A DNA stretch of 64,000 nucleotides from Eremomyces bilateralis CBS 781.70. Taxonomy: Eukaryota. This document shows positions 1-64,000 of the stretch, one piece after another. The translations under genes and the position numbers were made by a program. The DNA is taken from assembly GCA_010015585.1 (NCBI GenBank), contig ML975159.1. The stretch is one strand, 5' to 3'. The notes beneath the pieces were generated by a model that worked only from the letters and a program-made list of their open reading frames with translations, did not search any database and had not been told where the DNA came from. How positions within the stretch are numbered: the stretch's first letter is position 1; each line of letters starts with the position of its first letter.

Positions 1-1816
1 AGGGTGCTGTACACCTAGCTCCTTCTCCCTCCCTTCTAGCGCTCGCCGGTTCAGCTTCTCCGCCTCCGAGTACTTCCCCTGACTTTGCAGCACCAACGCC
101 AGGACGGTAACACTTATTAGTGTCAATTGGTCGTCCTGCCCATTTGCCCTCTCTCCAGCATTCAGCGCCTTTATTGCTATGTCGTGTGCTATCTTATACC
201 TCCCTGTCATCCACATATACCACGCAGAATTTGTAAGAATCTTAGCCCAGTCTTTCAAAAACTTCTCAGTCACCGGCTCTGCGCCATATAACGATTCAAC
301 ATGCGGAAGCAGTTGCTGGCACTTCGCCCAGTTCTTAAACTCGCCGTTGGGAAGCTCTCGTGCCATTAATTGTACGAATTGTTGCTTCCACCACTCCGCG
401 TCGCTAAACGACGATAGCCAGATCCGTGTGCAGAACTGCACCAGGGCGTGCATCTCACACACGTCAGTCTCGGTTGTCGCAGAAACAAGGGAGTAAGCTT
501 GTAAGGTATCAAAGTCTTCGTCGAATTCATTATTAGCCTCGTCTTCGCAGCCTGGTTTTGCCACTGTCCTACTGACTGTCCTACTATGCCTTCGAAGTAT
601 AGACTCTGGAATTCCTTGGGGGTTAAAGAAGCTCATAAGCGATAGCAAGTCTGCAGCAGAAGGCCGTTCTTTACGGATACGCTCAAACGATATCTGCCAC
701 GTCGTTACCACCGAGTTAGATGCACTATCATCCCTACGGATATCGTCTATATCCCAATTTAGGAGATTTTCTCTCTTGTTATTGTTTCTTCGAAACTCGT
801 CGAGGTACTTAGAGATCGTCATTCGAGCTCGCCGGTTGATGTATGCAGCGGCCTGGGTGATTGCAAGAGGGATGTAGTCGAGAGCACGCAGCAGATCAAT
901 TGTGTCGTCGGTCAACGCGTCCTGCAGTAGCTTGTTTCGGAGGAGCTGTAGGCCTTGGGCCTCGTCCATTGCCTGCACCTCCTTGATATTCTTATAGCCT
1001 CCTGCTAGTCCGGCTGCTGCATCCTTGTTCCTAGAAGTGATCAGGATCGATCCGTTGGGGCTCTGCGGGAGGTAAACCGCCAGCGATGCCGGCGGGCTTT
1101 CGGACGGCTTGTCTTGCTCGCCCTTGCGCGACGAGAAGGTCTCGACGTCGTCGACGTTGTCGAGGACCATTGTCCATTGGCCGTTTGTTTCCTCGCATAG
1201 CCAGTTACGGACTAGCCGTAAAATATCGGCCTTCGGATTCTCTCGCCCCGGAAGCTCTAACCTGTCTGCAATATCTCTGTACGCTTCTTCAAATCGGGCC
1301 TTAGTACTAGCGTATACCCAGAAGATGGACGTTTGCGGCGATGTATCGCGGATATCGTAGCAGTATCGGATAGCTATTTGCGACTTCCTACCTGCTATTA
1401 GCCTAATAGTGTAAAGAACAGATACTAACATACCCTACGCCGCCAAGGCCGACGAGCGCGGCGCGAGCGCCCGGTCTTGCGCAGTTGTCGTGGATCCACG
1501 CTAGAATGTCCGGCCGGTCGACGAAGTCAGGGTCTGGTGCGAACGGGACGGTGGAGAAAGGGGTGCGTTTTCGGCTCGGTCCGTCTGTGCGCTGGTTTAA
1601 GCATTGATATTTGATATTTGATAATAGATATTGGGTGGTCATGAATCCTATGGTGTGCTCACTTGAAATAATGAAGTTCGTCGTCCCGCCAGCCGCAGTG
1701 GTCGTCCCGGCAATGACGGTGTCACCCTGAATGCCCCCAGTGAAGTCGCTCGGTTGTTGCATGCTTTGACTCGGATAACTCAGATGCGAGGCAGGCGAGG
1801 TGTTTCTTGTGGACAT
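1..1816 (-). CDS. NLR-like STAND protein (short N-terminal putative amyloid motif + NB-ARC + TPR); 3' end runs off the window
   Basis: ATG 1816; introns 1662-1585 and about 1433-1388. Spliced P-loop GLGGVG|KSQ, Walker B MVLDNVDD, ILITSRN, YIPLAITQAAAYI, EMHALVQ, then TPR unit QGKYSEAEKLNRRALEGREKELGVQHP at the window edge. No stops seen in the last exon. Confidence 0.9.
601..1474. repeat. Inverted repeat arm 1 (partner 3680-4553)
   Basis: Reverse complement aligns without gaps to 3680-4553; about 19 mismatches by manual count; P-loop intron identical. Confidence 0.95.
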
Positions 1817-2195
1817 CTATTCGCACTCAAAGTAGCAGCTAAGGAGTGACCAGACCCCCGCAGTATGGCGCCTCGCCGTTATATAAGTCCAGTTTTCGGA
1901 GCTTGTCAAAGTTGAGGCTGTGACGGAATATTATCGAGCCGATACCAGTCGTTACAGCGCTCTCCAATCGAGTTTATGTGGTCCATGCATGCAGGATGAA
2001 GCCACTCTGCCACTGGAGTCTGGAGACCACTGACCACGCGCGAGTGGAAGACCCCGCATGCTATGGGGGCGGAGTTGACTTCGTCGAAAATAGCCTCTTA
2101 TGGAGAGCATGTTGGCGTCTTGTCCTCTACCTTCTTTCCAGCCCAGCAATTTACGAAGATACAAGCTGTCTCAACCAGTTTCATTCAATATATGT
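1817..2195. promoter_or_regulatory. Putative shared divergent promoter of the two NLRs
   Basis: About 380 bp between divergent ATGs; TATA-like ttatataag at about 1879-1887. Positional inference only. Confidence 0.45.
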
Positions 2196-5100
2196 ATGGC
2201 GTTCTGGAAGCTGTCGAAGGGCAAAGGAGGTGCTCAGACGGCCCTTGCCGAGCCCCCAACAGATGAGCTATTCTCAACGGTTGGAGATTATGGCCTTCAA
2301 ACGCTATCCGAGAGCGTGGATGACATTATCGAGTAAGCGATCTAGCATACCTCATTAACTCCGCCAACCAGTAAAATCAGCATCGTTTTCGTCCACGGTT
2401 TAACCGGCAATCGCGAATCGACTTGGACCGACAGGACTGGCAACGTGTTCTGGCCAAAAGATCTACTCGCAAAAGATCTCCCAAAGGCGCGAGTCATCAC
2501 GTTTGGCTACGATGCCGATATCGTTCGAGGATTGAGCACGGCCGGAAACAGTACACTCAGAGACCACGGGAAAGCTTTGGCTGAGGACCTGGCTATGCGG
2601 AGGAAGAAGACAGATTCTGTAAGACTTGTTGCGGCGCAATTTAAACCAAGAGCTCTAGCGACGCAAGAGTGTCGTCCCGGCGCACATACCGGGCATTTAC
2701 GGTCTTTGCTGTGATGCACGTCAAAAGAGCCGCAAAGAGCTGTCGCCGAAGTAGCCGACATATATTGTTGGAAGGCCGTTAGCAAACGCTGACTCAAGTA
2801 ACAGAACCTTCGTCCTCTGATCTTCGTTGCGCATAGCCTTGGTGGATTGGTTGCTGAGCAGGCGAGTGATCCTCCAATATATTTACCAGCTACCAGTCCA
2901 CTAATACCCCAGTGCAGGCACTGCTTGTCTCTCGCGGCTCGGCCCAGCAGCATGTTAAGGACTTGCTTGAAAGCACCGTGGCGATTGCGTTCATGGGTAC
3001 TCCACACCTCGGATCGAATATTGCAAATTGGGGACATCCAATCTCGAAACTTTCAAACCTGCTGCGCAAAACCAACTCCAAGATTGTAGGAGTATTACAG
3101 CCGGGCTCTGAAATGCTCGCCACGGTCCAACAAGAGTTTCATATCATGCTTGACGACCGAGGTAGAAACGACAACAAACATATTAACATCTTTTGTTTTT
3201 ATGAAGAAGTCGGATACCCTGGGCTCGGCGAGGCATGCAATTCCTCTAATATCCTCTATAGCCGAATTCTAGTGCTAAGCTCTTACAGATAGTACCGAAG
3301 CAATCAGCGATCCTTACGGCGTATCCAAACATTGGCATTCATGCAACCCACACAGGGATGACAAAGTTCAAGACTTCCGAGGACGCCGGCTATGTGCGAG
3401 TACATGATCGGCTTTGGCTCTGGTATAATATTGTTGAAAAGAGCGTGTGTCCGGTCCCGCGCCCGAAGACCAGGATGCAACAAACGAGCAACTTCAACTT
3501 CGGAGTCCCGTCAAGACAAGGTAGATGCTCTCTCGGAACGTAGCTAACCCGTGGCTAACACCAGTGCAGAGGGGGCAAGCCGAGAACGGAAGCCCTTCTC
3601 CACCGTCCCGTTCGCACCAGACCCTGACTTCGTCGACCGGCCCGATATTCTAACGTGGATCTGCGACAAGTGTGCAGGGCCGGGCGCTCGCGCCGCGCTC
3701 GTCGGCCTTGGCGGCGTAGGGTATGTTAGTATCTGTTCTTTACACTATTAGGCTAATAGCAGGTAGGAAGTCGCAAATAGCTATCCGATACTGCTACGAT
3801 ATCCGCGATACATCGCCGCAAACGTCCATCTTCTGGGTATACGCTAGCACCAAGGCCCGATTTGAAGAAGCGTACAGAGACATTGCAGACAGGTTAAAGC
3901 TTCCGGGGCGAGAGAATCCGAAGGCCGATATTTTACGGCTAGTCCGTAACTGGCTATGCGAGGAAACAAACGGCCAATGGACAATGATCCTCGACAACGT
4001 CGACGACGTCGAGACCTTCTCGTCGCGCAAGGGCGAGCAAGACAAGCCGTCCGAAAGCCCGCCGGCATCGCTGGCGGTTTACCTCCCGCAGAGCCCCAAC
4101 GGATCGATCCTGATCACTTCTAGGAACAAGGATGCAGCAGCCGGACTAGCAGGAGGCTATAAGAATATCAAGGAGGTGCAGGCAATGGACGAGGCCCAAG
4201 GCCTACAGCTCCTCCGGAACAAGCTACTGCAGGACGCGTTGACCGACGACACAATTGATCTGCTGCGTGCTCTCGACTACATCCCTCTTGCAATCACCCA
4301 GGCCGCTGCATACATCAACCGGCAAGCTCGAATGACGATCCCTAAGTACCTCGACGAGTTTCGAAGAAACAACAATAAGAGGGAAAATCTCCTAAATTGG
4401 GATACAGACGATATCCGTAGGGACGATAGTACATCCAACTCGGTGGTAACGACGTGGCAGATATCGTTTGAGCGTATTCGTAAAGAACGGCCTTCTGCTG
4501 CAGACTTGTTATCGCTTATGAGCTTCTTTAACCCCCAAGGGATTCCAGAGTCGATACTTCATAAGCATAGTAGGAACGGGGCAGAATTAAACGGCGAAGG
4601 CGAGGCTGACGCCGCCTTCGAAGAAGACTTTGATACCTTACGGACATATTCGCTTATAGCAGCGACAGCCGAGACCGATATCTATGAGATGCACGCGCTA
4701 GTGCAATTCTGCACGCAGGTCTGGCTGTCGTCGTTTAGCGAGGCGGGGATATGGAAGCAAAGGTTTATAGGGCTGATGGCACAGGAGTTTCCAACTGGGC
4801 AATTCGAGAACTGGGGGAGGTGCCAGCAGTTACTTCCGCATATCGAATCCCTATACGACAAAGAGCCGGCGACTGACGAGTCCTTGAAGGACTGGGCTCA
4901 GATTCTTACAAATGCTGCATGGTACATGTCGATGATAGGGGGGTATAAGAGAGGACAAGACATAGCAGCAAAGGCGCTTAAGGCTAGAGAAAGGATATGT
5001 GGACAGGAAGACCAGTTAACACTAATAAGTGTTACCGTCCTAGCATCAGTGATCACAAGCCAGGGGAAGTACTCGGAGGCAGAAAAGCTGAACCGACGAG

Positions 5101-6236
5101 CGCTAGAAGGGTACGAGAAGGGGCTAGGTGTACAGCACCCAGATACGCTGACGAGCGTGGACAACCTGGCGGGCGTACTGAAATATCAGGGGAAGTACTC
5201 GGAGGCGGAGAAGCTGAACCGGCGAGCGCTAGAAGGGAGGGAGAAGGAGCTAGGTGTACAGCACCCNNNNNNNNNNNNNNNNNNNNNNNNNNNNNNNNNN
5301 NNNNNNNNNNNNNNNNNNNNNNNNNNNNNNNNNNNNNNNNNNNNNNNNNNNNNNNNNNNNNNNNNNNNNNNNNNNNNNNNNNNNNNNNNNNNNNNNNNNN
5401 NNNNNNNNNNNNNNNNNNNNNNNNNNNNNNNNNNNNNNNNNNNNNNNNNNNNNNNNNNNNNNNNNNNNNNNNNNNNNNNNNNNNNNNNNNNNNNNNNNNN
5501 NNNNNNNNNNNNNNNNNNNNNNNNNNNNNNNNNNNNNNNNNNNNNNNNNNNNNNNNNNNNNNNNNNNNNNNNNNNNNNNNNNNNNNNNNNNNNNNNNNNN
5601 NNNNNNNNNNNNNNNNNNNNNNNNNNNNNNNNNNNNNNNNNNNNNNNNNNNNNNNNNNNNNNNNNNNNNNNNNNNNNNNNNNNNNNNNNNNNNNNNNNNN
5701 NNNNNNNNNNNNNNNNNNNNNNNNNNNNNNNNNNNNNNNNNNNNNNNNNNNNNNNNNNNNNNNNNNNNNNNNNNNNNNNNNNNNNNNNNNNNNNNNNNNN
5801 NNNNNNNNNNGAGAAGCTGAACCGGCGAGCGCTCGAAGAGAGGGAAAAGGAGCTTGGAATAGATCATCCTGATACACTAACTTCCGTCTACTGCCTTGCC
5901 TATCTTTTACACAAGCGCAGGCGATATAGGGAGGCGTCCGAGCTCTACCAGAGAGCATCCAATGGCTACAAGCAGAAGCTCGGTTCCCAGCACCCGAAAA
6001 CTATTGCGTGTCTTAATTATTTTACAGCTATGCAACAGGAGGCAGGGGAGGAAAGACAAGGACTGAGCAGGACATCAGTTGATAATGATAAAGAGGAGCT
6101 TAGAGAGATACCCACCGATGGTGCTAGTATTCTGCATGGCAGTGAGGCTATGCCTGAGCAAACCAGCAGCTTGAAGAGCAAAAATGACTCATTTTACACG
6201 CACTTGAAAACGAGGATGCGTAGAAAAGATCTATAG
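2196..6236 (+). CDS. NLR with N-terminal SesB-like alpha/beta hydrolase + NB-ARC + TPR repeats (all-in-one architecture)
   Basis: Spliced: IVFVHGLTGN..TW, FWPKDLL, RVITFGYDA, LIFVAHSLGG (nucleophile elbow), FMGTPHLGS, CFYEE, HATHTGMTKF. A phase-1 intron (3521-3569) joins in frame to EGASRERKPFSTVPF, followed by GLGGVG|KSQ, ILDNVDD, EMHALVQ and TPRs. Introns 2333-2380, 2619-2803, 2862-2917, 3233-3288, 3521-3569, 3721-3766. N-gap 5267-5810. Confidence 0.88.
3680..4553. repeat. Inverted repeat arm 2 (partner 601-1474)
   Basis: Same alignment as arm 1. Confidence 0.95.
5020..5990 (+). repeat. Highly conserved 126-bp (42-aa) TPR tandem array, partly in an assembly gap
   Basis: Units QGKYSEAEKLNRRALEGxEKxLGVQHPDTLTSV at a 126-bp period; gap 5267-5810 lies inside the array. 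Confidence 0.9.
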
Positions 6237-7353
6237 AATGGAGGTATGACTGTTCTATTACTGATGTAATTTCCTAAGTAACATGATGTACTGTGAAGAA
6301 TAAATCACATGATTTGGATGAGTCTAAGAGAGCGATCGTTCAGTTGAAATGGTGGATTAATTATGGAATTTAGGAAAGCGGGATTTTTTATTCCGCACAG
6401 ATTTACAATGCTACCCCTCGAATGGGCTAACTAGTTAAGACAAAGTAGGAGATCCCCTAGTTAGGAGGACCGTGCAGTGAGAACAAATCAAAGACTTCAA
6501 AGTGACAAAGTCACAAAGTGTAAAACTGGAATCCGATTCTGCTCGCGACTGTAAACAATAATATATGTTGCTCTATTATTAATTGCTCCTTCCTTTCCTA
6601 TGTTCTCTCCTTTGCACCCTCCTGCTCAGTACAATCTCATCTAGATCTGTTTACGTATGATACCATGTTAACATCTCCAGTCCTTCGAGATGAGCAGCTG
6701 GTGTCCCCTAAAAACTCTTGATATTGATGAGCGACCTTCATGTCGATGTTCGTGAGTCTGCCGATGGAGCCTTACCGTCTGGATGCACCGCCTTTCGTGT
6801 CATCGGGTCCTACCCCAGTCCCACGATTTGCTTTGCCAGGCATCAATCCATGATGAAGGCCGCCGTCGGATTTGCCCATATAACTGCTGTTTAGCAACGA
6901 TATCCGCTGATATCCCCATCTCTATCGACGCGTGCCCCGGGATATTACAACCTAGCACCCAGCTCACCACCCTCAATACCAAACTGGCTTAGCGTCCGCA
7001 CCCTTATCGCAGAGACAGACGCTCAAAGGAAAAGATATCCGGCTTCTTGTCACCCAACCCCCTAGGACCCTGTTCTGCATAGGGGGTTAAACACTCAACC
7101 AGGTCTTCTGTGAGCTCTTTGACAATGGAAAGCTATACCATCCCCACCTCCTTGGCTCTGAATCCTACGCCTGGCCCCCCCCCAAAACGTCCGAAAACCG
7201 GCTCCTTCGCATGGCCGCTTTCCTTCGACGATCCGCCTGTCTCCATGTCTCCATTTGTGTTTGCATATCCCTCCCTCTGGTATGTGGTGTGCCTGATCGT
7301 CTCGGCATACCCCGGTCTCGAAGAACGTGTTAGTATCTAGACAACGCTTCTTC

Positions 7354-7420
7354 AAGGAACTCCTCTTCTCCAGGGAACTTCTCTTCTCCACGAACCTTCT
7401 CTTCTCCAGGGAACTTCTCC
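7354..7420. repeat. 18-bp imperfect tandem repeat (about 3.5 copies)
   Basis: Units resembling agggaacttctcttctcc. Confidence 0.7.
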
Positions 7421-7994
7421 CAAAACGGTTCTATTCTCCCAAACTCTCCTCTCTTTTCTCATCATTCACGTCCACATCATCCTCAAAGTCATCAGGAATG
7501 GTAGCACCCACCCAGCTCTCATACCATCTCCCAGATACCCACATACCTAATCAGCAACATTGACATTGTGCTTAGGATAGTGATACTCACAGCAGCCCCC
7601 CCCTAATCCCCTACTACGCCACATACCTCATTGCTGCATCATTCTCGCCCGGCTGAGGTCCCGTCACTTCAGTCCGACATCATCGACTCCCTTGAACGAC
7701 CTGCGCCACATTTTACACTGCCACCCCCTTCATTGTGTTGCTCAATCAGCACTAGTGGACAGGACTCCCATCAGCTCGATGACACTCATAGCGCAGAATC
7801 GAAGCAGGAATGAATTCGAGATATCCCTATCACTCTATGTGGACTAGGATGTTAGGTATCGCTGCCCGACATGGCTTGTTGAGAGAGTGGCGTGAAGTGA
7901 AAACGCGTTGCTAAATCAATCAGATGAGTGCAGAGTAAGAACATAGAGCAAACTGACGAAATGAGTGCGTAGTAAGACCGCCTACCAAAAAAAT

Positions 7995-8085
7995 TGTGAG
8001 ACAAGCGCGAGACAAGCATCAAGTGAGCCACCCAGCACAGGTGCGGAGACAAGCGCGAGACGAGCGAAAAGTGCGACCACCCGGC
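7995..8085. repeat. Degenerate two-copy tandem repeat of about 48 bp
   Basis: gagacaagcgcgagac...aagtg...ccaccc occurs twice. Confidence 0.55.
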
Positions 8086-9153
8086 CGAATATTGGGACGA
8101 GCGCACAAAAAGTGTGAGATGCGGCCGATACGAGATTGGGTTTTCATCAGCAAATCGTTCCACAATCGTGGGTGGGATGTTCACGTAACCTGCGTTATAC
8201 TGTTCGCGGAAGCATGCAGTTCTGAGCACAACAACGAACGTCGGCATTCCCACAACAATGAACATCGATATTCCGGGCTGCGTGAAGGACCTTACCAACA
8301 CAAACGAACCACTGGTTGCCGATCGAGATACTGCATCCATATCACATATCACGTCAAAAGAGGCAGGAAACAGATTGGTTGGACTTCCATTCCATTGCTA
8401 TGATGGGGAGGAACGATCTAGCTAAGCACCCGAAGGCGTACAGGATCATCAGCGAACTAGCTTTTGGTGCGAACAACAACAACGACAGGGATCCCCCTAA
8501 AGAATCGCCAACCACCCAGCCGACCCAGTGCCGCAACACCGATCAATCGTATTCCTCAACGCCAATGGCCGACGCCAAGGCCAACCGCCATATCAACTTC
8601 CGTCGTGCGCCAGTGATGTGAAATAGAGTGCATTTCATGATGGGTGGACGAAAGAGAAACGAGTAACGAAAGAAATGAAAGAAAACAGAAAAGACTGAGA
8701 ATCGCATCATGTGTGATAAGATTGAATGAGTGTGAAGATCGTTGAAACGAAATGGGAAGATAAGAGCAAGGAAAAACATGAATCAGCGTGGGGTGCGCTG
8801 AATGAGTGGTGTCCGTGGGGGATCGCAATAGGAACTCCGAAACACCGATCGCCTTCTATAATTTGTTGGGAAACTTCATCATATGGCAGAAGTGATAGAG
8901 GTCGATAACATGGTGTTCACCGAAGTATCCAGCTCAGACACCCAAGTGCACAACGCCTGGCATTCCTCGGAGTCATGAGGAACAGGCATGGAAAACCGCG
9001 TGAAGAGCGATTGGAAAGCAGGAGCAGTGAAAGTAGTCAAAGGAAAACAGGAATGTGATGGGAATGGAAGTCCATAGGAAATTTCAGTGAAAGAAAGAAA
9101 GACTCGGAGTGAATCGAGCAGATGCGATGCAGTCTGCAGCCCGCATTGCGAAG

Positions 9154-12100
9154 TTAATAGCCCCAATGGGTGGGAGAGTCGCGGTGGGGACGCTGAATGA
9201 AACCTCCATTGGCGCCTCCGTTCTGATGAGGATGAGCGCGAGTGTTGCGGGGCATGTCAGTAAAGCCAGGGCTGCGATGTATGTCGCCAAAGGCAGGGCT
9301 GCGATGGCCCGGAGTGAGATGACCAGGGCTGCGATGCTCAGGGCTGCGACGACCAAAGCTCTGTTGGTCAGGGCTATGATGGCCGAAGCTCGGATGGCCA
9401 GGGCTGCGACAACCAAAGCTTTGTTGGCCGAAACTCTGCTGGCCGAAGCTCTGATGACCGGAGTTGGCCTGACCAACGCTTGGATGACCAAAGTTGTGAT
9501 GGCCAAAGCTCTGATGGACAGGGCTGCGAGAAGCGAAGCTCTGATGGCCAAAGTCGTGTTGGCCAAAGTCGTGATGACCGTTCTGAGTGGCATACTCATT
9601 GCCATAGTCATACTGAGACACGTTCTGGTACATCGGGGCCGGACCCTGATGATGAACAGACTGCGCATGGCTGGTGCTGGTGCTGTGGCGGTGGCGATTG
9701 GAGTTCCTGGGAGAGAACAAGCCTGAGAGCGGGTCAATGAACATGCAGGCAAGTAATAAGAAGAGCTTGGAATTTACCCTGATGAGCAGCGTTCGCAATG
9801 GAACGATTGAGTTGACCCTGATTGTTGCATCGAGGGAAGGCCTCCTTGGTGCCCAACGGGTGAGACACATCACAATTCTCACGAGAATACCAAAGCTGAG
9901 ACTGCGTTAGCACGATCGGATGGGTGCATTCCTGGAGCAACTCACCTGAGGACGGAACTCCTCCTTCTCAAACATCACCGATGAATTGCGGAACTTCTGG
10001 ATCAGGCTGTCTCGGCCTTGGATAGTTGCGTAGGAGACGCGAGCAACCTTGTTGCTGTTCCAGCGAGCCCACTGCCTGCCATCGACACCATACAGGAAGC
10101 TCAACAACCCCGCATCAGAGATGAAGTTGATGAACGCATATCCAACATTGTTGTTGGTGTGGAAGTCAATGCGTAGATAGGTGAAGTCATATTCACCCGC
10201 GGCATACTCATTGAGCATATCAATGAACTGCTCCACATCTACACGGTTGGGGATGTTGCGAAGCATGACCTTGAGACTCAGCATGCGCACTCAGTCTAGA
10301 GGAAAGGATGAGAAACTTACGGTGGTGCGCGTGTCGCGACCCTCAAGGATGCAATCGATGCAGACATGATTGTCGTTGTTTGGGGCATGAGGGCATTTGG
10401 GAGGCGAAATCTTGGGCGCGATGGACGCCATCCAAGCGAGCACCTCGTGGCCGGACTGCTGCGAAAGATACGGGCCCACGGGAGTAGCACCGAAAAGCGG
10501 CTGAAGAACCGGAGCCAACGGGCGAGGAGCGCGAGCTCGACGCGGCGGTGAAGGCTTGTAGTTCTTGATGAATTCAGCCTCCTGGTACTGCACCTCTCGG
10601 ACACCCCGGATTCCAGCCTCATAGAGACCTTCCTGACCGCCGGTCCACTGATCAAAGAGGATGTTGAGATCCTATCAATTGTCAGTGTGTGGAATGTGGA
10701 ATATGGAAAACGAATCTCACATCACTGGTGCAATGGCCAATATCCCATGCACGACCAGCAGTAGCATTGAAAGAATCAAGCGCGGACTGCCAATTCATCA
10801 TCGAGTCGAATTCGACACGGAAAAGAAGCGATCGCTTTTCCTCTCCAAGCAGCATGCCCGTGCGGATGGCACAAGCACGGCCCTGCTTGTGGAAGTTCTG
10901 GTTGAGCAGCTGGCATGCTCGATTGAACACAGCGGCTTCACCACCACGCTCCTCAACAGTGGAGGCTTTCCCAGTCAACTGAATAAACAGAACAAGCTGG
11001 CCATCAACCGCCTTCTTGTTGCACGAATATTTCTCCTTCTCATGGAGAAGGGCGTGGTCAATGTAGCTCACCCCGAACTTGGATTGCTTCTCCGGACCAA
11101 ACCCAGCAATGGTTTCTTTCGCAACGCGAAAGGCGACTTCGGCTTCCGCAAGACCATCGAACTCATAAGTGACAAGACCAGGAGGGTAAGACGGCACGAG
11201 AGCCTTTCCAAGCGGGAAAGCCTTGGAATGCTGCATGACATGTCAGTCCCGGAACCAAACATTGCGGTGGAAGCGAATTGCGGCACGACTTGGAAATGAC
11301 TCAAAATGACGACTAGGGTGCGACTCGGCACCCTTCAAAGTGAAAGGCAGGCGGGCACCATCGGTGTGCTGCTTGAGGCCAAGACATGTCGGAATTCAGC
11401 TCACCCGCCACGACACAAAAGATTCCGAGAAGAAAGTGGAATGGCCGGGGGAAAGTGACTCAATTTTGACGGGAAAAGTGAACATTGCCGGGGAACAGCC
11501 CACAGCCAGGAAAAAAGGATGAAAAAAAAGATAATTGACCTTTTCAAGAGTTGCAACCAAGTCCTGTTCCTCTCCCTTAGGGCAGTGGATTTCGAATGCG
11601 CGAGAGATGTTCATAACGGCATCGTCGCCAGCTCCGGTGACGCTGAATGCCAGAAGATCGAAGACGTTGTCCGCACGACCAGTGTAGTGGCGATGCTCGG
11701 GTGCGATGGCATCAATGCGCCTCATGCGCTCGAAGGTCTCCTTGTGGTTGAAGACGCGATCCTTGCTGAGCTTGTAGCCGATATCGAGTACCTTCATGGA
11801 CTCGGTGAGAAGGTCCATGTTGAACTCAGCAGACTTGGCCGCGGACTTCTCGGGTGCAGCAGTGGGAGCGACTTTCTCACGGAACTTACGGAGCTCGTTG
11901 GGGTGGCAGACAGGAGCAGGAGCTACGTTGGCGACCTTGAGCCCCGCGGAGATGGGCACACCACCGGCCATGAGCTTTGCAACGGTGGTGCTGCGATTGG
12001 ACACGTTGAACGTGGTGTCCGGCGAAGTCAGGTCAGAGAATCGGCCATCGTAGTAGGTAGCAGAGTCCGAAGCAGTGATCGGACTGGACCGCGAGGGGCC

Positions 12101-12160
12101 AGCGAGAGGCTGATCATGAGAAGGCGAAGAAGACATGATGAGTGTCTGCATGCGAACCAT
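9154..12160 (-). CDS. mei2: Mei2-like RNA-binding protein (C-terminal RRM_2/RRM3) with a repetitive tail
   Basis: DTRTT|VMLRNIPN..YDFTYLRIDFHTNNNVGYAFINF..W..WNSNKVARVSYATIQGRDSLIQKFRNSSVM is the Mei2 RRM3 signature. Multi-exon; 5' exons approximate. Confidence 0.85.
9262..9577 (-). repeat. 15-bp coding tandem repeats (pentapeptides QSFGH/RSPGH) in the Mei2-like tail
   Basis: About 20 degenerate units such as ccagggctgcgatg and ccaaagctctgatgg. Confidence 0.8.
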
Positions 12161-14482
12161 ATCGAGTGATATCAGTGAGGTTTCGAGGTATGTTCTGGAT
12201 AATGAGATTGTGAAGTGGGTGCGATGAGGTTGAAAGTTGAAAGTGGTGAGTGGAGTGAGTTTTAAATGAGTTCTGGGAAGACACACGGTATTGCGCTGTG
12301 GCAATCACATGGAGGAAAAGGGGCGGGCATGTGTTGAAGGATAGGCTGACGACTTACCAGGCAACGGTGAGACCTTATCTAGAAATCTGATAAGATGAGT
12401 TGAGTGAAGTTGAAGTGGAGCGAAGGTGGGTTGGAAGAGAAGAAAGTTGAAGTCACTGATGCTTCCACAAACCGAAGAGAAGAGAAGGGTGCGAAAGGCA
12501 AGAAGAGAAGAAAATTAATGCTTCAGAAGAAAAGCTGCTTCAGTCTCGCGAAAGGAAGAGGATTTGAGAGTCGGATGAGGAAGAGAGGAAGCAGAGGGAG
12601 TGATGGTGGAGAAGTTTTATATATACTCCTCTGCCTTCCCAGGGGACCATACAAACCGTCACAACCCTGTGCGAATGCGGCCAATTATCTTCAAGCGAGT
12701 CTTCAGAAATTGGTGCAGATTGAGTTGGCGATAGTCATGGAGAGTGGGAGAGTTGGGTGGTGGAGTGGATGGAGTGAACTGAACGGAATGAAGTTCGCTG
12801 GGGCGGACGCAGGTTGGGAATCCAACGGTGCAGTATCAGAATAGGCTTGCTATCGATAACTCGACACGACTTGAGTGAATAACCCGACCAAAACAGTTTA
12901 TTGAAGGCGAAAACTTGGGAAGGATATCAGTCATTGCTCTACTGACCAGCTATAGGAACAATTTCGACGAATATACGAAATCGGAGGCTCTGCGGCGGCA
13001 TATGCGTCGTTGCCTGGCGATCACAGGGGCGGGTCGCTCCTTCCCGCTGCAGGACACATGCATCCCTCTCCATGGCCAGCGCTACAACTTTGCCACCGTC
13101 CCCGGTTTTCCCCACGAACTACTCATCGCAACTTCCTCACTGCGCAGTAGTTCACCGCTCTTTCCATCTCCAACTACATCGCATCATCCAATCATCCACC
13201 ACCTGACGCTTTTCGGTTTAGCGCTACGATTTCCACCAATTGCTTCACTTGAATCACAGTTATTGTTACGTCATTATCCCTGGACCGCTGGTTGGCTGGA
13301 GGATCGAGGACAAATACTGGACGGAAAGTGATTGAAGATCCCCCGGAAAAGTGAAATAGCGGAAGGCTTGCGATTTCTGGGCTGAGTCATATTGCGATTG
13401 TGGATTACAGAATTACGTGCAGTTTGGATTTGCCCATGGGATCGTGGATAACAAATCTACAGTCTACACGCCTACCCCCGCAGGATTACTCCACAAGGTA
13501 CAGGTAACATTTAGAGCAGTTAGAGCAGTGAGTTCAGCATTAGCATGGCACCCCAGTGCCTCAATGTGGACTCGGGAATTCCGAGGATTTCAGTCTGGAT
13601 TTGTGATGTCTCCTCCGCCGTCCGAGGCCGTCAGAGGACTAGAGATTTTACCAGATCCATCACTCGATGTCCAGGCTCTACAAGCCTGCAGTACGGACAA
13701 AACTATCTAATACGTTTGCAGTATGCATTCTTTGAGGGCAGTTCAGTGTCAGACCTGGCAGAAGTCATCTCTAGGACATCGGCTGAACAGCATTGTTGGG
13801 GCCAATGAAGCGTAGAGAGATCCATATAGAAAATTATAGACTGTAGACAATCAAACTGCTAGATCATTGATCGATAACATCTATCCCCTTTGCTTGACCC
13901 TTTATCATATCGCATATATAATCTTTGATAATTCCTCCGGGTAGCAATTCACCAGGAACCCACAGAATTTCCCATTTCCGCCTCAGCTTCTGGAGAAGAA
14001 ACATTGAGCATCCATTCACACACGTATCCATTCATCCAGCTTGACAATAGTCCGCATGGGATTGTTGATAAGGTATGTTGTCCGTTCTGATATGCTCCCT
14101 GTATTAGCGTGTAGGCCTGTGCCGTCAGCCGTGGTTGGTGGTGCCTGGGACTAACGCCTTTCAGTATAGCTCACGTGCCATGATTGGATGGTGTTCCTTC
14201 CATCGGGGCTTTATTCAACGTCACTCAGATCTCATACATTCGGGAGCTCGACCTCAGCGTAGGCTGTAGCAAGGTAGATCTATGTGAACATCGGGTGGTG
14301 AACGGCAGATCTGACTCCAGCACTTCACAGAATTCTAACGCATGGGGTATTAAAGACCTGCTCTACCGGGCCTGGAAGGATTATACGGCCTTTGATACCA
14401 TATCGACCAATGCTTGCACGACTATAGCCTGCACCATACCGACCATCCCACTATCGAACCGCTCCGCAACAGTCTCAACACG

Positions 14483-17163
14483 ATGCCAGCGGCCATTGCT
14501 CACGCTGACCTGGCGCCAATTGTCCAACGGGTACGAATATACGGCCCAAACCCTTCCTCCCTCGCTAACATCCATCTAGATCGTCCTCACCTCCTCCGAA
14601 ACCGACTATGTCGACCAACTCATCCCCATCATCAAAGATGCCCGCACCCCCGATCGCGCCGGCCGCCTCCTCCACCACTTCGATGCCCTCGCCGCCGACC
14701 GCGAGACCGAAATCGAGCGCATGTGCAGCACAAACCACCAAGACTTCGTGAAGTCCGTCAATGACCTGCTGCGCATCCGCGAGGGGACCGCTGAGCTGAC
14801 GTCGGAGATCCTCGGGCTCACGGAGACGATCCAGTCGAGCACGGAGCAGCTGGCCGCGCAGAAGAAGGCGCTGGTCGAGTCGCGCAGCGTGCGGGAGAAC
14901 ATCGACGACGCGACCAAGGCGCTGAACGCGTGCTTGGACGTGCTGCAGTTGGCGAACCAGGTGCACGACCTGCTGGCGAAGAAGAAGCACTACGCGGCGC
15001 TGCGCGCGCTGGAGGAGCTGCAGAACGTGCATCTGCGGGAGATCAGCCGGTATAAGATAGCGGAGATCATCGAGAAGTCGGTACCGGCGACGCAGAAGCT
15101 CATCGCGGAGGCGGTCATGACGGATTTGAACACCTGGCTTTTCCGCATCCGCGAGGCATCGCAGTATCTGGGGGAGGTAGCGTTCTACCATACCGAGATG
15201 CGTAAGGAGCGGATGAAAGAGCGGACGGAGCAGGACGACTACATGGCGAAGTACGGCCTCAATTCGGCCGTGGAGCTCGTCGCAGACGAGATGGACGAGT
15301 TCGACATCTTGAACAACGAGGAAACGGACGTGCAGATCGACTTCTCGCCGCTCTATGAAGCGGTGCATATTCACGAGACGCTTGGTCGATACGATCAGTT
15401 CCGCGCGGAGTACGCGGCGACGAGACGGAGACAGAAGGACCTGCTGGTGCCGACGGCGTTAAATCTCCGGGACGAGGACGTCGCCGATTTGAGCAGTATT
15501 CTCGAGGGCATTGCCGGCTTCGCCATTCTGGAGAGAGCGACAATGATGAAGACGGATAATTTGCGAGCTGGAGTGGATGTAAGATGGCCTCCTGATACTC
15601 CTGCTGTCATACTAACAGGAGCAGGTCGACGAATTATGGGACTCGATGTGCCGTGCCGCGATCACATTAATCTCCAATAACCTTCATGACGTCGATAAGG
15701 ATGAGACCTTGCTCAAAATCAAGGGACGAGTGGCTCTGTTCATCCAAACCGTGGATGTAAGTGACCACTGCGACGGTATTGACCGAGTAAACCGCTGATT
15801 GTGTATAGACATGGGGATATGCGACGTCCTCTCTCCATTCACTTGTCCTTACTATTTTCGACAATTACTCGAAATTGCTGAAGCGGAAATTCAGCGAAGA
15901 CTTTGAGGAGGTACGTCGTTGTTCGCTGTGGGACGGATCTGCCATTGACACTATGTAGATTGTGACGACGGACGACTATATGCCAATGCCGATCAATACC
16001 CTGGAAGAGTATGACAAAGTGGTTGAAGTCAGCTGGTATAATCCGGACACCGATCGTTCCGACCTCCAGTATGATTTCCCAGCGATGTGGGCATTTCTGA
16101 GCGCTAACGCGGAGATGCAGATTTCCTTGTGTGCTACCATTCTCTCAAATGTACCCCCTCTGTTGTATCGACATCCGCAACTTCCTGAACCAAATCTATC
16201 TTTTCTCGGACGATGAGTTCGAACGAGCCAACGTGATCGACGAGACGTTGAAAAGGGTACGCTCACCTGTGCCTTGCATCGAATCTCGCTAACAGCTGTA
16301 GTCACTGGACGAGCTATTGTGTGACAAGGTGTGCCAGACGCTGGTGGATCGACTCAGCTCGCAATATCCCGGCCAAGTCGTCCAAATCCTTACGAACTTC
16401 GAGCACTTCGAGACCGCTTGTGAAGAGCTGCAGAATTTGCTTTTTGACGCTCGTTCATCACAGTCTGCCAGCGGGCCAGTCATCCTACAAGCGACCGAAA
16501 GGTTCAGAGAAGGACGGAAGACGGCTGAAAAGCGGATATTCGAGCTTGTGAACTCGAAGATCGACGACCTCATCGAGACAGCAGAATACGACTGGTAAGT
16601 CTTCCGCCTCTAGCTCAGACCGTATAGCCAAGAGCTAATCACATCTATTTAGGATGACACGAACCCCTCCTGGCCGCAAAAAAGTCAGCAACTACATGCA
16701 AGAACTCACCCGCTACCTCGACGACTCCATGCACTCCGCGCTCCTCGGACTCCCCACCGAAATCAAAGAACTCATCTACTTCGACGCCCTCTCCCACGCT
16801 GCCACCAGCATCCTCTCCCTCCCGCTCGACTCCTCCGTCCGGGGAATCTCCCCCGCCGCCATCCAAACCCTCGCCAACGACGTGCAGCACCTCGTCGACT
16901 TCGTCGATGGCCTTGGCAACCCGATTCTCAAGGAAAACCTGGACGAGCTGGTGCAGACGGTCGCGCTGATGCAGAGTGACACGCCGGACGAGTTCTACGA
17001 CGTGAGTCAGCGGAACAAGAAGTACGGGCGGGTGGATCGGGAGCACGGGGCGATTTTGCTGGAGAAGGTGATGCAGGGACAGGTGGCGCCGTTGCAGCCG
17101 AGTCAGTCGTATAAGCAGGATGCGTTTGCGATGATGAGTTCGCGGTTTGGGTTGAATAAGTGA
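14483..17163 (+). CDS. SEC15: Exocyst complex component Sec15
   Basis: CSTNHQDFVKSV, HYAALRALEELQNVHL, IAGFAILER, LPFSQMYPLCCIDIRNF, QVVQILTNFEHFE, RIFELVNSKIDDLIETAEYDW; about 7 introns. Confidence 0.93.
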
Positions 17164-17645
17164 GGGCGATATTCTAGGACGGATAAGGACTTTTAGGGTT
17201 TGGAGAGCGGTCATTGGCATATGGGAAAGTAGGGGTGAGATATCATGGGCGCACTGCTTGTGACTCGGCCGATATCAGGGTTTGCCACGGGATTGTTGGG
17301 CCCTAGCACGGGAACGGTGCCCTTGGATTTCCGCATGCAAGACAGTATTGTGTACATCTGTCAAGGGCGTTCATAGGCAACGGTGGATAGTCGGCTTTGG
17401 GTAGCTAACCGTGCACGCGTGCAACAGCCTTCTCAACAGAAGAATGAACAAAGACATCTCCCAACATCAAATACTCCACCCATCTCAGAAAACGTATGAT
17501 TGATTTTATTCGGCTCAGTCAAGGCCCCCTAACTCCGAATGACGGTCAAATCACTCCCGCCCAACCCTCCATACACAGGGCTCCCCTCCCATCTCCCACA
17601 TATCACCATATGCGCATCTCCACTCAATCTTTGTTCATCTCTACT

Positions 17646-18331
17646 TTACGCCTCCACTTCAGCCGCCTTCTCCGCCTTTCGGCCCCTCAGCTTGCGCTCC
17701 GGGGTCGCCTTCTTCGGTCGCTGGCTTTGGCGGATCGCGCTGGCACGGGCGACGGCCTCGGCGCGGAGGTCGGGGCGGTAGTGGCGCTTGGTGGTGCTGT
17801 TGACGATGCTCTGGTAGGTCCTGTCGCGGGGTCAGTATGGCGCACATCCACATTCCACAACAACCCTTCTCAGAAATTTTCGAGTATCGCCGTTAGGACG
17901 GGTGGGGTGGTTATATTGTCGAGGGGTGACTGACTTGCGGGTGGATTTCCCCTTCCCGATCGTCGACGTCTGCAGAGCGGAGGCAGGCTTGTTCGCCTTG
18001 CCGGCCTTCTTCACGCTGACTTCAACGCCGCCTTCCGCGGCGGGCTGGACGCCGAAGGCCTTCTCGTTGATGGAACCCTCATACTGTGCTTCAAGTTAGC
18101 AAACCCGCCAAATGACTCGCTATCGAGGGATTAGAGCGCGCGTGCCTTTCGGGAGTAGACGTTCGTCAGGTTCAAGGGATCGCGAGAGAAGCGGGCGCCG
18201 CCGCCGGTTCGGCGGTTGACGAGGAAGGCGCTGTTGTTGCCTGGCATTGTGGGTTAGAATCGAGGCCGTTTTCGGTTCGATGGGGGTTACTCACGGGTCA
18301 CCTCCCAGAGGAGATCGGTAGATAAGGACAT
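17646..18331 (-). CDS. RPL28: 60S ribosomal protein eL28 (L28e family)
   Basis: MSLSTDLLWEVT..NNSAFLV..FSRDPLNLTNVYSRK..YRPDLRAEAVARASAI; 3 introns, the second GC-AG (18145-18084). Confidence 0.93.
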
Positions 18332-18843
18332 GGTTGCGGGATGGTGAAGTGGATGGATTGGGCTTCTGAGGATCAATTCGTCGTTCTGTTCGTCGTCACC
18401 AACTGTGTGAGATTCGATATTTCGATGCCAAGAGTTCAAGCGAAGCGACCCCGGTGCACGTGCCGTGTTAGGGCCTGAGGCTGCAAGGCATGAAAATAGG
18501 ATTATGTAATGACAGGCATAACTGTAATTGCATAAAGGCAACAAGGCAGCGAGGCAGTAACGCCATACGCAAGGCTGGGCTAGGGCTGTGCTAAACTGCT
18601 AAGTAATACTTTCGCCCACGTCCGGAACTGACGGAGTGTTCAAGCCACGAGAGGGATGCCCGATGCCGACGTTTCTTCAAAGGGGCGTAAGGCGACTGCC
18701 GGACATTACTAAAGCTTCAGGACCATCTGAGTCTCTTCCATAACTCCTCCGCTGTACCTATTCCACCTATCGCGGTGCCATCAGCAGGGTCCATACTCCT
18801 ATCATCAACCAAAGACCGATAGCTGCACATCGCCACATCCACC

Positions 18844-19259
18844 ATGGCGTATCTCCTCTACACGATCGCTTTCTTCACCCTCGTCTGCGGAACAGGTACG
18901 TCTCCTCCATCTTAACTCTAGCATCACTAACCTTCCCAGCCCTCTACCTCACCCGCGCCCGCTGGCTCCCCCTCCTCCCCACCACCTCCCACCTATACAC
19001 GCAGCTCCCCTCCTCCTTCCGCTCCGACGTCGAAGCCGGCCTGCACTCGACCAACTTCGACCTCGCGACGAACATCGAGTCCGGCGACGGAAGATCTGGG
19101 CTCGACGAGGAGGGCAAGCGCGCAGTGCAAAAGATCATGCGGAAGCAGAAGGTCGGGTTCGATGAGGCGCGGCGGATCTTCATGGAGCAGCGGTTTAAGA
19201 AGGGGGGGATTAATCCGGATGGGACGCCGAGGGATCCGAAATTTGTGTCGTTTTCATGA
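18844..19259 (+). CDS. Small fungal membrane protein, DUF2015/UPF0357 (YCL012C-like)
   Basis: Two exons: N-terminal TM, SFRSDVEAGLHSTNFDL..GLDEEGK..FDEARRI..GINPDGTPRDPKFVSFS*. Confidence 0.85.
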
Positions 19260-19722
19260 GCAAAGGGTGGGGTTTCGTTTGTTTATATGGGGTTAGGATG
19301 GGGTATGCGTTGGTTATATTCAGCTGGGCGTTGATTGCTGGATTTGTTCATTGTTCTCAGCTTGATTTGAGGTGAGACTTTTGGCTTAGGACCAGTCCAT
19401 GCTCGCTGTTGAGCATACCTTCGCCGATGTGCAGTTTCTTATGTACATTATGGAGCACTCTAGGAGCATTGGGAGCCGCTCCATTCTTCGTCAATTCATC
19501 CGTTGGAAGGTTATCCTCCCACACCCGCAACCACAGCTCCAACCACAACTCCATCGTACATCTCGGACTGGTCCCCATCATGCCTCTGATAAATCGCATG
19601 TGCACCTAGCAGCCGAGCGTAGCCTGTGACGTAGGGCATCGTCGCATTACGCGTCAGTCGAACAGTATCGACTTATAGCCCGAGTAATAAGTAGTCTTCA
19701 ATCTTATCCAACCCATCATCCC

Positions 19723-20809
19723 TCAGCGTTGTGCGTAGCCCGGAGGCGGAAATCCAGGCGGCATCCCGGGCGGGCCCCCCTGACCTGGCGGAGCAAATCC
19801 CGGAGGCGCGAATCCCGGCGGCGGAGCCATCGGCGGCGCTCCAGGAGCGAACCCGCTCTGCGGCGGTGCGTTGAACCCCGGCGGCATGAACCCCGTCGGT
19901 CCTCCATACCCCGCCTGCGATGGCGGCGGTCGGGCAGGGAGACCTGACGGCGGTGGCGGGAGCGGATTCGCCATTTGTGGCATTCGGTTCTGTGCATGAG
20001 GCGGCGCTTGGTGGTAGCCGCCTGGTGCAGGGAAGCCGGGAGGAGCGCCGTTGGGGACCATGCCCGGTCCGCCCATCGTCGGCGCCGCTGCCGTTGGCGG
20101 AGGCGCGAACATCTGCGGTTGGACTTGGAGCGGCTGGACGGGGATCTCGACGTTGTGCACGCGCGCCTGGGTGGCGAGCATCCGCTCGGCCTCGTCGCCG
20201 TGGCGGCCGCCTTTGCCGTCTTTCTTGTAGGCGTACTGCACGGTGATCTCCTTGTTCATGAGGTACTGCCCGTGCATGTTCGTCACCGCGTCGTCGGAGG
20301 CTTCGAAGTTCGCGAAGGACACAAAGCCGAACCCGCGCGACAGGCCGGCATCATCGCGCGCGACCTTCGGCGGCGCCACGAGGGTGCCGAAGCGGCTGAA
20401 CGTCTCCAGGAGCGTGCGCTCGTCGACCATCGGATCTAAGTTGCCGATGAACAGCTCCGCGCCGACTTCCACGCTCTTCTGCTTGTCGGCAGACGCCTTG
20501 TTGACGCGGATCGGCTTCCCGTACAGGCGGACCTGGTTCATGATCTTGGCGGCATAATCTGCGTCTTCTTCAGAGATGAACTCGACGAAGCCGTAGCCTT
20601 GGTGCGTCTGGGATACTCGGTCCTTGGGGAGATGTACATTGACTATCCGGCCGGCTTGGAGCATCAGCTCCCACACCAGGCTGTCTGTGACTCGCTCATC
20701 GAGGTTCCCGATGTAGACTGTGGCCTCTTTATCTTGTTCCCTGGTGGAGGTTAGCCATATTCTTTGCGCGACGCGGAAACGCCTACCAATGTCTTGCTCC
20801 GGAGGCCAT
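19723..20809 (-). CDS. SF3B4: Splicing factor 3B subunit 4 (SAP49/Hsh49)
   Basis: [32 protein letters not shown], second [22 protein letters not shown], Pro-rich tail. Confidence 0.95.
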
Positions 20810-21122
20810 TGTGAAGTTCTATTTCAAAGGATATCCACTGCTATATGGATGGGTACAAAAGGATGGATCTTCTGATACTCTTCGTTTGATTCGTCTCCTT
20901 ATTGTCGGTCGAAATGGGGGTGTGCACTGGTGAGGCAATCGTACATCAATTCAATTGCCTCCACGCGACTTTCTTAGGAGTAGCGCACGGACCTTCACGG
21001 ATTTCATGACATTTCGATATCCAAAGAGTTCGAGACATCTTCAACCAACAATACTTTCTACGATTCCAAGCACTTCCATCCCGAGGTCTACACGCTCTAC
21101 GGCATCACTTCCCACATTCAAA

Positions 21123-21433
21123 ATGCAGCTCTCAGAGGAATCAAAGGTGGGTTTGCCATTGCGCCGCTACCCAGAGCCAGAAACTGACCGCGCATCACAG
21201 GAGCGCATCTCCAAAGTCATCGACATCTCCCGCGTCGCCATACACTAGTACGATTCCCTTGGATAACCAATGATTCTGATGCTCATTCGTATTTAGTGGC
21301 TATGTGCCATTGATCCTCTACCTTGGATGGTCGCAGAGCACGCCTCGACCTGCCTTGATTAGGTACCGCAGTCTGAATCCAGTTCCGCCATGATTCCGCT
21401 GACCACCGTAGATTCTTCTCTCCTTTCGCCTAA
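21123..21433 (+). CDS. TOM7: Mitochondrial import receptor subunit Tom7
   Basis: Four exons: MQLSEESK|ERISKVIDISRVAIH..GYVPLILYLGW..PRPALI..LSPFA*. Confidence 0.9.
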
Positions 21434-21996
21434 ATGCAATACCGACACACATCAACTCTAATACACGAGGATGCGTAATTAGAGAGTGGACGGTCACCGT
21501 ACTGCAAGATGCCAATACGGCGACGGAGTTGCCGCCACCCCAAAGATTGGAAAATGGAGGTGACGGCGGAAGGCCATGCATTTGTTCGGCGTATCGGGCG
21601 GGTCACAATTTGTACCATCATACCACATTTTAGGGCGACGTTGCTGGAATAGAAAATGCCAACTTCTCTCTTTTCATTTCGCTCACTGAATCTCTTCGTG
21701 CCGCGACTCCTGACTATCAGCCGGAAGGGATGTTTGACGCGGCTACATGCTCCATCCTATACCGTGGCGATACTCCTCATTGCGTCTTCTCCTCGTTCAG
21801 GTCCCTCCGGGTTTTTGGCTGCGTATCCAATCGCCATCCCAATTCAGAGAGCAGGACCACCTCGGTGGCTGAGACGGTCGAGCGCCGTCCTCTGCCAACC
21901 GGCCCTGTGGCCTTGGGAAATTGAGTCGTTCTCCACTTAAAGCGTGAGACAGACACAGTGTCGTACAATCTTGATCCCTCGTGCCGTAGACTGCAC

Positions 21997-23279
21997 TCAC
22001 GATGGCTTAGCCAAGGACGGTCCGAACAAATCCTCCCCCTCCCTCTCCGTCCTCTCCCTCTCCAACTTCCGCTTCTTCGCCACCGCCTCATCGATCACCC
22101 CTTCGACCGCCCCGTCCCGTTTCTGCGCTTTGTTTAGTCCCACCAGGTCCATCTTCTCCGGATTCCGGCACTGGTACAGTTTCTTATCGATGCGGATCAG
22201 TTCCTCGCGCGGCACGTTTGCGGAGCTCGGCCCGGCGCGGAGCATCTCGGCGCACGACCGGATCGTCGAGAGGACTTTGGCTTTTAATTCATTGATGGTG
22301 TCGGATCCGGATGGCAGTTTCGAAGAGAGGAGGAAGGAGGTCAATGGTTCGTCAGCGATCAGGAGGGAGGCGAAGGAGATCTGGGACGGCGTATATAGAA
22401 GATAGGCGTCCGTGAGAATGGCGTTATATCCTAGGATCTCCTTGGCTGCTGCGTAAGCTTGATTCAATCTCTCTTCGCCTTCTTGCGTTGTAGACTTGGA
22501 CTCCGCCCCGTTTTGCGCAGGTAGGCGCAGTATCTGCGTCTGTATATCCCTCGCCGTTCTCGTGTCCAATGCGATCGGTGCGTAGTCTCCCTTGATCATC
22601 GAGAAAACCTCCATGTATATCCCCTTGAGCGCTCGGTGCGGATGGCGAACATCGAATGTAAACCGCAGGCCCTGCGTAATGACGAATTCCGGCGCCAAAA
22701 TCTCATCCGGCGAAACCTTCTTGAGTCCCGCCCCCTTCAGGACCGTCGAATATTCCTTGAGCGCCGTATGATGGTTCTCCGTCTTCGTGGCGAGGAACAA
22801 GGCGGACGGCATGATCTGCTTCGGGTGATAGGTCATGGGCGAGTTGAACAGGTAGAAGCGCTTCATGAATTGTATTGCCGTGGCCTACGTTTCGATCAGC
22901 TATCTATCCATCGGACCGCCGGCGAATGGGGACATACGACAACGTTTATAGGGAATTTGAACGGCTTGGCGAGGGGGACACATTGCGTGCTATAGTATTC
23001 CACCAACTTCAACTCCTCATCCGCCGTGAGGCACTCGGTTTCCTGGTCGCCAGTCGCGGTACTGGCTTCTCTTGACTCCCGCTTCTGACTCTGCGGCTCA
23101 CTCTCGCTCGCGTCTCCGGACGCGGTTCCAAGCCGCTGAGCTCTCGCCCGCTGGATCGCTCCTATCACCCTCTCGGCAGCGATACTATTAGTGTTTACGC
23201 GAAGAGCCGCCAGCTTTTCTGGGGCGAAGGACCACAGTCGGTACTGGGTAGATGCCCGGTATAGGTCATCCTCCTTCAT
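21997..23279 (-). CDS. CCL1: Cyclin H/Ccl1 (TFIIK cyclin)
   Basis: EDDLYRASTQYRLWSF, CLTADEELKLVEYY, KRFYLFNSPMTYHPKQIMPSALFLATKTEN, LTDAYLLYTPSQI. Confidence 0.9.
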
Positions 23280-23567
23280 GGTGAAGCTGTCTGTCACTCA
23301 GAAGAACGAACCGCCTTCATCGAGTAGCGACTTCACCTGGCGGATATCAGTAGGATAGTTATGTGTAAACTTATGGGAGTGTCGAGATGAATATCAATAG
23401 CGGCAGTTCAACATCATCCGAGGATCAGCCGACGACTTAAACAGAATCCAGGCGATGACAACCTGTGAACTTCAACTGCCATTGTCTTCAACTAATTGAC
23501 CGAACCTCAGATAACAGTCGCATGTCAACCAACTAGGTACCCAGTTTTGAAGAATATCTGGACTATT

Positions 23568-25778
23568 TTACATCTTAGATTCACCATTCCGTCTCAGAGC
23601 AACCAGGAACTTCTCTGGTACCTCAATCACCTTGTCACGGATGTAGTCCGCAAATCCCTTTCCAAGTGCATCAAGACGCGCCGAACTACTAACCCCCCGT
23701 CCAAGAATTCCATAGATGACGAAATGGACCGCCCCAATCCTAGGGAACTCGACGCGTTCGATGAAATATTCATCGCGCCAGTCCTCGTCTAGGAGCTCCT
23801 GCATCCTCTCCCGGGACATGAACGAGCGGAACCAGTTCCACGCATCTTGATCCGTGGACTCGGACGTCACGCGTGGCTTGTACATATAGACTCCGAAGTT
23901 CACGTTCGGCCCTTTGTCCCCTGAGCGACCCAGAGCGATATCGCCGAGCCGGACGGACTGGGTTGGCCCAAAGCTCGACACGGCGGCGGGCGCGTCGGTG
24001 TTGTAGTTGAGTCGCTTCTCCAAAGCATCGTACTTCGGGGGATGTCCGGTTTCATACCTCTCTGCTTTCCCTGTCGCGTTATCCAGCACGTTCACCGCGG
24101 TCTCGAGCCGGTCCTGCTCGAAGAGAGCCGGGTAAAATGCCAGGTATGGTCGGGGGACCGCCGTTCGCATGTCAAGCGAGCAATGGAATCCTGCTTCGAG
24201 TCAGATTGGACGGGACCAACTTCATCCTGCTCCGCCTACCTGAGAAATGCTGCATGGAATTCTCGCCCATGGTCTTAACCAGCGAGTAGAGCGTTTCCTC
24301 CCGCGCCGCCTCCGCAAAGATTCGCATGTATGTCGTGCTCTTTTGCTGCGATCGCGGGTTTGGCTGAGGGACACCGAGACTATAATGCGTCAGTCGTTGG
24401 TCCGGCCAAATGACAAAGTCCACGGTTTTTCATACATCTGGAACTCCAGCAGATCGAAGTCATCGATGGTCCCCTGTTTCCTTAATCCGTTCCGCATTAT
24501 ACGCTCGTACAAGTCCCATTTCTCTGCTGTGGAATATCCTGTCGCATTTACTAGAATCTCATTGTGGAAGCCGCCTCGATAGAAGATCCCTAGCTTGGTG
24601 GTTGGGGGTGGAGGAGCACCTCGAATGCCACTAAGTCGGACTCTGGAAGATCAATTAGCCTTGAACATCGGGGCCAATTGTTCTTCATCCACGACACGAC
24701 TTACCTGTCCTTGCCAACTTCTTCGATCTTAACATTCTCGATATAGGCTTTGACATCGCTGTTCAAGTATACATTCCCTTGCAACTCGTACAAGAACTGG
24801 TTTTGTACTGTATCCACAGTCACCATACCTTTCGTATTGTCATGCTTTGTCGCTACGACACTCCCGTCCTTCGCTATTTCCGCAATGCCGAACGGCATCT
24901 CATAAAAGTTGTCCAGGTCGTATTCATGGAATCCCGAGAAATTCGCGCCGGTAACGTAGGCGGAACATTCGATCAGATGTCCTGCCACCAGGGCACCGGC
25001 AAGCTCATCGTACGATGTCGCCGACCATCCGTGCCAGTACTGAGCTGCTCCAATAACGGGCGACGCGTCTGCCACCCTGCCTGCGATGACGATGTCCGCT
25101 CCGAGCTCGAGGCCCTTGACGATCTCCCTGGCTCCCAGGTACGCGTTCGCAGCGACGATGGGCTTCGACTTATCCAAAACCGCCAGGCTATTCTTCGGGA
25201 GGTTCACGTCCGCGTTTCCGGAATCCAGGTGTGCAGGCAAACCCTCCTCGACGAGCTGATTGATCTTGGGCAGCAGGTTATCGCCCTCCACGTACGCGAC
25301 TTTCAGCGAATATCCACGGCTCTTCACTAGCTCCAGAACCTTCTCCGCGAGACCTCGGGGGTTCTGCGCCCCGCCGTTCACGACGACTTTGATCCGCTTC
25401 TCATTCAATATGTCGATCGTCTGCTCGATGCCGTCCCATGCGGTGGCTTCCCAGCCCGGGTGGTTACCCGCCGCCATGGCTTCGGCATTTTCGGCGATGT
25501 TCACCTCTTGTCTCAGTCAGCATCTCGTCCATCTTGCCCCTGCATATGTGGGGTTTTACTAAGGGCTTATTCACCAGCTAGATAGTCTCCCGTGATGAAA
25601 TCGACGTCGCCCAGCTCCGCCTGCATGCGCATGTTATATCCCGGATCCGCTATATATAATGTTAGACGATTCCTGATCTGAACATCTTAAAATCCATACC
25701 TTTGTATCCAGAGCAGTTGGCGACCCGCACGGGCCTTGTACCACGCTCACTCCATCGGTCTGCCTTTGCTGCGCCCAT
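23568..25778 (-). CDS. AtuA-like protein (DUF1446, acyclic terpene utilisation family)
   Basis: RPVRVANCSGY, DFITGDYLAE, VVVNGGAQNP, GADIVIAGRVADAS, GHLIECSAYVTG, QFLYELQG, RSGDKG, LDALGKGFADY. Confidence 0.88.
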
Positions 25779-26508
25779 TGTGAAAATCAAGTGTGTGGAA
25801 ATTATTATTTCTGTGAACTGCTGTTTGTATATCTAAAAGTAGGCTCTACTGCATTTTCAGGGATACCTACCAATTTGATCAAAATCCTCACCTCTACTAT
25901 TTCAGGAGGGGCGTACGGGTATCGGGACCATATGCGGGGTTACCGGTATGATTCACGATCCCCTTTCAATGACCGAATCCTGCACATCCACGACTAACCT
26001 CCTACATCGGTCTCGGTTTAGAGCCGGCAATACCATTTTGGAGTATTTTGGTTAATAGTAAATTAGTAACAAAGTGTGAGCTAATATTGCTACATATTGA
26101 TCCCCTCCCTAGCGTTACCCTCAAAACATTGCCGGCCTCCTCGGCAAGAGAAGGCCATGCAATTGGGCCATCTACCTATTTGCAGCACGGATACGTTGTT
26201 ATGCGGTTATGGGGGTATCTACGCTAGCGAATCGAAGTTCGAGCTACTTAATTGCTACCCAAAGAAAGCTATGCTGGCATGCGGAGATTCGCGTTCCAGC
26301 TTGTTGATCGCGGCAAATCGCTGTCGGATATGGCAGGATAGGGACGATGAAGTACCATGGGATTGATTCCATCCCCTCCTTTACACTGAATGCTTTCCTT
26401 TACCATAAACGTAGAGTGTGTGTGAAAGTCTATCCTTTTCTTCATAAGCCGCAAGTCGACATTATCTGAGTCCTTATAATAGTTTCAAAGAGCGCGGAAT
26501 CTTACAAT

Positions 26509-28468
26509 ATGTCTGTAGGCACAACCACTGATGGCACCAGTGGCCTTGGGAGTAATGGGCAAGAGTACTCGGTTCCAAGAGCTACGGAGGAACTATTTAA
26601 CACTGGTCTATTGAAGAATCCTCTGGTATCCCGCAATCTCCCCAAGGAGGCAGAAGAATGTTCGAAATCCATCCGGTTCGAAGGGAACGAAAGCCCCAGC
26701 ATCCCCATCAACTGGAGATTCGCAGAGAGTATCTCGTCTCTGAAGGGACTGGAAGCCACCATGATCAATATCCTTCTGAAGAGGAAGTATAACGTCGATG
26801 CAAAGGAAGTGGTCATCAATACGTGAGAATCCCAGTCATGCACACCGGATCCATAATTGACCGGACACAGTGATCACGCCCAGCTGTTTGTCATGTCTGC
26901 TTTCTTGTGGGTACTCGACCCAGATGGAGAGAAGGTCCCCTTTGGCAGCCCCCAGAAGAACGCACTGAAAGAGAAATACTTCCCTGATTACGACCTCCAC
27001 GGGGCAGGGAAAACTCCCTACAGGACCGCCGCGACCAACATTTATCGATGCAAAGACGGCAGGTACTTCCATCTCCACGGTACGTAGGCCCTCGGATGAA
27101 TATATATGCATCAAGTACTCATAGGAATCATAGGAAGCATGAATGCCCATCCTACCCAGGACAGCCTCGGCCTCCCGCACGACAACCCAACCACGACCTA
27201 CGAAGAATCCATCCAACCTTACATCGACAAACTCTCGCAGATCGACTCCGCCACCATGCAGCCCCTCGCCTCCGACCAGTTCAAGCAAGCCGGCACCATC
27301 TGCTGGACGACCGACGAATACAAAACCAGCGCCCACGGCCGCGCCAACTCGCACATCAGCCTCTGGGACATCCACTCCGTCCCGAACCCTACGCAGCCCC
27401 CCTGCTGGTGGCCCTCGATCGCCGAAACCGGTCCTTCGCGCCCGCTGGCCGGGCTGAAAGTCATCGACCTGACGCGCGTCATCGCTGCGCCGGCCGTGAC
27501 CCGGGGACTGGCGGAGCTGGGCGCCAGCGTACTGCGGATCACGGCGCCGCACGTCACAGACATGACGAGCTTGCATCCAGATCTGTGCTGGGGGAAGTGG
27601 AACGCGCATCTGGACCTGCGGGACGAGGGGCAGCGGGAGACGATGCGGGGGTTGATTTTAGAGGCAGACGTGGTAGTGTCGGGGTACCGGCCGGGGGTGA
27701 TGGACAAGTATGGGTTTTCGCAGGAGGAGATTTTGGAATTGTGTAAGGGGAGGGAGAGAGGGGTAGTCGTGGTGAGGGAGAATTGCTATGGGTGGAATGG
27801 GGAGTGGAGTTATCGGAGTGGGTGGCAGCAGATTAGCGATGCGAACTGTGGTGTGTCGATGGAGTTCGGGAGAGCGATGGGGAATGATGAGCCGGTTACG
27901 CCGGTGTTTCCGAATTCGGATTATTGGTATGTCATCGTGTGCTTATTTCCATTTGTCGGTGCTAATTTGGTCGATAGCACTGGAGTCGCAGGAGTTATCG
28001 GCATCTTGGATGCCATCCTTCGACGAGGCTCTGACGGCGGGTCGTATAAAGTTGACGTATGTCTCCATGTCATAGAATGCATGGAACGGTTCATTGACAA
28101 TCACTTAGCTTTCCCTCAACTACTACTCGCAGTGGCTCGTCAACAGCGTCGGAGTCTACCCCGACGCAGTGTGGCAGGATGTCTGGAACCGCAACGGACG
28201 CCTGGTGTTCCGCCACTACCATCACATGGGATACACCATCCCACGCTTCATGAAAATGCTGACCGACAACGCGAAAGATGTGGTCCTGAAAGACGAGTTC
28301 TTCGAGAACCGGCCGTCGCGGCTGCTCGGGAAGCCGTTCAGAACCGTCAAGCCGGTCATCCAGTACCGGCAGGGACCGGTGGAGCTGCGGTACAACGTGT
28401 CAACACGAGGGAACGGGATCGATAAACCGCAGTGGCCGAAGGATTTGATGACGGAATTGATTGCGTAA
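26509..28468 (+). CDS. Family III CoA-transferase (CaiB/BaiF)
   Basis: PLAGLKVIDLTRVIAAP, LAELGASVLR, ADVVVSGYRPG, RSGWQQISD, FPNSDY; several introns. Confidence 0.9.
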
Positions 28469-28672
28469 ATATACCTCTAGTACGCTATGTTGCAACTGAG
28501 ACGCGTTCCCTGAACCAAACAGAAGGGGCATTTCTGAGCCACGCGACAAAACGCCACCCATGTGATGTTGATATATCGAGTATCCGACGCTGACCGTTCC
28601 AAGAAATGTATCCTGCGCCAGAATCCGACTAACTTTGTACTCCAAGGATTCCCCTATTAGAATTAGGGGTGC

Positions 28673-29935
28673 TCATACATCTCGTCGATCCAAAAGCTCG
28701 TAGGAGCCCGCTCTATCACCCTTACTGAAATAGCGTAGGATGGGTAGTCGTCGAAGAAACGACCTTGAATTCGGATGATATCGCTTTCGCGGGGATCCGG
28801 GTCCGGATCCATATCCGCCTAGGCACCATCGTCGGTAGAGCCAATATGACCCGGAGAAAGCAAAGCCAGCGATGACGAAACCGAAGATGGTCACAAGTAA
28901 CCAGTTGCTTCTCAGCTGCGAGCGGTTAGACGGGGGGTGCCTTGAAATATCGCAGGTGGAGGCGCTCAATAGCAATACATACCCACATAATGAACTGCAC
29001 ATCCTTCTCATGCCAGCTGTTCCCTACATTATGCACGAAGAAGCTCCACACATGATCTTTGTACTCGTCTGGGAACAAGATGCGGATGCGATCATCGCCA
29101 ACCGGGTCGTCGTTGTTATAGTGTCGCCACATGACGCTCAGGAACAACGGCCCCGTGCTCGCCATCACGGTGATGTATGGGAGGAACCAGCTGCGATTGT
29201 ATTTCGAGAGGCTGTCGATGACGCGGAGGAAGAAGGGATGCTGCGGCACGGAGCCCATAGCATCGTTGCTAATGCCGGTGGGCAGGGTGCGTCGGAGCCA
29301 GGCGCTGTAGGAGAGGAGGGGGTCTAATCGTCGGTTGCAGCCCTGTGATCGATCAGTCCTGGGTGGTCTAGGGTATGGCTACGGATATCGTACATCATCC
29401 AAGTCGATGTATATGCCGCCGAAATGTGATAATATAAAATATCGGATGGCGTCGGCGCGCTGGATGTTGAAAGGGTAGCCGTCCCAGGTATCGAGGAACC
29501 AAGGATATCTGGAGAATACAGTCAGAGCCTGGCCGATGTTATGGATATAACAAAAACTTACTCGGCTACTATAAACTCCCGTGCAGAATCATCGGTCCAT
29601 AGCTACAATCCCTAGTCTCAGCATGTCTTCTACAACCGCAACAAGTCCCGCCATACCTTATACTCGTAATCCGGATGCAGCTCAATACAACTCCGCTGCG
29701 CCTCCTTCCACACCTCCGGAATCGTCTCATTCTTATACGTCTGATGTATAATCTTCGGAATCAACTGCCTTCGCCCGTCGATCAGGCTCGAGTTCGGCGC
29801 GGGCAACTCCGCGCGCGAGATGGCATCCTGCGACCCGTCGACGACGAGGAGGCTCAGTAGCGTCCACACCTGGCCGACCAGGAAGAAGATGATGGCGACG
29901 TTGACCAGGAGGAAGAGCGCGAGGCCGCGCCGCAT
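28673..29935 (-). CDS. SUR1: Mannosylinositol phosphorylceramide synthase (Sur1/Csh1, GT32)
   Basis: IPKIIHQTY, QRADAIRYFILSHFGGIYIDLD (DXD), PTGISND, HPFF, STGPLFLS, GNSWH, C-terminal TM. Confidence 0.9.
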
Positions 29936-30896
29936 GGTGACGGGTTATTGGAGGGGGGATGGACCATAGGCGGTGCGAAGGGGAGTGATGGAGCGACTCG
30001 TGCGGCCGCTAGAAGGTTGCGGAGTGGACGAGCGGTTGTCAAGGGGAATCGCAGCGCCGCACTTGCTAGGTTTCATTTGTACATGGGATTGAACAGGACG
30101 GTAGTTCGAAGGATTAAGAGTTGAAAGGAGGTTGTTTCGAGGCGGTATTCCAGGAGAAATGAACTTGTCGACAGCAGTCGCTCATCGTCTTACTCCCGTA
30201 CGCGAATCGAGTGTTCAGGGTCTGATCGTGGACTGACATAAGATCCCTCGTCTCTAGCCTGATCGGGTATCGGTCGTGATCAGCGGGGGTAGTATTTCCA
30301 AATGGTCCACTCAGGGCTTGGGGCTGTGTAAGGTATATTCAACTACTCGTCAAGTACGGAGGATAATTTTATAGAAAATGGAATGTGAGACGAATAATCG
30401 TGTGTATCCTGAGGACGGTGGATGAGAATGAGACGAAAAGGGTCCCCCTACCTGGATGGATTTATATTTTATCACGCGTGGCTGGGTCTCCCGTGGTTTC
30501 GTAATACGTAACTCGCCCAAAGGGTTTCAGCTGGCTCCCAATCAGCCATTCGGGATTCTGTCAATACGATGGATTTGTGGTATACCAGCCGGTTGATACC
30601 CAATTTGCTACGAGAAGTCGTCCTTTGACGTCAAATTGAGTAAGCAGGGTCTGTGGATTGATGAGTTTCGTCGGATCTTGGTGTAGACTGGCTTTCGACA
30701 GGCAGAATACACACGACGGTAAGAAAGTCAAGGAAGACAGTCGTGATAGAATAGATAAACTAAACAACATCATGGACATGTCTATCATGCTAGCTAAAAG
30801 ACTAGACTCAAGCCCAACCCAGGGGTATATCCACACATGCACCTATATACGCCTGCCCAACTCCAGGAATGCGATCATCAACCATAATATACCCGT

Positions 30897-31892
30897 TCAT
30901 GACATCTTCTGCCGCTTCGCACCCAATCCAGACTGTCCTGGCCCTCCCCTTCCCCTCTTCCGCTCCATCTCCTCCCTCATGATCCTCTCCGCTTCGCTCA
31001 TCTTCTTCGGCTGCGGCATCACGGGCCCCGCCTTCTTCCCCGCCAACGGATTCTTCTTCGCCGACAACGGATTCACCTTCGCCTTGCCCAAAGAGATCCC
31101 TACCGATGGCTTATCCGCCGTAGAACCGTTAGCGGTGGCCGGCGCCGCCGCCTTAGGCGTGAAATCCAGCGCGATCTTCTCTCCCTCTTTCCGCTCCAAC
31201 TCCCTCGCCTCGTTCGGCTGTATCATTTCCTCCCCGACAGCCGCCTTCGCGCGCTCGACTTGCTCGGCGATCTGCCGCTGCTCGCGCTCTTCGTCGCCCT
31301 TGTCTTGCCGCTCCTTGCGCTGGACCGCCTCTTTCCGGCGGAGCGCTTCGGGGGTGTTGTCGATCCACTGGATGAAAAGGCCTTTGTCGGTCTCCTCGAC
31401 ACGGCAGATGCCTTCGCGGCCAAGGTGTTGGGCTAGTTGGGTCAGGCTGGACCATTTGGTGGCGTTCATGTGGGTGTGTGATTTGTTCGCGATATACTCT
31501 TGGTACTGCGCATCCGATGTTAGTAACCTAATATTGAGGGAATAAGGGAAAGACACGTACGAATTTATTCATATGGACCTGCTTCTCCCCATGAGCGGTC
31601 CTCAGTAACTGAAGAAAGTCTTTCAGGAACTGGTTCGAGTAGTCGTTGATGAACTTGTTGGAATTTTCGCCGACGAGAAGCATTTGTCGCACATGCGCTT
31701 CGGACATGGTATGTTGCTTGAAGCCATTCTCATCTCGCATCTGTCTCTCGCATCTATGATCTTGTCAGCCATGATCGCCCAAGTCGAGGCGGGGAGATCT
31801 TACACTTGACAGTACCATCGTAATCGCTGTAGACCTTTGGACTTGAGTTTGTTGTTGAGGTATTTCGTCGAACCCACTTCGGCTTTCGGCAT
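30897..31892 (-). CDS. KIN17: KIN17/Rts2 zinc-finger protein
   Basis: KSKGLQRLRWYCQ..CERQMRDENGFKQHTMSEAH, HMNATKWSSLT..LGREG. Confidence 0.92.
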
Positions 31893-32326
31893 CTTGCCAG
31901 GAGAATGAGAATGTTACAGCAGTAAGCACCTGTAGATGCCCTCACACCATAGAATAATGCACCGGCTCTTGTGTAGTTGTGTAGTTGTGCTCCCATCGTT
32001 CTGATTTCGAAGTGGCGTTGAGGCGGAAGGCGATGACACGTGACTCAGCCCTACGGTACTACCGGCGGTTGCCCTACCAACGGCTCCCATGCACCACAAC
32101 ACTCCAGCCAGGCACATGAAACACTCCACCAGAGACCACCATCTTTCCGGCTTGACTCCATCTCAACTCTGATTCAATGTCGCTTGAAATCAATCGATAC
32201 TCTATTTTGGAACTTTTGGAGCCATTATTTCCTGTCCCGAGCCTAAAAAGTCTTAGCTTCATCGTGTCTTAAACAATCTGCCTCTATCAACAAAGTTTAT
32301 AGTGCATGCGACGATAGATTCCGCCC

Positions 32327-35300
32327 ATGGATCCTTCCAACGACCCGCCCGGGTATTCTGGCCCTCCAGCATATGAGGATGACAGTTCAGATATTACAGG
32401 TGCCCGCCACCATGGTGCATCAATGCGACTACTCGCATCCGGAGACGATGGCAGTTACAGACCGTCAGTACCCCAGCCTTCATCTCCCTCTGTCAGCATT
32501 CCTCCAGCAGCTCTTCCAAGACATTCCGCGCTTTACCGTAGGGAAGTACCCAACCACCGCCAGGCCGTCGAGGTAAAGGTCGAGAAAGCTCTCAAAGAGC
32601 TTCTGGACGAAGCCAAGCAGACGTTCATGGCCGAAGACCAGAAGACATATCGCGGTGCTAATCATCTCAAATCTCCCGGCTTGCCGAATGCTTCTCCTCT
32701 CCGTAATCAAGTTTCCTTCGAAGAGAACAACAACTCATATGCAAGCAACAACAGACCTTCCCCGATCCGCTCCTACCGCCGCCCGATCTCGTCGCTCAGC
32801 CATTCGCGCTCCGGATCCGTCCTCGACCACGCCCCCGATATCCCCCCGCCACAGACGGATGCACCGCCGTACATGCATTCGCGGTCGCCGTCATCTCTAT
32901 CGCGCCATTCGCCCACTCGCTCATGGACGCCGTCCCGTGCTTCGACCGGAGATTGGACCCGTCCGCCCGCATCGAACGTGCCATATGAACCGGTCGACAT
33001 CAACGGCAGCCCCAGGCCCGGCACGCCATCTTCGCACTATGGCGGCAGCCCGAAACGGCCGTTGCCGCCCGCGCCATTGTTTGCGGGAGGTAGGCCGATC
33101 TCAAGAGATTCTGCGAGTGGTGTCGACATGACCACGATCCCGATCAACGACGGTGACGACCCGTTCGGTTCGTCGATCGGCGGGACTAGAACTCGTCCGG
33201 ATCTCACCAACAGAGAATCTTTCATGTCAGAAGACACATTCACATCGGACAGCTACCCGGAGAAGGAGTTCGCTGAGAACTATGGACCGGCGCCTGACGG
33301 AGCTCAAACTCGGCGCGGCGCGAGAGAGGCTCTGATGACCAAGAAAGAAGTACGCCTTGTCAACGGTGAACTGATTCTTGAGTGCAAGATCCCAACCATC
33401 CTATACAGCTTCCTTCCCCAGCGCAGCGAGGTTGAGTTTACTCACATGCGCTACACCGCCGTGACCTGCGATCCGGATGATTTCGTCGACAAAGGTTATA
33501 AGCTGCGACAGAACTTCGGAACGACACTACGAGAAACAGAGCTGTTCATCTGCGTGACCATGTACAACGAAGACGAGATCGGCTTCACGCGCACGATGCA
33601 CGGGATTATGCGCAACATTAGCCACTTCTGCTCGAGACAGAAGAGTCGAACGTGGGGTAAAGACGGGTGGCAGAAGATCGTCGTCTGCGTCGTTGCGGAT
33701 GGCCGTGCGAATGTCCATCCGAGGACACTCGACGCACTGGCTGCGATGGGAGTCTACCAGAACGGAATTGCGAAAAACACCGTTAATGATAAGGAAGTTA
33801 CTGCGCATGTATACGAATACACGACGCAAGTCTCCTTGGACGGCGACCTGAAGTTCAAAGGTGCCGAAAAGGGCATCGTTCCATGCCAGATGATCTTCTG
33901 CCTCAAAGAACGCAACGAGAAGAAACTCAATTCCCATCGCTGGTTCTTCAACGCTTTCGGCCGCTCCCTGAACCCCAACGTCTGCATTCTCCTCGACGTC
34001 GGCACCAAGCCGGCTAACACCGCGCTCTACCATCTGTGGAAGGCCTTCGACACCGACTCGAACGTCGCCGGTGCCGCAGGGGAGATCGTAGCCGGGAAAG
34101 GCAAAGGATGGCTCGGTCTTTTGAATCCTCTGGTCGCGTCGCAGAACTTCGAGTACAAGATGTCAAATATCCTCGACAAGCCGCTCGAGTCGGTGTTCGG
34201 GTACATCACGGTCCTTCCGGGTGCGCTGAGTGCATATCGATACCACGCCTTGCAGAACGACGAGACGGGGCATGGGCCGCTCAGTCAGTACTTCAAGGGC
34301 GAGACCCTGCATGGACAGGATGCGGATGTCTTCACCGCCAACATGTATCTTGCGGAAGATCGTATTCTCTGTTGGGAGCTGGTCGCGAAGCGGAATGAGA
34401 GATGGGTGTTGAAGTATGTTCGGAGTGCGAAAGGCGAGACGGACGTGCCAGGTAAGCAATATCTCTAGAAATGGGGAAGAGATAACGCTGACAGCCGTTA
34501 AAAGATGCCGTTCCTGAATTTATTTCTCAGAGAAGACGCTGGTTGAATGGCGCGTTCTTCGCCGCGGTGTACTCCCTCCTCCATTTCAAGCAGATCTGGA
34601 GGACGGATCATTCGGTCTGGCGCAAAATCCTTTTGCATATCGAATTCGTCTACCAGGCAATTCAACTCGTCTTCACATACCTATCACTAGTAAGTTTCCG
34701 CTATGAAATACTGAGCAAGCACTTACCGATATAGGCAAACTTCTACCTCACCTTCTACTTCATTGCTGGATCCCTCGGAGATCCAGAGATGGACCCGTTT
34801 GGTCATGGGATTGGAAAAATCATCTTTTTCATCCTCCGCTACACGACCATCCTCCTAATCTGCACGCAGTTCATCTTGTCGATGGGAAATCGACCGCAAG
34901 GAGCCAAGCGCATGTTCCTCGCGTCGATGGTCATCTACTCCATCGTCATGGCATACACGACGTTCGCCAGTCTCTACATCGTCATCAAGCAGCTAAAAAA
35001 CGCTGATTCAACCTTGGGAATAGGCAACAACCTCTTCACCAACCTCGTCGTCTCCACCCTCTCCACCATCGGCCTCTACTTCATCATGTCCTTCCTCTAC
35101 CTCGACCCCTGGCATATGTTCACCTCCTCCGCGCAGTACTTCGCTCTCCTCCCCAGCTACCTCTGCACCCTGCAAGTTTACGCCTTCTGCAACGCCCACG
35201 ACGTCACCTGGGGCACCAAAGGCGACAACATCAGCCGCACAAATCTCGGCTCCGCGCGCGGCACCGGAAAAAACAACGTCGTCGAGGTCGAGATGCCCTC

Positions 35301-35799
35301 GGAGCAACTCGACATCGACTCCTGCTACGACGAAGCGCTCCGCAACCTCCGCGACCGCCTCGAGGTCGCCAAGCCCGGCATCAGCGACGTCCAGGCTCAG
35401 GAGGACTACTACCGTGCAGTGCGCACCTACATGGTGCTCGTGTGGTTGTGCGCCAACGCCATCCTCGCCATGGCCGTCAGCGAGGCGTACAGCAGCACAC
35501 ACGTCGCGAACAACTACTACCTCACCGCCATCCTGTGGGCGGTGGCGGCACTAGCGCTATTCCGCGCGGTCGGCAGCTCGGCGTTCGGGGTCATCAATGT
35601 TATTCATTCCATCGCGGAGGGGAAGATGAAGTGGTCAAGTCAGTGGGAGGAGTCGTCGAGGGGTTATGGGCGGTCGTCGACGACGGGGAGTGGGGTCAGT
35701 GGGGGGGCGGCGTGGTTGAGAGGGAGGGGGTGGGGGATCGGGGGGAAGCTGAGCTTTTTGAATCCGAGGACGTGGGGGGGTGCGGTGGGAAAGGCGTGA
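32327..35799 (+). CDS. Chitin synthase, probably class II
   Basis: [70 protein letters not shown]. Class assigned from [13 protein letters not shown]. Confidence 0.93.
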
Positions 35800-35991
35800 A
35801 ATCGTCTCGGATCTGGATGATTATAATGGAGTCAGGATTAATGATGTTCGGGATGTTTGGGATGGATTGGGATGGTAGTCAGGGAGGCGTTTGGGATTAC
35901 CCTTTTCTTTCCAATAAAAGTTACCAATCAGGGCACTCTTCAGTCATCGACTCATTTTCCCTTTTGAGTTCCCCGATAAACTGCCCCTTGC

Positions 35992-37382
35992 TCATCGCGG
36001 ACGCCGCCACGCCTCATACTTATCCCAAATGCAACTCTCGCTCAACAACAGCCGTCTCCCGCACGTACACGCCGGATACTCATCCAGCGCCAGCCACGGC
36101 CGTGTCGCCGCCGCCGCCCTCATCAACGCATCCAGCTCCCTTCGAACCGTTCCCCTCTCTTCGTCTTCCTCGGTCTCGTCGATCGTCAGGCGGATCTCCA
36201 CCTCTGCAAGCCGCGCGACGTGTTGCAGGAAGTTCCGCGCGCCCTCGTAGTGTCGGATGCCGTGCGGTTCACCTAGCGCTGGAGTGGTGAAGACGGCCTC
36301 GGCGCCGTTGTACCATGGGGCATGCCACCAGAAGTCTTTGTCGATCAGGAGCTCGAATGCTTTCAGACCTGGTGTCGTGTGGACCAAGGCGTTGAAACTG
36401 GGCTGTTATTGTCGATTCTGGCTCAGGAGAGGGTAGCTTACATGCGTCTCCAAGCGCCGATGAAGGTTCGGGGAGCCGGGGGGATGGATCCGGTGATGTT
36501 GTAGCAGCCTTTGAACTTGATGGATGCGTCGGTGCAGAACCGCATGCTCATGTTACGGATATACCGCAATCGAGGCATCCTATCATGCAAGAATGCAAGC
36601 GTTGACTTTGCGGTACCTATCAACCATTAGTCTCATATGCATACGACTTAAGGGTCACCCGGCCCACCAAGAAACCGAAATTGATTCTCTCCGTAAAATA
36701 TCGTCGCCGCTTCTTCTCCAACAGATCGATTGACTTGAAACAAAGCTACAATAGGCCACGTCCCAGAACCTAATAGCCGACACGTATATGTGGTTCTCTT
36801 GCGCACTACTCGCGAATCGCCAACATCCACTTCATATTCCGTCCGCCGTTTCAATGTCGTCGGAACACTGTATGTCGACCAATCCCCTACGCTAACCCTC
36901 CCTCGACGAAGACAAATCTGATAGATCCGCGTCTTGATCGAGGGAGGCAGGTCCACGAACCGGAAGATCGGCGTCGCATCTTCAATCACGACATCCTTCG
37001 GCGCGTCTACGTCGATCTGCTGCCCAGTCACCAGCGCCACCGCCTCCCGAAGAGATCTCCAGACCTTCACGCATTCTCGCGGATACCCACCAATCCGCCA
37101 GCTCACCTCATCCACAATTTCCAAGTACTCGTCGACAAACCCAGAGTCCATGTAGTCCCCCGACAGCAGCGCGTTCCGCAGCCGATCCGGCACGGACTCG
37201 GGTCGCGACGAGCGAAGGTCATGGTACAGGCCGGCGGGGAGGGAGGTCACGCGGACGAGGAAGATGAACTTGAGGCTTTGGTGGAAGACGCTGAGCCTGT
37301 AGGGCGTGGCGGTAGATAGATCTTCGGCGGTCATGAATGGTGGGGTGTCGCAGACACGGTGGAGGACCCAGTTACGCGCCAT
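35992..37382 (-). CDS. Hypothetical fungal protein with an F-box-like motif
   Basis: FRFVDLPPSIKTRIYQICL and LFQVNRSVGEEAATIFYGENQFRF; probably three exons (36648-37382, 36438-36623, 35992-36387). Confidence 0.6.
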
Positions 37383-38451
37383 GACTACCGATTATGGGAT
37401 AACGCCAGAGTACCAAGATGTCTCTAGTGCCAAAATCAAGCCAGCTGGAGGACAGGAATAACAATACACGAAGGAAGGACTACTCAACGAATGAAAACGG
37501 CAGTAGCATGATGGGTGAAGTGGTCGGGATGAATAGAAAATGCCCAACATCAAAATGAAGGACGACAAACTATCGCACTCAATCAAAGCATCCAAAGCGC
37601 AACTTGATCATTTCATATCCTTTTAGTATTTGTAACTCGAAGTATCTTCCAAACGTGCATCAATTATCAAATATCAAATGTTCTTGAGAAATGTCAGCAG
37701 CAATGTTGGGGTTGTGACACTAACCCAATTCGGCCTAGCGTTCTCTTACCGATTCCACACTGTGCCAAGCCTCTCCTCCAAAATCCTCACCCACACAACG
37801 CCTCCTCCCACTCTCATCAACTGCGACCGCACAATCATCGTCAATTTGCATCGTCAACACTCGCAACGATGCCGGTACGTTCTCGAATCCATCCGTCGAT
37901 GCTTCAGATGATATTAATGCCGCCATAGTCCCACAAGTCTTTCCGAACCAAGCAGAAGCTTGCGAAGGCCCAAAAGCAGAACAGGCCCATTCCTCAATGG
38001 ATCCGTCTCCGAACCAACAATACCATTCGGTGCGGAATCCCTCACATCCATCCTTCTTGAGAGATAGAATCATTAGGATAGGGTAGAATACTGACGAGAA
38101 GAACTGCAGGTACAACGCTAAGAGGAGACATTGGCGCAAGACCCGCATCGGAATCTGATTTCGATCCCCTCTCGAACTGCATCTCATTCTCGGCGCCGGC
38201 GGATTTTCCTTTTTCGGGGCCATCATGGACAGCATGACAAAACGATTCGAAGGATGTGGTTTCAAAAGCAAGAACGGGAGCGGAGGATAGTGGCCATCGA
38301 CACAACCCTGGAACACCTTCGGGGGAGAACGGTGGATATCACTCTATGATTGTACATTCGAGCATGACCCTACTTGAATGTTATGGCTTCCCACAAATTG
38401 CATGGCTGGTTACAAATGAACCGATCCGGACCGCTTCTCAATACCACTCAC

Positions 38452-39418
38452 TCACGCAGCCCCGCCATGTTGAATCGCCAATTTCGGAGCCTGTCAACCG
38501 TAAGCCTCGTCGTTCCCATACCTGCGCATCGGACTCACCTGCGCCAAATCGACCACCAAGCACCGCTGCTCCATCTTCCCGCAGATCTCGTAGACGGCCG
38601 CCTTCCCCTCGCGGATCGAAATCACCGTGCTGCTCCCTGCATAGCACGCCTCCCCCTCCTGCCCGCACCGGTTCGCAATCACCAAGGTGACCGGCCGCCC
38701 ACCCGCCGTCCCTAGGAACGGATAGAACCGCTCCACCCAGTAGGCCAGCGTCTCCATGTCCGGTTGATAGGGCAGCTCTTCTAGCTCCTGGGGCGTCAGC
38801 CGTGTGAGCCACGCCATCGACAGCACGACCAGCGGCGCGCCGCTCGACAGCGCGTGGTGCGCGAACTCGTAGGCGTCCCAGGGCGCTTGGAACTGCTTCG
38901 GGTTGATATCCATGCAGATTCCCATGCAGACGTCGCCCAGCTCGTATAGATCGTCGTGGTAGAACCCGGTGCCTTCGTTCGCCCATGTCTCGTCCGTGTA
39001 GTAGAGGAACGTCTTGCGGTAGTGCGCGACCATGTTCCCGGTGGGGCCGACGGTGACGGTGGAGTTGTAGTGCCGTTTGGGCTCTGTCACGGTCGTTTCG
39101 GGGTAGCCGACTGTGACGTGACAGCGCAGTCGCTTTGCGGTTGTCGTGGCCCATTGTGTTGAGACGCCTGCTGCGGTTGGTTCTAGGTAGGGTGATATTG
39201 CTTCCGTGGACGGGAAGTTGTAGCCTTTTCAGGTGTAAGCCATGCCCGCTCGCCATCGTAGAACAGAGAAAAGCGTGCGTACCAGAAAACGCCATTTCCG
39301 GCAAAACCAACCACTTCACGCTGCCTGGTGTGAGCCCACTGAGCAGATAGTCCGCTTGGGCGATGTTCTGCTGCACTTCCCCCAGCTTGGGCGCGGTTTG
39401 CAGGATTGCGACTTTCAT
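38452..39418 (-). CDS. NTA1: Protein N-terminal amidase (nitrilase/CN-hydrolase fold)
   Basis: LVLPEMAFSG|YNF, VTVGYPE, YRKTFLYYTDETWA, GICMDINP, ANRCGQE..YAGSS (E-K-C triad). Confidence 0.88.
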
Positions 39419-40268
39419 GATGGAGATATCGGGTCGATCTCGGTGTCCGACTCGGACGGTTAAGCTTATTTAGGACCGCTTTAGGAATTGGAGGTCATGT
39501 TTCTACACCAGAAGATTTGGAGTGGTGGGGGAGGGCGATTCTCGTTGACGCTATCAAAGGAACGGCGCTGTTAGAATTTCCTTTTTGAGTAATTGGATAA
39601 TGGGATTTGAATGTTAAGTAGCTGGCATGAAGGGTCTTTGAATAGAATGTGGCTGGGGAGTATCAATACCAGTATTCCGATTATTCCTCTATGAGTTGAT
39701 AGGTATAGTGGATGTCCAATATGAACATGCTTCATGCATCAGTCAATGGTATGCTTTAGAGTTGACTATGACGTACTTCGGCCTCGTAACCCGTGTACTC
39801 TAGAACCATGTGTAAAGTTCTATTATTTGGTATATTGATCTCATTGGAGTTATCGTGAAGTTGGGTCGTTCATAGAGATTACAGAGTCCGGTTCAGTCAT
39901 CAGGGATCTTCATATTGGAAACCTTACTGACCAATCGGAGAAGAGCCGCCCCAAATATTTCACGATCTTGAGTAATGGGGTACGGAGGCAATTCTAACCT
40001 CTGGCGATGTCTGTCTTCTAGTACAATAGGTCAATTTATCTCTATTATATTTCCTGCTGAGCAGTGTATTGAGGCAGGTCTGTCCAACAAGCATTGCCGG
40101 CAATTTTGAATGAAAATGGCTCAATACTCCTGGTGATATCTCCAAGGCAAGTCCCTCCCGATAGAACCCGGGTCCTCATAGCGTGGACTGAATGTCTGAC
40201 CTGGCAAACAGGTAACCAGTACTCCAGGGGAATGGATCGGTGACATTAAAAGCCGAGCACCGCTACCA

Positions 40269-42500
40269 ATGGCAGGCAGACGAGTCCTCGACGTCTCCAA
40301 GCTCGTCTCCGCGACCCGACACATCGCGAAAGCTCACCTCGACCTCCGGAGTCGCCAATATGACGTATTCGCAAAGACATCCACCCTCGCCAAGGCCGCG
40401 AAGAACCAGACGGATCGAGTCACTGTGACTCTCAGTGCCGCCATCGCGATCGCACAGCGACTGGCAGAAGAGCCAATCAACAGCGGGACAACGGGTCCGC
40501 AGACACACGGGACGGATGGAAGTGCGAGTCCGCGAGGGCAGGCTTCGACAGGCGAGCGACCGAAAGATGCCTCGGGGATAAATCAAGACCATCATTACCA
40601 GCCGTCGGAGAAGAATGCAGCGTTCGAACCGGCACCGATTTCGGATCTCAAGCCGTCGCAGGAACAGGCTGGTAGACATGCACTTCCAGACGGGACAATT
40701 CCGTCAGAAGGGTTGGATGCAAGGGAAGAGACGGCAGGATATGACACGTATGGTCGAATTCCAGCTACAGAGACTGCAAAATCTCCACTGGAGGACCAAC
40801 GGACCAAGGTGGTCATACCGCAACGAAGTTCTGCTGTACAAAGATCGGAGGATGGGTCTATCAACGCCGACACATTCGGTACCGCGAGTGCAGATACGCA
40901 GAAAGCTGTGCTGGAGGATACTGCAGCTGAAGAGATACCAGAAGGCATCGACATCAATGTCTTCCGTACGACGCGAGGAAAGACGCTCCTTGGTTCCTCG
41001 AAACCATCTCAAGAACCGAAATCTACAGCCACGCAAATAGACGCAGCACCCGATGACATTCAGCAGCTCGCCAAAGCTATCGCGGAGGACCCCATCGCGG
41101 AGGACCCCATCACCCAACCCTCCACCACCCCCCAACCANNNNNNNNNNNNNNNNNNNNNNNNNNNNNNNNNNNNNNNNNNNNNNNNNNNNNNNNNNNNNN
41201 NNNNNNNNNNNNNNNNNNNNNNNNNNNNNNNNNNNNNNNNNNNNNNNNNNNNNNNNNNNNNNNNNNNNNNNNNNNNNNNNNNNNNNNNNNNNNNNNNNNN
41301 NNNNNNNNNNNNNNNNNNNNNNNCAACATGACCCGCCTCGTCGCCAAGCTCTCCCGCATGCGCGGCGCCGCCCTCAAGCTCGGCCAGATGATCAGCTTCC
41401 AAGACCTCAAGCTCCTCCCCGGCCCCATCCAGGACGTCATGCAGCGCGTCCAGGACAGCGCCGACTACATGCCTGCGCGCCAGCGCGACCGCGTGCTCGC
41501 CACCAGCCTCGGCGCCGACTGGCGCGACGCGTTCGCGGAGTTCGACGAGGTGCCCATCGCCGCCGCGTCGATCGGCCAGGTGCACCGGGCGACGCTGCGC
41601 ACCGGGGAGACGGTCGCGGTGAAGGTGCAGTACCCCGGGGTAGCGACATCGATCGACTCGGACCTGAACAACCTCTCGCTTCTGCTCACCGCATCGCGCC
41701 TGCTGCCGCGCGGGATGTATCTCGAGAAGACCATCGCGAACGCGCGGACGGAGCTGGCGTGGGAATGCGACTACGTGCGGGAGGCGGAGTGCGGGACTCG
41801 CTTTCGAGAACTACTCGCCGACGACGACGCGTTCACCGTCCCTCAGGTCTTCCCCTCCGCGTCCGGAAGAGAAGTCCTCACCGCCGAACTCATGCACGGC
41901 ACCGCGGTCACAAAAATTCCCGACTTATCCCAGGACGAACGCGACTGGATTGGCACCCATCTCCTCCGCCTCTGCCTCCGCGAGATCACTGAGTTCCGCT
42001 ACATGCAAACTGACCCCAACTGGACCAACTTCCTCTACAACCGCGCCACGCACAAGCTCGAGCTCCTCGACTTTGGCGCCACGCGCGCGTATCCGCTAGA
42101 ATTCATCGGGCCGTATGTCGGCATCCTCCGCGCCGCCGCCGCCGACGACCGCGCCACCATCCAATCCCTCTCCGTACAGCTTGGTTACCTCACGGGGTCC
42201 GAGAGCGCGGCGATGGTAGACGCGCACGCCGACTCGGTGCTGGCACTGGCAGAGCCGTTCGGTGCGCAGGCGGACGCGGTGTACGATTTCCAGGACCAGA
42301 CGATCACAGAGCGGGTGCGGGGGCTGATTCCGACGATGTTGAAGGAGCGGTTGGCGCCGCCGCCGGAGGAGACGTATAGTCTGCATCGGAAATTGAGTGG
42401 GGCGTTTTTGTTGTGTGCGAGATTGGGGAGTCGGGTTAGGTGTAGGGAGTTGTTTGAGGGGGCGGTGGAGAGGTTTGAGGGGAGGAAAGGGGAGGTGTAA
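40269..42500 (+). CDS. COQ8: Atypical kinase Coq8/ABC1 (N-gap 41139-41323)
   Basis: LSRMRGAALKLGQ, PIAAASIGQVH, VAVKVQYPGV, MQTDPNWTNF, LLDFGATR, PPPEETYSLHRKLSGAFLLC. Confidence 0.95.
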   Translation: MAGRRVLDVSKLVSATRHIAKAHLDLRSRQYDVFAKTSTLAKAAKNQTDRVTVTLSAAIAIAQRLAEEPINSGTTGPQTHGTDGSASPRGQASTGERPKDASGINQDHHYQPSEKNAAFEPAPISDLKPSQEQAGRHALPDGTIPSEGLDAREETAGYDTYGRIPATETAKSPLEDQRTKVVIPQRSSAVQRSEDGSINADTFGTASADTQKAVLEDTAAEEIPEGIDINVFRTTRGKTLLGSSKPSQEPKSTATQIDAAPDDIQQLAKAIAEDPIAEDPITQPSTTPQPXXXXXXXXXXXXXXXXXXXXXXXXXXXXXXXXXXXXXXXXXXXXXXXXXXXXXXXXXXXXXXNMTRLVAKLSRMRGAALKLGQMISFQDLKLLPGPIQDVMQRVQDSADYMPARQRDRVLATSLGADWRDAFAEFDEVPIAAASIGQVHRATLRTGETVAVKVQYPGVATSIDSDLNNLSLLLTASRLLPRGMYLEKTIANARTELAWECDYVREAECGTRFRELLADDDAFTVPQVFPSASGREVLTAELMHGTAVTKIPDLSQDERDWIGTHLLRLCLREITEFRYMQTDPNWTNFLYNRATHKLELLDFGATRAYPLEFIGPYVGILRAAAADDRATIQSLSVQLGYLTGSESAAMVDAHADSVLALAEPFGAQADAVYDFQDQTITERVRGLIPTMLKERLAPPPEETYSLHRKLSGAFLLCARLGSRVRCRELFEGAVERFEGRKGEV

Positions 42501-42847
42501 GTGGATGATATGGGGAAATGGGATGTACATGTATGATAGTGTCAGACCGCTCAATCGATCGCTGTAGATTTATATGAGGATTACAGTGCGCCGTGGTTGG
42601 TGTTGTATAAATGTCCGTATTGCCTGCTCGGTCTATGCTAGATGGTGACCATGGCGAGTCCAATGTCACTCAACCCCGACTAACTAGGTGTATATTATTA
42701 AATCTTCGTAGATTTCCTCTGAAAGACTGCATCTCCATTTTACTTTTGAATACCTCCATATCTTAAGATTTTGGGAACTTGACCCTGAAAAGCGCAGGGC
42801 AATACCGGGAGCCCCCAAGGTCATTTCCCTCCGGAGCTTCGCTTTAC

Positions 42848-43367
42848 TGTTGTCGTTGTTGATTCATTTGCCCTGACTCTCCTACGGGATATGCAGGCTA
42901 CTACTACTCTCAGTTCTATCCTTCCTAAGCTAATTTACACTCTACCGCTTCATACACGAAGTTTTGCCTGTTAAGGCCTACGGTGGTCACCATGTCCGCG
43001 ACCCCTGATTTGAGGCCGCCCTGGAGCCCTTGATGTGAACCTCTTCGATGCTTCCGCAGAGTCAAGCACTGCCTCTGGGACATCGCTGTCAACTGCCCAT
43101 CCCTTGGTTCTTCCTTGGTCCTGAGGTCTCCCTCCAAGCATTCCGGTGATATTGTTGAAAGCGTCTCCTATCTTCTTCTGAAGCTGTTGTCCGAGCTCTC
43201 TGAGATTCGGACAGTCCACTAGGAAATGTACCAATGTCTCTCTTGCTCCGCATTCGCATCGGTCATCATCTCGAAAGCCGAGGATTTTGGCATGAGATGC
43301 AAGCTACGAGTGCCCTGTTCTGAGCTGCGTTAGTAGGTACGCCCTATTCCTCTGTTGGGGGCCGTCG
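42848..43367 (-). mobile_element. 5'-truncated non-LTR retrotransposon (Tad/I-like LINE) 3' end
   Basis: LLTQLRTGHS*L..CECGARETLVHFLVDCP (ORF2 C-terminal zinc knuckle), stop at 42971, short 3'UTR ending in degenerate (CAA)n tail gaatcaacaacgacaac. Confidence 0.75.
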
Positions 43368-43751
43368 CTAGCGAAATTGGCTTCCGCCCAAGCGCAGCGC
43401 AAACGTCTTGCCATCCGGCGCGAAGGCCACGGCCTCGACCGGGCCCGAATGGCCTTCGAGCGTCTGCTGCAGCGCGCCCAACCCGGCGTCCCACAGCTTG
43501 ACCGCCTTGTCCCCCGATGCCGACGCCAGCATCTTGCCGTCTAGCGCGAAGGCCACGGCCGGTAACCCTGCCGCCCTGTTCATCCTCTATAGTTACCCCT
43601 CTTACTTTCTAAGCCGGCTTGATTTGGCACGCGATGCTTATAACACGTTCATCCGGTCTTCGGATGCCTCGAGGTCGCCGCAGCCGCCCCTTCTGTCCCT
43701 TCTCCTGGGGCAGAGGCTAGTCGCAGGTGGGAGCGGAGTCGTGTCGGTCAT
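43368..43751 (-). pseudogene. Decayed ORF containing about 1.3 HET-E/NWD-type WD40 repeats
   Basis: AVAFALDGKMLASASGDKAVKLWDAGLGALQQTLEGHSGPVEAVAFAPDGK at a 126-bp period (43418/43544); upstream in-frame part has four TAA/TAG stops. Confidence 0.7.
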
Positions 43752-44407
43752 GCGCGAGCGAGATGGGGGGAGCGATTGGGTGACAGGAACCTGTTGAAAA
43801 AGGCGCAAGGAAAGGCGAGGAGGGCGAAGGAGGCGAAAGAGGGGGGCGGATGCGAACGGAGAGGAGGTTTTGTAATTCTTTCGAAAAGTTGTAGATGGGG
43901 AGAGTTTAGAGGAAAGAACGAAGATGGAGAAGTCCGAGTAAGGGAAGAGACGCGCAAAACCAGAAATAGTAAGAGACTACCATGTCGAATATAGAGGAGA
44001 GAGTCCGATATATAACTCCTAACTCACCGAACTAGGTAAGGTAAATGTAACATCCCGGTGGTTGGGGGAGATGGAGTTTTATAATTTATCGGTACTCTAC
44101 CCTGACATCATCATTCACGCCACCCGCAGTCCACAAGGCAACAAAGATACTTCTTAACAACCAGTAAGTGAACAAGACCACGGTGTCTTTTTCAATTTAT
44201 AAGAGGTGATTACGCACACCATGGTATTTTCGGATATACATATCCCTCCATAGCAGCTCTCACTGTCAATCCAAGAGGAACATTCCTCAGCTTACGATCA
44301 TCGTCAATATATATCCACTTCGACGACAACACTGCACTGCACACGCTCCACTATAACATCAACCACCAGAATATACATAAAATACTTACGGAACCGCAAC
44401 ATCCCCA

Positions 44408-45358
44408 ATGCGCTTCTTCACCTCCCTCTTTCCCCTCCTCCTCCTCCCCCTACTCATCACCGCCAAATTCAAATCCAAACCCAAATCCAAACCCTCTCCC
44501 AAAAAAATCCACCTCCCCTCTATTCACACCCTCACCCTCGACTCCAACCGTCTCACCACCTCCCTCAACCGCCCTCCCATCCCCCAACTCCACTGCTCCC
44601 CTCCCTCCCTCTGCGCCCTCTTCACCGTCTCCACCATGGTCTGCGAAAACATCGGCTCGGCATACGGAAAAGCAGATGTACAGTGGAGTTGTAAAGCCGA
44701 GTTACCCCCCGAGTTTCGGCTGGGCGGAACGGAGGTGAGTTGTGAGGCGTGGGATGAGGACGGGGAGGGGGAGGAGTGGGTGGTCGGGGGGAGTTGTGGG
44801 GTGGGGTATCGGTTGGGGTTGACGGAGATGGGGGAGAGGCGGTTTGGGAAGATAGGGGAGGGACGGGGGGGTTATGAGGGGTGGGTGGACTGGTTTGTTA
44901 TGGCCGGGTTTTGGGTGCTGTTTGTCGTGGTGGCGGGGTGGATTGTTTGGGGCATTTGTACGGGTAGGGAGAGGGCTGGAGGTGGTGGAGGCGGTGGAGG
45001 TGGCGGAGGGGGAGGGGGTGGTGGAGGAGGGTGGTGGGGTAATGATTCAGACGATCCGCCGCCGCCGTACGATTGGCAGCCGAGGCGGAAACCACGGACG
45101 TCGGGTACGGGGTCGGTGGGCGGCGGTGGAGGAGGATGGGCGCCAGGGTTCTGGTCTGGGGCGATGGGGGGTGCGGCGGCGGGGTATTTCATGGGGCGGA
45201 ATCGGGAGGGGAGGGGAAGTCGAGGGTATGGGTATGGTGAAGCGTCAAATACGGGTTGGGGAGGATATGATCGAGGGGAAGGGAGCTCACGGTCGAGCAG
45301 AGGGGTGTCGTCGGCACGGTATGAGAGCACGGGATTTGGCGGCACAACGAGGCGGTAG
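44408..45358 (+). CDS. SARAF/TMEM66 (DUF1183) family membrane protein
   Basis: Signal peptide, PIPQLHC, CENIG..DVQWSCKAELP..VSCEAW..GSCGVGYRL, TM, DPPPPY, PGFWSG, STGFGGTTRR*. Confidence 0.85.
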   Translation: MRFFTSLFPLLLLPLLITAKFKSKPKSKPSPKKIHLPSIHTLTLDSNRLTTSLNRPPIPQLHCSPPSLCALFTVSTMVCENIGSAYGKADVQWSCKAELPPEFRLGGTEVSCEAWDEDGEGEEWVVGGSCGVGYRLGLTEMGERRFGKIGEGRGGYEGWVDWFVMAGFWVLFVVVAGWIVWGICTGRERAGGGGGGGGGGGGGGGGGGWWGNDSDDPPPPYDWQPRRKPRTSGTGSVGGGGGGWAPGFWSGAMGGAAAGYFMGRNREGRGSRGYGYGEASNTGWGGYDRGEGSSRSSRGVSSARYESTGFGGTTRR

Positions 45359-45737
45359 ATGAAGGATTCTTTCGAGCTTGTATGTAGGAATACCGGGCGG
45401 GGGGAAACACTACAGAACTGCGTGATAGGAAGTGATACCGACTGGAATTCTCAAAAACCGTAAACCTCTATGGAAACTCCACCACCGCAAGAATACAAAA
45501 CAAAACAGGCATCGATGTACCCCACAGGCTCCCGAACCCATCCCTGCTACAAAAACTCAATATCGGCGATTCGCTTCGCCTATGCTCGTTCACACTCGTT
45601 CGTTTCATCCCGTTCCAGCAGCGGAGCGTCGTCGAATTGGTTGATCGCTGTCGGATGCTCATGACGTGTGGATTGTCGTTCGTCCTCGTTCCCGCATCGT
45701 CATGTCCACGTCGCGTGGCTGCTCATAGCGCTACGAT

Positions 45738-46714
45738 TTACAGGGTCTTGCCGGCGGTCGCCTTGAGGTCGGGAGCGGTGGAGCCCTGGACGAAGTGGCG
45801 GGCGAAGATGGGCTGGACGACCGAGTTGAAGACGATATTGGCGCCGCTGGGGATGGTTAGAAGGGATCGTTTGACGGACAGGGGTGGACGTACTTGGTCT
45901 GGGGGAGCGCCATCCAGAGGATGAGGACGAACTTGAAGGTGTAGTAGAATGCTGACGTATGTTAGCAAAGGTGGTGGACGGGAGGTGATAGACGACTTAC
46001 GGAACCAGTAGACGGCGCTGACGGCGCTCTCGAACACGCTGTCAATTGTTAGTTTCTATTTTCACGGAATGGTTTGTCTAGAGACTACTCACGAGAAGAG
46101 CGCATAAACCACCCAGTACTGCTCGCAAAATCCAAAGTCAGTCACGTGCCACGAGCAATCTCGACGCCTTATCTATCATATAGATTTTGATGCGGGGAAA
46201 GTACGTACCGTCAACCACTATTCATCAGTTAGCGAGGCTGCTTAGAAATCGTATGTGGGTTCCATCGGTTGTGGTCAACCATCCCAACGAACATGATTGA
46301 GACGTACCTGGGTGTCATCGGCCTTCTGGGCGCTGAACAGCGCCTCTAGCGAATAGTACGCCGGAATGATAAAACCGGCGGTGTTCACGAGGAACTCGCC
46401 GGCGATGTTGAAGAAGACAAGGAAGAAGTACAGGGCGCCCAGGCCGAGGACGACGTAGACCTTGGGGACGCTGGTCTGTTGCTCGAAATTGTTGAGGAAC
46501 GGGTATTTGGACAGCTGGGGGGAGGCGGTCAGTACGGCGTCGGTATACGGAGGAGATGCAGGAGCGGTGGTTTCATATAACACCGATATATTGTGCGAGG
46601 TTCCAGCGGTCGAAGCCGTGGTGGACCGAGCAGGAAAATGACTGAACGGAGGGATATACATACCTCTTTATCCAGCTGTGAGATGGATTGCTGGGTTCGA
46701 TCTTGGAACGACAT
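45738..46714 (-). CDS. YOP1: ER-shaping protein Yop1 (DP1/REEP/HVA22)
   Basis: QLDKELSKYP..VPKVY..PAYYSL..DDTQ|WLT|YWVVYA..PFYYTFKFV..LPQT; 7 exons including a 9-nt exon at 46209-46217. Confidence 0.93.
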
Positions 46715-46981
46715 GGTGGGAGAAGGACGATGGAGACGTGGATGGAAGTATGAATGGTACTAGTGGTAGCAAGCTACAGCAGAACGGATTGTACGAGGAG
46801 AGATTTGTGGTGGATGAAGTAGCGGTGGTTGTTTGACGATATAACAAGCTGATGGGCGATGACGTTGTTGAGAGTGTCGTGTGGATGGAAAGACGACGTT
46901 GCTCACTTGCCCTTAACTCTCGGAGTCCTTCCCAAGACAAATTCCGCAATTTCGTTGGGCAATCGCACATGAAATCCCGGG

Positions 46982-47160
46982 TCACGTGAAGGCAGTCGCT
47001 TATGTCATTCCAGGCCTACTGCCTAGTGCCTACAGACTTACAGAGTGCGGCGACTAATTAGAGAGTGGCAGAAAATTGGAATGTGGCTGAGGTCACGTGA
47101 AATAGTGGTGTTGTCACTTGTCCGGTGTGGCTGGAGAAGGAAACCACGCACATCACGTGC
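46982..47160. promoter_or_regulatory. Cluster of three TCACGTG E-box motifs in the YOP1/RFX divergent promoter
   Basis: gtcacgtga at about 46981 and 47092, atcacgtgc at about 47152. Confidence 0.5.
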
Positions 47161-47823
47161 ACACCCCCCAGCCGTCGCTCCTGCCAACAATGTTTATTCG
47201 CTGTTTTGCATCGTCTCTCTCATTTCGCCCATCGGAAACTCCACAATATTGAGACGAGAGGAAGATATCAACACTTCGTCGCGACGACCACAACGTTTAC
47301 CTCCACTTCGTGCGCATCTCGTCGCATATTATCTTCATTATTGTCTCTGAGCAATCCTGCTCCCTGAATATCCTCCTGACTCCGTGGATTCCTGCTGCCA
47401 CGCGCCGCTACCGACACAAACAACCCCCAAAGCTTTGTCAACCGTCTGGATCCGATCCAAACTTTGCCAATTGCTGCGTGCGACGACTCAATCCAATTCG
47501 GAATCTTATCGCGCTTGTCGGTCGATTATTTATTCGCGGCAAGTCTGCGGCTATCCTGCATTGTCGCTGGTGCTCGCATTTCGCTGTTGTTTTCACCCCA
47601 CAACAAACCCGTCGCCAAGCCAATCCAACACTCCGATTCGAGATGCGCATACGAATCTAACTCGACCCTCTGGAATTTAACAAGGAGCTTCAAGAATCTG
47701 CATCATTGAGGCTTTTGGCTCCGTCCCTCGAGGAAATTGTCTGGCGAGATCGAGTCCGGCTCATCCGGCGAGCCAGTATCCCATTATCCACACATCAATA
47801 GCCTCATATTCCCTCCACGAGCG

Positions 47824-50432
47824 ATGCCCAACGAACTGCGGCGCTCACGCTCCGTCGCCTCCGCCTCAACCCATACCGCTCCCATCCCCCCATCGCGCGC
47901 ATCGACTGCGAGTATTCCTCCCGACAATCATCAGGCGGGCTTCGACCTCCATCCGCCGCAAAATTCCTACCCCAACCCCCCCAACACCGAATCGTTCGAG
48001 CTGCTCCATAACATGACGCAGTTAATGGAGATGGACCAACGGCAAATGCAGCAGGAGCATGGGTTCCAGCCCGGGATGCAGGATGAAAACATCCAATTCA
48101 GCCCCACGCGTGGCTTCTCAATGCCAGGGCAATTCCAGTCTGGGATGAACGATTTGGGGCAGTCGATGAACGGCAATGAGTTCGGTTCGCATCAACCCCA
48201 GCATGGCATGGATATGGGGAATAACTTCCATGCCGTGATGCCTCCTTCGGTTGTAGAACCGGAGGAGAAGAAGAGGAAGGGCAATTCGTCGAGCGCGACA
48301 AATGATAAAGAGCTCCGTGAAATGCTGTCAAGGAACAATGAGCGATCCTTGAAAGATGTTGCTACAGAAGTCATCAACACGGAAAGAACTCCACGAGCAG
48401 AAAAGTCGAAGCAACTCTTTGCAATGCTATGGTATGGAGGACCTTTGACAATATCCATGAATCAAGACTAACAATATGAAGGTTGAAAAGCGCGTGCGCT
48501 GTTGCGAAACGATCAACACCCCGAAGCAGAGTGTATACCGCATATGCCGAAAGTTGCGCGACGGAACGAGTAATCCCTCTCAACCCAGCGTCGTTCGGCA
48601 AGCTCGTTCGTGTCATCTTCCCCGGAATCCAAACACGAAGACTAGGAGTCCGAGGAGAGTCGAAATATCATTACGTTGATTTGGTCCTGAGAGACGAGAT
48701 CCCGCACTCTATGGAACGTTCCGGCAGCATCGCAAGCAATGGACGAATGCGAGGACCATCGGTCAGTCACACGATCGACTTCAACTCAATGCCACGGCTG
48801 CAAGCCGAAACGGCCAGATTCCCTAGTCAAGACCGACCGCTTCAATCCCCTACCCATCACGCCATCGCGAATCCTCCCTCACAAGGCCGACTGTTCACCG
48901 ACCCTTTCTCTCCTGGTCTTGCTGGCAACCATGGATCATTGTCGAGCAGTTATGCCCACACCCTCCAATTTCCCCTGGAAGATTTCAGCCAGCTGGCGGA
49001 TGCTGAGAATGATACGATCTCATTACCAAATATCCATATGTACGCACCACCTAAAACAGACATTGATGCTGCAGAGGCACTGGTCGCTCTGTATCGAACA
49101 CACTGCACTTCCCTGGTGGATTGCGTTCGCTTCTGCAAAGAAAAGCAATTCTTCCGGCTATTCAGCACATTCCAAGGAACGCTCACAGTTCCCGTCCAAC
49201 GACTATTCACCAACCCGACGGTGGCACCGTGGATACGAGAATGCGACTGGTTGATGTACCAGAAGATGATCCGCTTCGTCAGCGCCCTCACCCTTCAAGT
49301 CGCCCCTCCCATCGTCATCAAGTTCCTCGAGCGCGTGTCCCAGAACCTCCACGCCCATATCACCAAGACCTTCGCCGGCCACCCCGCCCACGTCCTCGAG
49401 GCCAAACTCGAACCCGCCACCGTCTTCGCCGGCCTCCTCCACCGCCTCCTCCGCGTTAACAGCACCGCCCACGCCGCCGCCGCCCTCCTCAACGAAGACC
49501 CCTTCCGCGACCAAATGTGGATCGACTGGGTCCAATACGTCAACCCGAAACGCATCATGGAAAGCGAGCTCCCCGGCTGCGGCTACGACGCCGTCTACGA
49601 GATCATGACCCACGATATTCGATCCATGCTCATGCCCACCAACGTCCCTCCCTTCCTCGAAGAAGGCACCTGCTACGAGGACGCCCTCCACGCCAGCCAC
49701 TGGCCCTCCATCCACCGCCTCCAGGAAGACACCCCCGTCGACCGCATCGCCACCTTCCTCTCCAAGCTCCCCGCCCGCTTTCCCACTGCCCCCACCCGCA
49801 CCCTACTCCAATGCATCTCCACCCTCCTCACTGCCGCCCTCCGCGAGATCACCATCCGCCAGGGCTCCAGCTACAACGCCTGGTGGATCACCAAGGTCTT
49901 CGTCGACGAGATGAGCCTTTGGCTCGCCTCTCTCGGCGGGTTCCTCGGTCACCGCATTGAGGCGCCGGAGTCCCTCTCCGCTTCCCCACAGCTGCCCGCC
50001 GAAGGCATCATGCGCGCCACCAGCGCCGCATCGGGGAGCGGCAGCGGACTAAGCAGTATGACCGATGGGATGAGCGCCGAGATCGGCTCCGAGAAAGCGT
50101 CAGCCGTCAAGCCCGAGCGGGGGTCCTTCGAAAGCGTCAACGGTATGTCCCAACCACCCACACACAGCAAGAACCACCCCCTAACCCCCCTCCCCGCAGG
50201 CCACACCACCACCAGCGGCCCCCCCACCACCGACACTCACCTCCCACACCGCGCCTCCCCGCGTCGCCCCGCGCCCGGCCCTGACGCCTTCCTCCCCAAC
50301 ACCTCCGCAGCGCCGCCGCAGGATGCGTTCCGGCCGCCGAAGATTCATGATCTGGGGAAGGTTGGCGGGGCGGACATGGACGATAGTGGGATTGGGATGG
50401 ATTTGATGGATGATTTGGGGGCGGAGGGGTAG
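47824..50432 (+). CDS. RFX-family transcription factor (Sak1/CPCR1-like)
   Basis: KQLFAMLW|L..PRSRVY..PLNPASFGKLVRVIFPGIQTRRLGVRGESKYHY. Confidence 0.92.
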
Positions 50433-51174
50433 GGGTGGAGGATGATTGATGAGATACTGGGTGGTAGTGATGGGGTGTTGGATGGGGAGGAGGAAATCAG
50501 ATGAGATGAGATGAGGGTTCGGATGGATTGCACGTTTGGTTCTTGGAAATCGGAGGGGAGGCTTGTATGGATTGTCTGGATCATCCGGTCTCCCCGACCG
50601 AGGTCGATCGACGCAGACGCATGGATACTTCAACTTTTGTATATACCATTTTCTTCTCCCGGTGGTGCACGATGCGTTAGCTGATTGACGACTCTTCCTG
50701 TTTACGGATGTGACTGTTCACGGACGGAGGTGGTTCCCGTCGTTTTGGGTAGGGAGCTGGTTGCTTGAGGGACTGGTTACTTGATGGACTGGTTGGTGTT
50801 TGGGATTATATGGTAGGTAGCTTGTGTTAGGGGGGCGGATGAAATCAAGAGGTTAATGAATGGTTGCTTTGGTGAATGGTGATTAGGTGTGGATGGTCCT
50901 GGTTGTGGCTCTGGGATCGGAGAGGGATAGATTCTGGCCGGTCGAGTTGATCGAGCTGAGGTTTTCTTGTTGCTGCGGATTCTGAAGGGATGTTCACAGT
51001 TTCTATAACACGTCGCCGAGGGGTATGTTGTTTCGAGAGTCTAGCATAGCTACGGAAGCTAGTTAGCCTCTATGATGCTGGACTTGCCTCTATCTAGTTT
51101 TATGGCGGGCCTTCTAAGTTTAAACAAGACATATTCAGCCACTAATTGACCGATTTCCTATTCCACCCCATCCC

Positions 51175-53384
51175 CTACAATTTCGACGGCCTCATCACCT
51201 CCAGCCCCACAAACCGCTTATACAGCTCGAACGACTCCGGATTCGCCACCGTTGCGCTCGCCTTGACGCTCTTCCCACTAATAATCTGCTTGATCGCACC
51301 CTCCACCTTCTTCCCGTTAATCGTCACTGGGATCTGCGCCACCTCCTCGACGTACTTTGGCACGTGCCGCGCGGATAACCCCTCGCGGATCGTCTGCTTG
51401 AGCCGGGTGGCCAGCTCGGGGGTAAAGACGTGCCCCGTGTTCATCCGCACGAAGAGGAACACTTCTTCGTCGGTGTCGTGCGGGCGGCGGCGGCCGACGC
51501 AGAGGGTTTCGGCGATAGTGGTGTTGAAGAGCGGGCCTTCGGAGATGGCGTAGATCTCACCGCTGCCGAAGCGGATGCCGGATGGGTTGAGCACACCGTC
51601 GCTATATAAGATTAGCATGCGCTGGACATCCGTCGTCCCGAATCACTTACCTCCGTCCGCTCAGCGTCAACCCACCCGTCGCCGGGTTCCGCTGCAACCA
51701 GTCATGCTGCGCCCATACCCTCTTCCCAAACTTCTCGAAATAGCTCGCGCGGTAGATCACGTTGCCTTTGTCGCCCCAGAAGAACACCGGCATGGACGGG
51801 AACGGCTTGCGGATGACCATCTCGCCCGCCTCGCCCGTATGAGCGATCGACTCGCCGCTCTCCGGGTCCACGATATCGATATCGTGGCCTAGCGCGAGCA
51901 TCTGCATCTCGCCGAGGTGCACGGTGCCGCTGGGATCGGCGGCGATGAGGGACGTGGCGATCTCGGTGCCGCCGGCGGTGTTGCAGATCTGGACGGAGGG
52001 GGGGAAGGCAGTGTAGAACCAGCGGTACTGCTCGGCGCCGAGGGCGGATCCGGTGCTGTAGACCATGCGGAGGTGGGAGAGGTTGTAGGCGTTGCGGGGG
52101 ATAGTTTGGGACTGCTCGAGCTCGAGGAGGTAGCGGGGGGAGGTGCCGAAGTAGGTGACCCTGGGGTTGTTAGTGGGTGATGGAAGGGGAGGAGGGAAAC
52201 GGACTTGTGGCGTTCGACGATTCGCATCATGATCATCGGGTCGGGCCAGAGAGGTGAACCGTCGTAGCAGATACATGTCGCACCAGTGGCCAGTTGCCCG
52301 ACCACCACGTAGAATACCACCCATGATGTGGAAGAATACTGCATCACAACATCACGGGGGCTCATCGAGTTGTGAAGGATCGATGTTTTCCTCAGATTCA
52401 GAATCATGCCTTGCCGATGGACGATGCATTTCGGGGTTCCGGTCGTTCCACTATCGCATGTTAGACAGGAACTCAAGCATGATTGCTCTGACTGACCTTG
52501 AATAAACAATTATCATAGGACTATTGAACGACAGCGGTCGGAATTCTAGTGTATCCAGCGCTGATGATCGCCAGAGAAATTCTTCTACGGCTGGAAATGG
52601 TTCCGGGGAGGATGCAATAGGAATCAAGAATGTCTCAGGGGGAGACGATAGATTTTCCAGGATTTGTGAGACCTTGGGAGCCACCGACGTCCGGCGACCT
52701 TTGTATGTCGAGTCGCTGTCCGCAAACAAAATCTTGGGCGAGATCTGCTGCAATCTTGATATACATCCCTATACACACTGTTACCACCGTGCTTACGGTG
52801 TCTTGCAGCGGGAGTCTTACCTCGACACCGAGATCAGGTGAAATGCAAGAGAAGATAGCCCCAATGCTTGCAGAAGCGAGCAAGAGGATGACGGCCCAAT
52901 TAGAAGTGGAGACAATAGCCGCAACAATATCCCCTTCTTTGATTCCGCTACGAAGCATAGCACTTTGTACCACCCTTACCCGTTCACGCAATTCGAACCA
53001 TGTGAGCTGCTCGCCCTCGAGGTCCTGACCCTCTCTTAAACCGATCAGCGCAACTTTTGACGGGTCCACAGCCGGATTACACAGGACATTCTCCGCAAAG
53101 TTGATCGATGCACCCTCGAACCACAGTGGAACGTCGCTCAACGGCACCGAGTCATCATACGCCCGCTTGACGGACGGGGGAAGCGCCGGAATCAGTCCGA
53201 CGAAATCGTAAACATCGGTCCAGAAATCTTGAGGGGCGGTGACGCTCCATTTGTGCAGTTCCTGGGCGTTTTGGAGGCGCAGTCCAAACTTCTCGTTAAC
53301 GCGGCGGCGGTAGATGTCGATTGGGGCGATTTCCGGGTTGGAAGGCTTCCATAGCGGAATGGCGTTGGTTTTAGAAAGAGCCAT
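51175..53384 (-). CDS. Acetoacetyl-CoA synthetase (acetoacetate-CoA ligase)
   Basis: WFEGASINFAEN, YS|SGTTGTPKCIVH, YFGTSPRY, GGTEI, PFPSMPVFFWGD, GR|SDGVLNPSGIRFGSGEIY, LSARHVP, GKKVE. Confidence 0.9.
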
Positions 53385-55370
53385 ATCTGGATTTAATGGA
53401 TGCGTGAACTGGTCTAACCCGGTAGTCGGGTATAATATCTGGGCAAGAACAAGATCTATGGTGGTCTATTGGCATGAAACTGACAAAAAGGAAATAAAAT
53501 CCGACTTATCGTCGATATGACTTGGTAGATGAACTCGGATATGACTTGGAAATAAGAAAGTTAAGCATCAAGAATTGTTCCTCTAAACGCTGGAGAATTG
53601 AAGGGTTACCGTTTCATCGAAGCTTGCGGCCTGCGGGATACCGACCTCGGTCAAGCTTTCTCCACTGGTTCGCTTACTGCAGATCATGATGCGGAGCCGA
53701 TCCAAGTCACATCTCGGGTTCCTGGCCTGGTAACTATGTCCAATGTCTCTTGTGAGGAATAGGAGCATATATCGACGGCCCATCCATATCACCTTTGAGA
53801 GCATGGTGCGTGAGCTCTTCAGTGGAAAGGAGCGAAGCCACGGCAAATCAGCGAAAGTTGAGTCAAGGAGCCGAATTAATGCCTGAGGCATTAACATTTG
53901 CTGCCTGATGAATATCAAACAATCACATCTCCAGCCTCCTCATTTCTTTGATCAATCGTCAATGTGCAACACAAAGTTTATTGCCTTGACCATCATATCC
54001 TACAAGTAAGATTTGACAGACCTTTGAATCTGTCAATTTGTTGCTCTTCTTAATGATACACCCTCTGGGAACACTCATCGGGATCCAATGGACTCCAGGC
54101 GGGTAACCTCAACACGGCCTTTGTTCCACCAATTATAGACGTTTGTCAGTGTTATACCGACCGCTGAAGGGGACGAAACCTTTCCTCTGGTATTGAGGTC
54201 AGATGGGTTGGCAGGATTTGAGGAATATCTCGTGAACCCAATGCGTAGGCATAGCCCCGTCTCCCTACCTTATATCTGCGCGGGCCTGTTTCAGATTTAC
54301 ATTTAAGTTCGGCGAATCGGCGTTTGTCAACGTTACCTGGTTGGATCTATGTACCCAACAAAACAGTTCGTGGACAGGGCGGTCCGGCGACCAGTCTCGC
54401 ATACCTGTACCGTACTCAGTTCCGAGGGAGGCAACCTTGCAGTTCACCTTCATACCGACTCTGCACCTTTTCACCCATGGCAATTATGAACCCTTGACTA
54501 AGGAACATCGTGAATGCCAGAGACAAGTCTCAATCGAAGCAGTTCCAGGATCCGCCAGTTATAGTGAGCGAAACCCTACAGGGAATATACCCGAAATGGA
54601 AATGCATATCATATATTCACAACGCAACAAGACGGGGGGCTCTACGCTTCCCTAATGGTTCTCTGAATCTGTCTTTCTATACCCACAGGCATTGGCTTCT
54701 GATTGGGATTCCATGAAATTGAGTTTCTTGTTACTGTCGATTTATGCTTTAATGATAATTGCGTAAGAGTCGACTTCTCATTCTTATGTCTCGTTGAATA
54801 CAATATACTCTCGACAAGTCTATATCTTAAGTTTCGAACTATATCTTCTCCTTCTCGCAACTACTTCAGTCCATGGCATTTGTTATCAGAGTGAACTAGA
54901 CAACGCTCTTTAGTTGTCCGTACTGGTCACTGGCATAAACTTCAGCCCTTCCCTCCCGGCTTGGAGAAGAATAGCAAGGTTTGATAGTAGGAGGCTTGCC
55001 AAGATGTATAGGAGTCCTTCAGGCTTCAGGTCATCCACTATTGGTGTCCCATCACGTCTTAACCACTCCCAACTTCACCCCGTATATATTCTATGCAACT
55101 AACCACCACCACCTGGTGACATCGACAGGGCACGGGGTACCCGCGTGATCGGTGCCAGTCCAATCTGAGGTTTCGTATCGTGCCTGTAAGTACATTAAGT
55201 GGCGCCAGGTGCAAAGAGGAGACAGATATGTTTTGTGGCGGCTAGGAACCTTTTCAACCCTTTCTAAGTTTGTCGCAACACTTGGGCTGTCCTTGCGTGC
55301 TGAGTTGCGATCCGTTTCTGAATGCCTTTTTCACCACATCATTTGCCAACGAAACGGCAAGGTCATCACG

Positions 55371-56959
55371 ATGGCTTCAAAGCATTTAAGCGCCGGAGGC
55401 TCTGCTCCGGAGCTGCATCCCCATTCTACGATGGAAGTTGTAGATCATGAGAACTTCCCGGAGGTCGTCGTACATAAGGAATCCGGCCATGGGAGCGACT
55501 GGCCGCTCACACCCACCTCTACGGCGGAACCACCAAAAACGATATGTGGTCTGGCCCCAGGACTTTTCCGGGCGATACTTATCGCAACAATAATTATTTT
55601 AATTGGCATTGCAGTGGGCGTAGGTCTCGGCATCACACAAAGCCAGAAGTTGGCGGCATTGAACGCTCAAACGACATCTCCATCTGCCGGCGCAATTCCT
55701 ACGGCGCCATCAGGGGCTGGATCGCCTAGAACATCTCTCATACCGGAACGAATTAACAACCTCATCGGTAACAGCTCACTTGCGACCGTGGATTACATGG
55801 AATACCCAGAAGACAACCCTTCAGAACGGGTCCAATACATCCGCGTCTACTTCCAAGACACCACCAACAATATCCTACAAGCTGCATGGAGATCAGACGA
55901 CCCAGAATGGGTTGTCACCAGCATCACCAGCAGCTCGACCGTCGCCAAACCAGGGACTGCGCTCACGGCATGTACATTGCCCGTAGTGTCCCTGAACTGG
56001 GTGAGTAATACATCAAAGTTGTGCGGCATGCTAACTAACGTGTTGAAAGCGGATAAGCTTGTTTTTCTTGGACCCAGCCGGACAGATCCAGGAGCTCTTC
56101 ACTACCGACGGTGTCCGCTGGCTCGGCGGGAATATCGGACAAGAACGATCCGTTGCATCAGTCGACAGCCAACTTGCCAGCATATGGCAGCCATGCAGCA
56201 AAGGATTCGCTTGTCCTAACGAGCATGTCATTTTGCTCGTCTATCAAGACCCCGATAACACGACGTGGGTGTGGAGTCCGTCTAAGGGTCCGGACAGCGG
56301 ATGGCAACGATTCAAAATACCAACTGTACAGCCCCCCAAAGCAGCCGCACTGGCCTTGATTACATGGAGCAATACCGGCAACGGTATTTTCGATACTGTA
56401 TTTTTGGCTTACGGATCATCATATCCGATACCCTGTGTGAGGATGGCATTTTGGAGCCTCAACTCGACATTGGACGGTTGGGCTTGTAAGTAACCCGTTC
56501 ACCTGTGCATACTAACCCGGCTAATACCACACACAGCGTTCGATATCTCACTACCGGGATTCTCTGAAGATCCGTATGCTGCCTATTCGGCGGATAACTT
56601 CACGACCATGTGGGCGTTAGGTACGGGGAACGAAACCCAGAGAGGCGTGGGAGTAGTGAGGTGGCGATACTCCAACCCGATTCCGGAATACAACTACACC
56701 ATGCCGGTGTTTTCAGACGTCCTCGACTATTCGAAAATCGCGACGAACCAGCTGGGGAGAGCCTATGCGATGACGGCGAGTGGTGTCGGAGAGTGGGTAA
56801 ATCCGGGTGGACGAGTTGTGGACTGGCAGAAGAATGCTGTTATAAACACCACCATCACCACGAATCAGGTTAGTGATTACCAGATTTCTACTCCCTCAAG
56901 CTTCTTTCTATATTCTAGATGCTGACTGAATCTAGACTTGCTGGACGTGTCCTCAGTGA
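55371..56959 (+). CDS. Single-pass membrane protein with a probable fungal fucose-lectin-like beta-propeller ectodomain
   Basis: PEVV motifs, KTICGL + TM (LIATIIILIGIAVGVGLGI), IRVYFQD..ILQA, AKPGTAL, LFFLD..IQE, LVYQD; three introns. Confidence 0.6.
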
Positions 56960-58189
56960 GCGATTGAAGACGTACCTTATCTCCCGATTCTCGGATTTCT
57001 TTCAAGAGCGAGGCGCTATGGGGCTACTACAGCATGGACGACAAATTGGACTTTGTCTTCAATAGAAAACGGTCTACCCGGATCGCTAAGAATTTTGGCT
57101 TGACAAAGCGATACCACTACCATCTACGACCAAATGACCGCTTTTATTCAACACTCATGCCACTTCCCAAATTTTTCTTATTTTCGATATGAATAGGTAT
57201 TGTTCACTTCACTATTGTTTTCTAGAACTGCTTAATCGGGAAATCCTAACCACGCGACAACATCCTCGCCACTCGGGAATCCAGCTCTCGTCTCGGCTAT
57301 TCGTCGTCGTCAACCCCCAGACTTCCCCGCACCTACACCTCCCCCCACCCCGCCCCCGGCTATCCCAACTCACGCTTTGTCTCCCCTAACGGAATATGTC
57401 CGCTCCACGTCCGTCGTATTCTCACGGCTCCTAATGGAAAACTGCGCTTGTGAGCGCGTTCCACTGTCCCTCCACCGACTACTGCTACCCGTAAACTGCC
57501 AAGTTCGTATCTCCTCGCCTTAGGTCTGGCCAGTGTGAACTATCGAGCTTTGTCAAGGAACCGGACACTCTTGGCATTGGTGAGCTAACGTCGTCGTTAG
57601 ACTCCTTAACTCATTCCCGGCTCCAAACGGAGTATCAGACGGGACAACATGCCACTCATTGTTGTTCCGTTGAATCAAACCAAACGTCCTAGTTAGAACA
57701 CCCTGGTAGATTCTTATTCCCCCCCCCCCCCCCCCCCCCCNNNNNNNNNNAACTATGAATCAACTTCGCCAGTCGCCACCCTTATTCCCGCCAGATTAGA
57801 TGAGACTCAAGGCCACGCATATCCGCTCGACTCGTGATCATCCCCCGCGACCGACGTCAAGGTCGGAGCAACATCGCCCAGTTGCCCCTCCACACTGCGA
57901 ACTCCCGTCCCGCCGCCCACGCTCCTAGAATTTAGCGACCTCGTGGGAAATATGACCTGCATGCACCAACCTGTTCGCCTGCTTCGCCGCCCTCGCCGGT
58001 CTAGACCGTGACCAATCTCCATCCCTCCATTGTCACCGGCAAAATCTGGCCCCACTTCGGTGAGTTCGTTGGCACCGGCCCTTCTGGGGAAACCAACGAA
58101 TGTGGGGGTGATGGAGAAACTTGCTGATGGTCTCGAAACCTGCTCGTCAGCCGTGTGGGAATAGATGGGAATAGAAGGGAATAGGGGGG

Positions 58190-58236
58190 AATAAAGTGGG
58201 AATGAAGTGGGAATGAAGTGGGAATGAAGTGGGAAT
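58190..58236. repeat. 11-bp tandem repeat (aagtgggaatg), about 3.5 copies
   Basis: Directly visible upstream of the MFS gene. Confidence 0.8.
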
Positions 58237-58503
58237 ACCGGGGCATTCCCATTATCTCAAGGTTATCCCCAGATATCGAGAAGAGACGGACTTATTACCA
58301 GACACGCTCGGATGAGATGAATGGTCTACCGCTGCAGCCGCGTCAAAATATAAACTCCCCATATCTCCCACCTTGTCTGTTGAGTCCCGTCGTTGTGGTT
58401 GTGTTCCTTTTTATTATCCATATCCTAGAGTCTATTGTTGTGTCTCCTTCTCATTTTTTCTTTGACAGTGATCGTACTGTATTAGAAAACATATCTTGAG
58501 ACA

Positions 58504-60408
58504 ATGGCGCCCGAGCCAATCAGCACCGCCGACTCTCGCTCTAGCAGCCATGAGAAAGCACACGACGGGCACATTGAGGAATTAGAGAAGGGCGGTCTCT
58601 CTTCGCCCGATGAGAGGGTCGTGGTGACAGAGTTGACCGAGACGGAGCAGAAGGCAACGATGTAAGTCGGTCCACATCTCGCTCTCGACTCTAGAAAAGA
58701 ACGACTTAGATAGACCAAGTGGCTAACCAAAGAATGGAATAGACGGAAGATTGATCTGCGGCTTCTCCCGATCTTGGGACTCATGTACTCGATCTCGCTT
58801 GTTGACCGGACGAACTTGGGTCTTGCCATGGTGGCGGGCATGGAGACCGATCTGGGTCTCGATGTCGGTGATCGATACACCGTGATCGTGATGGTCTTCT
58901 TCGTGGCATACATGTACGCTCCCCATCACATTCAGTCCCCATCCCATCCAGCCCTCAAAATTATTTTCGGAACAACACCCGACTCTTCGTAATCAGTAGA
59001 AACCACCACTAATCCCGTCGAACAGCGTCTTTGAAATCCCCTCCAATCTCATCCTCCCCAAAGCCGGCGCCGCCAACTGGCTCGCCTTCCTCGGCGGATC
59101 GTTCGGCGCAATCCTCATCGGCATGGGGTTCACCAAGAGTTGGGGAGCCATGGCGGTTTGCCGTGCGCTGCTCGGTATCATGGAGGGCGGCTTCTTGCCC
59201 GGCTGCACGTACCTGATTTCCTGCTGGTATACACGGTTCGAGGTCGGCAAGCGGCTAGCGGGCTTCTGGATCCTGAGCGTGCTCGCGAGCGGGTTTAGCA
59301 ACATTTTTGCGTACGTGTTGACGCTGTTGAAAGGGAAACAGGGATTAAACGGGTGGAGTTGTAAGTCCTTTTTGCCAATTGTTGCCCTTCTCTTCCCTAT
59401 TGTTCCCTTTCTCTTCTATCCCACACTGGTACGTTTTGACCGGATTTCATACTGACCGAACATCCACAGGGATCTTCATCGTCGAAGGTGCCATCACCTG
59501 CGCGGTCTGTCTCCTCGGGTGGTTCATCATTCTCGACTTCCCCTCCAAATCCGGCAACTTCCTCACCCCCGTGCAGAAGAAATTCGCCCTCGACCGCCTC
59601 GACGCCGACCGTGGCGACGCGGTCGAAGATGAGATCACCCTACGCAAAATCCTCCACCACCTGAAGGACTGGAAGCTCTACATCTGGGCCTTTAACCTGA
59701 TGAGTTCGACGCTACCTGGGTACGCGTACGCATACTTTCTGCCTATCATCCTTAAGCAGGGCATGGGATTTAGCACCTCGAAGAGCCAGCTGATGAGCGC
59801 ACCCCCCTACATCCTGGCGGCGTTTATCACGTTTGCGTCAGGGTGGTTGAGTGATCGGTACCGGATCCGTGGGCCGGTGATCGCGGTTCATCAGATCCTG
59901 ACAGCGGTGGGGATGCTGATAACGGCGTTTGCGAAGAATACCGGGGCGAGATATTTTGGTGCATTCTTGGGTAAGTGATTTTTTCGCCACTCGAAACAGT
60001 GTGGGTGTCGATCGGTGATGCTAACGGTGTCGGCATTAGGCATCGGGTTCCTGCAGTACTGCGTACCTGCCGTCCTCACCTTCCAGGCGAACAACATCAC
60101 GTCGCATTCGAAGCGGGCGGTCGCATCGGCGACGTGCATTATTGGCGGTGGAGTCGGAGGAATCATCGCCAGTGTAGCATTCATGGCATCCGAGTCGCCG
60201 GACTATCATGTAAGTGTTCAGCAACTATCCCTGGATCGAAATGATGCTAACGGGGGGATAGACCGGCATCTGGACCACCATGGGTATCTCGATTGCAAGC
60301 TGCGTCCTGATCGCGATCATGGATGTGTACTTCTATTTCAGGAATAAGAAGGCCAGGGCGGGTGTAGTGTTGAACGAGGGTATGACGAACTGGTATTATA
60401 CCCCGTGA
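58504..60408 (+). CDS. MFS transporter, anion:cation symporter (Dal5/Tna1-like) family
   Basis: RKIDLRLLP, VDRTNLGLA, FEIPSNL, RALLGIMEGG, YLISCWY, IFIVEGAIT, SAPPY, SDRYRIRG. Confidence 0.9.
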
Positions 60409-60850
60409 TGCGTGAAATAGGATTGTCTTTCGTTGGAATGGTATGGAGATGAGACATAGCAGACTAGGCGACTGGTAAGAATATAGCACTTAGGGCATGA
60501 CGGTCAGGGCACGGACCGATACATAAAGGAATGAACTTACGTTTAACTTGCTAGCACATGGACTTTGGGGACAGGTCTAATGAATTGGTGATGGATAAGG
60601 AATAAGAAGGTCAGGGCGGGCACAGTAGTGAACGAGGGGCTAGCGAACTGGTATTACCCCGTGATATATGAGATAGGATTATCTTTTGTTGGAATGGAAG
60701 AGAAATAAGACATATACTAGGCTAGGCGACTGGTATAAATATAATGCTTAGGACACGACGGGTCAAGGAACAGTGACACAGAAAGGAATAAACTTACGTT
60801 AAACTTGCCAGCGCACTGACTTGTGGACAATTCTATTGAATTCGTGATGG
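60340..60850 (+). repeat. Tandem duplication (about 258-bp period) of the MFS 3' end and 3'UTR
   Basis: aggaataagaaggYcagggcggg at 60340 and 60598; collinear similarity to gaattSgtgatgg. Confidence 0.88.
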
Positions 60851-61049
60851 GGTATCATGACACAAATTCCTCCGAGGCTCCTAAACGCCAGAACACAAAC
60901 AACTGTAGATCAGATCCATTCAGTATTAGGGTGACCTTTCACATCTCCTGGGCCAAGCGCTTGCACATCACGAATCCTGTTGAAGGATAGCGATTCGCGA
61001 GCATGCACTCCGCACTCCGTATTCCGTAGCCACAAGCGCTCCGCCATGC

Positions 61050-61792
61050 TCATGATTGGAAAATGCCCATCCGCTGACTCCATCCGTCGCTCTTCGGGTT
61101 CACCAAAATCTGGTACGGGAACGGATTCGATTCCGTGGTCGTGATGGGCGGAATATGATCTTTATCCCGATTGACAATATTGACAATCTTCATCGCGGTC
61201 TTCTGCAGGGACTTCTCCATTGCTTTCCGAACCTTAATCCGATCTGCGTAACTCGAAACATCAGCTCTCCGTCTTGCGCCATTTCGTTTGCACACAGGTA
61301 ATCCCAAGGACGTTTGCGATCGAACCTACCCGTCTCCGTCCGCGGTGTTCCCACCGTCACGTCCAAAATCCACCGCTCCCAACAGATCTCCTCCTCGTTC
61401 TTCCCGAAGAAAAACGCCTTCCGCCTCCGCTTCTCGTAGAACAAGATTGCTAGCTGCCCGCGGCCGCGCGACGCGGAGCCGCCCGCGGAGTCGGCGGTGT
61501 CGATTTCCCGCACGAGCGCGGCGGCACGCTGGTCGATTTGGGTCTCGAGGTCGACGTCGTCGATGGCGGGGAGGGTGAGATCGAGGAGGTCGCGGGTGAG
61601 GGGGGCTATGGGGGTGAAGTAGCGGTGGAAGAAGATGGTGTGGAGGATGGCTGGGGGGAGTTAGTACCATATATACCAGGAGGGAGAGGGAGAGTTGGGG
61701 AATTCGGGACCTTTGCAGACATCTTTTACGCAGGTCGGATCGGCGAAGACATCTAAGGTGTATTGGGGAGCTGTTGGCCGTTGTGGTTCCAT
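61050..61792 (-). CDS. ATG101: Autophagy-related protein 101
   Basis: AILHTIFFHRYF, FYEKRRRK, CWERW, VNRDKDHIPPITT..PFPYQI. Confidence 0.9.
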
Positions 61793-62681
61793 GGTATGGA
61801 TAATCTTCTGTAGGTCTTTATCTCCACCTAGCTGAAGGGGAGAGTACAGGTATGCAGATAAAGGAAGGGGTCCATGGGTTGGATCGAGGAGAACAGAACG
61901 AGTCACAGCATCAAATCAGGGGACTTTATCATGCGAAGTGATAGATAGATATTCACTTGTGAGTTGTAGAGGGGAGAGTGGAGGGACTACGGAGTCGGGG
62001 TGGTGGACAAAGTGGGAGGTGGGAAAAGGAAGAGGGGTGTATCAGCCACCACTCACCAGATAGGAAATTGTTAAAATGATAGGAACTAGATCACTATTAT
62101 TCTAAAGGCTAGCTACATAGTTAATAGATATGCTAAGTTAGCTAATGAATAATCATAGCATGTAGACGGCTCTCGAGAAGACAGTAGAAGCTGAATCCAT
62201 TCTTTGGTGCTCTCATCCAGCCACCCATCCACACGAATACTCTCTCCATTTCTCCCATCCTATTGTCCAGGTGGCTATGGAGATGTCTATTGCACATGTA
62301 TGTACCTCCATGCGAATCCCAGTTAATCATACCCTAATTACCTGCCATCGTCATCCAATCCCCAATCTCTCTCGGCTGCCTCGGTGCCAGCGATGCTAGC
62401 GTGTCCATCGTAGCCGGGACCGGGGAGCTCCAATCGAATCTTGGTTTCCCATCAGAATACATTTGCGGATTCGTTACACGCGATAACTTGTGATCTTCTT
62501 GTGGTTCAACTAGACAATCAGTAATCAGTCTTCGTTTGACTTCTGGCTGATTGCACCATACCCTACTCACCTCCCAATCTCTCTCCGTCACTTCCTATCA
62601 CCACAGTTGGGCCATTGCCCTCGCCACCACAACCGATGCTGTGAATCCCTTCATCATATCGTTTGCAAGGAAAGAGAAAAC

Positions 62682-64000
62682 ATGTTAGGAGCTACCCGTC
62701 GCTGGTTCAAGCGCAATCGCGCGAACCTCGCCATCGGCGCTGGCGTGCTCGGCGCAGGTTATCTAGCCGGGCAATATGTCGTATCCAAACTCATGGAGGC
62801 GAGACAGCGGATGAGCGATGACCGGATCGCCAAGGAGAAGTGCGTTCTCCCATATCTACTCTCCCGTAGTGATGATCGTGGAGTGCACTCGGTCTAACAT
62901 CCATCCCAGCCTTCGAAGACGTTTCCAGCAAAACCAGGAAGACTGCTCCTTCACAGTCCTCGCCATCCTCCCCACCGCTACCGAAAACATCCTGGAAGCG
63001 CTCCCCGTCGAAGACACGCTCGCGGAGTTGCAGAAGCAGAAATCGGAGCGCATCGCGAGAAGCGGCGCGGGATCCGAGGCGGCGTCGTCGGTTGGGATCC
63101 TATCCGGGCCGGGCAGTACGACGGATGATGATGCGCGAGGAAGCCTGCCGTCTGGGAGCGAGAGCTTCATGCATACCAGCCAGCTGGAGCAGAGCATAGG
63201 GGACGGTGTGGAGGGGCGGGAAATCCCGCCGCAGCCGCTGAGGTCGAAGAAGAGCAAGTTGCAGCTGTGGGGGGACATGAAAGTAAACTGTAAGATTCCG
63301 TCACTGGATATGGAAGGGAGAGAAAACTAATTTGCTGTGTACAGCGATTGCTAGATCATTTACTCTCCTCTATACTCTGGCGCTTTTGACGCTTCTAACG
63401 CGGATTCAATTGAACCTGCTCGGAAGGAGAAACTACCTTGCCAGCGTGGTATCGCTAGCCGCTCCTCAACGACCAGAACCGCGGATTACACTCGAAGACA
63501 ACGATGACGACAATTTCGAGCGGGCATATGGCAACGACTTCGAGACCAACCGAAAATACCTATCGTTCAGCTGGTGGCTGCTGCATAAAGGATGCAAGGA
63601 TCTCATGGAAACGGTCATTTCCGCCGTGACCGAGGTCTTCGGACCTGTCAACCTAAGAGAAGACATCACATTGCAAAAACTGTCCGAATTGACCATCGAA
63701 GTCCGGAAGAAGGTTGAGGGTGCCACCGAGGAAGAAAGAAGGTATGCAACTCTCATCACCACAATCCGAACCTTGACTAACCCCCCCTAGAACCAAAAAA
63801 TGGCTCCCCTTTCTCCTCCCCCCACCCTCCCACGAAGCCTACCTCCTCCACGAGTCCGGGATGATCTCCCCCTCCTCCTCCCCCACTACCACTGCTTCCA
63901 CCCCCCTCATCTCCCCCTCCCTCCGCCGCCTCCTCGACGAAACCTCCGACCTCATCGACTCCCCCCCTTTCTCCTCTGTCCTCACCCAACTCCTCGACGC
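62682..64000 (+). CDS. PEX3: Peroxin-3 (partial, runs off the window)
   Basis: RRWFKRNR..GAGYLAGQYV, LRRRFQQNQEDC, KLQLW, LLTRIQLNLLGRRNY, YLSFSWWLLHKG, LLDETSDLIDSP. Confidence 0.93.

Follow-up and report, generated by a model that had tools for sequence, protein, structure and literature searches.

A head-to-head NLR pair of Eremomyces bilateralis with probable scars of a fusion between a SesB-like hydrolase and a motif-bearing receptor

Fungal NLRs follow two designs, in which the effector is either built into the receptor (cis) or encoded separately and switched on via an amyloid motif (trans). According to the available portions of the papers cited here, the second design is found at the sesA/sesB/het-eN (sigma) locus of Nectria haematococca and in other sesB/STAND pairs, where a C-terminal extension of the hydrolase, short and rich in G, N and aromatic residues, recurs at the N-terminal end of a clustered STAND/NLR gene product, and where gene order and orientation vary among species (PMC3321046). 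The sigma motif itself, of 25–27 aa, is composed of submotifs A (GxGxQFNxx) and B (GGTQNINT), repeated three times (PMC3321046). In the PNT1/HELLP/SBP cluster of Chaetomium globosum, the NB-ARC-TPR receptor PNT1, with a short N-terminal motif, controls the SesB-like lipase SBP by amyloid templating through the PP motif (PMC5485727). With regard to all-in-one receptors, SesB-like domains make up 13–14% of ascomycete NLR N-termini, and 287 (30%) of the sesB-like NLRs of Sordariales are of the NB-ARC type (PMC9815663, PMC12258605). A few proteins join an effector, an internal amyloid motif and a NOD, four of them with a HeLo-like domain plus sigma and one with a HeLo-like domain plus PP (PMC9815663). 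The accessible text of Daskalov et al. 2012 leaves it open if the two designs are connected by fusion or by splitting (PMC3321046). Literature searches on fungal NLR/SesB amyloid signalling, on gene fusion and on E. bilateralis yielded neither the locus presented here nor a comparably scarred fusion; both architectures are already known, and the fusion footprints are the new part.

The window under analysis, a stretch of 64,000 nt from E. bilateralis CBS 781.70 (contig ML975159.1), opens with two NB-ARC-TPR genes arranged head to head, gene A on the minus strand and gene B on the plus strand (Table 1). The initial annotation had proposed a divergent pair about 380 bp apart, with introns at matching positions, near-identical NB-ARC cores, some 51 aa ahead of the NB-ARC region in gene A and a full SesB-like hydrolase in gene B, and the models agreed with it on all of these points. 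The start codons are separated by 379 bp, identity between the cores reaches 97.7% over 260 aa, A intron 1 and B intron 5 both interrupt a homologous codon in phase 1, and the first five exons of gene B can be aligned over their full extent with stand-alone DUF676/SesB proteins. The P-loop intron has the same sequence in both genes, and in A and B alike the Walker A motif (GxxxxGK[ST]) is assembled across it as GLGGVGKS. Within the window, the gene A model is identical to the public protein P0031 at every residue. For gene B, only the NLR half corresponds to a public protein (P0019); since that model is 5'-partial and the accession preceding it is gene A, the hydrolase half is without a public model.

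Pfam scans returned NB-ARC, TPR_10, TPR_12 and DUF7779 for both genes; the PF00931 scores were borderline (23.8 bits for P0031 and 23.5 bits for P0019, against a cut-off of 23.5), while PF25000 reached 46.5 and 43.5 bits, respectively. No extra, decoy-like domain was detected in either gene by these scans. Both TPR arrays, whose C-terminal repeats include 126-nt direct repeats 90–91% alike, are interrupted by assembly gaps: gene A leaves the window inside a TPR unit, at the same repeat phase as the run of Ns (5267–5810) within the gene B array, which is followed by the stop codon at 6234–6236. Towards their C-terminal ends, P0019 and P0031 become very similar again. Within the window, to the right of the locus, 24 long frames belonged to housekeeping families only, with no recombinase or transposase among them. 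In Sordariales, NLRs arranged head to head are seldom found (13 of 225 clusters with two NLRs; PMC12258605). Plant head-to-head sensor/helper pairs are likewise inverted and a few hundred bases apart; however, as described in the available part of that paper, their partners have diverged strongly and an integrated decoy is often part of the sensor (PMC12258605), in contrast to the near-identical, decoy-free pair of E. bilateralis. No evidence emerged for the sensor/executor pairing that the initial annotation had suggested.

Table 1. Features of the divergent NLR locus (positions in the window)
Positions	Strand	Feature	Basis
1–1387	-	Gene A exon 3 (leaves window at its start): NB-ARC from P-loop lysine, winged-helix (DUF7779), post-NOD helices, first TPR units	Equals P0031; Pfam
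1388–1433	-	Gene A intron 2, 46 nt, splits P-loop codon GG/G, same as B intron 6	Sequence comparison
1434–1584	-	Gene A exon 2: linker and NB-ARC start, up to GLGGVG	Model; P0031
1585–1662	-	Gene A intron 1, 78 nt, GT..AG, phase 1	Also spliced in public P0031
1663–1816	-	Gene A exon 1, 51 codons + 1 nt	Model; BLASTP; alignment
1817–2195	.	Intergenic, common to both genes	Gene models; X1 and X2 DNA contigs span 1697–2282
2196–3444	+	SesB/DUF676-like hydrolase half, exons 1–5 to homology end (exons 2196–2332, 2372–2618, 2805–2865, 2913–3232 and 3289–3520; introns 2333–2371, 2619–2804, 2866–2912 and 3233–3288)	Protein and DNA alignment
3445–3474	+	Junction, 30 nt, in-frame VCPVPRPKTR	Between SesB homology end and relic ATG
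3475–3520	+	Relic NLR first exon: MQQTSNF then NFGVPSRQ	Match to A exon 1, P0025
3521–3569	+	Gene B intron 5, 49 nt, GTAGAT..CAG, phase 1, two CTAAC branch sites	Position homologous to A intron 1
3570–6236	+	Gene B NLR half: exon 6 3570–3720, intron 6 3721–3766, exon 7 3767–6236	Equals P0019; Pfam
3680–4575	.	Putative gene-conversion tract, paired with 579–1474 on other arm	22 differences

The short peptide encoded by exon 1 of gene A had been annotated as an amyloid-like signalling element, and as a motif it was recovered in the last 24–27 residues of stand-alone SesB relatives. Specifically, residues 25–51 (1664–1744) matched the C-terminus of P0004 (355–380 of 380; BLASTP E 2e-4) and the C-terminal end of P0002 (346–368 of 372; E 0.002), as well as the N-terminus of the orthologous NLR P0025 (E 2e-6), and the conserved orthologue start (MQQ) lies inside the same exon at 1760–1762. 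It is a predicted amyloid-type motif. Stand-alone SesB proteins with the motif at their C-terminus, which the annotation had suggested seeking in relatives, do occur beside motif-NLRs: their accessions follow directly on one another in Talaromyces amestolkiae and in Tricladium varicosporioides, and the two genes stand in tandem with a 454-nt spacer at a metagenome locus (L011). In E. bilateralis the hydrolase adjoining gene A, that is, gene B, has lost the motif, so that no adjacent motif pair is found within the window, and the sole motif-tailed SesB seen was P0002, encoded on another contig. Based on the motif match, the stand-alone relatives and the pairs elsewhere, an ancestral two-gene system that was later fused can be considered well founded.

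The likeness to the sigma pairs extends to the recurrence of the hydrolase extension at the NLR N-terminus and to the last motif unit (GGT.NFN.), which resembles sigma submotif B. On the effector side we recognized one such B-like unit and one weak A-like unit (SGAQI); a threefold A/B pattern as reported for sigma was not recognized (PMC3321046, as far as available). Moreover, the neighbouring hydrolase is motif-less here and fused to a second NLR, and HET-eN combines NACHT with ankyrin repeats, whereas the receptors of this locus combine NB-ARC with TPR (PMC3321046). In receptor architecture and in having a SesB-like lipase the C. globosum cluster is similar, but on inspection the PP signature is missing here, and no HeLo-like partner was seen in the window (PMC5485727, in the part available). 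The PP motif was accordingly rejected as a candidate: NxGxQxGxN was absent from every aligned instance, in contrast to P0131 (PF17046), which shows NYGLQVGHN.

No Pfam motif family matched exon 1 of gene A (E ≤ 1) or the full proteins (E ≤ 0.1). A phmmer search with the 51 aa of exon 1, a query too short for a library of 1.84 billion representatives, gave six matches with E ≤ 0.001, of which only P0144 (39 aa) was related, the other five being repeat proteins. When the last 60 aa of P0001 were used in a word-indexed search, only the query itself was returned among 8000 candidates; this result is uninformative on the spread of the motif. The motif strings did not occur in the searched portion of the PMC9815663 supplements, whose remaining archives and FASTA/HMM files may contain them. 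In table S2 of that paper the motif-bearing NLR of T. amestolkiae is entered as 'noasm', with its NOD set from residue 3 (PMC9815663, portion available). A motif shared by effector and NLR escapes Pfam, and the N-terminus of a carrier was left out of one published screen.

The hydrolase half of gene B is closest to stand-alone, motif-tailed proteins of 360–380 aa, with 80–88% identity over its length (87.8% to P0002, a stand-alone DUF676/SesB protein with a PF05057 score of 33.2 bits, the cut-off being 20.3) and 88–92% in exon 4. Twelve of the 18 relatives found with exon 4 were stand-alone proteins (190–380 aa, 60–92% identity), and the remaining six were long, fused proteins. If spliced as modelled, gene B would have the common architecture of all-in-one sesB-like-NB-ARC-TPR receptors (PMC9815663, PMC12258605, as available), yet its exon 4 shares only 40–48% identity with hydrolases that are already part of NLRs, and at its joint a relic start codon persists together with the flanks of the motif. 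Exons 2, 4 and 5, scanned as single exons only, matched no Pfam family, DUF676 included. PF05057 and PF12697 were absent, on inspection by eye, from the Pfam column for the 120 NLR relatives listed, among which a SesB-NLR fusion is thus unusual.

Homology to the L011 locus at the DNA level, and to SesB proteins, stops at 3444. The 30 nt that follow may represent the former 5' leader of a downstream NLR. After them comes an in-frame ATG (3475) that corresponds to the orthologue start codon. In the relic exon opened by this ATG, 12 of 15 residues are those of the orthologue P0025, and 22 of 25 nt match exon 1 of gene A; the motif core of about 22 aa is absent between two NF repeats, with both flanks kept. 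The relic tail NFG.PSRQ is retained by orthologues and absent from gene A. With effector, motif position and NOD in one polypeptide, gene B has the look expected of a fused two-gene pair, and in this it resembles the internal-motif proteins noted above; in those, however, the motif is kept and the effector is HeLo-like, while here the core is deleted and the effector is SesB (PMC9815663, portion available). We saw no account of how those proteins arose in that portion.

These losses could also mean that gene B is dead already or on its way to being so, a remnant in which deletion removed the effector motif and the NLR promoter region and the frame lasts because the event is recent and the core has been patched from gene A. 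Such a reading, which we consider unlikely, would fit the missing motif core, the 5'-partial public model with its unmodelled hydrolase half, and the donor of intron 4, which is GC in gene B and GT in L011 and L015 and whose intron, if unspliced, brings the frame to a stop. It would also fit a three-way count over 135 codons, in which 18 synonymous and 12 non-synonymous changes fell on the B branch, compared to 13 and 4 for L011 and 7 and 4 for L015, so that the non-synonymous share is highest on the B branch, though only somewhat so and on a branch that includes pre-fusion time. On the other hand, the frame runs for 3.6 kb over seven exons without a stop (the N gap lying inside it), the AHSLGG nucleophile elbow (GxSxG) is present, and 79 of the 80 columns invariant in eight homologues are intact. 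Omega was 0.14 for the hydrolase against L011 (261 codons) and 0.14–0.27 throughout, in every segment, although for the NLR half most of the measured constraint dates from before the fusion, and this half may be kept looking healthy by conversion from gene A. A spliced intron 2 and a B-specific NB-ARC contig were, in addition, found in run X3.

X3 is a probable RNA run, a status that was guessed and is supported by one spliced joint. This joint (2618>2805, GT..AG, gene B intron 2) was present in X3 only, spliced and unspliced forms both occurring there, and the X3 contig 3898–4115 carries the B-specific base at 3987. For gene A, one X3 contig has a loose end at 1663, the border of exon 1 and intron 1. 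X3 gives no cover over 2953–3771, which holds introns 4 and 5 and the junction, and thus speaks neither for nor against the fusion; no contig or read links hydrolase to NB-ARC exons. A single fused SesB-NLR transcript and a cell-death output are predicted. The donor of intron 5, GTAGAT, which would be weak by the usual fungal consensus, counts against that transcript.

Gene B might instead yield two products, namely a motif-less hydrolase ending at the in-frame stop (3541–3543) of a retained intron 5 and an effector-less NLR started at ATG 3475 from an internal transcription start. Retention would reach that stop after seven codons, the relic ATG is in frame and corresponds to the orthologue start codon, and the two forms of intron 2 indicate incomplete splicing in X3. 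On the other hand, both CTAAC branch sites of intron 5 are perfect, no output is known for an NLR that lacks effector and motif alike, and no transcript start or end was seen near 3445–3570, a weak point given that RNA cover is absent there. We regard two separate products as improbable.

Divergence between A and B is mosaic. The inverted repeat arms 579–1587 and 3567–4575 differ at 40 of 1009 bases, with no difference between A and B from 3680 to 3847, while the outer arms (2–573 and 4569–5140) are 78% complementary. From a dS of 0.077 for the core, values rise to 0.40 for the linker and 0.72 for the post-NOD segment, while omega is 0.18–0.27. Over the post-NOD segment A and B share 64% identity with one another and 70–72% with Zopfia P0043, and they were sisters in none of 200 bootstrap trees, compared to 100% support for the core. 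Since flank dS is 5 to 9 times that of the core and omega stays below 0.3, selection on the protein cannot explain the flank divergence, and the near-identity of the core is best read as putative gene conversion. Flank dS and incongruent trees argue that gene B does not hold a fresh copy, and the pattern as a whole points to old paralogues, a subsequent deletion fusion and later gene conversion.

The initial annotation had further envisaged that an ancestral motif-NLR/SesB-motif pair gained a copy of the NLR on its effector. Its first element, a two-gene system that became fused, is retained here; the NLR half as a pasted copy of gene A is not, given that this half has a relic start codon and flanks of a motif of its own, and given the flank dS and the post-NOD tree. 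A recent inverted duplication of gene A onto the 3' end of SesB, with flanks diverging later by fast diversifying change or by exchange with third paralogues, would account for the core identity, the identical P-loop intron, the inverted arrangement and the renewed similarity of the C-terminal tails. It is very unlikely, as the dS contrast at omega below 0.3, the orthologue-like relic tail that gene A lacks, and the failure of A and B to group in the post-NOD tree all stand against it. An assembly artefact as the source of the inverted duplication, or of the SesB-NLR junction, is extremely improbable: the gaps at the same repeat phase in both TPR arrays imply that the assembler had trouble at the locus, but the arms do differ (22% further out), the junction falls in unique sequence, and contigs from two DNA runs, X1 and X2 (one sample, separately assembled, probably the source reads of the assembly), match 3401–3625 and 1697–2282 without any difference.

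On balance, we find it rather probable that the locus is a cell-death locus of an effector and an amyloid-motif NLR that has partly turned from trans to cis signalling. Its ancestral order, deduced from relatives and not from a syntenic sister genome, would have been NLR-A (minus), SesB with a C-terminal motif (plus) and the motif-NLR NLR-B in tandem (plus). In the succession that we infer, a first deletion of a few hundred bases would have taken away the linker, motif and stop codon of SesB together with the spacer, so that SesB codon ~308 was linked in frame to sequence beginning 30 nt upstream of the NLR-B start; a further deletion that kept the frame, between two NF-coding repeats, would have cut out the core of the NLR-B motif; and later gene conversion between the inverted neighbours would have homogenized ~0.9 kb of NB-ARC. 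Gene A would still act in trans, with a ligand at its TPR sensor leading to NB-ARC oligomerization and to clustering of the N-terminal motifs, which would thereupon fold and serve as templates for the same motif on the stand-alone SesB P0002. Gene B, if one protein, could activate its own hydrolase by proximity, with no need of a motif.

A further reading, to which we give little credence, is that A and B form one mixed signalosome, in which recurrent conversion keeps the NB-ARC cores interchangeable and two TPR/post-NOD sensors co-oligomerize. If so, either ligand would engage the built-in lipase of B in cis and P0002 in trans via the motif of A, loss of the motif core would prevent B from seeding without A, and the locus would be the fungal equivalent of paired NLRs, with one receptor acting in cis and the other in trans. 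In a lesser variant of this reading, intron 5 retention would allow one gene to provide a free hydrolase together with the fused receptor.

If the fusion took place as proposed, the locus offers a concrete, datable example with its scars in place (relic start codon, motif flanks, deleted core), and these scars show how a two-gene signalling system can turn into one gene. Because an unfused paralogue with a near-identical NB-ARC lies only 379 bp off, the two genes make a natural matched pair, suited to tests of what the motif adds, of cis/trans receptor mixing and of gene conversion in fungal NLR clusters. As a side point, a well-conserved hydrolase half is here absent from public gene models.

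Within its first 6.2 kb, the window carries two genes on opposite strands, with start codons at 1816 and 2196 and 379 bp between them. Our model of gene A, an NB-ARC-TPR NLR with a short motif at its N-terminus, equals the public 683-aa protein P0031 over all of the window's reach. Gene B, which combines a SesB/DUF676 hydrolase half with an NB-ARC-TPR NLR half, has seven exons that read free of stops throughout, and the last two of these are the public protein P0019, which is marked 5'-partial and starts eight codons past the intron 5 acceptor. P0031 and P0019 are consecutive accessions in the annotation of Eremomyces bilateralis CBS 781.70, and therefore the 1.3 kb between them, which codes for the hydrolase, has no public model. 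In line with this, a query with exon 4 against proteins of 187-2000 aa returned no identical protein, the top match being 92%. The intron before the linker exon is in the same phase in A and B, and the P-loop intron is also common to both. The head-to-head NB-ARC-TPR pair with introns at the same positions, as described in the initial annotation, was thus confirmed by gene models, public proteins and an inverted repeat. In the public model, A starts 18 codons earlier than the MQQ with which the Zopfia orthologues (P0025, P0051 and P0043) and a related 39-aa protein (P0144) begin; translation of A may in fact start from its second ATG (1760-1762, minus strand).

Exon models of the NLR pair and runs of N, in window positions
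Feature	Positions	Strand	Remarks
Gene A exons	1816-1663, 1584-1434, 1387-1	minus	own gene model; continues past window start
Gene B exons	2196-2332, 2372-2618, 2805-2865, 2913-3232, 3289-3520, 3570-3720, 3767-6236	plus	own gene model
N runs	5267-5810 (544), 41139-41323 (185), 57741-57750 (10)		first inside the TPR array of B

With regard to domains, the NB-ARC gathering score of 23.5 bits was narrowly reached by both P0031 (23.8 bits) and P0019 (23.5 bits), and both proteins gave clear matches to DUF7779, TPR_10 and TPR_12. The P-loop reads GLGGVGKS after intron removal. The public model of P0022 (Monosporascus sp.) has extra residues between GLGGVG and KSQ (about 64-84) as it reads through this intron, the position of which is therefore conserved, the P0022 model probably being wrong. 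The TPR array of B is broken by the first run of N, and that of A is broken too, since the first bases of the window are the reverse complement of those preceding the gap in B. The public models of both genes splice across their gaps, and therefore 683 aa (A) and 666 aa (B) understate the real protein lengths.

Over their full length, exons 1-5 of gene B align with stand-alone DUF676 proteins of 360-380 aa. Identity was 87.8% to P0002, a stand-alone relative in the same genome, the contig of which differs in length (641,277 against 743,134), and 80-82% to proteins of one Leotiomycete, one Eurotiomycete and another Dothideomycete. All but one of the 80 columns invariant among eight homologues, AHSLGG among them, are kept in B, and the sole lost column lies within the motif. 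Against the closest DNA relative, the metagenomic locus L011, dS was 0.456, dN 0.066 and omega 0.14 over 261 codons.

Similarity to the stand-alone hydrolases ends at 3444, both at the protein level and at the DNA level (against L011), about 65 codons before the ends of those proteins. After a further 30 bases (3445-3474), an ATG at 3475 opens the sequence MQQTSNF-NFGVPSRQ, in which 12 of 15 residues are identical to the Zopfia orthologue P0025, with 22 residues of the latter, comprising the motif core, missing between the two NF repeats. Around this ATG, 22 of 25 bases match exon 1 of A, and a phase-1 intron follows directly after the relic at the homologous position. The tail NFG.PSRQ is found in four of the seven other aligned NLR N-termini (P0025, P0051, P0144 and, more loosely, P0043) and is absent from A, which means that the relic was not copied from A in its present form. 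In the simplest history, a SesB-motif gene and a motif-NLR gene lying in tandem would have been joined through one deletion, and a further in-frame deletion would have taken out the motif core of the NLR of B.

The two-gene state was found in several relatives. Hydrolase and NLR are consecutive in accessions and locus tags in Talaromyces amestolkiae, and consecutive in accessions in Tricladium varicosporioides. In L011, the hydrolase gene ends in the motif, with its stop at 1597, and 454 nt further on a same-strand NLR opens with the motif. Of two further DNA loci, L001 has TPR coding downstream on the opposite strand, and L012 is a distant (37%) fused form.

No Pfam family matched exon 1 of A. 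The extreme C-termini of stand-alone hydrolases are matched by its residues 25-51 (P0004, 355-380 of 380, E 2e-4; P0002, 346-368 of 372, E 0.002), and the very beginning of orthologous NLRs by its residues 19-48 (P0025, E 2e-6). The common pattern in the alignment is roughly F-N-G-x-I-x-G-x-x-V-I-x-G ... G-G-T-x-N-F, and the PP signature is absent from the motif. The final unit of the motif is similar to sigma submotif B (GGTQNINT), while the threefold A/B pattern of the sigma definition is not evident here, as far as the accessible text of PMC3321046 describes both. On these alignments, the motif of A and the SesB relatives may tentatively be called sigma-like. The motif-bearing NLR of T. amestolkiae is tabled without an amyloid motif in the accessible part of PMC9815663 (table S2), with its NOD starting at residue 3, and therefore its N-terminus was probably never examined in that screen. 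A and P0002 have T in place of N in common (DTVIAGT at 33-38 and HTMISGT at 354-360, respectively), other motif instances reading RNVISG., which hints that these unlinked motifs may have co-evolved.

As for the age of the pair, divergence between A and B is a mosaic. In the NB-ARC core (267 of 268 aligned codons) dS was 0.077 and omega 0.18, with a dS of 0.033 in the first 130 codons, against dS 0.72 and omega 0.27 in the post-NOD segment (174 codons) and dS 0.40 and omega 0.27 in the first part of the linker exon (37 codons). Post-NOD identity was 64% between A and B and 70-72% between each of them and Zopfia P0043. In maximum-likelihood trees of 22 proteins, hand-picked among the best hits with the other 98 listed proteins excluded, A and B were sisters with 100/100 support for the core and in 0/200 bootstrap trees for the post-NOD segment. 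Judged from these sequences, the pattern is one of gene conversion between old paralogues rather than of a fresh duplication.

The initial annotation had proposed that an ancestral pair of motif-NLR and SesB-motif genes gained a copy of the NLR on the effector. The ancestral pair and the fusion are upheld by the paired genes of relatives and by the relic; the dS mosaic, the trees and the relic tail speak against a recent copy of A. The suggested pairing of A and B as sensor and executor is not supported.

In the inverted repeat, 40 of 1009 bases differ between the arms 579-1587 and 3567-4575, and complementarity is 78% between the arms 2-573 and 4569-5140. The 40 differences are unevenly spread: 18 fall in 3571-3679 and 22 in 3848-4564, and the stretch between (3680-3847), with the entire 46-nt P-loop intron, has none. 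Transitions account for 31 of the 40, and for 20 of the 22 within 3848-4564. Among the nine sites with C in B and T in A, six are CpA in B and TpA in A. This transition excess would be a RIP-like bias, of the kind that a conversion giving two near-identical 0.9-kb copies might bring about.

Three observations count against B being a functional fusion. At the intron 4 donor, B has GC and both DNA relatives (L011 and L015) have GT; the halves of B are not joined in the public annotation; and over 135 codons, a three-way comparison in which eight codons were ambiguous assigned 18 synonymous and 12 non-synonymous changes to B, 13 and 4 to L011, and 7 and 4 to L015.

Contigs from two DNA runs (X1 and X2) of one sample, probably the source reads of the assembly, cover 1697-2282 and 3401-3625 with zero differences. 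The joint 2618>2805, with GT..AG ends, is present in X3, a run guessed to be RNA, and in neither DNA run; therefore, the 186-nt intron 2 of B is spliced there. X3 also has an unspliced contig over intron 2 and one spanning the whole intergenic region, so DNA or pre-mRNA is in this run as well. One X3 contig (3898-4115) has the base of B at 3987, and two others have the bases of A at 3848 and 3881. An X3 contig has a loose end at the intron 1 donor of A (1663) that resembles the start of exon 2, with 2 of 14 letters differing, and may reflect either an error at the end of the contig or transcription from another paralogue. In hydrolase exon 4, a 19-letter loose end before 3205 in an X1 contig may derive from the paralogous P0002 locus.

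As far as the accessible text of the cited papers goes, cis designs, with the effector built into the receptor, and trans designs, with a separate effector switched on by an amyloid motif, are both well described, SesB-like domains being among the commonest NLR N-termini (PMC9815663, PMC12258605). There, fusion and splitting are posed as alternative origins by Daskalov et al. 2012 (PMC3321046), and a few proteins with effector, motif and NOD are recorded (PMC9815663). Our literature search, in which some supplements were unreadable, found no account of a scar-bearing fusion, of this locus or of cis/trans receptor conversion. The locus is of solid interest for fungal NLR specialists and unremarkable beyond that field.

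Across species of Dothideomycetes, Leotiomycetes and Eurotiomycetes, the SesB/DUF676 clade (2196-3444 against P0001-P0004) shows 80-88% identity, an unusual degree of conservation for an accessory cell-death gene; the effector-NLR pair may possibly have spread by horizontal transfer. Among 24 frames scanned to the right of the locus, none was recognised as a mobile-element gene and 12 had a match, all to ordinary genes, namely Sec15, an RRM protein, a cyclin, AtuA, a CoA-transferase, chitin synthase, SARAF, an RFX factor, acetyl-CoA synthetase and an MFS transporter. The NLR pair thus borders on core genes and does not lie in an obvious repeat-rich island. Conserved ordinary genes (Sec15, chitin synthase, the RFX factor and others) lie at 14580-15677, 32318-34465, 48480-50429 and neighbouring positions.

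Follow-up and report, generated by a model that had tools for sequence, protein, structure and literature searches.

The N-terminus of an NB-ARC/TPR NLR of Eremomyces bilateralis CBS 781.70 raises the question of whether a short peptide located there serves as a signalling motif and, if so, of which kind and towards which effector. The peptide, MQQPSDFTGGIQGDTVIAGTTTAAGGTTNFIIS, is the product of positions 1664-1762 (minus strand) at the end of exon 1 and lies in a 64-kb window, that is, the whole stretch of DNA that was analysed. A sequence-only reading had proposed an amyloid signalling motif at 1665..1762, and its peptide proved exact when the minus strand was translated again: 1665-1762 encodes MQQPSDFTGGIQGDTVIAGTTTAAGGTTNFII, to which the next codon (1664-1666) adds S. 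We read 1664-1762, at a probability of roughly 0.6, as an N-terminal signalling motif of the NLR that would act through amyloid-type templating of a separate executioner.

Organization of the NLR gene

The public model of the gene is P0003 (683 aa), deposited as 'hypothetical protein P152DRAFT_507770 [Eremomyces bilateralis CBS 781.70]'. Its exon limits were read by aligning the protein P0003 with the window DNA, and the gene continues beyond the left window edge in exon 3. The parts of the gene are given below, with the basis for each in brackets.

1..1387, minus strand: exon 3, encoding the remaining NB-ARC, the DUF7779 winged-helix and the first TPR units (Pfam, P0003)
1388..1433, minus strand: intron 2, 46 nt, within the P-loop codons (contig of sequencing run X3, P0003 model)
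1434..1584, minus strand: exon 2, encoding a linker, the conserved PFSTVPFAPDPDFVDRP and GLGGVG, which is the first half of the P-loop (P0003 compared with DNA)
1585..1662, minus strand: intron 1, 78 nt, GT..AG, in frame and stop-free (P0003 compared with DNA)
1664..1762, minus strand: motif-coding end of exon 1 (translation, P0003 model, family alignment)
1763..1816, minus strand: MSTRNTSPASHLSYPSQS, 18 in-frame codons in the public model (translation, family comparison)

Exon 1 ends at 1663, and this base opens the codon that is split by intron 1.

A conserved motif family at NLR N-termini

The peptide belongs to a family of ~30 residues with the consensus S.F.G.I.G..VIPGT.TAAGGTTNFNFG, or more fully S.F.[HQ]G.I.G..VIPGT.TAAGGTTNF[NH][FI]G, which is carried at the N-terminus by NB-ARC/TPR NLRs of 16 named species and by metagenome fragments, in agreement with the N-terminal NLR location in the sequence-only reading. 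The motif is conserved and apparently undescribed, and it probably represents a new family. In a profile search, 35 proteins matched at E<=1, comprising 31 NLRs or NLR fragments (18 of them with NB-ARC/DUF7779/TPR Pfam domains), two HET-domain proteins, the window's own protein and one false match, P0043, which was rejected as a relative since its match is due to repeats containing PATPTAAGGTT. A profile of only 11 N-termini, all taken from NLRs of species other than this one, matches the window stretch at E 4.4e-10 (35.9 bits; 1879 six-frame ORFs), and the stretch therefore exceeds what chance composition would give. A phmmer search with the 51-residue N-terminus gave six matches, among which P0009 is the only relative; P0004-P0008 are repetitive, unrelated proteins with several matching stretches and were discarded.

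Among 19 full NLR models, the GGT[TM]NF core begins at residue 22-27 in 16, and the other three, including P0003, are longer models with an internal Met at the family start position. Besides P0003, the full-length motif NLRs include those of Bimuria, Zopfia, Curvularia and Monosporascus. With P0003 counted from Met 1762, the motif forms a short conserved N-terminal extension on an NLR devoid of any further effector domain. In the family, the conserved start codon is this Met (1762-1760) and not one downstream, which speaks against the objection, raised in the sequence-only reading itself, that translation might begin behind the motif. F25, G31, I35, G43, G44, T45 and F48 are invariant across the 19 NLRs, and the linker following the motif is variable among them. 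The description of a core free of Pro stands for the window copy, which reads VIAG, and fails for the family, in which 31 of the 35 aligned instances read VIPG; most members have one or two prolines within the motif (HGPI, VIPG). Such internal prolines are unusual in amyloid cores, yet compatible with turn positions.

HET proteins carrying the motif and their gene pairs

The motif is also the C-terminus of two proteins with a Pfam HET domain, P0022 and P0042, and the HET ORFs of two metagenome loci, L001 and L002, terminate in ...VFYGPISGRYVVPATHVTGGTVNFDFREGRDVSQ-stop. A profile made from NLR N-termini only matches the two HET tails of L001 and L002 at E 1.7e-7 and 1.8e-7 (15177 ORFs), and each HET tail holds one motif stretch, not two repeats. 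In both loci, the HET gene is divergent (head-to-head) from a motif-NB-ARC/TPR gene, the intron layout of which is that of the window gene. The sequence-only reading had staked its proposal on an effector that shares the motif; HET proteins with a homologous C-terminal stretch exist in relatives only (P0022, P0042, L001 and L002), and none was found in the window. HET/NLR pairs had been sought without success in a survey of 2012.

The HET loci come from a metagenome scan with P0042, in which 79 loci were examined. An NB-ARC match was present in 21 of them, namely 19 fused HET-NB-ARC genes and two split pairs. Both genes bear the motif in the two split pairs, whereas it is absent from the fused genes (19/19, with the linker read in eight), in which HET and NB-ARC are joined by a short linker instead of being encoded by separate genes. 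In 19/79 loci, the same effector domain is thus also found fused to an NLR without the motif, as an all-in-one protein. These all-in-one HET-NB-ARC(-TPR) NLRs share 58-66% identity with P0042 in the HET domain and have the same type of NB-ARC.

The gene-pair evidence comprises two related loci of a single metagenome, and L001 and L002 share 82-89% DNA identity. Between them, the NLR motif shows five synonymous and one non-synonymous codon differences in 31 codons, as compared to six synonymous and 12 non-synonymous differences in the 53 codons of the in-frame stretch upstream of the NLR Met. On the NLR side, purifying selection thus acts on the motif. On the HET side, one synonymous and two non-synonymous differences in 26 codons are numbers too low to judge selection. 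AlphaFold2 models, which were generated from alignments of little depth and reach modest mean pLDDT values (61.8 and 67.1), show residues 1-74 of P0003 and, in the L001 HET protein, residues 253-311 at pLDDT<50 and devoid of secondary structure; the HET domain of the latter is mostly at 66-94.

Proposed mechanism and nature of the contact

Following the criteria for amyloid signalling motifs of Daskalov 2012 and Wojciechowski 2022, this reading is preferred because the motif at the NLR N-terminus, its copy at the HET C-terminus, the adjacency of the two genes and the existence of motif-less fusions together constitute the defining genomic signature. We infer on these grounds that the contact between NLR and effector is amyloid in nature. 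The mechanism is proposed because of the analogy to NWD2/HET-S and PNT1/HELLP. Upon oligomerisation of the NLR, the flexible N-terminal motifs would gather and fold into a cross-beta nucleus, presumably of the beta-arch type, and this nucleus would template the homologous C-terminal motif on a separate executioner, which would cluster and thereby become activated. In related fungi, the executioner would be the stand-alone HET (TIR-like) protein whose gene is arranged head-to-head with that of the NLR.

Alternatively, the motif might be a homotypic docking peptide that acts in trans between NLR and HET protein without amyloid or prion formation, e.g. by beta-strand addition or as a short linear interaction motif. 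We consider this unlikely, although it would suit the conserved prolines and histidines of the motif as well as a profile search of the PDB, in which no match below E 0.1 was obtained and no solved amyloid motif was thus recovered by sequence; moreover, the genomic evidence speaks to pairing and not to the physical kind of contact. However, all studied NLR/effector pairs of such a gene layout rely on amyloid templating, as far as described in the accessible sections of the respective papers (PMC9815663, PMC5485727, PMC3321046), and the length of the motif, its G/T/N richness, its alternating hydrophobic positions and its predicted disorder suit the amyloid class.

The search for a partner in E. 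bilateralis

The 64-kb window contains neither a partner effector with the motif nor a second full motif copy, and no known effector was found among the 22 other large ORFs scanned in it. Since the motif was not recovered from any further E. bilateralis protein in database searches, the P152DRAFT_507770 NLR may be an orphan. The sole other trace of the motif in the window belongs to an adjacent inverted paralogue, in which a lipase-like domain is fused to the NLR and a core-less motif remnant persists.

2205..3474, plus strand: exons encoding the paralogue's N-terminal domain, which is lipase-like (alpha/beta-hydrolase-like), limits judged by eye (VHGLTGN and AHSLGG motifs)
3475..3519, plus strand: motif remnant MQQTSNFNFGVPSRQ in the paralogue (translation, profile, alignment)
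3554..5266, plus strand: the paralogue's NB-ARC/TPR module, which repeats 2-1602 in inverted orientation (sequence comparison)

The remnant has lost ~23 core residues by deletion and is placed in frame behind the lipase-like domain, directly 5' of the intron that leads into the NB-ARC exon. The NB-ARC/TPR module is a mosaic with 88.7% identity to 2-1602 over 1601 nt and is interrupted by an N run at 5267. Pfam gave no hydrolase match on the paralogue exon pieces. For the lipase-like domain, the ESM Atlas yields clusters of the DUF676/PGAP1 type that all score below 0.9, a lead rather than a finding. If the templating reading is true, the paralogue represents a natural experiment, as the loss of the motif core next to a fused effector domain is expected for a motif that is needed for signalling in trans only.

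The absence of a partner from the window and from database searches would equally be met by a relic, i.e. an N-terminal peptide that has fallen silent in E. bilateralis after the partner was lost. Among the NLR-side instances of the family, the window copy diverges most (54 bits versus 61-90 in other full-length NLRs), and it ends in NFIIS where the family has NFNFG; in addition, the motif core has disappeared from the paralogue, and this fused neighbour points to partner loss. Nevertheless, the window copy keeps all 18 near-invariant family positions (18/18) in an intact reading frame, which leaves only a small chance for a silent peptide. A contig of run X3, a run taken as RNA by guess only, has intron 2 spliced out at its GT..AG ends and also spans the motif exon, which is covered up to 1683; intron 2 is present in the DNA runs X1 and X2. 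Furthermore, non-adjacent partner genes are suspected in other motif families, according to the available text of PMC9815663. Under the templating reading, we infer that a partner of the window gene persists somewhere in the E. bilateralis genome.

Comparison with described motif families

The sequence-only reading had seen no clear HET-s/HRAM, PP or sigma motif, had suggested a scan with the corresponding profiles and had considered a less characterised family. Pfam models for the motifs HET-s, PP and sigma matched 0/14 members at E<=10, a scan that ran without positive control for the HET-s prion-domain models, and the absence of Pfam matches from a conserved NLR family with C-terminal copies on HET proteins agrees with these views. 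The PP core, NxGxQxGxN according to PMC9815663, is absent from the consensus, and PF17046, to which PMC12261475 assigns the PP motif, remained unmatched. The same applies to PF17106 (NACHT_sigma), and the three-fold submotifs that are described for the about 40-residue sigma motif (PMC5485727, in part) were not seen by eye in the ~30-residue consensus. The PUASM pattern FxGxGxQxxGxGxF (PMC9815663) is likewise missing. The string 'GGTTNF' did not occur in a full-text literature search. The motif NLR34 (Wojciechowski 2022) was tried as a candidate and its identity with the motif was rejected: all 25 NLR34 rows among those listed are from Tuber, Fusarium, Lomentospora or Pyrrhoderma, with NACHT as the annotated nucleotide-binding domain wherever one is given. 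None of the family's taxa is present among the listed rows of supplement 2 of the same study.

Several described systems, compared here through the accessible parts of the cited papers, share individual features with the motif. The PP system (PNT1 with HELLP and the lipase SBP in Chaetomium globosum and Podospora anserina) also uses an NB-ARC/TPR receptor with a short N-terminal motif that recurs C-terminally on separate effectors, and the genes are adjacent as in L001/L002 (PMC5485727). Its effectors include a SesB-like lipase (PMC5485727; PMC7885112), whereas the lipase-like domain of the window forms part of an NLR and is not free, and the partner observed is of the HET type. NWD2/HET-S and HRAM follow a common logic with the present case, in which the NLR has its motif N-terminally, the effector has it C-terminally and the two genes are neighbours, and split and all-in-one architectures coexist for one effector domain in HRAM/HET-S, as they do here (PMC3321046). 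However, NWD2 is a NACHT/WD protein with a HeLo effector in contrast to NB-ARC/TPR and HET, and HRAM effectors usually have two repeats, unlike the single one in the HET tails. The recent PUASM was defined by the same in-silico criteria and is a glycine-rich motif that starts with F-x-G, like the motif described here, but its NLRs are of the NACHT or NACHT-WD40 type and its effector is PNP_UDP (PMC9815663), as opposed to NB-ARC/TPR and HET. In bacterial BASS systems, with TIR2 or alpha/beta-hydrolase effectors, an amyloid-type motif joins an NLR to a TIR-type enzymatic effector (bioRxiv 10.1101/2020.01.06.895854); these systems are prokaryotic and are likened here by description. HET has been described as remotely TIR-related (bioRxiv 10.1101/2020.01.06.895854; PMC9815663).

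That the motif is a divergent member of one of the named families (HRAM, PP, sigma or PUASM) is improbable. Its F-x-G start and glycine richness recall PUASM, and an NB-ARC/TPR NLR with a lipase-like domain nearby recalls PP, yet the Pfam scan was blank, the PP and PUASM core patterns are missing and HET was not found as an amyloid-controlled effector in the literature excerpts compared. We give about even odds to the broader proposal that this is a further family of fungal amyloid signalling motifs and the first in which a stand-alone HET (TIR-like) protein stands under amyloid templating by an NB-ARC/TPR NLR.

Implications for HET domain activation

HET domains rank with the most frequent cell-death modules in filamentous fungi. 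In the section of a 2025 review consulted (PMC12881547), a table has no entry (ND) for the HET domain in its mechanism and structure columns. Should the templating reading be true, a two-gene system in which HET is switched on via a short common motif would offer a means of triggering HET on demand, and seeding of the effector tail with the NLR N-terminus could show whether forced clustering activates HET. TIR domains in other kingdoms are activated by forced clustering. Four or five fungal amyloid motif families are currently listed, as given in the accessible part of PMC12261475, and one more would be added to these. Amyloid signalling would also extend to many Dothideomycetes NLRs that are at present seen as 'unannotated short N-termini'.

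Translation start of the NLR

The possibility that exon 1 is an annotation artefact, with a protein that starts downstream and a peptide that is never made, is hardly credible: the only X3 contig that spans intron 1 retains it, but retention preserves the frame and the motif is translated regardless, conservation of Met and motif extends over 16 species, and the codon differences between L001 and L002 have a non-coding-like pattern exactly up to the Met and are mostly synonymous from there on. Upstream of this Met, the 18 additional codons of the public model begin with the ATG at 1816, which is immediately preceded by a stop codon. Since they are absent from every relative, 1763..1816 is probably a 5' leader.

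A conserved motif family on NLR N-termini

The N-terminal peptide of the window's NLR is a genuine member of a conserved family of NLR N-terminal motifs. A phmmer search with the 51-residue N-terminus against 1.84 billion representatives returned six matches, five of which were rejected as repetitive, unrelated proteins, leaving one relative, the 39-residue metagenome ORF P0009 (MQRPSDFNAAINGHNVIAGPYTAAGGTTNFNFGYPSRQG). Profile searches then recovered 14 and subsequently 35 proteins: 31 NLRs or NLR fragments (18 with NB-ARC/DUF7779/TPR domains), two HET-domain proteins, the window's own protein and one false match, P0043. The motif-bearing NLRs represent 16 named species, most of which we take to be Dothideomycetes; this placement was checked for Zopfia and for Eremomyces bilateralis, while two species of Monosporascus belong to the Sordariomycetes (taxonomy checked).

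The consensus of 35 instances is S.F.[HQ]G.I.G..VIPGT.TAAGGTTNF[NH][FI]G.PP.Q. Its GGT[TM]NF core begins at residue 22-27 in 16 of 19 full-length NLR models. Seven positions of the motif never vary across 19 NLRs, and the linker that follows is variable. A profile of 11 NLRs, all from other species, matches exon 1 of the window's gene at E 4.4e-10 and a remnant in the neighbouring paralogue at E 0.0046, with no further match in the 64 kb at E below 0.7. Among NLR-side members, the window's copy diverges most (VIAG for VIPG, NFIIS for NFNFG) and retains every near-invariant position. Upstream of the motif Met, a KRPRL(R)LKPAWHPS..K.SC-type stretch recurs in the database proteins P0011, P0012, P0014 and P0015 and at 5486-5899 (minus) of the metagenome locus L001, in frame in some relatives but not in L001. 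It could represent a leader element conserved among these NLR genes, or an upstream ORF.

Gene structure and translation start

Translation of 1665-1762 (minus) gives MQQPSDFTGGIQGDTVIAGTTTAAGGTTNFII, in exact agreement with the peptide initially read by eye. The open frame containing it, 1403-1816 (minus), has its first ATG directly after a stop codon and encodes MSTRNTSPASHLSYPSQS ahead of that peptide's Met. A database search identified the public model of this gene as P0003 (683 aa, 'hypothetical protein P152DRAFT_507770 [Eremomyces bilateralis CBS 781.70]'), and its comparison with the DNA defined the following limits:

End at 1663, minus: exon 1
1585-1662, minus: intron 1, 78 nt, in frame, no stop
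1434-1584, minus: exon 2
1388-1433, minus: intron 2, inside the P-loop
From 1387, minus: exon 3, running off the left window edge

Exon 3 encodes DUF7779 and TPR domains (Pfam), and the N-terminal 137 residues have no Pfam match. Intron 2 is skipped (46 bases, GT..AG ends, minus) in a contig of X3, a sequencing run only guessed to be RNA, and this joint is absent from the DNA runs X1 and X2. Intron 1 is unspliced in the same contig, which extends to 1683. Its retention would preserve the reading frame and with it translation of the motif, adding 26 residues between motif and NB-ARC domain. P0003 is one of three longer models, out of 19, with an internal Met at the family's start position, and because the Met encoded at 1762 occupies that position, this ATG is likely the true start.

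HET-domain counterparts and gene pairs

The two HET-domain proteins among the profile matches, P0022 (295 aa) and P0042 (298 aa), both carry the motif at their C-terminal end. A metagenome scan with P0042 yielded 79 loci, whose 15177 six-frame ORFs were searched with the motif profile. Only two loci, L001 and L002, contain the motif, each in two copies: one at the C-terminal end of a HET ORF, 8 residues before the stop, and one opening a gene that is transcribed divergently. The latter genes comprise a motif exon, a PFSTVPFAPDPDLVDRP...GLGGVG exon, a P-loop intron and then NB-ARC/DUF7779/TPR, which is the layout of the window's gene. A profile of NLR N-termini only matches both HET tails (E 1.7e-7 and 1.8e-7), and reciprocal tblastn between NLR start and HET tail gives E 1e-4 and 3e-5. 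With 82-89% DNA identity, the two loci are related but distinct. Between them, the NLR motif has 5 synonymous and 1 non-synonymous differences in 31 codons, and the in-frame stretch upstream of the NLR Met has 6 synonymous and 12 non-synonymous in 53; codon differences in the HET-side motif are too few for use.

An NB-ARC match is present in 21 of the 79 HET loci, as 19 fused HET-NB-ARC genes and the two split pairs L001 and L002. Because the profile search found the motif in 0 of the 19 fused genes, and the eight linkers inspected are short and bear no relation to it, the motif appears to accompany a receptor and an effector made as separate proteins and not to be a general linker. The suggestion that the peptide may represent a less characterised amyloid-signalling-type family is supported by a conserved NLR N-terminal family with a C-terminal HET counterpart in relatives. 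On this gene-level evidence, the family in related fungi qualifies genomically as an amyloid signalling motif whose partner domain is HET; by analogy, it may act by amyloid templating.

In AlphaFold2 models, residues 1-74 of P0003 lack secondary structure and stay below pLDDT 50 (19 NLRs; mean 61.8), and the L001 HET protein combines a folded HET domain with a tail (253-311) of pLDDT below 50 (18 HET sequences, only 4 covering the tail; mean 67.1). Because these models are shallow, they are weak evidence; they fit a flexible appendage and do not suggest packing onto the NB-ARC domain.

Within the 64-kb window, no partner for the NLR is visible. Of the 22 largest other ORFs (14580-59978), 12 match ordinary genes, namely Sec15, an RRM protein, a cyclin, AtuA, a CoA-transferase, chitin synthase, SARAF, an RFX factor, an AMP-binding enzyme and an MFS transporter, and none is a HET, HeLo, patatin or PNP_UDP gene. 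A distant partner may lie elsewhere in the E. bilateralis genome.

Comparison with known motifs

According to the accessible text of PMC12261475, Pfam models cover HET-s, PP (PF17046, described there as misnamed SesB) and sigma (PF17106). In scans run without positive control, these match neither the window's peptide nor, at E<=10, any of the 14 family members examined, in line with the sequence-only reading that the peptide is not a clear HET-s/HRAM, PP or sigma motif. The family consensus contains neither the PP core NxGxQxGxN nor the PUASM pattern FxGxGxQxxGxGxF, as given in the available part of PMC9815663. NLR34, an unassigned motif of that survey, was rejected as this family on taxa and NACHT domain: all 25 rows listed in the accessible supplement are from Tuber, Fusarium, Lomentospora or Pyrrhoderma, the nucleotide-binding domain is NACHT where annotated among them, and taxa of the present family are absent from the rows listed in the supplement table.

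A dedicated search for HET/STAND pairs reported none meeting its criteria (Daskalov et al., 2012; PMC3321046). A HET effector with an amyloid motif is likewise absent from the accessible portions of a 2022 survey (PMC9815663), reviews of 2023 (PMC10197012) and 2025 (PMC12881547), studies of Sordariales (2025, PMC12258605) and Podospora (2026, PMC13449251) and a 2025 detector (PMC12261475). In one amyloid-motif paper, 'HET' is read as HET-S/HeLo because of the paper's own text, in the part available. The string GGTTNF occurs in 0 papers in a full-text search whose reach excludes subscription papers and full supplements. For effector type, the nearest analogue is bacterial BASS, paired with TIR2 and alpha/beta-hydrolase domains in the accessible text (bioRxiv 10.1101/2020.01.06.895854).

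The inverted paralogue

A second NLR gene lies on the plus strand, head to head with the first and 390 bases apart:

2-1602 (minus) and 3554-5266 (plus): NB-ARC/TPR module shared by the paralogues, 88.7% identity
2205-3519 (plus): lipase-like domain and motif remnant MQQTSNFNFGVPSRQ, continuous frame, no stop

The alignment of minus 1602..2 with plus 3554..5140 (88.7% identity over 1601 nt) identifies the two as inverted paralogues. Identity is mosaic, reaching 98-100% between 1402 and 803 (~600 nt) and 68-84% further 3', which looks like gene conversion. Homology starts 18 bases before exon 2, within intron 1, so the first exons cannot be aligned as DNA; intron 1 may be a joint for exchange of N-terminal exons.

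The paralogue's first exons, read by eye, specify a lipase-like domain in which the motifs VHGLTGN and AHSLGG occur. Pfam did not confirm this domain, and DUF676/PGAP1 clusters in the ESM Atlas, with scores below 0.9, provide only a lead. Between it and the intron preceding the NB-ARC exon, MQQTSNFNFGVPSRQ is encoded in frame at 3475-3519 (plus) and corresponds to the start and end of the motif. P0009 bridges both genes, its first 30 residues matching the minus-strand motif and its last 11 matching MQQTSNFNFGVPSRQ, which indicates that the paralogue keeps the motif ends without ~23 core residues. The remnant also keeps the Met that serves as start codon in other NLRs, and this internal MQQ matches the N-terminal MQQTSEF of P0013, P0020 and P0031. 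A lipase-like frame running into a core-deleted motif suggests effector-NLR gene fusion followed by motif decay; the paralogue looks like an effector domain joined to an NLR that once started with the same motif, the core having since been deleted. If the intron after the remnant were retained, a stop at 3544-3546, eight codons on, would produce a free lipase.

A second weak motif stretch in the lipase-like domain, at 3337-3369 (plus) around IGIHATHTGMTKF and part of a 13-bit match, is probably due to chance. N runs occupy 5267-5810 (544 bases), 41139-41323 (185) and 57741-57750 (10), the first of which cuts through the TPR-coding part of the plus-strand NLR gene. The contigs of X1-X3 hint at further copies. 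In X1 and X2, a DNA contig departs from the window sequence at 1603, coinciding with the start of paralogue homology. Summed contig depth over 1601-1760, a measure unfit for ranking genes, exceeds the flanks in all three runs. In one X3 contig, the end of exon 1 (1663) is followed directly by 14 bases with two mismatches to the start of exon 2 and no other occurrence in the window. This joint and the raised depth probably reflect a further paralogue, outside the window, whose motif exon is nearly identical.

Follow-up and report, generated by a model that had tools for sequence, protein, structure and literature searches.

A core-deleted amyloid-motif exon in the linker of a SesB-NB-ARC-TPR gene as the probable trace of a two-gene NLR system turned into one gene

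Fungal NLRs either transmit their signal by amyloid templating to a separate executioner protein, or hold receptor and executioner in a single protein. Several two-gene amyloid pairs were described, i.e., HET-S/NWD2, the sesA/sesB/het-eN sigma locus of Nectria haematococca, and HELLP/SBP/PNT1 with the PP motif (PMC3321046; PMC5485727). Gene order and orientation differ among the two-gene loci treated by Daskalov 2012 (PMC3321046). The sigma motif of that study is made of submotifs A (GxGxQFN) and B (GGTQNINT), with three repeats over about 40 residues. All-in-one NLRs of SesB-NOD-repeat type are represented by NWD4 of P. anserina, and SesB-like N-termini were reported for 13-14% of ascomycete NLRs (PMC3321046, PMC9815663). 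Motifs placed between effector and NOD were given by Wojciechowski 2022 (PMC9815663) as four cases of HeLo-like with sigma and one of HeLo-like with PP. Dyrka 2014 (PMC4986451) described NLRs of near-identical NOD whose N-terminal domains had recently been swapped, and by the same account such swaps of NLRs recur. The two-component and all-in-one forms were stated to interconvert "by gene fusion or fission" (PMC3321046). In the literature search, no description was found of a junction that still shows the route of conversion from two genes to one.

The window, i.e., the whole analysed stretch of 64,000 nt from Eremomyces bilateralis CBS 781.70, carries two divergently transcribed NLR genes, here gene A (NLR-A) and gene B. 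A short segment in the SesB-NB-ARC linker of gene B, called the scar, was the subject of the analysis. It is likely that the scar is what is left, in degenerate form, of the first exon of an NB-ARC-TPR NLR gene (NLR-B), which formerly opened with an amyloid-like motif and lay downstream of a stand-alone sesB gene with that motif at its end, and that two losses made gene B. The features are as follows.

1..1584, minus strand: NB-ARC, DUF7779 and TPR part of gene A (exon 1584-1434, intron 1433-1388, exon 1387-1), running off the window
1585..1662, minus strand: first intron of gene A, 78 nt, phase 1, GTGAGC...CAG
1663..1762, minus strand: first exon of gene A, its amyloid-like motif MQQPSDFTGGIQGDTVIAGTTTAAGGTTNFIIS being intact; the annotation starts the gene upstream, at an in-frame ATG (1816)
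2196..3443, plus strand: SesB-like/DUF676 alpha/beta-hydrolase part of gene B (exons 2196-2332, 2372-2618, 2805-2861, 2918-3232 and 3289-3443), with the serine motif AHSLGG
3444..3474, plus strand: bridge of 31 nt encoding (S)VCPVPRPKTR, like neither the sesB tail nor the region upstream of gene A
3475..3520, plus strand: scar, read as a former NLR first exon, with ATG and with pre-core MQQTSNF and post-core NFNFGVPSRQ overlapping by NF; a core of 22-23 codons is gone
3521..3569, plus strand: phase-1 intron of gene B, GTAGAT...CAG, orthologous to the first intron of related NLRs; splicing is predicted
3570..6236, plus strand: NB-ARC, DUF7779 and TPR part of gene B (exon 3570-3720, intron 3721-3766, exon 3767-6236)
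3681..4340, partner 814-1473, no strand assigned: gene-conversion tract between gene B and gene A, inverted repeats about 99% identical in an identity profile of 60-nt bins

Pfam search detected DUF7779, TPR_10 and TPR_12 in both genes. NB-ARC was matched on P0010, the database protein of gene A, at 3.1e-5 (23.8 bits vs cut-off 23.5), and the GLGGVGKS P-loop spans the second intron. Both genes were assigned as NB-ARC-TPR NLRs on NB-ARC with P-loop, DUF7779 and TPR_10/TPR_12. The spliced translation of gene A was the same as P0010 at 559/564 residues, the five mismatches being the last residues at the window edge. The NLR part of gene B agreed at 539/542 residues with P0091, which is annotated as partial and begins PFSTVPF; an assembly gap (N) lies at 5267-5810, within the TPR array of gene B.

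Single SesB exons of gene B gave no Pfam match, so the near-identical stand-alone protein P0002 was used in their place (90.9% identity, 279/307, over residues 1-304). P0002 matched DUF676 at 4.7e-8 (33.2 bits, cut-off 20.3). With this match and AHSLGG as the GxSxG nucleophile motif in gene B, the part was assigned as SesB-like/DUF676. Its intron positions agree with spliced joints in contigs of run X3. P0002, a stand-alone sesB protein bearing the motif, has its record under the same named genome, on a different contig, and NLR-A, whose motif is intact, may still signal in trans to such a protein.

The paralogy of NLR-A and NLR-B is old: their identity is about 80%, rising to about 99% in the gene-conversion tract. 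In the tract flanks, identity was 80-85% at 3563-3680 and about 77% at 4576-5108. Because the near-identity of the NODs is a conversion tract between older paralogues, it is no proof of a young domain swap.

A match of 20/22 nt between 3475-3496 and the start of the neighbour NLR had been claimed from the letters alone, and it was borne out. In a search of the window, the 22-mer was exact at 1741-1762 (minus strand) and occurred with two mismatches at 3475-3496 (plus strand), and 0/100 dinucleotide shuffles yielded two matches. By local alignment of the two upstream regions of about 500 nt, the sole shared segment was 22/25 nt, 1765-1741 vs 3472-3496, with score 19; the mean of shuffles was 11.4 (sd 1.5), and 1/300 attained 19.5. 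The DNA match of the scar to gene A is, by itself, moderately significant only. The phase-1 introns said to follow both motif exons are present, i.e., 3521-3569 (49 nt) in gene B and 1662-1585 (78 nt) in gene A, and the ACTTCA pair of gene A was located at 1746-1741 and 1677-1672 with the expected spacing of 69 nt. The scar is translated as MQQTSNFNFGVPSRQ and the first exon of gene A as MQQPSDFTGGIQGDTVIAGTTTAAGGTTNFIIS, each up to its phase-1 intron. The scar reads MQQTS.F and then NFNFG.PSRQ, and 22-23 codons of amyloid-like core are absent. A DNA contig of 225 nt from run X1 spans 3401-3625 with 0 differences, so the junction, scar and intron are contiguous in reads, of a run that may be the assembly's own data.

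The motif has the consensus F.G.I.G..VI.GT.T.AGGT.NFNFG, with a core of about 21 residues. Curated models for such motifs exist, e.g., that of the prion domain in HET-s, or Ses_B. The motif was left unmatched by the curated models in the Pfam searches, including NACHT_sigma PF17106: the motif part of window:1434-1816 had no match at E up to 0.01, and the motifs of P0002, P0008, P0010, P0014 and P0038 had none at E up to 1. Assignment as a sigma motif in the sense of Daskalov 2012 was rejected by eye; one GGT(T/M)NFNF resembles submotif B, and the threefold organisation is absent. A literature search for the motif, covering main texts, gave no match.

Alignment with relatives, which the sequence-only reading had proposed as a check, made the case for the scar much stronger. 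The core is present in 55/55 canonical outgroup NLR N-termini, so the short linker is not the general outgroup state. Gene B is collinear with these proteins. From 3475 it reads MQQTSNFNFGVPSRQ joined to EGASRERKPFSTVPF, the outgroup example P0017 reads MQQTSEFNGPIEGHIVIPAPHNAGGTMNFNFGYQSRQDRQSRKREPFSTVPF, and the MAFFT alignment of gene B with outgroup N-termini showed a single gap of about 23 columns. An HMM of the outgroup N-termini matched gene A (1762-1541) at 8.8e-15 and was non-significant on the scar alone (iE 0.18). As the deletion disrupts local alignment, ungapped PSSMs of the flanks were taken instead, built from the 55 outgroup N-termini with the window's own P0010 and P0091 left out. 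The scar scored 19.5 bits for the pre-core and 29.9 bits for the post-core flank, and for either flank no other of the window's 127,606 six-frame positions scored as high; the combined score was 49.4 against 25.2 for the runner-up. Another PSSM match, MDMGNNFHAVMPPSV near 48.2 kb, was set aside as chance and sits in an RFX-type gene. The scar is therefore an NLR-type N-terminal motif with an in-frame core deletion, 23 codons short of the consensus of the 55 outgroups, and the reading frame whose linker holds it is of SesB-NB-ARC-TPR type, as had been supposed.

One part of the earlier supposition failed, i.e., the present gene A as the template. Deletion from ACTTCA to ACTTCA there would give ...DF-IIS + GTGAGC, unlike ...NF-NFGVPSRQ + GTAGATGC of gene B. 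Past the match, neither the 24 exon nt nor the intron's 5' part has homology to gene A; their homologues are the end of the first exon with the first intron in the NLR at metagenome locus L004, and the outgroup N-termini. The exon end plus intron of gene B scored 31.1 against those of the L004 NLR, whereas shuffles scored 10.4 +/- 1.5 with a maximum of 16.8 (n=200). The parent was thus a canonical NLR first exon, and gene A is the diverged one. The first introns of genes A and B are homologous at their 3' ends, on the gene A side from about 1602 only. RNA-like X3 contigs stop at 1663, followed by letters resembling the start of gene A exon 2.

The effector half was compared with its relatives. 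Homologues of SesB exon 5 (77-92% identical) were stand-alone or fragments in 9/9 and continue past ...VEES into a QDAWKEKK... tail. All nine cease to align with gene B after VE(E/K)S; gene B lacks this C-terminal tail. Eight of the nine end in an NF-type motif (...GGT.NFNFS-like), and the end of P0006 is divergent. The stop codon directly follows NFNFS in the sesB of L001, L002 and L004. The HMM of NLR N-termini matched the sesB tails of L001 (1.8e-10), L004 (3.3e-10) and L002 (6.3e-8), and also the adjoining NLR starts in L003, L004 and L001. A second copy, roughly 90% identical, was found in runs X1 and X3; its contigs depart from the window exactly at 3443 and go on with letters translating to SQDSWKEKKDA. 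As a separate matter, overlooked in the sequence-only reading, the effector's own C-terminal motif was lost in a separate event at the junction 3443/3444.

The proposed direction from two components to one gene was upheld by these comparisons. The near SesB homologues are stand-alone with a motif tail, and sesB adjoins a motif-NLR in the metagenome loci L001, L003 and L004; in T. amestolkiae, sesB P0003 and NLR P0038 have adjacent locus tags. Since outgroup NLRs have the core and stand-alone sesB genes end in the motif, often beside such an NLR, two genes became one. The pairing of effector C-terminus and NLR N-terminus by the motif is found in relatives, and in the window the motif is kept by gene A only. 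Among the 120 longer proteins listed with P0002, the top identity of a fused form was 62% and 0/120 had the motif in the linker; the motif search in the linkers of these 120 fused SesB-NLR proteins gave chance-level matches only, in ANK repeats or the hydrolase domain. An exhaustive search of representatives did not find a fused close relative. The ancestor would be a tandem of sesB and NLR-B, an arrangement, i.e., sesB and then NLR, seen by analogy in L001 only, whose NLR is 28% identical.

The strongest competing explanation, which is nevertheless unlikely, is a decaying locus. A truncated, tail-less sesB would abut a headless, motif-less NLR, their continuous frame being fortuitous and the scar a sign of pseudogenisation, not of streamlining. 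An in-frame, stop-free stretch of 31 nt has a chance probability of roughly 0.2 by our own estimate. The public annotation of gene B consists of the partial NLR model P0091 only, and no model of the sesB half was found among the SesB homologues. Gene conversion from gene A could also make a dead NB-ARC look intact. As to selection, dN/dS of the sesB part against L001 and L004 was 0.14-0.15, which indicates purifying selection overall, and on the gene B sesB branch it was about 0.21, about twice the 0.09-0.10 on the L001 and L004 branches, which speaks for decay and could reflect relaxed constraint. Against decay, the reading frame of gene B has no stops or frameshifts over about 1,000 visible codons, AHSLGG and the GLGGVGKS P-loop are intact, and the intron has donor, branch and acceptor signals in conserved form when compared with the L004 NLR. 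Neither deletion shifts the frame, and the two parts lie only 31 nt apart, so that there is no space for a terminator and a promoter.

It is very improbable that the scar stems from the C-terminal tail of the effector itself (KRQQQRLLQPTS ... TNFNFS*), as the flanks left by internal deletion and stop loss, and not from an NLR exon. MAFFT puts RMQQ and TSNFNF of gene B at the two ends of sesB tails, AACTTCAACTTC equals the last codons of L003 sesB by eye, and ACCAGAAGGCAACAA of L004 agrees with ACCAGGATGCAACAA of gene B at 13/15, also by eye. In the MAFFT alignment of the DNA tails, NFNF of gene B was poorly placed, and the two origins were not separated. The tails, however, stop right after NFNFS, whereas gene B goes on with G.PSRQ and a phase-1 intron like NLR first exons; the six post-core columns contribute about 12 bits, and the intron is homologous to the NLR first intron. 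In sesB tails, QQ stands about 20 residues ahead of the core, not 4. Collinearity with the second-copy contigs, and with all homologues, breaks off at 3443, a point 31 nt ahead of the ATG. A tail origin needs several coincidences, whereas one deletion is enough for an NLR exon. The NLR-exon origin was chosen on account of the outgroup proteins and the L004 intron. Reversed polarity (the short form ancestral, the motif inserted in gene A) or a chance 20/22 match has hardly any probability, for although the DNA match is moderate and 1/300 shuffles attained its score, the core is in all 55 canonical outgroups and in metagenome NLRs beside sesB, and the flank PSSM scores are unique in the window.

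With the scar as the degenerate first exon of NLR-B, the history of gene B would include two losses, whose order is conjectural. At the fusion, a deletion would have run from after ...VEKS of sesB (3443) to 31 nt 5' of the NLR ATG, taking the effector tail (about 65 codons including the motif and the stop codon) and intergenic DNA. Effector, leader and NLR would thereby fall into a single reading frame. The bridge probably served the captured NLR as its 5' leader and has since become part of the reading frame; only 3 nt 5' of the scar ATG match gene A. Its origin as sesB tail DNA was considered and dropped, the support being short matches by eye (AGGATGC; 13/15 to L004).

In the core loss, 22-23 codons would have left the NLR motif in frame, with MQQTS-NF-NFG.PSRQ and the original phase-1 intron remaining. 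Given xF(N) on one side of the core and NFNF on the other, the loss was probably brought about by short direct repeats of the ACTTCA(AC) type. A microhomology mechanism is plausible, as in the canonical motif xF-N... precedes the core and NF-NF follows it.

Gene B would encode an all-in-one SesB-NB-ARC-TPR receptor, in which NB-ARC oligomerisation, driven by ligand, would unite the lipase domains directly, without amyloid templating, and the scar would now serve as linker only. None of the listed runs is recorded as RNA; X3 behaves as RNA because of its spliced joints, and runs X4 and X5 yielded no contigs here. X3 contigs were absent over 3480-3559, and on exons 4-5 all X3 depth has the letters of the second copy; correspondingly, no read or contig uniting sesB exon 5 with exon 6 was present in the runs examined. 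As no transcript was seen over 3444-3569, the fused mRNA is a prediction, and so is the mode of activation.

The locus is a rare sequence fossil of the change from a two-gene system to one gene. It appears to keep the full path, i.e., a tail-less effector, an in-frame leader, an internal start codon, core-less motif flanks and the original intron, and it supplies the polarity for one concrete case. Models of the motif flanks are suggested as a way of searching the linkers of all-in-one NLRs. The locus also raises the question of whether the amyloid core was removed after fusion as useless or as harmful. A wider generalisation is offered tentatively, and is rather doubtful: motif-NLRs could be docking sites for effector capture, with scars as a general and datable signature of two becoming one. 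An upstream effector gene would fuse onto the leader and first exon of the NLR, and the amyloid relay, redundant and prone to cross-talk after capture, would therefore be eroded by repeat-mediated in-frame deletions. Post-core remnants without the core were found in 2 to 3 of 32 differently headed relatives, i.e., P0041 (HET-NB-ARC-TPR; ...KEINFNFGPSTTDGQQRK), P0104 (...AGGTTSLQFGYQPTQ) and the marginal P0103, which supports this generalisation.

Compared with the two-gene amyloid pairs, the effector of the window has lost its motif, and of the NLR motifs, two in number, one is cut to its flanks; the motif here differs from the PP pattern as described for HELLP/SBP/PNT1. Like the all-in-one SesB NLRs, gene B has a frame ordered DUF676/SesB, NB-ARC and TPR. 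Its SesB domain shares 91% identity with a stand-alone paralogue, vs at most 62% with the fused proteins found, and the inspected SesB-NB-ARC-TPR proteins (P0347, P0360; 0/120 listed) differ from it in having short linkers with no motif trace. As in the swaps described by Dyrka 2014 (PMC4986451), the NB-ARC is about 99% identical over 660 nt with different N-termini, i.e., motif vs SesB; unlike in those described swaps, the junction of gene B is readable, with leader, start codon, motif flanks and intron. The motif sequence of gene B is internal and lies in the effector-NOD interval, as in the cases given by Wojciechowski 2022 (PMC9815663), but those cases are motif hits, i.e., intact, whereas the core of gene B is deleted.

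The left end of the window carries two NLR genes with divergent transcription, in a filamentous ascomycete. Gene A (NLR-A) has an intact amyloid-like motif, and gene B runs from a DUF676/SesB-like hydrolase through a linker to an NB-ARC-TPR part of gene A's kind.

Exons of the two NLR genes and assembly gaps
1762(1816)-1663, 1584-1434, 1387-1, minus strand: gene A, MQQPSDFTGGIQGDTVIAGTTTAAGGTTNFIIS, then NB-ARC, DUF7779 and TPR repeats
2196-2332, 2372-2618, 2805-2861, 2918-3232, 3289-3520, 3570-3720, 3767-6236, plus strand: gene B
5267-5810, 41139-41323, 57741-57750: the three N runs (assembly gaps)

The spliced translations of genes A and B matched the database proteins P0010 (559/564 residues) and P0091 (539/542); a source gives each of them the name hypothetical protein, from Eremomyces bilateralis CBS 781.70. 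P0091 has a partial annotation with PFSTVPF as its first residues, and no model covering the SesB half of gene B was present among the database proteins found with exon 5. The gap at 5267-5810 breaks the TPR array of gene B. The remaining window holds ordinary housekeeping genes, i.e., Sec15, RRM protein, cyclin, AtuA, CoA-transferase, chitin synthase, SARAF, RFX factor, acetyl-CoA synthetase and MFS transporter at 9000-64000. Therefore, the NLR pair adjoins core genes, with no obvious NLR cluster.

For the scar in the linker of gene B (3475-3520), two origins were compared, i.e., an NLR N-terminus and flanking sequence from the C-terminal tail of the effector itself. The outgroup NLRs, found with the N-terminal region of gene A, start as P0017 does (MQQTSEFNGPIEGHIVIPAPHNAGGTMNFNFGYQSRQDRQSRKREPFSTVPF). 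Gene B from 3475 (MQQTSNFNFGVPSRQ / EGASRERKPFSTVPF) is collinear with them except for one gap of ~23 columns. Position-specific score matrices were made from 55 outgroup N-termini, with the window's own proteins excluded. The pre-core MQQTSNF (19.5 bits) and the post-core NFNFGVPSRQ (29.9 bits) were each the sole best among 127,606 six-frame window positions, and their combined score of 49.4 was followed by 25.2 as the next best in the window. The exon end and whole intron of gene B (GACAAG / GTAGATGC...GCTAAC...CAG) aligned with the end of exon 1 and with intron 1 of the NLR at metagenome locus L004, scoring 31.1 (shuffles 10.4 +/- 1.5, maximum 16.8, n=200). By outgroup collinearity, matrix scores and this intron alignment, the tail-flank origin was rejected and 3475-3569 is a true exon 1 with intron 1 of an NLR, without the motif core; in these comparisons the outgroups decide for the NLR N-terminus. 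No Pfam model matched the motif, and it is organised differently from the published sigma motif. The pattern of its glycines and alternating hydrophobic residues may resemble that of HET-s-related motifs.

The likeness to gene A that the sequence-only reading had started from is real, i.e., 20/22 nt, extending to 22/25 with three further upstream bases. This DNA match alone is only moderately unlikely, its score being reached by 1/300 shuffles. A phase-1 intron does follow both segments, the 3' parts of the introns being homologous, and the ACTTCA repeat of gene A is present at a spacing of 69 nt. The post-core (NFIIS) and 5' intron part of gene A (1585-1762, minus strand) are unlike the family. 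Because gene A diverged after the core, a deletion between its two ACTTCA copies would not yield gene B. The 78-nt intron of gene A keeps the frame and contains no stop, so that without splicing the frame stays open between 1816 and 1403. One contig of the DNA read run X1, possibly the assembly's own data, covered 3401-3625 with 0 differences; therefore, the junction is not a scaffolding artefact.

Genes A and B do not match equally well along their length.

Identity of gene B to gene A by segment
3563-3680: 80-85%
3681-4340 (partner 814-1473), ~660 nt: about 99%
4341-4520: 93-97%
4576-5108: about 77%

This profile is the mark of gene conversion between old paralogues and points to concerted evolution of the NB-ARC region. 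Gene A did not itself serve as template for the scar, and the fusion is not dated by how similar the NB-ARC regions are.

Nine proteins were found with exon 5 (77-92% identity across the first 52 residues of the exon), each of them a stand-alone DUF676 protein or part of one. After ...LWLWYN.VEES, all nine run on with QDAWKEKKDAAKRQQQRLLQPAS..., and eight end ...GPVFNGPISGRNVISGTQVTGGTTNFNFS or a close variant, then stop, the end of P0006 being divergent. The metagenome loci L001, L002 and L004 showed the same tail and stop. An HMM of NLR N-termini matched sesB tails at 1.8e-10 to 6.3e-8, and also the adjacent NLR starts in L003, L004 and L001. The sesB and NLR genes lie head-to-head in L003 and L004, like in the window, and in tandem in L001; in Talaromyces amestolkiae they have adjacent locus tags. 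In L003 (3920-4320), a two-gene locus with synteny, the sesB tail is frameshifted inside the motif (...SPITGHT*), by pseudogenization or sequencing error.

Gene B follows the stand-alone sesB protein P0002 with 90.9% identity as far as residue 304 (...VEKS, nucleotide 3443), after which the two part. Contigs of a second copy (~90% identical; X1 and X3, the latter a run with spliced contigs) diverge from the window at exactly 3443, beyond which they translate to SQDSWKEKKDA, the P0002 residues at that place. This copy spans 1697-3443, i.e., NLR first exon, intergenic region and sesB, with a normal sesB tail. In the SesB part, two introns (2862-2917 and 3233-3288) are of the GC-AG type and 56 nt long; both spliced joints were seen in X3 contigs, but with the letters of the second copy, which the spliced X3 contigs of exons 4-5 represent.

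Fused SesB-NLR proteins were plentiful, but at most 62% identical among the 120 matches listed; the scar's motif was in the linkers of 0/120 of these, and an exhaustive representative search gave no close fused form either. With the close relatives found standing alone with a motif tail, and no close fused form found, the change ran from two genes to one, as the two-component to all-in-one transition proposed earlier had it. The fusion deletion also took away the motif of the effector itself, a second loss that the sequence-only reading had missed. The scar, the in-frame core loss and the fossil of the transition stood, and the template and number of events needed correction. The sesB protein identity of 79-91% (P0002, P0003, P0008 and P0009 against 2196-3443) extends across what the source names as different fungal classes. 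For an immune effector such identity is unusually high and may point to horizontal spread.

The frame of gene B is continuous with conserved splice signals, neither the serine motif (AHSLGG) nor the P-loop is disrupted, and dN/dS of the sesB part is 0.14-0.15 against L001 and L004. The sesB branch of gene B has about double the dN/dS of the L001 and L004 branches. Gene B is predicted to be an all-in-one receptor: oligomerisation of the NB-ARC would bring on lipase domain activity by proximity, and the scar would act as a linker alone. The main rival, i.e., a locus in decay, is unlikely. The microhomology mechanism of the core loss, its placing after the fusion and the expression of gene B are putative.

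Of 36 homologues that are extended far at the N-terminus, four had the full motif and the remaining 32 were mostly HET- or PNP_UDP-headed. Three of these 32, by gene models as predicted, lacked the core and scored on the post-core matrix above 0.6 bits, the highest value among 470 null segments, i.e., P0041 (17.3 bits, ...KEINFNFGPSTTDGQQRK), P0104 (8.3 bits, ...AGGTTSLQFGYQPTQ) and, marginally, P0103 (1.3 bits). The post-core remnants in these HET-headed and other proteins sit directly before PFSTVPF.

No report of a deleted-core scar was found by full-text literature search, nor in the available text of PMC3321046, PMC4986451, PMC9815663, PMC5485727, PMC4518210 and PMC13449251. In the portions available, recent N-terminal swaps between NODs 80-99% identical (PMC4986451) and a few motifs between HeLo-like domains and NOD (PMC9815663) were reported. 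The sesA/sesB/NLR clusters and the sigma and PP motifs were described in the accessible part of PMC3321046, where all-in-one and two-gene forms alternate by 'gene fusion or fission'.
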